This document shows, piece by piece, positions 1 to 40,950 of a stretch of DNA of 40,950 bases (its first letter is position 1; the number at the start of each line of letters is the position of its first letter). The position numbers were made by a program, and so were the translations under genes. The DNA comes from Acidobacteriota bacterium (GTDB lineage: Bacteria; Acidobacteriota; Polarisedimenticolia; Gp22-AA2), in the NCBI GenBank assembly GCA_003223145.1, contig QHXY01000150.1, forward strand, positions 1 to 40,950, in the 5' to 3' direction. The notes beneath the pieces are model-generated. The model was not told the DNA's origin and did not search any database. It saw only the letters and a list, made by a program, of their open reading frames with translations.

Positions 1-429
1 GACCTTGGGATAGACGCGGCAGATGGTGCCCGTGGTGTCGATGACGAAGGTGGTCCGGTGGATGCCGAAGAACTCTCGGCCGAGGAAGCTCTTCTTGCCG
101 TAGACCCCGTACGCCGTGCAGGCCTCTCCGTCCGGGTCGCTGAGGAGGAGGAAGGGCAGCCGGTGTTTACCGGAGAATTTCTCGTGCGACTCCAGACCGT
201 CGCGGCTGACACCGAGGATCACGGTGTTTTCCCCCTCGAAGAGGCTGTAGGCGTCGCGGAAGCCGCACGCCTCCATGGTGCAGCCCGGGGTGGAATCCTT
301 CGGGTAGAAATACAGGACGAGGTTTTTCTTGCCGAGGAAATCCTTCAGGCCGATCCTCTTACCCCCGGTCCCCACGAGAGAGAAGTCGGGAGCTTTCGAG
401 CCGACCTGGGGTATCGCGTCATTCTCCAT
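1..429 (-). CDS. bcp: thiol peroxidase / peroxiredoxin Bcp (PrxQ-type); 3' end runs off the window
   Basis: Minus-strand reading frame is open to position 1, so it has no stop in the window and is absent from the ORF track. ATG at 429-427. My translation MENDAIPQVGSKAPDFSLVG...LVLYFYPKDSTPGCTMEACGFRD...HRTTFVIDTTGTI has the Bcp active site PGCTxxxC. Confidence 0.85.
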   Translation of the reverse strand, partial: MENDAIPQVGSKAPDFSLVGTGGKRIGLKDFLGKKNLVLYFYPKDSTPGCTMEACGFRDAYSLFEGENTVILGVSRDGLESHEKFSGKHRLPFLLLSDPDGEACTAYGVYGKKSFLGREFFGIHRTTFVIDTTGTICRVYPKV

Positions 430-584
430 GCGGCGCCTCCTGTCGATCTCCCGGCCCCGGTCGTTTCGCTCTCCGGTCCCGGTTCTTCTTGATGCCTTGA
501 GATTCTAACACAGGGATCAGCGGTTCTCTGGCGCGAGCGCGCGCGCTCTGCTAGCATCCGGGCCACAGGCCGCAGGATGGAGCG

Positions 585-2072
<1,488 letters not shown>

Positions 2073-2311
2073 TCGCGGTCCACGCGCCCTCCAGGACGAT
2101 GAAGCCGACCTGGGACGCTGCGATGGCGACGGCGCACAGGACCAGGCCGCCGACCGCGTTGAACGCGTGATAGAGGAGGGAGTCCCGTCCCATGCGGCCA
2201 GCCTGGTGCGCGGCGTAAGCCGCCAGGATCAGCCCGGCCCCCGCCAGAGAAACGAGCTGGATCAGCACACTTTCCTGGACCCCCTCTGCGCCGGCCCGGG
2301 AGCGGCCCGTC

Positions 2312-3259
2312 TCACGACGCGGCGGGCAGAAGACGCTCCACCCTGGCCTGCTCCCTGAGCTGGTCCACATAGGCGCGGATCTTGTCCTGGCGCTCGCGCG
2401 CCGCGAGCCGGGCGCGAATCTTCTCTTTGGCCTGGTCGAGCGGGATCGGACCCTCCGGGCGCTTCTCGGTGACCTGGATGATGTGGAAACCGCGTCGCGA
2501 TTCGATCACGTCGCTGGTCTGCCCGGGCTGCAGCGTGAAGGCGACCCGCTCGATTGCCGGCGGCCCCTTGCCCTTGATGAGCAGGCCGGCATCGCCTCCC
2601 CTGGAGGCCTCGGGGCCGTCCGACTACCTGCGGGCGAGAACCGCGAAGTCGCCGCCGGAGCGGACCTCCTTGAGGATCGCCTCGATCTTCTCGCGGGCCT
2701 GGGCGCGGGCCTCGACCGAGGCGTCCGGCGGGAGGTGCACGACGATCTGTCTCAAACCGACCGCCTCGCGTCGCGTCACCTCCGACGGGTTCTGGTCGTA
2801 ATAACGTCTCACGTCCTCGTCGCTGATCTTGACGTCGCCGACGACCTGGCGATCGACGAAGCGCATCACCAGAAGCGTCCGCCGGACCTGGTCCTTGAAT
2901 TCGGTCTCGCTGACCCTGTTCTCCTGCAACGCTTTCGAGAAGTCCCCGGCGGACGGGAAGCTCTCCCTGATGCTCTGGTACTCGTGTTCCACGTCCTTGT
3001 CCGGCGGGGGGCCCTCCGTCTTGATCGCCTTCTGATAGAGCAGCTCGTTCTCGATGAGGCGCTCGAGCACCTTCTCGCGGGACGCCTGCAGCTCCTTGAG
3101 CCCCACGTTGGCCGGGCGGCGGCCGCGGAACTGGATCTGCACCGAGAGATCGAAATCGCGTCTCAGGATTGGCCTGCCGTTGACGCGCGCCACGACATCA
3201 GCAGCGGGAACGCCGGCCGCCGATCCGCCCCACGCGGCCACGAACAGGAGCGCGCCCAA
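2312..3259 (-). pseudogene. PpiC/parvulin-type peptidyl-prolyl isomerase (SurA/PrsA-like periplasmic chaperone), interrupted by in-frame TAG at 2626-2624
   Basis: Tracked ORFs 2624-3460 and 2312-2509 are in the same frame (2624-2312=312). Reading through gives ...SGGDFAVLARR*SDGPEASRGGDAGLLIKGKGPPAIERVAFTLQPGQTSDVIESRRGFHIIQVTEKR, a complete parvulin domain. The N-terminal SurA-like helical region follows a hydrophobic signal-like segment, ALGALLFVAAWGGSAAG. The start is uncertain: TTG at 3259 is the only candidate outside the mrp overlap. Confidence 0.7.
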
Positions 3260-4400
3260 GGCGGCCGGCGCGAGCCGGCGCCGCGGGAAGCCGAACGACG
3301 GGGGCGCGGGGACCGATTGACGACCGGGCGACGATTTCCTGCTCGTACTTCTTGAACGTGTTGACGCTGATGATGGCCGCCAGCTTCTCCGCCATGTCCT
3401 TGAAGGCCAGCGCTGGCCCGGACTTCGGATCGTGCACGACGACCGGACGGCCGTCATCACCCCCCTGCCGCACGCGCACGTCGAGCGGGATCTCCCCCAG
3501 GAACTGGGCTCCGAACTGCTCCGCCACCCGCTTTCCCCCGCCGTGGCTGAAGACCTCCACGCGCTCGCCGCAGTGCGGGCAATTGAAGTACGACATGTTC
3601 TCGATCACGCCGAGGATCGGCACGTTGACTTTCTTGAACATCGCGGCCGCCTTGCGAACGTCGAGCAGCGCCACGTCCTGCGGCGTGGTGACCAGGACCG
3701 CCCCCGTGAGCGGGATGATCTGCGACAGGGTGAGCTGCACATCGCCGGTGCCGGGCGGCAGGTCGATGAACAGATAGTCCAGCTTTCCCCACAGGACGTC
3801 GCCGAGAAACTGCTTCATGGCGCCATGCAGCATCGGGCCGCGCCACACCACCGGCTCGTCTTCCTTCAGGAAGAACGCCATGGACATCAACTTGATGCCG
3901 TGCACCGTCACGGGGACCAGCTTGCGGTCCTGCACCTCGGGCTTCGTCTTCAGCCCGAGCATCTGCGGGTCGTTGGGCCCGTAGATGTCGGCGTCCATCA
4001 GGCCGACGGCGGCGCCGGCCCGGGCGAAAGCCAGGGCCAGGTTCACGCTCACGGTCGATTTGCCGACACCCCCTTTGCCGGAGCCGATGGCCACGGCGTT
4101 GGCGACTTCGGGAATCAGGTCGCCAGTCGTCTCGATGCTCTTGCGCACTCGGGCGCCCATCTTGAGGTTGATCGAGCCCACACCCGGCACCCGCGACAAC
4201 GCCTCCTTGACGTCTTTTTCGATCTGAGCTTTCAGGGGGCAGCCGGGGGTGGTGAGATTGACTGTCAGGGAGACCCTGTCCGCCTCGACCTTCAGGTCTT
4301 CGATCATCCCCAGGGACACGATGTCCACGTGCAGCTCCGGGTCGATGACCGCCCGGAGGGCCTCGAGGATCTGCGCCTCCCCGGCATGCGCCACGCTCAC
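3198..4400 (-). CDS. mrp: Mrp/ApbC/NBP35-family Fe-S cluster carrier ATPase (DUF59 N-domain + P-loop)
   Basis: Part of tracked ORF 3198-4961; the upstream portion is GC-rich junk. GTG at 4400-4398 overlaps the TGA of the upstream gene (GTGA). Motifs: ILEALRAVIDPELHVDIVSLGMI (DUF59), GSGKGGVGKST (deviant Walker A) and the CPHCG cluster-binding motif. Confidence 0.85.
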   Translation of the reverse strand: MSVAHAGEAQILEALRAVIDPELHVDIVSLGMIEDLKVEADRVSLTVNLTTPGCPLKAQIEKDVKEALSRVPGVGSINLKMGARVRKSIETTGDLIPEVANAVAIGSGKGGVGKSTVSVNLALAFARAGAAVGLMDADIYGPNDPQMLGLKTKPEVQDRKLVPVTVHGIKLMSMAFFLKEDEPVVWRGPMLHGAMKQFLGDVLWGKLDYLFIDLPPGTGDVQLTLSQIIPLTGAVLVTTPQDVALLDVRKAAAMFKKVNVPILGVIENMSYFNCPHCGERVEVFSHGGGKRVAEQFGAQFLGEIPLDVRVRQGGDDGRPVVVHDPKSGPALAFKDMAEKLAAIISVNTFKKYEQEIVARSSIGPRAPVVRLPAAPARAGRLGRAPVRGRVGRIGGRRSRC

Positions 4401-5647
4401 GGCTGGTCCTCGCTCTCCCGGGCCAGCGCGGCGCCGCGTGGCGGCGACAGCGGTGAGGCGGCCGCGGTCACCTCCGGGCGGTCCCACGGCCGGGACAGCC
4501 CCGCCAGATCCCTCGGGACGTCTCCCACGCCCAGGACCTGGACCCGGAACCGATCGCCCATCCTGCCGGGCAGGATCAGCTCCTTGAGCGCTTCGCGATC
4601 CTTCAGGGCCTCGAGGAAGCGGCCCGCGGGCTGATCGTCCCCGCCCGCCAGAGGCGCCTCGGGGACCTGGATGAGCTCCAGCGCCCCGAGCCCCAGGAGG
4701 AATCGGGCCTGCGTAGTCAGCCCGAGTTGGCGCGCACCCGCGGATTCCGCGGCGCGCCGGATCGCCGTGAAGTCCAGGTGCGCGGTCAGATCCTGTTCCC
4801 CGGGCCGCTCGAGGAAATCCTCGCCGATGCGGTGCCGGTGGTACGCCAGGAGTGTGCCCCGGCGGCGCTGCGGCGCGTACAGCTCCGGCGCCTCGTAACC
4901 GTAATCCACGATCATCAGATAGCCGCGCTGCAGAAGACCGGCGGCCCACGACACCCAGCACGGCGCCGCCAGGTTGAGATCGATCTCCTGGCCGTCCTCC
5001 AGAACGATCCCGTTGTCATGGAGAAAGCACCCGACCGAATCGCTTGACAGCGGCGCCAGGATCTCGTGGAGGCCGCCGGCGCCGGCGTCCACGTGGATCT
5101 CGCGCGGCCCCTGCGGCGTTCCCATCACCCGGTGGACGGGGAACGCGTCCAGCACCTCGTTGGCGAACAGACAGCCGGCGAACTTCGCGCGCCGGTCCAG
5201 GTCCTGCTCGCTCAGCCACTGCACGGCGCTCGCAGAGCGCCCGGCCAGGCGGGATCTCTGGCGCTCGGCCAGCACCGGGCTCGGCTCCACCATCACGTAA
5301 CGGAGCGCCTTCGCAAACCCCTCGCTGCGGGCCGCTTCCCGCAGGAAGTCGAGGGCGAAGTACCCCTCCCCCGGCCCGAACTCCACGAAATGATAGGGAT
5401 CGGGCCGGCCGGCGCGGCGCCACATCTCATCCACCTGACGCGCCAGAAGGAGGCCGAAGGCACTGTGGGTGCCGCTGCTGGTGAGATAGTCGCGCCCGCC
5501 GCCTCCGCCGATGCCGCGGGTGTAGTATCCGAGCACCGGGTGATAGAGACACATCTCCATGAAGCGCGCGAACGGGATCGGTCCGCGCGCCCCGATCTCG
5601 GCGGCGATCTCCGAACGGAGCCGGTCGCTTGCGTCTTCACATGGCAT
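4397..5647 (-). CDS. class I SAM-dependent methyltransferase, NDUFAF7/MidA (DUF185) family
   Basis: Tracked ORF of 416 aa. PIPFARFMEMCLYHPVLGYYT...FVEFGPGEGYFALD...ANEVLDAFPVHRV is the typical MidA/NDUFAF7 architecture. ATG at 5647 lies 3 nt after the nuoB stop. Confidence 0.8.
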   Translation of the reverse strand: MPCEDASDRLRSEIAAEIGARGPIPFARFMEMCLYHPVLGYYTRGIGGGGGRDYLTSSGTHSAFGLLLARQVDEMWRRAGRPDPYHFVEFGPGEGYFALDFLREAARSEGFAKALRYVMVEPSPVLAERQRSRLAGRSASAVQWLSEQDLDRRAKFAGCLFANEVLDAFPVHRVMGTPQGPREIHVDAGAGGLHEILAPLSSDSVGCFLHDNGIVLEDGQEIDLNLAAPCWVSWAAGLLQRGYLMIVDYGYEAPELYAPQRRRGTLLAYHRHRIGEDFLERPGEQDLTAHLDFTAIRRAAESAGARQLGLTTQARFLLGLGALELIQVPEAPLAGGDDQPAGRFLEALKDREALKELILPGRMGDRFRVQVLGVGDVPRDLAGLSRPWDRPEVTAAASPLSPPRGAALARESEDQP

Positions 5648-5650
5648 CGT

Positions 5651-6140
<490 letters not shown>

Positions 6141-6144
<4 letters not shown>

Positions 6145-6704
6145 CGCGCCGTGCCCCTGCCGGCGCACACGGGCTCGTGGGCTGTCTCGCTTGGCCCCTG
6201 CTTCGAGGTGAGACGCTGCCACTTCTTGATCGGATCGGGCCGTATGCCGCCCATCTCCAGGAGCTTCTCCTTCGGGAAAATCATCTCGGCGCGGTTCACA
6301 CCGACGGTCGTGTATTCCTTGGTCAGGAAGATCGCCTGCTCGGGGCAGACCTCCTCGCAATAACCGCACATGATGCAGCGCAGCATGTTGATCTCGAAGA
6401 CCCTGGGGCCCTTTTCGACGCCCGTCTGGATTTCCTGCGCCTCGATGTGAATCGCCTTGGGCGGGCAGACGTACTCGCACAGGAAACAGGCGACGCACTT
6501 CACCCGCTCCTCCTCGTCCCGGACCAGCGCCGGCAGTCCACGGTAATTGTCCGGCAGACTCCACCTCTGCTCCGGATACTGCATCGTCACCTTCGGCCGG
6601 AACATATGACGCAGCGTGATCCACATACCCTTCAGGATCGAGGGGAGATAGGTGAGCTCCAGCAGACCCGGCCTGGCGGGGCGCGCCACCGGCTTTCCGC
6701 TCAC
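6141..6704 (-). CDS. nuoI: NADH-quinone oxidoreductase subunit I (NuoI/Nqo9-like, 2x[4Fe-4S] ferredoxin)
   Basis: Part of tracked ORF 6141-6794. GTG at 6704-6702 overlaps the iscU TGA (GTGA). Motifs: [35 protein letters not shown] and [12 protein letters not shown]; all eight Cys are present. Confidence 0.8.
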
Positions 6705-7111
6705 CGGCACCGCACCGCCTCCCGCATCATCTCGAGCGCCTCGCGATGGCGCCGCAGAGCCTCCTGGATCGCCTGTTCCGCGAGGACGGAGCACTGGATC
6801 TTCGATTCCGGCAGGCCCCCCAGGGCGACAGCCACGTCCCGGTTGGTGAGGCGTCCCGCCTCCTCGATCGTCTTCCCCACGATGAGCGTCGTTGCCATGC
6901 TGCCCGAGGCGATCGCAGCGGTGCAGCCGAAGCTCTTGAACAGCGCTTCCCTGACGACACCGTTTTCGATCCTCAGGCTGATCTTCAGGACATCGCCGGT
7001 CGTCGGATCGCCCACCTGGGCGACGGCGGGAGACCCCAGGATCTCGCCGACATTGCGCGGATTCCTGTAGTGGTCCATGACCGCGTCGCTGTACCTGAGA
7101 GATTCCGGCAT
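6701..7111 (-). CDS. iscU: IscU/NifU-N-like Fe-S scaffold protein (atypical: first Cys ligand replaced)
   Basis: Part of tracked ORF 6701-7213; ATG at 7111. MPESLRYSDAVMDHYRNPRNVG...GDPTTGDVLKISL...FKSFGCTAAIASGSM...KIQCSVLAEQAI aligns along the full length with IscU. The GxPxCGD cysteine reads TT here. Confidence 0.8.
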   Translation of the reverse strand: MPESLRYSDAVMDHYRNPRNVGEILGSPAVAQVGDPTTGDVLKISLRIENGVVREALFKSFGCTAAIASGSMATTLIVGKTIEEAGRLTNRDVAVALGGLPESKIQCSVLAEQAIQEALRRHREALEMMREAVRCR

Positions 7112-7199
7112 CGGCTCACCCGCAGGTCCGCGCGAGCGTTCGCTTCGAATAACGGACCCAAGAGCTCCGACACCATCGTATGGGGGACGCAAATCCCTG

Positions 7200-8090
7200 T
7201 CAAGGCAACACATCGCGGGCTTCGGCGTCCAGAGACTCGAGCGCCGCGCCGGCGGTCCTGCGGATTTTCTCGTTCGCGTCCGACTCCGACGCGCGCTTCA
7301 GGGCCGCCCGCGCGGCGGCGTTCTTGAGGAGGGCCAGGGCGCGGATCGCATTGAGGGAGGGCGAGGCTCCATCGGACGGGTCGGCGTCCCCCGCCCGCGC
7401 CGGAACCGGTGCCGGGATCGCGAGAATCTCGAGGAGCAGCGACTCTCCGGAAGCGTCGCCGATCCGCGCCAACGAAATCGCGGCGTTCCAGCGTACGTCC
7501 CGTTCCCGGTCTCCGAGCGCCCTCTTGAGCACGGGCGCGCCATCGTGGTCACCCATCTGACCGAGGGCAAAAACGGCCATCGTGCGCACCCCAGCGTCCG
7601 AATCGGCTGCCGCCGCACGCAGTTCGGCGATCGCATCCCGATCGGCGATCTGCATCAGTCCCCAGACGCAGAACAACCGTGTTGCCCCGTCCGTGTCCTT
7701 CAAACCTTCCCGGAGCGCCGCGGCGGCGTGCGAATCGCCGGAGCGCCCGAGCGCCAAGGCCAGATACCGCCTGAGCTTCAGGTCACCCTGCGATCCGGCG
7801 TCCCGGAAGGCGTTCGCCATTCCCGGGATCAGGGTCCCCGCGTTTCCCGGAGCGCTCGAGCGCAGGAGCAGGGAGAAGTCGTAACCGGCCTGCCAGCGCT
7901 TCGGATCTTTGACCCACGGCAGAAGGAAGCTTCTATTGCCCTTCAGATCGTCCAGGGCGGTCTGGGGGTCCGGATGCCGTGAGCGCAACACCTGCAGCCC
8001 GAAGAAGACGCTCACCAGCACCGCCACGAGACTGAGCGGCACGATGAAGAACTGCAGGACCACCTTCCAGTCACTGCGATCGTCGGCCAT
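7200..8090 (-). CDS. membrane-anchored HEAT-repeat (PBS-lyase-like) protein
   Basis: Part of tracked ORF 7200-8240; ATG at 8090. It has an N-terminal TM (VVLQFFIVPLSLVAVLVSVFFGL) followed by repeated D.D..VR..A..ALG..GD motifs typical of HEAT_2/PBS-lyase repeats. Confidence 0.7.
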   Translation of the reverse strand: MADDRSDWKVVLQFFIVPLSLVAVLVSVFFGLQVLRSRHPDPQTALDDLKGNRSFLLPWVKDPKRWQAGYDFSLLLRSSAPGNAGTLIPGMANAFRDAGSQGDLKLRRYLALALGRSGDSHAAAALREGLKDTDGATRLFCVWGLMQIADRDAIAELRAAAADSDAGVRTMAVFALGQMGDHDGAPVLKRALGDRERDVRWNAAISLARIGDASGESLLLEILAIPAPVPARAGDADPSDGASPSLNAIRALALLKNAAARAALKRASESDANEKIRRTAGAALESLDAEARDVLP

Positions 8091-8097
8091 CGTCCTC

Positions 8098-8556
8098 TCA
8101 GGCCGTCCGGGGGCGGCGGTCGACCGCCTCCTGGGCATGGATGTCGAAGGGGCCGTGCACGGGGTTGCTGCGGAAGCCCCGGTGCACCGAGCCGCAGCCG
8201 TAGCACAGGGTCGCGTCTCCGAGAGCGTAGTACAGGCCAAGGTCGATCAGCGTCGCCGCCAGAAGACTCAGCCCCCAGGTCGGCACGCTCAGGGCCGCGG
8301 CGACGACGAAGACCCACAGCCCCGCCCTCTTGCTGAAGTCCTTCTGGGTGTACAGGCGATCCAGCCCGCAGCGCAGGCAGCGCGTCAGGAGACGCGACTG
8401 CACGATCGGGCCGTCGGCGCGCAGGGCAAACGCACGACCGCAGTCGGGGCAGGCGCCACTGGCGTCCTGCGGATCGACCGCGCTGACGATCTCGCGCCCG
8501 CACCCTTCGCACAGGAATGAAACGCTCAAGGGTCTCGAGGGTCGCCCCATCGGCAT
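8098..8556 (-). CDS. double zinc-ribbon membrane protein (4x CxxC, 2 TM), unknown function
   Basis: C-terminal 152 codons of tracked ORF 8098-9870. ATG at 8556 overlaps the upstream TGA (ATGA). It has CEGC...CPDC...CLRC, then two TM helices (GLWVFVVAAALSVPTWGLSLLAATLIDLGLYYAL), then CYGC. Confidence 0.6.
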   Translation of the reverse strand: MPMGRPSRPLSVSFLCEGCGREIVSAVDPQDASGACPDCGRAFALRADGPIVQSRLLTRCLRCGLDRLYTQKDFSKRAGLWVFVVAAALSVPTWGLSLLAATLIDLGLYYALGDATLCYGCGSVHRGFRSNPVHGPFDIHAQEAVDRRPRTA

Positions 8557-9344
8557 CACATCGGGCCTGCGCCGGCGACCGCGAGGTAGCGCGCCAGGAA
8601 CTCTCCATACACCACGAAGATCACCGCGAGGTAGAGGATGCCGGTCGCCGACTGGGTCGACCGGATACGCGCCGTCTCGTACACCATTCCAGCGAACGCC
8701 GCAGGCCCCAGTATCCCGAAGAACAACCTCTGCCAGAAGAACAGACCACGGTCGACTGCCATGGTCCTCAGGAAGCGCTCGAGGCCCGACGGTGACCGGA
8801 GCCCGGCGTCGACGAGTCCGGCGATGAGAAACGCGGCGCGCGCCGCCACCGCGACGGCGTAGAAGCGGGCGAATCTCATCAGATGAGAGATGTCCAGCCG
8901 GATCCTCACCAGGTACCAGTGCCCCAGCAGCATGCCCACCGTGACCGCGCCGAGGAGCGCCGCGGCGGCGAGCGCGTTCGCGCTGAAGAACCATTTCGCC
9001 CCGGCCGCGCCCGCGATCATCCAGCCGTCCGTCGCGGTGGCGAGCAGCGTCGCGACCGCCGCGGCGACGAGCAGTCCGCTGGAGGAGCGGCCGCCGCGCC
9101 GCATGAGGAGCGCCGCAAGATAGGCCATGACCAGGGTCACGGAGGCGAGGGCCAGAAAGAAGGCGCCCGGCGCCGCGCTCCGAGCCGCGACGCGATAAGG
9201 CGCCGCGATACAAAGGAACAGGAAGGCCAGAAAGGCGTTCAGGACGAAGAAGAAACGCCCCAGCTCCCGGAAAGGAGCGAGCAGCAGCGCCGCAAGAATG
9301 CCCGCAGCGGTGCTGGTGAAGAAACCGATGGCGATGGTGCCCAC
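8556..9344 (-). CDS. polytopic (about 8 TM) membrane protein, unknown function
   Basis: Tracked ORF of 262 aa. GTG at 9344 is preceded by GGGGAGA. The protein is very hydrophobic with short Arg-rich loops and a conserved-looking LLGHWYLV motif. Confidence 0.6.
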   Translation of the reverse strand: MGTIAIGFFTSTAAGILAALLLAPFRELGRFFFVLNAFLAFLFLCIAAPYRVAARSAAPGAFFLALASVTLVMAYLAALLMRRGGRSSSGLLVAAAVATLLATATDGWMIAGAAGAKWFFSANALAAAALLGAVTVGMLLGHWYLVRIRLDISHLMRFARFYAVAVAARAAFLIAGLVDAGLRSPSGLERFLRTMAVDRGLFFWQRLFFGILGPAAFAGMVYETARIRSTQSATGILYLAVIFVVYGEFLARYLAVAGAGPM

Positions 9345-9413
9345 ACGTTCTCCCCGTGACCTCCGGAGCGCGGAAGGATAGCACAGCGAAGCGGAGCGCC
9401 GGGACGGCCGCGC

Positions 9414-10439
9414 TCAGCCGCCGATCTGCCACATCTTGCGTTGCAGCCGCTCCCGATAGAACTGGTGCAAGTCGAGACAGCCGCCGGCCTCCTTGCGCGC
9501 AACAGCGGCCTGCAGAGCCTCGGCGATTCGCGCGTCCGGGCTCCCCCCCCTCAGGAGGGCGGCGAGGTCGGTCTCGGTGCGGGAGAACAGACAGGTGCGG
9601 ATCCTGCCGTCGGCGGTGATTCGGATGCGATCGCAGTCGGCGCAGAAGGGCTCCGTGACCGGGTTGATGAAACCGATGTCGCCCGCCCCACCCGCGATGC
9701 GGAAGACGTTCGCCGGCGCCGACGGCCGATCGCGGCCGACCGGCACCAGCGGGTAGATCTCCTCGATGCGCCTCCTGACCTCGCGGCCGGGAACCAGGCG
9801 ATCCAGCTCGAACGGCTCTCCCCCGCCGAGTGGCATCAATTCGATGAAGCGGACCTGATAGGGACGGCACAGCGCCAGCTCGACGAAGCGCACGATCTGG
9901 TCCTCGTTCACGCCGCGCAGCAACACGACATTGATCTTGACCGGCGTCGCCTTCAGGCGCTCAAGCTCCCGGAGACCCGACAGCACCCTGTCCAGACCGG
10001 CGCGTCGGCTCATGCGGCTGAACCCGGCCGGCTCCAGAGAGTCCATGTGCACGTTGAAGCGGCGCACGCCGGCCACGAGGAGCGGCTCCGCCATCTCCGC
10101 CAGCAGCAGTCCGTTGGTGGTGACCGCCAGATCCTCAATGCCCTCGATCCGCGACAGCATGCGGGCGAGGACGGGCAAATCCCTGCGCACAAGCGGCTCG
10201 CCCCCGGTCAGCCGGATCTCGCGCACCCCGAGGGACGCGAGGATCGTCGCCACGCGACCGATCTCCTCGTAGGTCAGGATGCGCTTCTTGGGGAACCAGG
10301 GGATCTCCCCGTCCGGCATGCAGTAGAGGCAGCGAAGATTGCAGCGATCGGTCACCGAGATGCGCAGGCTGCGAACCACCCGCCCGAAACGGTCGGCGAG
10401 GAGGGGTGTCGGCATGGCCGTGCACGGTGTCGCAGGCAT
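9414..10439 (-). CDS. moaA: GTP 3',8-cyclase (molybdenum cofactor biosynthesis radical-SAM enzyme MoaA)
   Basis: Tracked ORF of 341 aa. Motifs: SVTDRCNLRCLYCMP radical-SAM motif, C-terminal CADCDRIRITADGRIRTCLF cluster, and the terminal ..QIGG. An alternative ATG at 10415 (MPTPLLADRFGR..) fits homologue N-termini better. Confidence 0.9.
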   Translation of the reverse strand: MPATPCTAMPTPLLADRFGRVVRSLRISVTDRCNLRCLYCMPDGEIPWFPKKRILTYEEIGRVATILASLGVREIRLTGGEPLVRRDLPVLARMLSRIEGIEDLAVTTNGLLLAEMAEPLLVAGVRRFNVHMDSLEPAGFSRMSRRAGLDRVLSGLRELERLKATPVKINVVLLRGVNEDQIVRFVELALCRPYQVRFIELMPLGGGEPFELDRLVPGREVRRRIEEIYPLVPVGRDRPSAPANVFRIAGGAGDIGFINPVTEPFCADCDRIRITADGRIRTCLFSRTETDLAALLRGGSPDARIAEALQAAVARKEAGGCLDLHQFYRERLQRKMWQIGG

Positions 10440-10469
10440 GCCGGGATTATAGCCGCATTCGGAGGAGTC

Positions 10470-10820
10470 TTACACCGGCAAGGTCGTCGGGTCGGCGTCG
10501 CCGGTGGGCGGGGCCGCCGGGTCTCTCTTCTTGAAGAGAAGACGCTCCACGACCCGGCCCCCCACGAGGTGGTCGCGGACGATCTCGGCGACGTCCGGCG
10601 GCCTGACGCCGCTGTAGACGACGCCGTCCGGATAGATGATGACGTTCGGGCCGTAGGTGCACAGCCCGAAACAGATGCATGCCGTGTCCTTGACCGAGGC
10701 CGGCAGCGCCTGACGGACGAACTGCCGGCGAAACTCCTGACGGATGCGTTCCGACTGGCGCTCTCCACCGCAGCGCGGGCCGGTGCAGATGAGGACGTGC
10801 TGGCGGAACGGGAGGTTCAC
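10470..10820 (-). CDS. thioredoxin-like [2Fe-2S] ferredoxin
   Basis: Tracked ORF of 116 aa with a GTG start at 10820. HVLICTGPRCG (Cx4C) ... ACICFGLCTYGPNVIIYPDGVVY (Cx3C) is the Trx-like 2Fe-2S ferredoxin pattern. Confidence 0.7.
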   Translation of the reverse strand: MNLPFRQHVLICTGPRCGGERQSERIRQEFRRQFVRQALPASVKDTACICFGLCTYGPNVIIYPDGVVYSGVRPPDVAEIVRDHLVGGRVVERLLFKKRDPAAPPTGDADPTTLPV

Positions 10821-10826
10821 GCGACC

Positions 10827-11291
10827 CTACTCGACTTCCAGGATCGCCTCGAGCTGCAGGCAGGCATTGAGGGGCAGCTCCGACACTCCCAGGCTGAAGC
10901 GCGTGTGCTTGCCGCGCTCACCGTAGACCTTCACGAACACCTCCGAGGCCCCCTCGATGACATCAAAAGCGTCGAGAAACCCGGGCGCCGCCGCCACGTG
11001 GCCGACCAGCTGCACCACTCTTTTGACGCGATCGAGGTCCTCGATCGCCTGCTTGGCGGTCGCCAGGACGCTCAGGGCGGCAAGCCGCGCCGCCTCCTTC
11101 CCCTCCTCGACGGTCACCTCGCGACCGATCTTGCCGGGGTACTTCAGGCGGCCGTTTTCCTTGGGCAGCTTGGCCGAGATAAACAACAGGTTCCCGGTCC
11201 TGACGCTCTGAACATACGCCCCGAGAGGCTTGCCGACTTCCGGGAGTCGGTACCCGAGCGCCTCCAGGTTCTTTTCGACGTCTCCTGCCAT
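10827..11291 (-). CDS. ridA: RidA/YjgF/UK114-family protein
   Basis: Tracked ORF of 154 aa; ATG at 11291 follows GGGAGGGG. ...TGNLLFISAKLPKENGRLKYPGKIGREVTVEEGKEAARLAAL...RFSLGVSELPLNACLQLEAILEV is typical of the family. The gene ends in TAG. Confidence 0.85.
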   Translation of the reverse strand: MAGDVEKNLEALGYRLPEVGKPLGAYVQSVRTGNLLFISAKLPKENGRLKYPGKIGREVTVEEGKEAARLAALSVLATAKQAIEDLDRVKRVVQLVGHVAAAPGFLDAFDVIEGASEVFVKVYGERGKHTRFSLGVSELPLNACLQLEAILEVE

Positions 11292-11366
11292 CCGAGACCC
11301 CTCCCTGCCGGCGGGTGAATCGTCGCGCGCCGCACGGCGCCATCACGACGAACCGTTCTGTCGCTA

Positions 11367-11394
11367 ATATTAGCATTGACCTGCGCGCTGTCCA
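11367..11394 (-). promoter_or_regulatory. candidate sigma70-type promoter for the ridA-led minus-strand operon (TGGACA-N16-TAATAT)
   Basis: Read on the minus strand, TGGACA lies at 11394-11389 and TAATAT at 11372-11367. The -10 lies inside the perfect palindrome GCTAATATTAGC (11363-11374). Confidence 0.4.
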
Positions 11395-11465
11395 CAGATT
11401 TCACGCACCCGTCACGTTCGCGTCGGCCCCCGCGGCCGGGCCGCGATGCTGCGAGCTTTTTCCTT

Positions 11466-11494
11466 TTGACTTGCCCGACGGGCGTAGGCTAACA
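11466..11494 (+). promoter_or_regulatory. candidate sigma70-type promoter for the kdsB operon (TTGACT-N17-CTAACA, or N18-TAACAT)
   Basis: TTGACT lies at 11466-11471 and CTAACA at 11489-11494. This places the transcription start near 11501 and argues for the kdsB start at 11529. Confidence 0.4.
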
Positions 11495-11528
11495 TCCATC
11501 GATGCAGCACATCACGCCCAAGGCGGCA

Positions 11529-13932
<2,404 letters not shown>

Positions 13933-13957
13933 TCCGGGACCGGGCCGGACCCGACGG

Positions 13958-14773
13958 GTGGAGATCGCCCGCGATCTCGCCATGGGGGGCGGGGCTCCGC
14001 TCGTGTTCATCGCCGGTCCCTGCGTGATCGAGAGCGAACAGCACGCCCTGACGATGGCCCGCGCCCTCTCGCAGATCTCCGGGGCCGCCGGGGTTGCCTT
14101 CATCTTCAAGTCGTCCTTCGACAAGGCGAACCGCAGCTCGGTCGGATCGTTCCGCGGACCCGGGCTGCGCGAAGGGCTGCGCATACTCGAGAAGGTCAGG
14201 TCGGAGGTCGGCGTCCCCGTGCTGTCCGACATCCACGAGCCCTCCCAGGCGGAAGCGGCGGCCGAGGTCCTCGACATCCTGCAGATACCGGCGTTCCTCT
14301 GCCGCCAGACCGACCTGCTCCTTGCGGCGGGACGCGCCGGCAAGACCGTGAACATCAAGAAGGGGCAGTTCCTGTCACCCTGGGAGTTGAAGAACGCCAT
14401 CGACAAGGTGCGGTCGCAGGGAAACGATCGGGTACTGGTCACGGAGAGGGGCACCTCGTTCGGCTACCAGAATCTGGTAGTCGACTACCGATCGCTCGTC
14501 GTGATGCGCGGGTTCGGGTTCCCGGTCGTGATGGACGCCACCCACTCGGTCCAGCACCCCGGGGGCCTCGGCGACCGCAGCGGGGGCGATGCCGAGTTCA
14601 TCCCCTATCTCGCCCGGGCCGCGGCCGCGGTCGGCATCGACGCGCTGTTCTGTGAAGTCCACGACGACCCCTCCGCCGCCCGGAGCGACGGCCCGAACGC
14701 GCTGCGTCTGGACGCCGTCGAGCCGCTCCTCCGTGCTGTGGTTTCAATTGACGCCCTCGTCAGGGGACGCTGA
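13958..14773 (+). CDS. kdsA: 3-deoxy-8-phosphooctulonate (Kdo8P) synthase
   Basis: Part of tracked ORF 13898-14773; GTG at 13958 lies after the pyrG stop. Motifs: [43 protein letters not shown] and DATHSVQ. Confidence 0.9.
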
Positions 14774-15729
14774 TGCCCCGCGACATCGCCCGCAAGGTTC
14801 TCGAGCTCGAGGCGCACGCCATCCTGGATCTGGTCCCGCGCCTCGACGAAGCGTTCGATCGGGCGGTCGACACTCTGCACGCCTGCAAGGGCCGAGTCGT
14901 TGTCACGGGGATGGGCAAGTCGGGGCTCATCGGCGCCAAGATAGCCGCCACGCTCAGCAGCACCGGGACACCGGCTCTCTTCCTGCACCCGGCCGAGGCC
15001 GTTCATGGTGATATCGGCATGGTGGTCCCTGGGGACGTCGTCCTGGCGATCTCCCAGAGCGGGGAGACCGACGAGCTGATCCGGCTGATGGAGCTGATGA
15101 AGCGTCTGGACGTGGGCCTGATCTCGATGACCGGCGATCCCAGCTCGACCCTGGCCCGACACTCGCGCATCGTGCTCGATGTGCATATCGCGGAGGAGGC
15201 CTCCCCCCTCGGTCTGGTACCGACCGCAAGCACCACGGCGGCCCTGGCGATGGGCGACGCCCTGGCGATGGCGCTGCTCGAGAAGCGCGGTTTCACTCCG
15301 GACGATTTCGCGCGCTATCACCCGGGCGGGCGCATCGGCAAGAAAGTCGTCACCGTCGGCCACCTGATGCACGGCGGCGGGAACGCCCCCATCGTCGGCA
15401 TCGGCGTCTCCATGCGCGACGCCATCCGTACCATCAGCGAGAAACGGCTTGGAATGACCTGCGTCGTCCACAACGACGGCAGGCTCGCCGGGGTGATTAC
15501 GGACGGCGATCTGCGCAGGCACCTGGGACGGGGCGACGACCTGCTCAGACTGACGGTCGATGTCGTGATGACACGCGATCCGGTGACCATCGGGAGGCAG
15601 GATCTCGCCGTGTCGGCGCTTAACCTCCTGGAGACCAGGAAGATCACCTCGCTCGTCGTGGTCGATCAGGAGCAGCGCGTTGAAGGGGTCGTACACATCC
15701 ACGATCTCTGGCGCACCCAGCTCTTTTGA
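14773..15729 (+). CDS. kdsD: arabinose-5-phosphate isomerase (SIS domain + tandem CBS), KdsD/KpsF
   Basis: Tracked ORF of 318 aa. The ATG overlaps the kdsA TGA (TGATG). VVVTGMGKSGLIGAKIAATLSSTGTPALFLHPAEAVHGDIG is followed by two CBS motifs. Confidence 0.9.
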   Translation: MPRDIARKVLELEAHAILDLVPRLDEAFDRAVDTLHACKGRVVVTGMGKSGLIGAKIAATLSSTGTPALFLHPAEAVHGDIGMVVPGDVVLAISQSGETDELIRLMELMKRLDVGLISMTGDPSSTLARHSRIVLDVHIAEEASPLGLVPTASTTAALAMGDALAMALLEKRGFTPDDFARYHPGGRIGKKVVTVGHLMHGGGNAPIVGIGVSMRDAIRTISEKRLGMTCVVHNDGRLAGVITDGDLRRHLGRGDDLLRLTVDVVMTRDPVTIGRQDLAVSALNLLETRKITSLVVVDQEQRVEGVVHIHDLWRTQLF

Positions 15730-16354
15730 GGCGCGCGGGCCTGCCGCCGCGCCGCGGAGGTCTTCCCTGAGGTGCCGACGGCCTCTGCCGCCTAGGGCGC
15801 GGCGGATCACCTTCATCCTGATGGACGTCGATGGCGTCCTGACCGACGGCCGTCTGTCGATCTCCGGGAGGGACGCGGAGTGGAAGACTTATGATGTCAA
15901 GGACGGCGCCGGGTTGTGGATTGCCCGGCGGGTCGGTTTGCGCACCGGGATCATCTCGGGACGGGGGGGCGTCGCCGTCGCCCGCCGCGCCGAGGAGCTG
16001 GGGATGCACGAGGTCCATCTGCAGGTGAGCGACAAGCTGCAGACCTACCTTCGTGTCGCGCGCCGTCTGAAGCTCGCCGACGCCCAGGTCTGCTACGTGG
16101 GCGACGATGTGACCGACCTTCCGGTTCTCGCCCGCGTCGGCATGCCGGTGGCCGTAGCGGACGCCCACGACGAAGTGCTCCGGCGCGTTCCCTTCGTGAC
16201 GCGGGCCCCCGGCGGTCGCGGCGCGGTGCGCGAAGTCGTCGACGCGATCATCAAGGCTCAGGGGAAATGGGAGGAGGTTGTCGGCTGGTTCGATCCTGAT
16301 CGCAACCGGGCGCCCCGGCCAAGGCGCGACGCCGCGGCGGAGGGAGAGCCGTGA
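15680..16354 (+). CDS. kdsC: Kdo-8-phosphate phosphatase (HAD-IIIA)
   Basis: Tracked ORF of 224 aa. FILMDVDGVLTDGRL...YDVKDG.G...GIISGR...YVGDDVTDLP are KdsC motifs. The start is ambiguous: ATG at 15680 overlaps kdsD by 50 nt, and ATG at 15821 would start directly at the catalytic DVDG motif. Confidence 0.75.
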   Translation: MKGSYTSTISGAPSSFEARGPAAAPRRSSLRCRRPLPPRARRITFILMDVDGVLTDGRLSISGRDAEWKTYDVKDGAGLWIARRVGLRTGIISGRGGVAVARRAEELGMHEVHLQVSDKLQTYLRVARRLKLADAQVCYVGDDVTDLPVLARVGMPVAVADAHDEVLRRVPFVTRAPGGRGAVREVVDAIIKAQGKWEEVVGWFDPDRNRAPRPRRDAAAEGEP

Positions 16355-16701
16355 ACATCCTGGTTTACCTGATCGTCGTGGTCTTTTTCTTCGTACTCAT
16401 TATCGTCGGTGTGTTCAACGGCTCCGACGTCACCATCAATCTGGTGTTGTGGCACGTCGGTCCGATACCGATGGGTGCTGTGATCGCCACGGCCGCTATT
16501 TTCGGAGTCGCCTTCGCGTGCGTCATCGGAGTGATCGACGGCATCAAAATCCGCATCACGAACCGCCAGCTCCAGAAGCAGCTGCGGCACCTTGAGGAGG
16601 AGTCCGACGCGCTGCGGCTGCGCCTCGCCCGTCATGAAGGCCCGGGGGGCGGGCGGACGGCCGCGGAAGGCACCACCTCCTGGAGCGATCCCCGCGGCTG
16701 A
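16351..16701 (+). CDS. lapA: LapA-domain (DUF1049) LPS-assembly-type membrane protein
   Basis: Tracked ORF of 116 aa. GTG at 16351 overlaps the kdsC TGA (GTGA). It has two N-terminal TM helices and then a coiled-coil segment (NRQLQKQLRHLEEESDALRLRL). The genomic context is the Kdo operon. Confidence 0.6.
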   Translation: MNILVYLIVVVFFFVLIIVGVFNGSDVTINLVLWHVGPIPMGAVIATAAIFGVAFACVIGVIDGIKIRITNRQLQKQLRHLEEESDALRLRLARHEGPGGGRTAAEGTTSWSDPRG

Positions 16702-16780
16702 TTGTCATACGGAGTCGCAAGTGTCCAGCAGAAATAGGCTGGGATTCGGCCGATCCGACCTCTGACGAAACTGTCCCGTC

Positions 16781-17533
16781 TTACCTCTTCTTGAGGAACC
16801 CGTCGCCACCGCCGGCCTGGCCACCGCCCGGAGAGGTAGGAGGGGTATTCAGCGGCGGGATGGGGTTGTCCATCAGACTGGCGGCGCTGTTGATGAGCAG
16901 CCCGGTCTCGAAGTTCTTGCTCGCCATCCCGGTCGGCGTCAGGTAGGTGATGAGGGCCGTGGTGCCGCGCAGGGCGATCGACGGCAAGCGGCTGTCGACA
17001 GACTGATCGCTCACCAGGAGAGGAGGAGTCCAGACGCCGTTGATCAGCGTGCTGAAGAATATCTTCGCAGTCTGCTCCGCCCTCCACCATACGAGATAGG
17101 GCGTGCCGGCGCCATCGAACGCCAGCGCCGGACCGAGATCGTCGTAAACGAGAGGAGTTCCGGGGGTGATCGGCGACGCATCGGTCCACTTTCGACCCTT
17201 GATGTCCCACGTCGCAATCACGAGCTGCTTGAGGTTTCCGAAGTTCTTGGGCCACACGACCCAGGGGTTGCCCGTGACGGGCGAGATCTCGATCACTGGC
17301 GGTAGGTCGCCCAGATTGTCGCCGATGGAGTTGAGGAGGACGGATTGCGGCACCCAGGGACGCACCTGGGCCCAGACGACATTGACTGGCCCCCTCTTGC
17401 GGGTCAGGTAGTAAAACCGCTTGAAATTCCCACGAGCGTCGAGTTGGACGCTCACCTCGGCCAGGACCAGCGTGGGCAGGAGCGCCAGAACAGCGACGAC
17501 GACCCATCGACGAGATCCCCTCAGCCGAATCAC
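16781..17533 (-). CDS. secreted protein of unknown function, beta-propeller-like repeats
   Basis: Tracked ORF of 250 aa. Signal peptide MIRLRGSRRWVVVAVLALLPTLVLAEV. Blade-like repeats recur (PPVIEISPVTGNPWVVW / PALAFDGAGTPYLVWW / PSIALRGTTALITY). The tail is Gly-rich and basic. The gene ends in TAA. Confidence 0.6.
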   Translation of the reverse strand: MIRLRGSRRWVVVAVLALLPTLVLAEVSVQLDARGNFKRFYYLTRKRGPVNVVWAQVRPWVPQSVLLNSIGDNLGDLPPVIEISPVTGNPWVVWPKNFGNLKQLVIATWDIKGRKWTDASPITPGTPLVYDDLGPALAFDGAGTPYLVWWRAEQTAKIFFSTLINGVWTPPLLVSDQSVDSRLPSIALRGTTALITYLTPTGMASKNFETGLLINSAASLMDNPIPPLNTPPTSPGGGQAGGGDGFLKKR

Positions 17534-17537
17534 GGCG

Positions 17538-18716
17538 TCACCTGCTCTTTCCCTGCTCGATGAACTGGTCGAATTTCTCTACTTCGAGGAAATGCCGATC
17601 GAGCTGCGACCGCAGGAACTTCAAGCGACCGAAATACACCTTTTCCTGGACCTGGTTCCCCGAGACCCGTGCCATCTCCCACAGGTGGTAGGCCGTTTGG
17701 AAGAGGATATCCACATAGCGCTCTTCTCCACCATGGGCCATGAGCTCGGCTTCTTCAAAGTAATCACGCGCCTTGACCATCTCCTGCTGAGTGAAGTGTA
17801 TTTGCCCGAGGTAGAGGAGGGCGTAGGTGGAGCAGCGCCGGAAACCGTCTTTGCCCGCGATCTGGAGCGCCTCCTTGAGCTCGCGGACTCCCCGTTCCAC
17901 CTTGCCGATCATCGCCTGGCAGAAACCGATATTGATGCGAATGAGCGTCAGGTCGTAGCGGCTCGCCGTGTCCTCCAGCAGGGTGCGCGCCTGTCGGAAG
18001 CTCTCGAGCGCCCTGGTGTAATCGCTTTCGAGGAAATACAGCCGGCCGATCCGGTGCAACGCGTAGCCTTCGTACTCGACACTGCCGCACTCGCGCGCGA
18101 TCGCGAGCCCCTTCTCCGACTCGAGGAGCGCGAGGTACCGGTCTCCCTTGTCCTCGTGCGCGTCGGCGAGCGCCCCGAGAACGGCGACTTCCGTCGTGGG
18201 GGAGATTTCCCGGTGCCGCCTCAGAATCAACCGCAGCTCGGTCTCAGCGAGGCTGACCTTCCCCATGCGCAGAAGCGTCCTTGCCAGGTTGAACCGCGCC
18301 CGAGCCAGGGTTTCTTGGTCGACCTCCGTCCCGTGGCCGTCCTCCAGTCGAGCCAGCGCCGTCTCATAGATCGAGTAGGCGCGCGCGTAGTTGCCCTGGT
18401 CCCATTCCCGACCCGCTTCGGTCTTGATATCGTCGTACGTCGCCGAAATTCCGGGTTCGTAGCGCTCGACCTTCTCGAGGTCGAGGACGTCCGAGAAATT
18501 CTGGATGGGAACATTGAAGATGTTGGCAAGGAGACACAGCTTGTCGAAGGAGGGATAGCACTTGCCGCGCTCGTAGCGCGACAACTGCGAGTTGTCAATC
18601 TCGCCGCCACCCGTCTTGGCCTTGTCCTCGACCCGGCGCAGCGAGAGACCGTACCCAACCCTGAGGCGGCGCAGGTAATTCCCGAGACGCGTACTTCCCC
18701 GCAGCTCCTGTTCCAT
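17538..18716 (-). CDS. XRE-family HTH transcriptional regulator fused to TPR repeats
   Basis: Tracked ORF 17538-18818; the likely start is ATG 18716 (MEQELRGSTRLGNYLRRLR). The HTH is LGNYLRRLRVGYGLSLRRV...SQLSRYERGKCYPSFDKLCLLANIF. About 300 aa of TPR-like helical repeats follow. The stop lies 4 nt before the secreted-protein start. Confidence 0.75.
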   Translation of the reverse strand: MEQELRGSTRLGNYLRRLRVGYGLSLRRVEDKAKTGGGEIDNSQLSRYERGKCYPSFDKLCLLANIFNVPIQNFSDVLDLEKVERYEPGISATYDDIKTEAGREWDQGNYARAYSIYETALARLEDGHGTEVDQETLARARFNLARTLLRMGKVSLAETELRLILRRHREISPTTEVAVLGALADAHEDKGDRYLALLESEKGLAIARECGSVEYEGYALHRIGRLYFLESDYTRALESFRQARTLLEDTASRYDLTLIRINIGFCQAMIGKVERGVRELKEALQIAGKDGFRRCSTYALLYLGQIHFTQQEMVKARDYFEEAELMAHGGEERYVDILFQTAYHLWEMARVSGNQVQEKVYFGRLKFLRSQLDRHFLEVEKFDQFIEQGKSR

Positions 18717-19031
18717 CTGTCCCGTCCCCCGACCGCTGCGCTGCGCTGTTCCCGACCGCACGTCATCCACTATACGCTTGAACCGACCCTTCGACGCTTC
18801 AGATATGGAAGACCTCAAAAGTACGAAGAAGCGTCAACTACTGCAATGGTGCGTTCACATAAAAGATCTGTCAAGAAAGTATTGTAATCCATTCGCGGCT
18901 TGTTTGCAGCACATGTTAACTGGTGCTCTTTGTGTGAGTTAGCGCCCATTTTCGCGCCTCCATGGTCAATCCAGCCTGCCTTGACAATTGAAGCGCCTGC
19001 TCCTACCGTACCGGGGACCTGCGGAGGGGGG

Positions 19032-19790
19032 ATGGAACTTCAAAGCCTGATACGCGAGGGAGTTCTCTCCACCACGACCTTTCCCGGTCTGATGTATTCC
19101 ATTCTAAGTCGGAAAGAAACCGGGGTTCTCAGTCTGACGGGTGACGCGATCGAAAAATCGATATATATCCAGTCCGGCCGGCCGGTGTTTGCCACTTCGA
19201 ACGATCGCGATGATCGTCTCGGACAGATCTTCTTCAAATCGGGGCTGGTCTCGCTGGAAGGGCTGATTGGCGCCCTCGAACGCGCCACTCGCGAGAGCAA
19301 GAGGCTGGGGACGGTCTTCGTCGAACTGGGCCTGATCCAGCCTCATGATCTTGTGGAAGGGGTCCGAACCCAGGTTCGAAACATCGTGTGCAGCCTGTTT
19401 CTCTGGACTCGCGGCCGGTATCGCTACCGTCCAGGGGCTCTCCCCTCGGACGAGGTGATCACCCTGAAGCTCAGCGCGGGCAACACGATTCTCGAAGGCA
19501 TCCGGAGAATCGAGAGCTGGGAGAGAATCTGGGAAGCCGTCGGCGGCCTGGACGCGCACTACCAGACGGCCTCCGGGATCGAAGACATGAGCCGTGACCT
19601 GACCCTGTCGCTGGAGGAGTGGACGCTCCTCTCCTACTGCGAGCGAGCGGTTCCTCTGAGACAGCTGTGCCGGGGGTCGACACTGAAGGATTTCGAGATC
19701 TGCCGGCTCGTCTGGGCCCTGATGACGCTCGGGATCGTGATTCGGGTCTCGTCGCGGGGCGGAACTTCAAATATCCGGGGCCTTGACTGA
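19032..19790 (+). CDS. DUF4388 (PatA-N-like) domain protein
   Basis: Part of tracked ORF 18900-19790; ATG at 19032 follows GGAGGGGGG. TFPGLMYSILSRKETGVLSLTGDAIEKSIYIQSGRPVFATSNDRDDRLGQIFFKSGLV...LGTVFVELGLI...IVCSLFLWTRGRYRY is typical of DUF4388. Confidence 0.7.
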   Translation: MELQSLIREGVLSTTTFPGLMYSILSRKETGVLSLTGDAIEKSIYIQSGRPVFATSNDRDDRLGQIFFKSGLVSLEGLIGALERATRESKRLGTVFVELGLIQPHDLVEGVRTQVRNIVCSLFLWTRGRYRYRPGALPSDEVITLKLSAGNTILEGIRRIESWERIWEAVGGLDAHYQTASGIEDMSRDLTLSLEEWTLLSYCERAVPLRQLCRGSTLKDFEICRLVWALMTLGIVIRVSSRGGTSNIRGLD

Positions 19791-20726
19791 CCCGAGGAGC
19801 TCTTCCGCAGTCAGGGTGGCCGTTCCCACCTTGCCGACGACCACGCCGGCGGCGCTGTTTGCGAGGAGGGCCGCCTCCTGCATGGTCGCCCCCGCGCTGA
19901 GGGCGAGAGCCAGGGTCGCCACCACCGTGTCTCCAGCCCCCGTGACGTCGAAGACCTCCTGCGCCGTGGCGGGTATCAGGATGGGCGGACCGGCCTTCTC
20001 CTGGAGCAGCATGCCGCGGTCCCCCCTCGTGATCAACAGAGATGAGCTCCCGAGGATCTCCAGCAGTCGGTGCGCGATCCCCTCGAATTCCTGATCGGTG
20101 CGCGCCATCGTACCAGCCGCTTCCATGGCCTCCCGCGCGTTCGGTGTCACGACGGTCGCGGGCCTGTAATACCTGAACAGCCGCACCTTCGGATCGACCA
20201 CGACGGGCATGCGACGCCGGGCTGCCTCGGGGAGCAGCGCCGTGAGCAGCTCCGGAGACACAGCGCCTTTGTCGTAATCCGAGATGATGAGTCCGTGCAC
20301 TTGTTCCAGGAGTCGCGTGGACTTTTCCCGCAGGCTCTGTGTGACCGAGGCCTCTATCGGACCGTCGACCTCCCGGTCGACCCGGACCACCTGCTGGTTA
20401 TGGGCGATAACGCGCGTCTTGACAGTGGTGGGCCGACCCCGCTCCACGATCAGGGCCTCGGTCGCCAGTCCGGAGTCCCGGCAAAATTTCTCCAGAAGCT
20501 CTCCTTGAGAATCATCGCCTCGCACTCCGGCAGGGATGGCACGCGCGCCCAGAGAGACCAGATTGCTGACGACGTTGCCCGCGCCGCCCATCCGGAAACT
20601 CTCTCGCTCCAGTCGGACCACAGGGACGGGGGCTTCGGGTGAGATCCGCGACACCTTCCCCCACAGGTACTGGTCGATCATCAGGTCGCCAACCACGAGA
20701 AGGGAAACCTGCGGGAACCGGGTCAC
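19767..20726 (-). CDS. hldA: D-glycero-beta-D-manno-heptose-7-phosphate kinase (RfaE domain I / HldA, PfkB family)
   Basis: Tracked ORF of 319 aa. VLVVGDLMIDQYLWGKVSRISPEAPVPVV...GGAGNV...DVTGAGDTV matches RfaE kinase domains. Confidence 0.85.
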   Translation of the reverse strand: MTRFPQVSLLVVGDLMIDQYLWGKVSRISPEAPVPVVRLERESFRMGGAGNVVSNLVSLGARAIPAGVRGDDSQGELLEKFCRDSGLATEALIVERGRPTTVKTRVIAHNQQVVRVDREVDGPIEASVTQSLREKSTRLLEQVHGLIISDYDKGAVSPELLTALLPEAARRRMPVVVDPKVRLFRYYRPATVVTPNAREAMEAAGTMARTDQEFEGIAHRLLEILGSSSLLITRGDRGMLLQEKAGPPILIPATAQEVFDVTGAGDTVVATLALALSAGATMQEAALLANSAAGVVVGKVGTATLTAEELLGSVKAPDI

Positions 20727-20779
20727 GATGGCCGCGGCGCGCTCCGCGTCAATGGACGGAGGGGAGGCCTTCGGTCGGC

Positions 20780-20962
20780 TCAGGGACGATCCTCGGGCAG
20801 GACGGTCGCCTCTTCGACCAGCATGATCGGGATGTCGTCGACGATCGGATAGCGCCTCCGGCAGGAGCGGCAGACGAGGCCGGCGCCGTCTGGAGTGATC
20901 GTTACTTCAGTCTTGCAGAGCGGACAGGCGAGAATCTCGAGAAGCCGGGGATCGACGGCCAT
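20780..20962 (-). CDS. Trm112/YcaR (UPF0434) family zinc-ribbon protein
   Basis: C-terminal 60 codons of tracked ORF 20780-21373; ATG at 20962. Sequence: MAVDPRLLEILACPLCKTEVTITPDGAGLVCRSCRRRYPIVDDIPIMLVEEA. Confidence 0.75.
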   Translation of the reverse strand: MAVDPRLLEILACPLCKTEVTITPDGAGLVCRSCRRRYPIVDDIPIMLVEEATVLPEDRP

Positions 20963-21043
20963 GACGACGCTCCTTGACGGCGACGACTTATAGCACCCGC
21001 CGGAAAATCTTGTCAAACGTCCTCGCCGCGGAGCCAGTGTAAG

Positions 21044-22156
21044 ATGCAAGCGTTGATGCACCGTCCCGTCGCCCACCTCAAGGATCACGATCGCGTGCTC
21101 CTCATCCGTCTCGGAGCCGTGGGTGACGTGCTGCGCACGCTGCCTGCCCTTCACCTGCTCCGCAGGACCTATCCTGGCCTGCACCTGACCTGGGTGGTGG
21201 AGGATCCGTCGCGCGATCTCCTGGTCGGCCACCCCGAGATCGATGAGCTCATCGTGTTCCCGCGCCGTGAGCTTCGCGAGCTGGCGCTCCGACCGCGCAG
21301 GCTGGCGAGCCGTCTCACGGCGCTGGCTGAAGGCCTGCGGGAACGACGGTTCGGCGTCGCGATCGATTTCCAAGGAAGCTTCAAGAGCGGGCTCCTTGCA
21401 CGAATGTCAGGGGCGCCACGGCGCGTAGGATTTGCGCCCGGACACTGCCGTGAGTTCAGTTTCCTGTGGACGAACGAGTGGGTTCGCCCCCTGGAACTCC
21501 GTCTGAACCGCGTCGAGCGGAATCTGATCATGGCCGAGCGGCTCGGAGCGACCGGGGACGAAGTCGAGGTGATCCTCCCGGAGCTGGCCGACGAAGGTCG
21601 GGAGGCCGAATCCATTCTGGAATCGCTTAACCCGGCGGGCGTTCCGGTGGTTGTTCTCTCACCCGGAACCAGCCGGCGCCAGAGGTGGAAACGCTGGCCG
21701 GTGGAGCACTACGCGCGACTCGCTTCACTCCTGAGGTCGAGTCTCGGCGCGCTGCCACTCGTCGCGTGGGGACCCGGAGAGGAAGGACTGGCGCGATCCA
21801 TCGCTTCCGGTTGCCACGGGCACGCCGTGGTGGCCCCCCCGAGCTCCTTGAGGCTTCTGGCGGCGATCCTCAGACGTTGTGCGCTCTTCGTCGGTGCCGA
21901 TACCGGTCCGATGCACCTCGCATGGGGGATGGGGTGTCCGGTAGTCGCCCTGTTCGGCCCCACCGATCCTCTCCTGAACGCGCCTCTGGGCCCGGCTCAC
22001 CTCGTCCTCCGGTCCGGAAGGTCGACCTCGAACATCTCTCCCGAGGAAGTACTCAGAGCCGCCGGGACTATCCTAGGGCGCAGGTCCGCCCCGCCCCGGA
22101 CACACCGTCTGTCGCGCGCAGCTCTCTTCCCGCGGGCGGTCGGAGCCGGTCCGTGA
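21044..22156 (+). CDS. glycosyltransferase family 9 (LPS heptosyltransferase)
   Basis: Tracked ORF of 370 aa. RVLLIRLGAVGDVLRTLPAL...VLSPGTSRRQRWKRWPVEHYARL...VGADTGPMHLAWGMGCPVVALFGPT is the GT9 pattern. Confidence 0.85.
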   Translation: MQALMHRPVAHLKDHDRVLLIRLGAVGDVLRTLPALHLLRRTYPGLHLTWVVEDPSRDLLVGHPEIDELIVFPRRELRELALRPRRLASRLTALAEGLRERRFGVAIDFQGSFKSGLLARMSGAPRRVGFAPGHCREFSFLWTNEWVRPLELRLNRVERNLIMAERLGATGDEVEVILPELADEGREAESILESLNPAGVPVVVLSPGTSRRQRWKRWPVEHYARLASLLRSSLGALPLVAWGPGEEGLARSIASGCHGHAVVAPPSSLRLLAAILRRCALFVGADTGPMHLAWGMGCPVVALFGPTDPLLNAPLGPAHLVLRSGRSTSNISPEEVLRAAGTILGRRSAPPRTHRLSRAALFPRAVGAGP

Positions 22157-23235
22157 GGCCCGTCGATCCGGCGGAGATCCGGCGGATCGTGATCCGGGTC
22201 AACAATTGGATCGGTGATGTGGTGATGATCTCGCCGGCCATGCGCGCCATCCGGGCGCACTTCCGGGAGGCCCGCATCGCCATTCTCGCCAAACGCTGGG
22301 TCCTGGAAACCCTGCGCGGCGATCCCTTCTACGACGACCTGATCGAGTATGACAATGCCGGGGCGCACCAAGGGCTGGCCGGGCGTCTGCGACTCGCGGC
22401 GGCTCTTCGCAGGGAGCGGTTCGACCTGGCGATTCTGTTCCAGAAGGCGTTCGACGCCGCGGCCCTGGCGCTGCTCGGCGGAGCGCGTTTTCGCATTGGA
22501 TACGCGACCGATGCTCGCTCGTGGCTCCTGACCCATCCCCTCAAGCCGCCGCCGTCCGAAACGCATCACGTGGAGGTGTTCCTGGGGATCGCGCGCGCCC
22601 TCGGATGCCCGATCATCGACGCGCTCCCCTCGTTCCATCTGAGCGCGGGTGATCGGGCGGAGGCGGGCTCGCTGCTCGATGCGGCCGGGTTCTCAGGGCT
22701 GAGACCTCTGGTGACTCTCCATCCCGGGGCATCCAAAGAACCGCGCGCCTGGCACCCGGATCGTTTCACGGATCTGGGGCGGCGTCTGGCGGAGAGAAAC
22801 GGGGCCCGCATCATACTCCTCGGAAGTACCGACGAACGTCGCCTGCTCGAGCGGATTGCAGGGGGAATTCCGAGGGATGTCGTCTTGCTTCCGGCCCCCG
22901 GGCTGCGGATCAAGGTGGCCGCCGCAATTGTCGAGCGGTGTCACCTGTTCGTCGGCAACGACAGCGGGCCGATGCACATGGCGGCCGCGCTCGGCGTACC
23001 CACAGTCGCGATTTTCGGGCCGGGGACGCCGCGGCGGACGGCGCCCCTCGCCTCGCGCGGCCGCATCGTGAGCCTCACGAAGGACTATCCCTGCTCTCCG
23101 TGCCGGCAGGACTTCTTCCGGGAGTGCCCGGCCTCGCCTGCGGGCAAGCCCTTTTGCCTCGAGGAGATCCAAATCGACGAAGTGGAGCGGGCCGCCGCCG
23201 GACTACTCGCGAGGGCGGAGGGAGCTGCCTCCTGA
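22153..23235 (+). CDS. glycosyltransferase family 9 (LPS heptosyltransferase), second paralogue
   Basis: Part of tracked ORF 21685-23235. GTG at 22153 overlaps the upstream TGA (GTGA). Motifs: RIVIRVNNWIGDVVMISPAMRAI...LHPGASKEPRAWHPDRF...VGNDSGPMHMAAALGVPTVAIFGP. Confidence 0.85.
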   Translation: MRPVDPAEIRRIVIRVNNWIGDVVMISPAMRAIRAHFREARIAILAKRWVLETLRGDPFYDDLIEYDNAGAHQGLAGRLRLAAALRRERFDLAILFQKAFDAAALALLGGARFRIGYATDARSWLLTHPLKPPPSETHHVEVFLGIARALGCPIIDALPSFHLSAGDRAEAGSLLDAAGFSGLRPLVTLHPGASKEPRAWHPDRFTDLGRRLAERNGARIILLGSTDERRLLERIAGGIPRDVVLLPAPGLRIKVAAAIVERCHLFVGNDSGPMHMAAALGVPTVAIFGPGTPRRTAPLASRGRIVSLTKDYPCSPCRQDFFRECPASPAGKPFCLEEIQIDEVERAAAGLLARAEGAAS

Positions 23236-24081
23236 GCGCGCGCCCGCAGACATGCGCCAGGAGATTCGTCTGAGAGTCAGCCGGGCGCGGTATCTCGCAA
23301 GACGCCCTAGCAGCTCACGCAGCCGATCTCGTTCGTGGCCGCAGTACCGCCGTAGGAACAGAACCTCCTCACGTGGCGTCAGGCGAACACGTTCGGCGAT
23401 CCATTTTTCGTACGATCGGAGAAGGCGAGCCAGGTTCCTGAAACGATCGGTGGTCGAGAGCTCGACGACAAACCGCCCCCCGTCCAAATCCAGGACATTC
23501 AGGATCTCGCCGTCGGGTCCCCGCTCCAGCACCAGATTGCTGACGTTGAGATCCGCGTGCAGGAATCCCGCCTGGTGCATGGCTCGCACCAGATCGGCGC
23601 ACATCACGAGAAGGCCCCGGCGGCGCAGTCGCGACGCACAGATTGGCGCCAGGTCGAGGAGGTTCTGGGCGCCGGCCAGCTCGCGCGTCACGACGGCCTG
23701 CGCGCGGAACAGACAAGCCGCCCGGCGTGATCCGGCAGCCAGTACGTCGGGAGTCGGCACGCCGGCCCGCTGCAGCCGCGCCGCGGCCTCCACCTGGCGG
23801 AGTGCCCGCCCCTCTCCCAGGTACAACCCGCCCAGCAGAGGTCCCAGCAACCCACCGCGCAGGCACCTCTTTCCGACTGCACGGCGTCCTGCGAGACAGA
23901 AGCGGACGATCGGCCCTCGCCCCGACCCTGTGGCGCCGTGTCTTGCCCCCGAACCGGAGAGAAGGAAGTCGGCTTCCCCCTTCTCGATGAGGGCCGCGCA
24001 TTCCGCACGGGTCTTCCAGACGCCTCTGGGAGAGCGGATTCTCACATAGGAAATTGATCGATCGCGCGGAGCATCCAACAC
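23203..24081 (-). CDS. lipopolysaccharide kinase family protein (Kdo/WaaP/InaA family; possible Kdo kinase)
   Basis: Part of tracked ORF 23203-24147; GTG at 24081 lies after the tatC stop. GFLHADLNVSNLVL...ILNVLDLDGG is the kinase catalytic-loop pattern. The genomic context is heptosyltransferases. The gene ends in TAG, and its last 33 nt overlap the convergent GT9 gene. Confidence 0.65.
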   Translation of the reverse strand: MLDAPRDRSISYVRIRSPRGVWKTRAECAALIEKGEADFLLSGSGARHGATGSGRGPIVRFCLAGRRAVGKRCLRGGLLGPLLGGLYLGEGRALRQVEAAARLQRAGVPTPDVLAAGSRRAACLFRAQAVVTRELAGAQNLLDLAPICASRLRRRGLLVMCADLVRAMHQAGFLHADLNVSNLVLERGPDGEILNVLDLDGGRFVVELSTTDRFRNLARLLRSYEKWIAERVRLTPREEVLFLRRYCGHERDRLRELLGRLARYRARLTLRRISWRMSAGARSGGSSLRPRE

Positions 24082-24097
24082 GCGCCCTCCCCCGACC

Positions 24098-24826
24098 TCA
24101 GCTCTTTTCGGTCGCGGGCGCCGCGGCGCGCTCGCGGCCGAAGACATGGGCCACCAGAATGCCGATCAGATAGAGGAGGATCATCGGCCCCGCGAAGACG
24201 CACTGGGTCACGACATCGGGCGTCGGGGTGATCACCGCCGCGACGATGAAGATGATCAGGATGGCGTATTTGAAATTGCGCCACAAGAAGCTCGCGGACA
24301 CCAGCCCGAGCCGGGCCAGAAAGTAGATCACGGTCGGGAGCTCGAAGACCAGCCCCATCCCAAGGACAATCTTGCTCTCGAAGCTGAACAGACTGCTGAC
24401 CCTGAGCGTAGGCGTGAACTCCTCGGCGATTCCCAGCAGGAACTTGCATGCTATCGGGAATCCGATCGTGTAGCCGAAGGCACCGCCCGCCAGGAAAAAC
24501 ACCGTCGCGAAGGCAATGAAGGGGATCGCATAACGCCGTTCGCGCGGGTACAACCCCGGTCTGATGAACGCCCACAACTGATAGAGCACAAACGGAGAGG
24601 CGAGAAACAGCGCCGCCAGGAATGCGACCTTCATGTACAGCATGAACGGCTCGGTCAGTTCGAGAAAGACGGGCTTCTGACCGTGAAGAAACGGCTGGAG
24701 AGGCGACAGGAAGAAGTCGAGGATATGGCGCGCATACGTCAGACAAAGGGCGAACGCTCCGGCGACCGCAAACACCGACCGCAGGAGTCGCTTCCGGAGC
24801 TCCTCCAGGTGCTCCAGAAAGCTCAT
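24098..24826 (-). CDS. tatC: twin-arginine translocase subunit TatC
   Basis: Tracked ORF 24098-24865. ATG at 24826 gives MSFLEHLEELRKRLL..., the canonical TatC N-terminus. It has six TM segments. Confidence 0.9.
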   Translation of the reverse strand: MSFLEHLEELRKRLLRSVFAVAGAFALCLTYARHILDFFLSPLQPFLHGQKPVFLELTEPFMLYMKVAFLAALFLASPFVLYQLWAFIRPGLYPRERRYAIPFIAFATVFFLAGGAFGYTIGFPIACKFLLGIAEEFTPTLRVSSLFSFESKIVLGMGLVFELPTVIYFLARLGLVSASFLWRNFKYAILIIFIVAAVITPTPDVVTQCVFAGPMILLYLIGILVAHVFGRERAAAPATEKS

Positions 24827-24836
24827 TGTTGGAAGA

Positions 24837-25109
24837 TCAGCTGGGCCGGTCCCGCGTCTCGGCATCAGAAGTCGCGTTTTGATCCCGTTCCTCGCGAGGA
24901 CTGGTCAGGGCGTTGTTTTTGGCAGACGGGGGCTCCGCCCGGGACACCTCCGCATCGAGGGTGTCCCGCAGTTCCGAGGCCGCCTTGCGGAACTCCGCCA
25001 CGCCCTTGCCGAGCGTGCGTCCGAGTTCGGAGAGTTTGCGGGGACCGAAGATCAGCAGGGCGATGACGAAAATGACCAGCAACTCGGGACCGCCGATCGA
25101 TCCGAACAT
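24837..25109 (-). CDS. tatA: twin-arginine translocase subunit TatA/E
   Basis: Part of tracked ORF 24837-25199; ATG at 25109 follows GGGAGG. The sequence is [31 protein letters not shown].. Confidence 0.9.
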
Positions 25110-25278
25110 GCCTGTCGTCGCCTCCCGCGCCGCCGTCCATCCCCTGACCGGCGGTCTTGATGTCGACGTCGTCGACGTCTCACACCATCTTAACACCATC
25201 GTTCCAGCACGGGACGCGGCCCGACGCGGGATCCGTCAACGGATCGACAGGCATTACGTCCCGTGTTTCTGCGATTTC

Positions 25279-25307
25279 TTTACACGGGCCCGTGCGCGCA
25301 CTATAAT
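25279..25307 (+). promoter_or_regulatory. candidate sigma70-type promoter for the protease gene (TTTACA-N17-TATAAT)
   Basis: TTTACA lies at 25279-25284 and a perfect TATAAT at 25302-25307, 17 nt upstream of the start codon region. Confidence 0.5.
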
Positions 25308-25324
25308 TTGTCCTCAGCGCCTTG

Positions 25325-26932
25325 ATGGAGAGCTGGGTGCGCAGGAAATCGATTCTCGGTGGGTTGGCTTTTGTTATCGCCGGCGGCCTCGCCGGCGGGA
25401 TCCTTGGCGGCCGGACCGCCTCGGTTTCCGAGCGCACGGGCGAACAACTCGCGACCTATACCAATCTTCTGAGCCTGGTCCAGTCCCGGGCGGCGGAGCC
25501 GGTCGAGCCTCGAGTCGCGATCGAGGGCTCAATCCGCGGCATGCTCAGGACGATGGATCCGCACTCAAACTACCTGGATCCTGAAGACTACAAGCACATG
25601 CTGGAGGAGCAGCAGGGCAGCTTTTCCGGACTGGGTATCGTGATCTCCAAGCCGTCCAATGACAAGCCTCTAACCGTGATCTCGCCGCTCGAGGGGACCC
25701 CGGCGTGGAACGCCGGGATCCGGGCGGGCGACATCATCTCGCAGATCGAAGGGGTGGACACCCTCGATATGACGATCGACGAGGCCCTGAAGCGGCTCAA
25801 GGGACCGAAAGGAACCAAGGTGACGATCACGGTCACCCGGCCGGGTGATGCGGAGGTCCTGCATTTCACCATCACGCGAGACGACATTCCGACCAACAGC
25901 ATCCGGCAGGCCTTCATGGTCCGCCCGGGCACTGGGTACGTCAAGATCGAGAATTTTACGCGCACCACGGACCATGAGCTTGACGAGCGGATCCGGGCGC
26001 TGCAGAAACAGGGCATGACACGTCTCATCCTCGATCTTCGGCGGAACCCGGGGGGCCTGCTGGAGCAGGCAGTCCGGGTTGCCGATCGCTTTCTGAAGAA
26101 GGACCAGATGATCGTCTACACTCACGGACGTATCAGCGGCGCCGACCAGGAGTACCGCGCGACCGGCGCGGGTGACCATCTCGAGCTTCCCCTCGTAATG
26201 CTCGTAGACAAGTACAGCGCCAGCGCCTCGGAGATCGTCGCCGGGGCCATTCAGGACCACGATCGCGGTCTGATCGTCGGGGAGACGACGTGGGGTAAGG
26301 GCTTGGTGCAGACGGTTTACCCCCTCAGCCAGGACGCGGCACTGGCGCTGACCACCGCCCGCTACTACACACCGAGCGGCCGACTGATTCAGCGTGACTA
26401 CAACTCGCTCGAGGACTACCTGTCACACGATGAGAAGGACGAAGACCTCATCAAGGTGTCGAAGGAGGTTCGCCGCACCGACGGCGGCCGGACCGTCTAC
26501 GGAGGCGGCGGAATCCACCCCGATGTCGTCGTGATCGATCCGACGCCGCCGGTCGTCGATCTGCTCGAGCGCGCCCAGATGTTCTTCCACTTTGCCGTGG
26601 AATACAACGCGAAGCACAAGGGACTTCCACGCTCGTTCGAAGTGACCCCCGCGGTCCTGCTGGAGTTCGAGGAATTCGTCAAAACCAGACAGGACTTCCA
26701 GGATTTCCTCAAGGCGCGCGGGGTGAAATGGGCCGCCGCGGATATTGACGCGAACGCCGATCGGATCAAGGGGGAGATCAAGGAGTCGATCGTCTCCGCG
26801 CTTTGGGGCCTTGAGGAGGCTTACAGGGTCCACGCGGAGATCGATCGACAGCTCCAGAAGGCCCTGGACCTCTTTCCCCGGGCCCAGGAGTTGGCTGCGC
26901 TTCCGGGAGCGGGGCCCCAGACGGAGCGTTGA
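25325..26932 (+). CDS. S41 C-terminal processing (tail-specific) peptidase with PDZ domain
   Basis: Tracked ORF 25322-26932 (TTG at 25322, ATG at 25325). It has an N-terminal TM, a PDZ domain (GLGIVIS...GTPAWNAGIRAGDIISQIEG) and the S41 core (YSASASEIVAGAIQDHDRGLIVGETTWGKG). Confidence 0.9.
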   Translation: MESWVRRKSILGGLAFVIAGGLAGGILGGRTASVSERTGEQLATYTNLLSLVQSRAAEPVEPRVAIEGSIRGMLRTMDPHSNYLDPEDYKHMLEEQQGSFSGLGIVISKPSNDKPLTVISPLEGTPAWNAGIRAGDIISQIEGVDTLDMTIDEALKRLKGPKGTKVTITVTRPGDAEVLHFTITRDDIPTNSIRQAFMVRPGTGYVKIENFTRTTDHELDERIRALQKQGMTRLILDLRRNPGGLLEQAVRVADRFLKKDQMIVYTHGRISGADQEYRATGAGDHLELPLVMLVDKYSASASEIVAGAIQDHDRGLIVGETTWGKGLVQTVYPLSQDAALALTTARYYTPSGRLIQRDYNSLEDYLSHDEKDEDLIKVSKEVRRTDGGRTVYGGGGIHPDVVVIDPTPPVVDLLERAQMFFHFAVEYNAKHKGLPRSFEVTPAVLLEFEEFVKTRQDFQDFLKARGVKWAAADIDANADRIKGEIKESIVSALWGLEEAYRVHAEIDRQLQKALDLFPRAQELAALPGAGPQTER

Positions 26933-26962
26933 GGCGACAACCCGCCGAGTCCTCCCCCGTCG

Positions 26963-27625
26963 TCAGTTCAAGTTGACCCGGTACAGGATCTCCGCGAATG
27001 GCCGCCGGTGATAGGCGCGAATCTCCGTCTTTCGGTGCTCCAGGGGCATCGTTTCGAAACGCTTGAGGTACTGCCAGGCCAACCTGGCCGCTTCACGATA
27101 CCTTTCCGCATCACCCCCCTCGCGCTCGCTGTACCTTTCGAACAAGTGGAACCTCGCCCACTGTTTCAGAGCATCTCCCAAACGCCTCCGGCCGGTTTGC
27201 CTGCCCAGGAAATGTATGACCATGAGGTACTTGGTGACGCATGCATGATGCTCCAGCTCAAGAAGCGTCACGGCCCTGCCCTCCGCCGCGCGACTGGCCA
27301 GAGTGAGCAGGTGGTCGACCTCCTCGACCAAAACCGCAAAAGCCGCGATATTCACGTCGCCGACACCATGGAGCGGATTGAACCTCTCCAGGTGCCGCAC
27401 CAGGGAATCCGGATAGTACAGGGCGGCTCGAACAGACTGCCCCAGGTCGCGGACCAGGACGCGGGCTCCTTCTTCCTGTTTCGAGCAGGCGATTCCGCCA
27501 TAAATGGAACGAAGCCCTTGATCCCCGACAATGAATGCGCTGATATCCGGGATGAGGGAGGGAATGCCGTATGTCCGCTCGATGATCCCCTTGAGGACCT
27601 CCACGAGAGGCACCGTCTGATTCAT
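26963..27625 (-). CDS. hypothetical protein (no recognisable domain)
   Basis: Tracked ORF of 220 aa with sensible composition and codon usage. It is transcribed divergently from groES. I do not recognise the family. Confidence 0.55.
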   Translation of the reverse strand: MNQTVPLVEVLKGIIERTYGIPSLIPDISAFIVGDQGLRSIYGGIACSKQEEGARVLVRDLGQSVRAALYYPDSLVRHLERFNPLHGVGDVNIAAFAVLVEEVDHLLTLASRAAEGRAVTLLELEHHACVTKYLMVIHFLGRQTGRRRLGDALKQWARFHLFERYSEREGGDAERYREAARLAWQYLKRFETMPLEHRKTEIRAYHRRPFAEILYRVNLN

Positions 27626-27744
27626 GCTCTGCCTTCTCCCATGGGCGTTTAGAGGATCCGCCGTCGCCGATAGTATAGCCTCCGGGTGCTGTCAGGTACC
27701 AGGCTGAGGCTCCGAGATTCGGGGTTTTTCACCCGCGAGACCTC

Positions 27745-27773
27745 TTGACAGCCGCGGCCGGTCTAGTTACTAT
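27745..27773 (+). promoter_or_regulatory. groESL sigma70-type promoter (TTGACA-N17-TACTAT)
   Basis: TTGACA lies at 27745-27750 and TACTAT at 27768-27773, abutting the CIRCE operator. This is the classic HrcA-controlled arrangement. Confidence 0.7.
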
Positions 27774-27799
27774 TAGCACTCGTGAACATTGAGTGCTAA
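27773..27799 (+). promoter_or_regulatory. CIRCE operator (HrcA binding site)
   Basis: TTAGCACTC-GTGAACATT-GAGTGCTAA is a perfect match to the consensus TTAGCACTC-N9-GAGTGCTAA. It lies 67 nt upstream of groES. Confidence 0.9.
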
Positions 27800-27865
27800 C
27801 AATGGCTGCACGCGGCACAAACCACATTTCATTCAGGGTCCAATCCCAGCAGGAGGGAACGAACG

Positions 27866-28153
27866 ATGAAGGTGAAGCCTCTACACGACCGCGTTCTGGT
27901 GAAGAGAGTGGATCCCGAGGAGAAGGTCAAGGGAGGGATCATCATTCCCGACACCGCCAAGGAGAAGCCGCTCGAGGGCAAAGTCGTGGCGGTCGGGGCC
28001 GGACGGCTCGATGACAACGGCAAGCGGATTCCGCTTGAGGTGAAGGCCGGTGATCGCGTGCTCATCGGCAAGTACGCAGGCACCGAGATCAAGATCGACG
28101 AGATCGAGCACGTGATCGTCCGCGAGGAAGAAATCCTCGGTGTCATCAGCTGA
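27866..28153 (+). CDS. groES: co-chaperonin GroES
   Basis: Tracked ORF of 95 aa, [14 protein letters not shown]...[23 protein letters not shown] at 27851-27857. Confidence 0.97.
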
Positions 28154-28208
28154 TCGGGCACGGTGCCCATTCGCAATTCAGCGATATAACCCTAAAGGAG
28201 GTCATTGA

Positions 28209-29840
<1,632 letters not shown>

Positions 29841-29918
29841 AGTTTTCCGGCCGGCCGCTCGCGCGACCCTGCGTGGCAGCGCAACCGGTCGAATCGGTAG
29901 CTGTCCTGCAAGTCAAGG

Positions 29919-29948
29919 GCCCCTCGCGGTGCGAGGGGCTCTTTTTTT
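29919..29948 (+). terminator. intrinsic terminator after groEL
   Basis: The stem is GCCCCTCGC / GCGAGGGGC with a 3-nt loop, followed by TCTTTTTTT. It sits between convergent genes and may also serve the minus-strand gene weakly. Confidence 0.8.
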
Positions 29949-29972
29949 GTCGCCGGGGGGGCCCGGGGCGGG

Positions 29973-30731
29973 TTAGAAGCTCTGCTCTCCGAGCGAGAAA
30001 CCGTTGAACGATTCCGACACCACGACGTCCTTCGGGAGCTCGAGGCGGAAGCGAGTGGCGGCGACCTCGACGTTGGTACGGACATCATGGAATGTGAGCA
30101 GCGTCGAGTCGCCATCGGCCTCGACATACTGCAGCTGGCGCGGAAGGTAGGTCGAAGTGTCTACCCAGATCTTCATTTCGGCAACCCGCTCACGCAGTTT
30201 CTTCTTGCGCGGCACCAGGAGCAGGAGATGGGTGTCCTTCAAGTCGGATTGCGGTGCCAACTGGAACTCGTAATACTTCCCGAGCTCGTCGATGGACTGC
30301 CCCAGTCCGATGAAGCGAAATAGGCGCTTCCCGACGAATTTCTTGATCGGAACTTCTTCGGCCCTTTTCAGCGCGGGGTAGTAAGCCACGTACATGTCCT
30401 CCGTGATCACGAAGACCTTGTGATCAGGCTCGACGTATTCCCAGCGCACCTGGTTCGGCCGGTTGTAGTAGAGCTCCCCGCGCGACAGCACCGGTCGCGC
30501 AAGAAGCTTCAGATCCTTCTTCTCGGTGAAGGCGGCGACCAGAGTCGAGGTTTCTATCTGCGCTCGATCGAACGCCTGCAGGATACGGGCGAGGACCGGG
30601 TTGGTCGGTGAATCTGAAGGGGCCGCGCTGTTCTGCGCGTCATCGGGAGTCCGTGCGGCGACAGAAAGAGCGGGACAGGCGAGAATCATCGCGATCGCAA
30701 GAATCCGAAGAGCCGTGGGAACCCGGATCAT
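29973..30731 (-). CDS. LolA-like outer-membrane lipoprotein carrier / lipoprotein-sorting fold protein
   Basis: Tracked ORF 29973-30749; ATG at 30731 follows GGAGG. It has a signal peptide (MIRVPTALRILAIAMILACPALSVAA). F.Q......L..P..S.G.L.Y..P...RWEY..P-type LolA motifs are present (LARPVLSRGELYYNRPNQVRWEYVEP). The gene ends in TAA. Confidence 0.65.
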   Translation of the reverse strand: MIRVPTALRILAIAMILACPALSVAARTPDDAQNSAAPSDSPTNPVLARILQAFDRAQIETSTLVAAFTEKKDLKLLARPVLSRGELYYNRPNQVRWEYVEPDHKVFVITEDMYVAYYPALKRAEEVPIKKFVGKRLFRFIGLGQSIDELGKYYEFQLAPQSDLKDTHLLLLVPRKKKLRERVAEMKIWVDTSTYLPRQLQYVEADGDSTLLTFHDVRTNVEVAATRFRLELPKDVVVSESFNGFSLGEQSF

Positions 30732-30855
30732 CAGTCGTGACCTCCGCACAATCAGGACTCAGACAATTTAACAGACGGAAATCGCTCCGTCAAGCAACGA
30801 TCTAAAGACCGCCTCGCTGGACAATCCGCGAAGAAGCGGTCCCCGAGGGATCGAT

Positions 30856-30884
30856 TTGACAAATGCGTCATCGCCCTGGATCAT
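30856..30884 (+). promoter_or_regulatory. candidate promoter (TTGACA-N17-GATCAT) giving a leaderless or near-leaderless transcript
   Basis: TTGACA lies at 30856-30861 and GATCAT at 30879-30884. The ATG at 30891 lies 6 nt after the -10, and there is no Shine-Dalgarno sequence. Confidence 0.4.
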
Positions 30885-30890
30885 ACGTTC

Positions 30891-31400
30891 ATGCTGAAGT
30901 CCCGCACGGCGCTTGCGGTGCTCGGTTGCGCGGTGGCGCTGTGCGCGCTCCTCCTCGCAACCGGGGCGGGCGCGAGCGACGAGATGCTCCTCGGCCGGAC
31001 CCGGGCCTCCTCCATTCTCGCGATTTCCGAAGCATGGCAGAACGGCCGCGATTCCTACGAGCCCAATGCCGAAGACATCCGTGCCCTCGCCGCCCTGCGG
31101 TCGCCGGCGACTCTGGATGTCTATTTCGGAAGCTGGTGCGGCGACAGTCGCAGGGAGGTGCCGCACCTTCTCAAGATTCTGGATCTCGCCGCTCCCCGCG
31201 ATCTGCGCGTGCGCTTCTACGGCGTGGATCGCGCCAAGAAAGAGCCGGCGCGATTGGTCACGCGCGCCAGGATCGAGAGGGTTCCGACCATGATCCTGTC
31301 TGTGGGGAGGCGTGAGGTCGGCCGCATCGTCGAAACTCCAGAGTCCACTCTGGAACATGACCTCGCCCTTCTGTTCGAACGCGTTCCCGCGGAGCCGTGA
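30891..31400 (+). CDS. secreted thioredoxin-fold protein with CxxS motif
   Basis: Tracked ORF of 169 aa. It has a signal peptide (MLKSRTALAVLGCAVALCALLLATGAGA), VYFGSWCGDSRREVPHL and the cis-Pro region ERVPTMIL. Confidence 0.7.
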   Translation: MLKSRTALAVLGCAVALCALLLATGAGASDEMLLGRTRASSILAISEAWQNGRDSYEPNAEDIRALAALRSPATLDVYFGSWCGDSRREVPHLLKILDLAAPRDLRVRFYGVDRAKKEPARLVTRARIERVPTMILSVGRREVGRIVETPESTLEHDLALLFERVPAEP

Positions 31401-31417
31401 GGCCCGGGCCAGGCCTT

Positions 31418-32521
31418 CTAGAAGCGCATCTGGTCGCGCGCGAGGACGTCCCTCATCACCCTGCGGTGTATTTCCGCCCACTCCTCGTCCGGGATCTCCA
31501 GGAAGACTTTGACCACATCCGGATCGAACTGCGTGCCGCTGAACCGGAGAATTTCGCTCCGGGCCGCCTCGTAGGGCAAGGCCTTGCGGTACGGGCGGTC
31601 CGATGTCATGGCGTCCAGCGTGTCGACCACGGAGAAAACGCGCGCCCCGAGCGGGATGTCTTTCCCTTTCAGTCCGCGCGGGTATCCCGACCCGTCGTAT
31701 GTCTCCTGGTGGCTGAGAACGATCTCACGCGCCATCTCCAGAAAGTGAATCCCCTGCAGGATGCGGTAACCAATCTCGGGATGCTTGCGCATCTCCACCC
31801 ATTCCTCGGGAGTCAGCTTGTCCGGCTTGCGCAGGATCGCGTCGGGAATGCCGATCTTCCCCACGTCGTGGAGCAGAGCGCCGCGGTAGATGTCTGTCAG
31901 CTCGGGCTCCACGACCCCCATGCGACGGGCCACCGCCACCGTATAGGACGCGACGCGCAGCGAGTGACCGAGTGTCTCGGTGTCGCGCGTGTCGAGGGCC
32001 GTCGCCAGCGTCTCCAGGGTCGTCTGATAGGAGGACTTGAGACGGTCGAAAAGCTCCTCCACTTCCCGGTTCTTCCGGATCAGCTCGGCGGTGCGCTCGG
32101 CTACCCTGGCCTCGAGTGTTCTCTGGTACTCCCGATTTTCGCGAATCAACCGCCGCTTCTCCAGCGCCCTCTCGACCGTGATCCGTACCTCGGCCAGGTT
32201 GAACGGCTTCGTGAGGTAGTCGTAGGCTCCGAGGCGCATGGACTGGATGGCGGTGTCCACGTCGACGACCCCCGTCAGCATGATGATTTCGGTGTCGGGA
32301 TGAGTTTTCTTGATCTCCTGGAGGAGTTGCACGCCGTCCATCTCGGGCATGTCAATGTCGCTTACGACCAGCTCGAAGGAGCTCGCTCGAAGTTTCCTAA
32401 GACTTTCCGCGCCGTTGCACGCCGTCTCGCAGCGATAGCCGCTGCCGGAGAGACCCTCCGCGAGGAGATCGCGGATGACCGGGTCGTCATCGACGATGAG
32501 GATGTGGATTGAGTCGGGCAT
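31418..32521 (-). CDS. response regulator with HD-GYP (cyclic-di-GMP phosphodiesterase-type) output domain
   Basis: Tracked ORF of 367 aa. The REC domain has ILIVDDD...VVSDIDMPEMDG...KP. The HD-GYP domain has HSLRVA...LLHDVGKIGIPD...HQETYDGSGYPRGL. The gene ends in TAG. Confidence 0.9.
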   Translation of the reverse strand: MPDSIHILIVDDDPVIRDLLAEGLSGSGYRCETACNGAESLRKLRASSFELVVSDIDMPEMDGVQLLQEIKKTHPDTEIIMLTGVVDVDTAIQSMRLGAYDYLTKPFNLAEVRITVERALEKRRLIRENREYQRTLEARVAERTAELIRKNREVEELFDRLKSSYQTTLETLATALDTRDTETLGHSLRVASYTVAVARRMGVVEPELTDIYRGALLHDVGKIGIPDAILRKPDKLTPEEWVEMRKHPEIGYRILQGIHFLEMAREIVLSHQETYDGSGYPRGLKGKDIPLGARVFSVVDTLDAMTSDRPYRKALPYEAARSEILRFSGTQFDPDVVKVFLEIPDEEWAEIHRRVMRDVLARDQMRF

Positions 32522-32572
32522 TCAGCCTGTCCGATGGCGAGCGCGGCGAAGCGCCGCCCCGGCCGCATCGGG

Positions 32573-32601
32573 AATTTAGGTCACGCGGCCGGGCGTTGCA
32601 A
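32573..32601 (-). promoter_or_regulatory. candidate promoter for the HD-GYP regulator (TTGCAA-N17-TAAATT on the minus strand)
   Basis: The -35 is at 32601-32596 and the -10 at 32578-32573, inside the 121-nt gap between polA and the regulator. Confidence 0.35.
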
Positions 32602-32642
32602 TACCGGGGAACCGGCCCGAGTTGAAGGAGGCGGGATCGATT

Positions 32643-35351
32643 TCAATCTTTGGATTCTACCCGATTCATTTCCAGCCAGTTCGGCCCGGCCTTGAGATCC
32701 GCCACGAGGGGCACCTTGAGCGGGCACACGCTTTGCATCACCTGGCGCACTTCGGCGGCCACCGCGGATCGCTCGCTTTCTGGCACTTCGAGGACCAGCT
32801 CGTCGTGCACCTGCAGGGTCATGCGGGCACCGCTTTCCGCCTTGTCGAGCCGCCGGGCCAGGGCGACCATCGCGAGTTTGATGAGATCGGCCGCAGTCCC
32901 CTGAATCGTCGTGTTGACCGCTGCGCGGAGCGCCTGCTGGCGGGCGTTGCGATCGGCTCCCTTCAGCTCGGGGAAATACCGGATGCGATTCAGAAGCGTG
33001 CGCACGCACCCCTGGGACTCCGCGGCCGCGATCGTCGCCTCGATGTACTCCTTGACCTTCGGCAGTCGTCGGAAATAGGTTTCGATGAAGACCTCAGCCT
33101 CCTTGATGGAAATGCCCTGTTCCCGCGCCAGCCTCTGGGAGCCCATCCCGTAGATGACGCCGAAGTTGACGACCTTGGCGCGACGACGCATCTCATCGGT
33201 GACCAGATCGGGCCTCACGCCGAACACTTCGGCCGCGGTGCGTCGGTGAATGTCCTCGCCGGCGCGGAAGGCCTCCACCAGCGCGGGGTCGCCGCACAAG
33301 TGCGCCAGGACGCGGAGTTCGATTTGCGAGTAATCAGCGGAGAGCAGCACGTGACCCGTATCGGTGATGAAGGCTCGGCGGATGAGGCGACCCTGCTTCG
33401 TCCGAATCGGGATGTTCTGGAGGTTGGGGTCGCTGCTGCTGAGGCGGCCGGTCGCCGCGACCCCCTGATTGAAGGAGGTGTGCACGCGGCCGGTCTCAGG
33501 GTTGATCAGCCCGGGCAGGCTGTCCACATAGCCGGACTTGAGCTTCTGCAGGCTCCGGTACTCCAGGATTTTGCGCGGCAGATCATGCGACTCGGCGAGC
33601 TCCTCGAGGATCTCGACGCTCGTCGAATAGGACCGTGTCTTCTGCGTCCTGCGGCCCGGAGCGAGCCTCAGGGTCTCGAACAGGATGTCGCCCAGCTGTC
33701 GAGGCGAGTTGATGTTGAACTGCTTGCCCGCGAGGGCATGAATCTCCCCCGTGAGACGGGTGATCTCCGCCTGCCATTCCCGGGACAGCGCGGCCAGGTA
33801 GTCGGTGTCGATCCGAACACCCGTCGATTCCATCTCCGCAAGGACCGATGCGAGGGGCAGCTCGAGATCGTTCAAGAGAGACAGGAGACCGTCCTGCCGA
33901 AGGCCCACCTCCAGACGATCGCAGATCGCCAGAATCGCCGAGGCGCGCGCGCAGACCAGGCCCGCTGCGCGGTCGATCGCCAGCTGATCCAGGGGGAGGC
34001 TTTTCGCGCCCGAACCGAGCACCGATTCGTAGGTGGGCACGGTCAGACCCGCGAGCTCCTGCGCCACGACTTCGAGAGCATGACTGTGGCGCGAGGCATT
34101 CAGGAGATAGCTCGCGAGCATCGTGTCGATCTCGATCGGTGGAGCCGGCCAGCCGAGCCTGTTCATCATGATCAGATCGCTCTTGACGTTGTGACCCACG
34201 CGCCGCGGGGCCTGGCCCTCGAACAGCGGTCGCAGGATCCGAAGGGCCGTCCCGCTGTCGATCGGCTCCGGGGCCTCGAGGGAACGATGCGTGAGCGGCA
34301 CATAGAACCTCTAGCCGCCTTCGCCAGCCAGAGCCACCCCGACCATTCGTGCGCGCATAGGTTCCCGTTCGTCACGCTCGAAGTTGAACGCGAACCGGCC
34401 CCCGGAGCGCAGTCGTTCGACGGCCCTCTCCAGGTCATGGGGAGACAGGACGACGGTGTGCGGTGCCTCCTGCGCGATGACGGACGGCGCGAACTCGCGC
34501 GCCAGGGCGTCAGATTCGAGCTCCAGAAAGAGCTGCCGCGCGCCCTCCCGGTCGGGGTTGCCGAGGCGCAGGCGATCGGGCTCGAAAGCGATCGGCACGT
34601 CATAGCGAAGCGTGGCCAGATCGCGGCTCAGGCGTGCGGTTTCGGCGTGGTCGAGAAGGCCTTCTCGGTAAGTTTTCCGTGGAATCGACTCCGCGGCGCG
34701 CAGGACCCCTTCCAGATCGCCGTATTTGCGGATCAGCTCTTTGGCCCCTTTCTCCCCGATGCCGGGAACGCCGGGGATGTTGTCCGAGGCGTCGCCGCTC
34801 AACGACAAAACGTCGCGCACCTGGTGGGGCCGCACCCCGAACGCCCGCTCGACCCCCTCGCTGTCGAGATAGTCATCGCTCACGGGGTTGTAGACGAGGA
34901 CATCACGACCGACGAGCTGGAGGAGATCCTTGTCCGTGGCAACGACGACGATCGAGTGGCCCGCCTTCACCCCCTTCTCGGCGAGCGTGGCGATGATGTC
35001 GTCCGCTTCGAATCCGAGGGCCTCCAGCACCTGGACCCCTAGGACACCGCATACCCTTTTGACGTAGGGGATTTGAACCACCAGCTCCGGAGGCATTTCG
35101 GGGCGGTGTGCCTTGTAGTCCGCGAACGCCTGGTGCCGGAATGTCGGTCCGGCCAGATCAAAAGCCACACCCAGAAACCGCGGCTCGTGCTCACGGATCA
35201 ATTTCCGCAGCATGGAGGTGAAGCCATAAATGGCGTTCGTGGGGAGCCCCTTGCTGGTGCTCAGGCCCCGGATGGCGTAGAACGCCCGATAGAGAGTGTT
35301 GCTGCCGTCGACGAGGTAAACGGCGCGATCGGGGTCAGGACGCTGGGCCAT
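32643..35351 (-). pseudogene. polA: DNA polymerase I, full-length architecture but with an in-frame TAG at 34313-34311
   Basis: Tracked ORFs 34311-35423 (5' nuclease: VYLVDGSNTLYRAFYA..., GDASDNIPGVPGIGEKGA) and 32643-34301 (exo-like and polymerase domains: DYSQIELRVLAH, KVVNFGVIYG, QVHDELVLE) share one frame (34311-32643=1668). The junction reads ...VALAGEGG*RFYVPLTHRS. ATG at 35351. Confidence 0.9.
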
Positions 35352-35409
35352 CCCGCCAACCTCATCGAGGGGTGCGCCCGAAAGCGCACGGGAACCCGGA
35401 CGCGGCGCG

Positions 35410-36699
35410 TCAGGAGCGGCCAATCCCCATGGGGCCGTCGGCCTCCGCGGGGCGCGGCAGCCACCCGTAGATCGGGAAGTTCCGGCACAAGGCAGAGACG
35501 CGCGACCGGATGTCCGCGCTCCCTGAGGTGTCCGGTTCGATTGCCAGGGCCTCGAGAATCAACCGGGCGATCTCGTCGATCTGCGGGGGGCCCATCCCCC
35601 GGGTGGAGACCGCGGGCGTGCCGATGCGCACACCGCTGCTGACCATCGGCTTTTCCGGATCGAAGGGGATGGTGTTCTTGTTCAAGGCGATTCCGACCTT
35701 CTCGAGCTTCTGCTCCACGGCACGTCCGGTCAGCTTCTTGGGCCGCAGGTCCACGAGAAACAGGTGCGTGTCGGTGCCACCCGAGACGATTCGCAGGCCC
35801 CCGGCCGCGAGCAAACCGGCCAGGCGCGTGGCGTTCTCAATCGTCCTTCTCTGATCCCGGCGGAACTCCTCCGTCATCGCCTCCCGGAACGCCACCGCCT
35901 TGGCCGCGATCACGTGGACCAGAGGGCCGCCCTGAGTCCCAGGAAAAACGGCACTGTCAAGCTCCCTGGCGAACCGCTCGCGGCACAGGACGATTGCCCC
36001 GCGCGGGCCGCGCAGCGTCTTGTGCGTGGTGGTGGTGACGAAATCGGCGTGGGGCACGGGGTTCGGGTGGACACCGGCGGCAATCAGGCCGGCGACGTGG
36101 GCGATGTCCGCCATCACCAGCGCCCCGACTTCGTCCGCGATCCGGCGAATCCGCGGGTAGTCGATGACCCGTGAGTAGGCGCTGGCTCCTGCCACGATCA
36201 TCCGCGGCCGGTGCTCCCGCGCCAGTCGTTCCATCTGCTCGTAATCCAAGAGCTCCGTCTCCCGGCTCACGCCGTAGGGGACGATTCGGAAGTAGCGGCC
36301 GGAGAAGTTCAGCGGGTGCCCGTGGGTCAGATGACCACCGTGCGATAGATCCATCCCGAGCACGGTGTCCCCCGGCTTGAGCATCGCGAGATAGACGGCC
36401 ATGTTCGCCTGCGATCCCGAATGGGGTTGCACGTTCGCGTGTTCCGCCCCGAAGATCGCCTTGGCCCTCTCGATCGCGAGGCGCTCGACCGTATCGGAGT
36501 TCTCGCACCCTCCGTAGTAGCGCCGGCCGGGATACCCCTCCGCGTATTTGTTCGTGAACACGGAACCCATCGCCTCGAGCACGGCGCGCGAGGCGAAGTT
36601 TTCCGAGGCAATCAGCACGAGGGTATCGTCCTGCCGGGCGACTTCCGCTTCCAGGGCCGCCGCCACCTCGGGATCGGATTGTCGCAGGACGTGAAGCAC
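35410..36699 (-). CDS. glyA: serine hydroxymethyltransferase
   Basis: Part of tracked ORF 35410-36834; GTG at 36699 lies 6 nt after AAGGAG. Motifs: [37 protein letters not shown]. Confidence 0.92.
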
Positions 36700-36917
36700 G
36701 GCGGTCTCCTTGACCCCTGCCGAATCGCCCGGCGCGCGCCGGCGTTTCGAGAACGTCGCACCGCCGTCATCGGAGGAATGACAGGAGTTTCCCGAGAGGG
36801 CTCGACGGGCGGGTGATGATAGGACACCAGTCACCGGGAGATCAAGGAGGCGGCCCGGGACCGCATGATATGATCAAGGGCCCGCGCGGTTGGACGTGCT
36901 TCCGCGTGCCATCCATC

Positions 36918-37781
36918 ATGAGACCTCCCAACGCCCTCCATTATGTCGAAGCAGGCGACCGGGAAGGGCCTCCCCTTCTCTTCCTGCACGGCATCACCGG
37001 TTCACGTCGGTACTGGCAGAAGAAGACCCGCCCTCTTTGCCGTGACTACCGCCTCATCCTCCCCGATCTTCTCGGATTCGGCCTGTCGCCCAAACCCTAT
37101 CTCGAGTACACCATCGAGGTGTTTCGCGACAGCGTGAGGGAATTCGTGGTGGAACGCAACCTCACCGATCGGCCGCTGACCATCATCGGGCATTCGCTGG
37201 GAGGATTGATCGCTCTGGAGTACGCGGCGCGCTACGCGGCGCATGTTCGTCGCATGATCCTGCTGAGTCTGCCGCGCTTCAGCGATCCGGCGACCGCTCA
37301 TGCGCTCTTCTGGCGCGGCTCGCCCCATTACCGCCGGCTGCTCAACGAACATTCACTGGTGGAGACACTGAGCCAGATGAAACGCAGTGGTCTCGAGATC
37401 GCCCTGCGATACCTGCTCCGATTCCCTTGGTCGGTTGTCATCGATAGCCACAAGTTCACCTTCAAGTCGCTGACCTCGACCCTCGAGCATTGTCTCCTGA
37501 ACTACCAAGTCGACCGGATCCTGCCTGCGGTCCCGCCCGTCCCGACACTGTTGATCCACGGGGAGCAGGACTCCGTGGCGCCTTTCGACCATGTTCGTCA
37601 CCTGCCGGATATCTATCCCCACATGCGTCTCCGCGCGGTCGGCGGGACGGGGCACCACCTGTTTCTGACGCATACGGCTCTGTGCCTCGACCTGTTCCGG
37701 GAATTCCTGGCGGAGGATTCGCGACTCGCGCCGGCCTACACCGGGATTGAGACTCCGAGAGTCCAAGGTGGTTCAGAATGA
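36918..37781 (+). CDS. alpha/beta-fold hydrolase
   Basis: Part of tracked ORF 36813-37781. Features: PLLFLHGITGS, the nucleophile elbow GHSLGG, and late HG..D and GH motifs. ATG at 36918 gives a typical N-terminus; ATG at 36870 is an alternative. Confidence 0.75.
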   Translation: MRPPNALHYVEAGDREGPPLLFLHGITGSRRYWQKKTRPLCRDYRLILPDLLGFGLSPKPYLEYTIEVFRDSVREFVVERNLTDRPLTIIGHSLGGLIALEYAARYAAHVRRMILLSLPRFSDPATAHALFWRGSPHYRRLLNEHSLVETLSQMKRSGLEIALRYLLRFPWSVVIDSHKFTFKSLTSTLEHCLLNYQVDRILPAVPPVPTLLIHGEQDSVAPFDHVRHLPDIYPHMRLRAVGGTGHHLFLTHTALCLDLFREFLAEDSRLAPAYTGIETPRVQGGSE

Positions 37782-37839
37782 ACGACTCATTACACGCAAT
37801 CGACTGTAACAATGACATTTACTCGCAATATCATTAGAC

Positions 37840-37868
37840 TTTACAATACTACGCTCAAGTTTTATAAT
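37840..37868 (+). promoter_or_regulatory. candidate sigma70-type promoter for clpB-hsp20 (TTTACA-N17-TATAAT)
   Basis: TTTACA lies at 37840-37845 and a perfect TATAAT at 37863-37868, inside a 130-nt AT-rich island. Confidence 0.55.
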
Positions 37869-37911
37869 GACTTTGTTATAACAAGGCGATGTGGAAAGGA
37901 TACAGCCTCGA

Positions 37912-40457
<2,546 letters not shown>

Positions 40458-40511
40458 TAACGAACTCGCGCGGCCGGGCCAGGTGAGAACCCGGGACTGC
40501 AGGAGGCACCG

Positions 40512-40950
40512 ATGGCAGACACGAAGTGGGAGCCGTTCCGGGATCTCCTGACGATCCAGGACCGCATGAATCGCCTGTTCCAGGAAGGGCTCGGCCGCCG
40601 GATCGGGCCCGAGGACCGGCCGGCCGGCCAGTGGTCACCTCCGGTGGATATCCTGGAGAGCGACGACCGGATCGTGCTACGCGCCGATCTCCCCGGCGTC
40701 GAGCAGGACGACATCGAGCTTCGAGTGGAGGACAACATTCTGGTCCTGCGCGGGCAGCGCAAGCCACCCGCGGACGTCCGCCCCGAGGACATGCACCGTT
40801 CGGAGCGTCCGCACGGCTCGTTCGTCCGATCCTTCAGCCTGCCGCAGAACATCGATCACTCGGCGATCCGCGCGACCCAGAAGAGCGGCGTGCTGGAGGT
40901 GGTCATGCCGAAGAAGCAGGAGTCGAAGGCGAAAGCGATTCGCATCGAAG
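40512..40950 (+). CDS. Hsp20/alpha-crystallin small heat-shock protein (3' end beyond window)
   Basis: ATG at 40512 follows AGGAGG (40501-40506). The translation MADTKWEPFRDLLTIQDRMNRLF...PPVDILESDDRIVLRADLPGV...GSFVRSFSLP...GVLEVVMPK matches the family. The frame is open to the window end, so it is not in the ORF track. Confidence 0.9.
   Translation, partial: MADTKWEPFRDLLTIQDRMNRLFQEGLGRRIGPEDRPAGQWSPPVDILESDDRIVLRADLPGVEQDDIELRVEDNILVLRGQRKPPADVRPEDMHRSERPHGSFVRSFSLPQNIDHSAIRATQKSGVLEVVMPKKQESKAKAIRIE

Follow-up and report, generated by a model that had tools for sequence, protein, structure and literature searches.

Genes for two complex I quinone-end iron-sulfur subunits in a candidate acidobacterial operon with probable maturation proteins

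Our reading of the gene cluster described here, held with moderate confidence, is that it represents a conserved acidobacterial operon encoding two [4Fe-4S] subunits of the quinone end of complex I along with probable maturation proteins. The window, a stretch of 40,950 nt that appears to be an entire NCBI contig, likely carries authentic B and I genes of complex I, placed in an operon together with likely maturation factors. In complex I, NuoI holds clusters N6a and N6b and NuoB holds cluster N2, both being [4Fe-4S] subunits at the quinone end. The arrangement is real and conserved: in a group of Acidobacteria from soil and sediment, the genes for these Fe-S subunits lie away from the rest of the complex I set and next to bacterial homologues of assembly factors known from mitochondrial complex I. 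An earlier note that drew attention to it is partly confirmed.

Organization of the gene cluster

Profile searches and reading of the window place the cluster on the minus strand, running in one direction in the order iscU-like, nuoI, nuoB, midA, mrp and then a surA-like peptidyl-prolyl isomerase gene (2312..3319), the last co-directional gene. The first five had been proposed as a co-directional set from the letters alone, and Pfam and NCBIfam profiles assign all of them to the families then named. The coupling junctions are also where they had been read, with GTGA at 6704-6701, ATGA at 6144-6141, TGA-acg-ATG at 5653-5645 and GTGA at 4400-4397, and from this layout we infer that the five genes are co-transcribed. 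For nuoI (6141..6710, minus strand; 187-189 aa) an in-frame GTG at 6710 lies 7 nt after GGGAGG and is the start used by gene calls on related contigs (L001); this start and the one at 6704 chosen in the earlier note both overlap the stop codon of the iscU-like gene. The pair had been described as flanked by no nuoA, C, D, H or J-N gene and as having a non-canonical I-then-B order; both statements hold, and tblastn found no NuoA, C, D, E, F, G, H, J or K anywhere in the 40,950-nt window.

NuoI and NuoB belong to the complex I families

NuoI matches TIGR01971 at 126.3 bits (cut-off 113), keeps both CxxCxxCxxxCP motifs with 8/8 cysteines, and can be aligned to TYKY/Nqo9 chains along 130-140 residues, N-terminal segment included, with about 40% identity to plant TYKY. 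NuoB matches PF01058 and scores 188.8 bits against PRK06411 (cut-off 116), and is 65% identical to Thermus thermophilus Nqo6. By profile and by direct alignment, then, these proteins fall in the same families as the NuoB (Nqo6/PSST/NDUFS7) and NuoI (Nqo9/TYKY/NDUFS8) of complex I, and the N2, N6a and N6b cysteines are all kept in the intact homologues. When 13 NuoBs of the separate type, encoded apart from a nuo operon, were aligned, no variation was seen at the four N2 cysteines or across almost all of the core (residues 24-150), and the NuoB family as a whole is under strong purifying selection. The separate clade differs from Thermus in having PMPMG in place of PATFG. On these alignments the separate NuoB has the appearance of a normal complex I subunit.

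Lesions in the deposited contig

The cluster had been given as a five-gene run at 3198-7111. For nuoB the family assignment stands and the single open frame does not, because a 61-nt deletion and frameshift leave the gene in two frames split at about 6046-6049. An N-terminal fragment of codons 1-35 (6040..6144, minus strand), whose start codon at 6144 shares the sequence ATGA with the stop of nuoI, is followed in another frame by a C-terminal part of 132 codons, 53-184 of the intact gene (5651..6049, minus strand; coding 6049-5654). Contigs L001 and L003, 99.5-99.9% identical to the window, have the 61 nt, which encode KNSLWPMPMGLACCAIEL, including the tandem-cysteine (CC) ligands of cluster N2. 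In L003, a contig from a separate assembly of this population, NuoB is complete at 184 aa with all four cysteines, and the NCBI record of the window calls only a 129-aa NuoB fragment (P0366). The end coordinate 3198 is a read-through artefact, the mrp stop codon having been lost by a window-specific 15-nt deletion at about 3320 that also removes the start of the next gene; intact Mrp has 360 aa. The surA-like copy, its start codon gone, also has an in-frame stop at 2624-2626; its intact homologues in L001-L003 are 336-349 aa long and start 10 nt past mrp. On the same contig clpB, a core chaperone gene, has a deletion of about 75 nt.

The nuoB deletion is most probably an assembly or consensus error. 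It is present in the deposited contig, and L001 has a Cys-to-Phe change at another N2 ligand of NuoB, the third; together the substitution and the broken gene could reflect relaxed selection rather than error, with nuoB a pseudogene in this population and NuoB' supplied by an 11-gene nuo operon. We consider such decay of a redundant copy very improbable. It is opposed by the intact L003 gene, by the other three lesions (mrp stop/surA start, surA nonsense, clpB), for which consensus errors are the simpler account, and by the strong purifying selection that the family is under. Contig L002, moreover, starts within the very segment deleted from the window, which suggests a fault in the assembly graph over the best-conserved part of nuoB, a stretch that a paralogue would share.

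Conservation of the gene order

The synteny is conserved in related genomes, the same order recurring in many independent assemblies, which is more than chance. Relatives from Ca. Polarisedimenticolia have the full five-gene order (L001, L003, L005, L009, L010, L012, L093, L095, L097-L099), and partial contigs (L002, L004, L006, L094, L096) match it up to the contig end. The order and its 4-nt overlaps are kept where MidA is only 52-59% identical, and the nuoI-nuoB overlap of 4 nt is seen in every lineage with gene calls. It had been considered that the pair might be the displaced part of a split nuo operon lying just outside the window; this is not so, as flanks of up to 10 kb on the 175-226 kb contigs L005, L009, L010 and L012 contain no other nuo gene.

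The nuoI-nuoB pair, usually with midA next, reaches lineages beyond the five-gene group. L011 and L107 have the order iscU-like, ubiE, nuoI, nuoB, midA, ETF-QO, and L100 is alike but starts at ubiE. L014 and L178-L180 have nuoB', nuoI, nuoB, midA, rieske; L173 has nuoI-nuoB-nadA without midA; and in L007, L008 and L013 nuoB-midA stands alone. A small Rieske gene is a recurrent neighbor of separate nuoB loci.

The IscU-like and Mrp proteins

The iscU-like gene (6701..7111, minus strand) encodes a 136-aa NifU_N/IscU-like paralogue (PF01592, E 4e-38) that scores under every NCBIfam equivalog cut-off. It belongs to the fold family of the IscU/NifU N-terminal scaffold, NifU_N, and retains cysteines two and three together with the GD-motif Asp. 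The first scaffold cysteine is absent (GDPTTGDV), as it is from the cluster-linked copies generally, being replaced by Thr or His in 15/15 of them from two divergent lineage groups; the position of E. coli IscU His105 is Gln in the window protein and Gln, Glu or Gly in its subgroup. Two genomes have separate NifU_N genes, in a full isc operon in L011 and in an iscS-iscU pair in L014, where the copy adjoining iscS keeps GNPACGD; because these genomes have a separate NifU_N, the IscU-like protein is a dedicated paralogue. To call it "the cluster scaffold", as the earlier note did, goes too far, since a canonical cysteine ligand is missing, and the protein may have no scaffold role whatsoever. 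We rate the link of this gene to complex I maturation as moderate.

Mrp/ApbC is the bacterial counterpart of NUBPL/Ind1. The window gene (mrp/apbC, 3321..4400, minus strand) encodes a NUBPL-type P-loop Fe-S carrier, 360 aa when intact (PF10609, E 7.5e-103, and PF01883), scoring 325 bits against the ApbC equivalog, just under the cut-off of 348. The motifs GKGGVGKS and CPHC and an N-terminal DUF59 domain can be read in the sequence, so that it shares with Ind1/NUBPL and bacterial Mrp/ApbC the ParA/NUBPL domain, P-loop, CPHC and DUF59 of the usual bacterial ApbC architecture. What differs is the adjacency to nuoB, which is confined to one lineage group: Mrp is in the cluster only in the Polarisedimenticolia-type group, its place being taken by ETF-QO in L011, L100 and L107 and by NadA in L173, and it is absent in L007, L008 and L013. 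Its link to complex I maturation is weak. The proposal of a dedicated assembly module for the Fe-S subunits of the Q module is partly supported, most of all through MidA, whose link to complex I, treated below, is strong.

Relation to canonical nuo operons

The 14-gene nuoA-N and 11-gene nuoABCDHIJKLMN operons have homologous B and I subunits in common with the cluster, which has I and B alone, in the opposite order, and Fe-S biogenesis genes where those operons have their membrane and NADH modules; the pair departs from the complex I norm in lying at least 10 kb from other nuo genes and in an operon with non-nuo genes. Within the same class there are also complete nuo operons of 11 genes that include a nuoB and a nuoI, as well as two NuoB clades, and these operons count against the five-gene-operon reading. 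The label "orphan" that had been given to the pair needs qualifying, in that the class has 11-gene operons and NuoB, 65% identical to Thermus Nqo6, looks ordinary.

Among the matches listed, nuo genes are often found dispersed in Acidobacteria and Verrucomicrobia, and nuoI-nuoB may merely have moved out of a nuo set, with only the nuoB-midA link functional, the IscU-like, Mrp and SurA genes lineage-specific bystanders, and no dedicated five-gene cassette. We take this to be a real but lesser possibility. It would fit the many acidobacterial nuo operons that lack nuoI between nuoH and nuoJ (L043, L044, L047, L048, L059, L061), the lone nuoB of at least 10 Acidobacteriota MAGs, mostly Terriglobia (among them L063, L064, L069, L071, L073, L079, L086, L090 and L092), and the nuoB-nuoC pairs that stand alone in Verrucomicrobia, again among the matches listed. 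The gene after midA varies (Mrp, ETF-QO, Rieske or none), L173 has no midA, and the separate NuoBs are 69-73% identical to canonical NuoBs of other phyla among the matches listed, a divergence no greater than that of usual orthologues. Set against this are the overlapping five-gene order kept at such low MidA identity and the nuoI-adjacent IscU-like gene, a distinct paralogue with the same first-cysteine loss in both divergent groups. Furthermore, because the 11-gene operon of the class has its own nuoB and nuoI, the pair is not simply that operon's missing part.

The two NuoB clades of the class also bear on whether nuoI-nuoB is a second, exchangeable cartridge that replaces the NuoB'/NuoI' of the 11-gene operon or serves in a second complex I, altering the N2 potential or the quinone used, with MidA fitting NuoD. 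In L014 and L178-L180 one nuoI is flanked by both NuoB types, with midA part of the same operon, and the quinone-related ubiE and ETF-QO lie within the cluster of the L011 group. Both NuoB types in one genome were seen only for the L014 lineage, however, and we know of no established subunit swapping in bacterial complex I, so that we think such alternative isoforms unlikely. A conserved operon of subunit and probable maturation genes continues to be our preferred reading.

MidA and the arginine class of NuoD

NDUFAF7, an assembly factor for complex I in mitochondria, carries out the symmetric dimethylation of NDUFS2 at Arg85. The fourth gene of the cluster (midA, 4397..5647, minus strand) encodes a 416-aa NDUFAF7/MidA-type SAM-dependent methyltransferase (Methyltransf_28, DUF185; PF02636, E 3e-60), bearing out the family named in the earlier note; it matches the bacterial DUF185 structures 4F3N (1e-39) and 1ZKD and the Dictyostelium NDUFAF7 homologue 5ZTZ. 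It belongs to the same Pfam family as NDUFAF7/MidA, and its alignment to eukaryotic NDUFAF7 is strong across the first 115 residues only. A 2018 paper on MidA reportedly names Proteobacteria in its title, whereas the MidA described here is from Acidobacteria. According to published work the function of prokaryotic MidA is only inferred (PMC12455994). The methylase for the NuoD-homologue arginine is NDUFAF7 (PMC3829151), and this arginine is symmetrically dimethylated in mitochondria and Paracoccus, not in E. coli; in Thermus a Thr replaces it and Nqo6-Arg83 occupies the space (PMC8042128).

Besides lying 3' of separate nuoB in several lineages, midA lies beside canonical nuo operons in three others among the matches listed: a Nitrospira-type group, an acidobacterial group and one Verrucomicrobia MAG. 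It immediately precedes canonical nuoA-B-C-D... in MAGs of Nitrospira and in metagenome contigs of similar kind (L057, L058, L060, L065, L106, L111, L121, L125, L138, L142) and in the acidobacterial MAG L050, so that it stands at the 5' end of canonical operons of Nitrospira and some Acidobacteria too; in L139 it is about 4 kb upstream, and in the Verrucomicrobia MAG L046 it is divergent from the operon. Among the matches listed, MidA is tied to nuoB or to the start of a nuo operon only in arginine-class (HRGxE) systems, NuoD having HRGxEK in 13/13 MidA-adjacent operons and in 17/46 others (Fisher test, which used 17/47, p = 4.6e-5; at least three independent lineages). Some 70% of the sampled MidA relatives among the matches listed lack any nuo gene in the flanking sequence that their contigs provide, many of these contigs being short. 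Overall, these neighborhoods argue strongly for a MidA-complex I link.

The 54 operons among the matches listed divide without exception into 28 with NuoB-Arg and NuoD-Thr/Ser and 26 with NuoB-Thr and NuoD-Arg. All 19 separate NuoBs examined among these matches carry Thr at the site of Thermus Nqo6 Arg83 and therefore must pair with an arginine-bearing NuoD, which is presumably encoded elsewhere in the genome. This pairing rule implies a NuoD partner and tells against the earlier note's own alternative, a stand-alone NuoB/NuoI electron-transfer unit outside complex I, with the small Rieske protein or ETF-QO as conceivable partners. Such a unit might be suggested by the recurrence of the Rieske gene as a neighbor and by the finding of neither nuoD nor nuoH within 10 kb in any separate nuoI-nuoB-type locus examined. 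We regard it as highly unlikely, given that N2 requires the NuoD interface, that NuoB is so close to Nqo6 and has the invariant core expected when buried among NuoD, NuoH, NuoI and NuoC, and that NuoI keeps the N-terminal segment alignable with TYKY/Nqo9.

Under the operon reading that we prefer, tight translational coupling would cause NuoI and NuoB to be made together with MidA. MidA, by analogy with mitochondrial NDUFAF7, would then dimethylate the arginine of the NuoD HRGxE motif, its likely substrate, which packs on cluster N2 at the NuoB-NuoD interface. Mrp/ApbC and the two-cysteine NifU_N paralogue may supply or hand over [4Fe-4S] clusters, a role suggested by their protein families.

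Sequences upstream of the cluster

A promoter-like site (TTGACA, 17 nt, TACGAT; 7175..7203, minus strand) lies at the 88-nt gap between a HEAT-repeat gene and the iscU-like gene; it is the sole sigma-70-like match in 1900-10600 and agrees with the consensus at 10/12 positions, which is a consensus match only. Three co-directional genes lie further upstream (7200..9344, minus strand), encoding a polytopic membrane protein of 262 aa (9344-8556), a Zn-ribbon membrane protein of 152 aa (about 8556-8098) and the membrane-anchored HEAT-repeat protein (8090-7200). This trio is absent in L005, L009 and L012; in L011, a distant locus, it likewise lies 5' of the iscU-like gene.

Identity and layout of the five-gene locus

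The locus is best read as a genuine complex I nuoI and nuoB pair, predicted to be co-transcribed with a gene for a MidA/NDUFAF7-type methyltransferase, which in the lineage of the window is joined by an Mrp carrier and a two-cysteine NifU_N paralogue. As a set, nuoI-nuoB, midA, Mrp and the NifU_N paralogue are probably a unit serving the biogenesis of the N6/N2 end of complex I. The gene families involved are all already known. An earlier note, written from the sequence alone, had proposed a candidate maturation cassette for the N2 and N6 Fe-S clusters of complex I at 3198-7111; the observation behind it is real, but nuoB is broken and the maturation-cassette interpretation is only partly supported. 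Targeted full-text literature searches found no description of the nuoI-nuoB-midA arrangement or of the correlation between MidA, a NuoD arginine and a NuoB threonine set out below, and literature related to Polarisedimenticolia mentions Nuo complexes as present, with nothing further on them.

All five genes are encoded on the minus strand, and profile searches confirmed the family previously named for each. The IscU-like gene (7111-6701) carries a NifU_N domain (PF01592, E 4e-38, 130.7 bits) and is followed by nuoI (6710 or 6704 to 6141), whose product has both CxxCxxCxxxCP motifs and scores 126.3 bits with TIGR01971 against a cut-off of 113.05. Next come the broken nuoB (6144-5651; PF01058, PRK06411), midA (5647-4397; Methyltransf_28/DUF185, PF02636, E 3.1e-60, 248 of 249 profile positions) and mrp/apbC, which starts at 4400 and encodes an N-terminal DUF59 domain and a PF10609 domain (E 7.5e-103). 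By gene order a surA-like gene follows 3' of mrp on the same strand. Overlaps of GTGA at 6704-6701 and 4400-4397 and of ATGA at 6144-6141 are present at the junctions as reported before, and 3 nt separate the ATG at 5647 from the gene before it. The 88-nt gap 5' of the IscU-like gene holds one sigma-70-like promoter match (7203-7175, minus strand).

Unlike a canonical nuo operon, where nuoB and nuoI stand among nuoA, C, D, H and J-N in the order A-N, the pair has no other nuo genes around it, as had been noted. Searching the 40,950-nt window by tblastn for NuoA, C, D, E, F, G, H, J and K gave zero matches, and more than 20 related loci have none within 6-10 kb. The idea that the pair was displaced from a split nuo operon lying just outside the window was rejected: the window is apparently the whole NCBI contig, its NuoB fragment falling in a protein cluster whose longest contig measures 40,950 nt, a related public contig (L001) runs 5.5 kb past the window start without nuo genes, and long related contigs have no nuo gene within 10 kb.

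A trio of genes 5' of the IscU-like gene, encoding a 262-aa polytopic membrane protein without a Pfam match, a Zn-ribbon membrane protein of about 150 aa and a membrane-anchored HEAT-repeat protein, is present both in the window (7200-9344, minus strand) and in a distant locus (L011, 6421-8547), and is missing in L005, L009 and L012. AT skew is high in the 2-kb bins at 8001-10000 (0.25) and 28001-30000 (0.22) of the window relative to the rest of the contig.

NuoB and NuoI are related to complex I subunits

The 144-aa C-terminal open reading frame of the window NuoB scores 188.8 bits versus 116 for PRK06411 and 183.2 versus 142.7 for TIGR01957. Intact NuoB is 65% identical to Thermus thermophilus Nqo6 across 155 residues, and the window NuoI is approximately 40% identical to TYKY. 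A hydrogenase-type origin of the pair (Mbh, Ech or Hyc) was rejected, as those chains score far below complex I chains. Thirteen NuoBs of the separate type, encoded apart from the main nuo genes, were aligned: all four N2 cysteines and nearly the entire core are invariant and the tails alone vary, which fits a subunit buried in a large complex. A neighbour-joining tree groups the separate NuoBs into a single clade whose sisters are canonical NuoBs of Verrucomicrobia, Ignavibacteria and Scalindua. The alternative raised earlier, that NuoB and NuoI act as a stand-alone electron-transfer unit, is unlikely because of the identity to Nqo6 and TYKY, the invariance of the core and the position in the tree. 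Indirectly, the likeness to Nqo6 and the Thr/Arg complementarity described below suggest that NuoB would assemble with NuoD, NuoH and NuoI.

Conservation of the gene order

Homologues of known taxonomy assign the locus to Acidobacteriota, class Ca. Polarisedimenticolia. We compared the window with loci on public contigs and MAGs (L001-L180). The order iscU-like, nuoI, nuoB, midA, mrp, surA is found in L001, L003, L005, L009, L010, L012, L093, L095 and L097-L099, and the partial contigs L002, L004, L006, L094 and L096 agree with it over their extent. Within this five-gene group NuoB is 83-90% and MidA 52-78% identical to the window proteins, and the 4-nt overlaps are retained. Other loci read iscU-like, ubiE, nuoI, nuoB, midA, ETF-QO (L011 and L107, and L100 from ubiE on); nuoB and midA only (L007, L008, L013); nuoB', nuoI, nuoB, midA, rieske (L014, L178-L180), where NuoB' belongs to a different NuoB clade; or nuoI, nuoB, nadA (L173). 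From these arrangements the stable core is nuoI-nuoB, usually then midA. The IscU-like gene is common to two divergent groups of loci, and linkage of Mrp to nuoI-nuoB is restricted to one lineage group.

Several further features accompany these loci. Two NuoB paralogues flank a single nuoI, followed at tight spacing by midA and a small Rieske gene, at L014 8953-12160 and L178 10001-13305; with L179 and L180 this double-NuoB arrangement represents one lineage in four independent assemblies. A small Rieske [2Fe-2S] gene of about 100-126 aa recurs near the nuoB-midA unit, from immediately downstream to approximately 10 kb away (L001 16171-16482; L005 15100; L007 20149; L008 9256; L011 16226 and 20200; L178 12925), and the L007 copy precedes a 189-aa Fer4 gene cut by the end of the locus. 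Quinone-related genes, for a ubiE-type methyltransferase and an ETF:quinone oxidoreductase, lie inside or beside the cluster in some lineages (L011 9311-10000 and 12253-13938; L100; L107; L008 12482-13830). The nadA gene that comes after nuoB in L173 encodes an Fe-S enzyme.

MidA and the arginine beside cluster N2

The window MidA matches bacterial DUF185 structures and Dictyostelium NDUFAF7 (PDB 4F3N, 1ZKD, 5ZTZ). In structural work on complex I, a NuoD arginine that touches N2 is symmetrically dimethylated in mitochondria and Paracoccus and unmethylated in E. coli, and Thermus has a NuoD threonine at this site, with Nqo6-Arg83 taking up the same space (PMC8042128). The methylase of that arginine is NDUFAF7 (PMC3829151); the function of prokaryotic MidA has so far been only inferred (PMC12455994).

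Among the matches listed for a NuoB-based sample, midA lies no more than 2.5 kb from nuoB in 8 of 80 genome loci: 2 of the separate type, 4 from Nitrospira (midA, then a nuoA-K operon), 1 acidobacterial (midA-nuoABCDHIJK) and 1 from Verrucomicrobia (a divergent pair). A MidA-based sample of 80 metagenome loci listed gave 8 with nuoI-nuoB upstream and 14 with canonical nuo genes downstream. Of the MidA-adjacent operons, 13 have a readable NuoD, and each of these carries the motif HRGxEK, versus 17 of the 46 other operons listed, the remainder having HTG or HSG; a Fisher test, which took 17/47 for the latter group, gave p = 4.6e-5, with the independent lineages numbering only three or more.

The NuoB residue at the Nqo6-Arg83 position is complementary to the NuoD motif in 54 of 54 operons (L015-L092, L106-L177): NuoB 'AGR' is paired with NuoD Thr/Ser (the HTGxEK class) in 28, and NuoB 'AGT' with NuoD 'HRGxEK' in 26. 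The two classes thus differ in the subunit, NuoB or NuoD, that gives the arginine beside N2, and every separate NuoB examined has threonine at this position. Both the complementarity and the adjacency of midA match the structural work (PMC8042128). For symmetric dimethylation of the NuoD HRGxE arginine by MidA, a putative activity here, these data provide a supporting association only. On comparative grounds the predicted link of MidA to complex I is the best-supported part of our reading. The locus and its relatives offer independent genomic evidence, from Acidobacteria, Nitrospira and Verrucomicrobia, tying MidA to the N2 end, specifically in enzymes whose NuoD provides a methylatable arginine, and the pairing rule across the 54 operons sampled is a simple sequence test of which bacterial complex I should carry the modification.

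The IscU-like and Mrp genes

In E. coli the cluster ligands of the IscU scaffold are C37, C63 and C106. The first of these is replaced by Thr in the window IscU-like protein, and all 15 linked copies have Thr or His there; the equivalent of His105 is Gln, Glu or Gly in copies of the window's subgroup. The protein also falls below every equivalog cut-off (TIGR01999, 115 versus 192 bits; TIGR03419, 145 versus 188). The NifU_N domain is present but a ligand cysteine is missing, which rules out a canonical IscU scaffold, the role first given to this gene. Two genomes have a separate NifU_N gene beside iscS: the L014 copy retains the first cysteine, and the L011 copy, in a full isc operon, is without it. 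Judged from these residues and neighbours, the IscU-like gene beside nuoI is a distinct paralogue, and we flag this two-cysteine protein as a candidate dedicated complex I factor.

Mrp has the ParA/NUBPL domain, a deviant Walker A motif (GKGGVGKS) and a CPHC (CxxC) motif, and so shares the usual architecture and motifs of ApbC. It scored 325.3 bits with the ApbC equivalog NF008669, below the cut-off of 348, with a query that carried a 40-aa read-through tail. What is known of NDUFAF7/MidA and NUBPL/Ind1 as complex I assembly factors comes from work on eukaryotes.

Second nuoB/nuoI sets and scattered nuo genes

The relatives of the L014 NuoB' lie within complete 11-gene nuoABCDHIJKLMN operons (L175, L176), and a nuoB'-nuoC-nuoD contig (L177) comes from a MAG labelled Polarisedimenticolia. 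Since the class Ca. Polarisedimenticolia has 11-gene operons that include a nuoB and a nuoI, the separate pair is not simply their missing part; the presence of both NuoB types together is established for the class and for the L014 lineage only. A genome scan with the NuoB alignment returned mostly canonical NuoBs of other phyla and at least two separate-type loci among the matches listed.

In the Acidobacteria and Verrucomicrobia sampled, nuo genes are often scattered: some operons have nuoH-nuoJ without an intervening nuoI, nuoB stands alone in Acidobacteriota MAGs (mostly those of Terriglobia), and Verrucomicrobia have nuoB-nuoC pairs alone. The main nuo operons of L043, L044, L047, L048, L055, L059 and L061, from several Acidobacteria and one Acidimicrobiia, have a nuoH-nuoJ gap too small for nuoI, which must then be encoded elsewhere; four of the seven also lack nuoG.

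The separate nuoI-nuoB genes may be an additional isoform set or may serve a second complex I. We consider it improbable that nuoI-nuoB-midA is a portable 'N2/N6 cartridge', an exchangeable second terminal Fe-S set in some Acidobacteria. The recipient complex I would already have B and I encoded in its own operon, and MidA-dependent NuoD methylation and dedicated cluster-delivery proteins would serve as the fitting machinery; if true, this would mean subunit-isoform switching in bacterial complex I, and an NDUFAF7/NUBPL-type assembly pathway outside the lineage of the proteobacterial ancestor of mitochondria. An alternative isoform set would be a new way to tune bacterial complex I; otherwise, what is gained is a cleaner, testable annotation of several widely distributed genes whose function is unproven.

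Lesions in the window contig

The window nuoB is not the one open gene it was first taken for: codons 1-35 and 53-184 sit in different frames, a break overlooked in the earlier note, and the NuoB product in the public record is a 129-aa fragment. The MidA protein is identical in four public metagenome contigs, whose match to the window is 99.3-99.9%. Relative to L001 and L003, the two contigs that span the site, the window nuoB is short by 61 nt, and the edges of the deletion share a 4-nt GGCG microhomology. The missing segment encodes KNSLWPMPMGLACCAIEL, including the tandem cysteines that bind N2. The N2 ligand pattern (CC...C...CP in one frame) is consequently absent from the window nuoB, with the CC pair gone and the frame shifted, while C48, C49, C114 and C143 are present in the intact L003 allele and in all 13 aligned homologues. 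The L002 contig starts within the same 61-nt segment, which suggests that the assembly graph broke where nuoB is most conserved. We take the lesions of the window contig to be assembly or consensus errors; that the 61-nt deletion is real is the less likely reading.

Through a window-specific 15-nt deletion mrp has lost its stop codon and surA its start, so that the apparent Mrp reading frame continues to 3198. Within 2312-3460 (minus strand), the surA-like gene, its start lost (deletion at about 3320), is also interrupted in frame by a stop codon at 2624-2626, a Tyr codon in L001. At about 3214 a 39-nt in-frame indel, with a direct repeat flanking it, varies among public contigs.

In the nuoB region of L001 (9604-9850, window 6032-5798) there are 22 substitutions in about 235 nt, versus approximately 0.1% elsewhere; nearly all are synonymous, and one turns the third N2 cysteine ligand into Phe. 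A related strain could be the source of this patch, by recombination or by chimeric assembly. In clpB (plus strand, 38,300-38,600) the frame changes near 38,440 and about 25 codons are missing: the N-terminal domain stops at ...ALRAIRGSQ and the lost codons belong to the linker before the first AAA module, which looks like another small deletion in the window contig.
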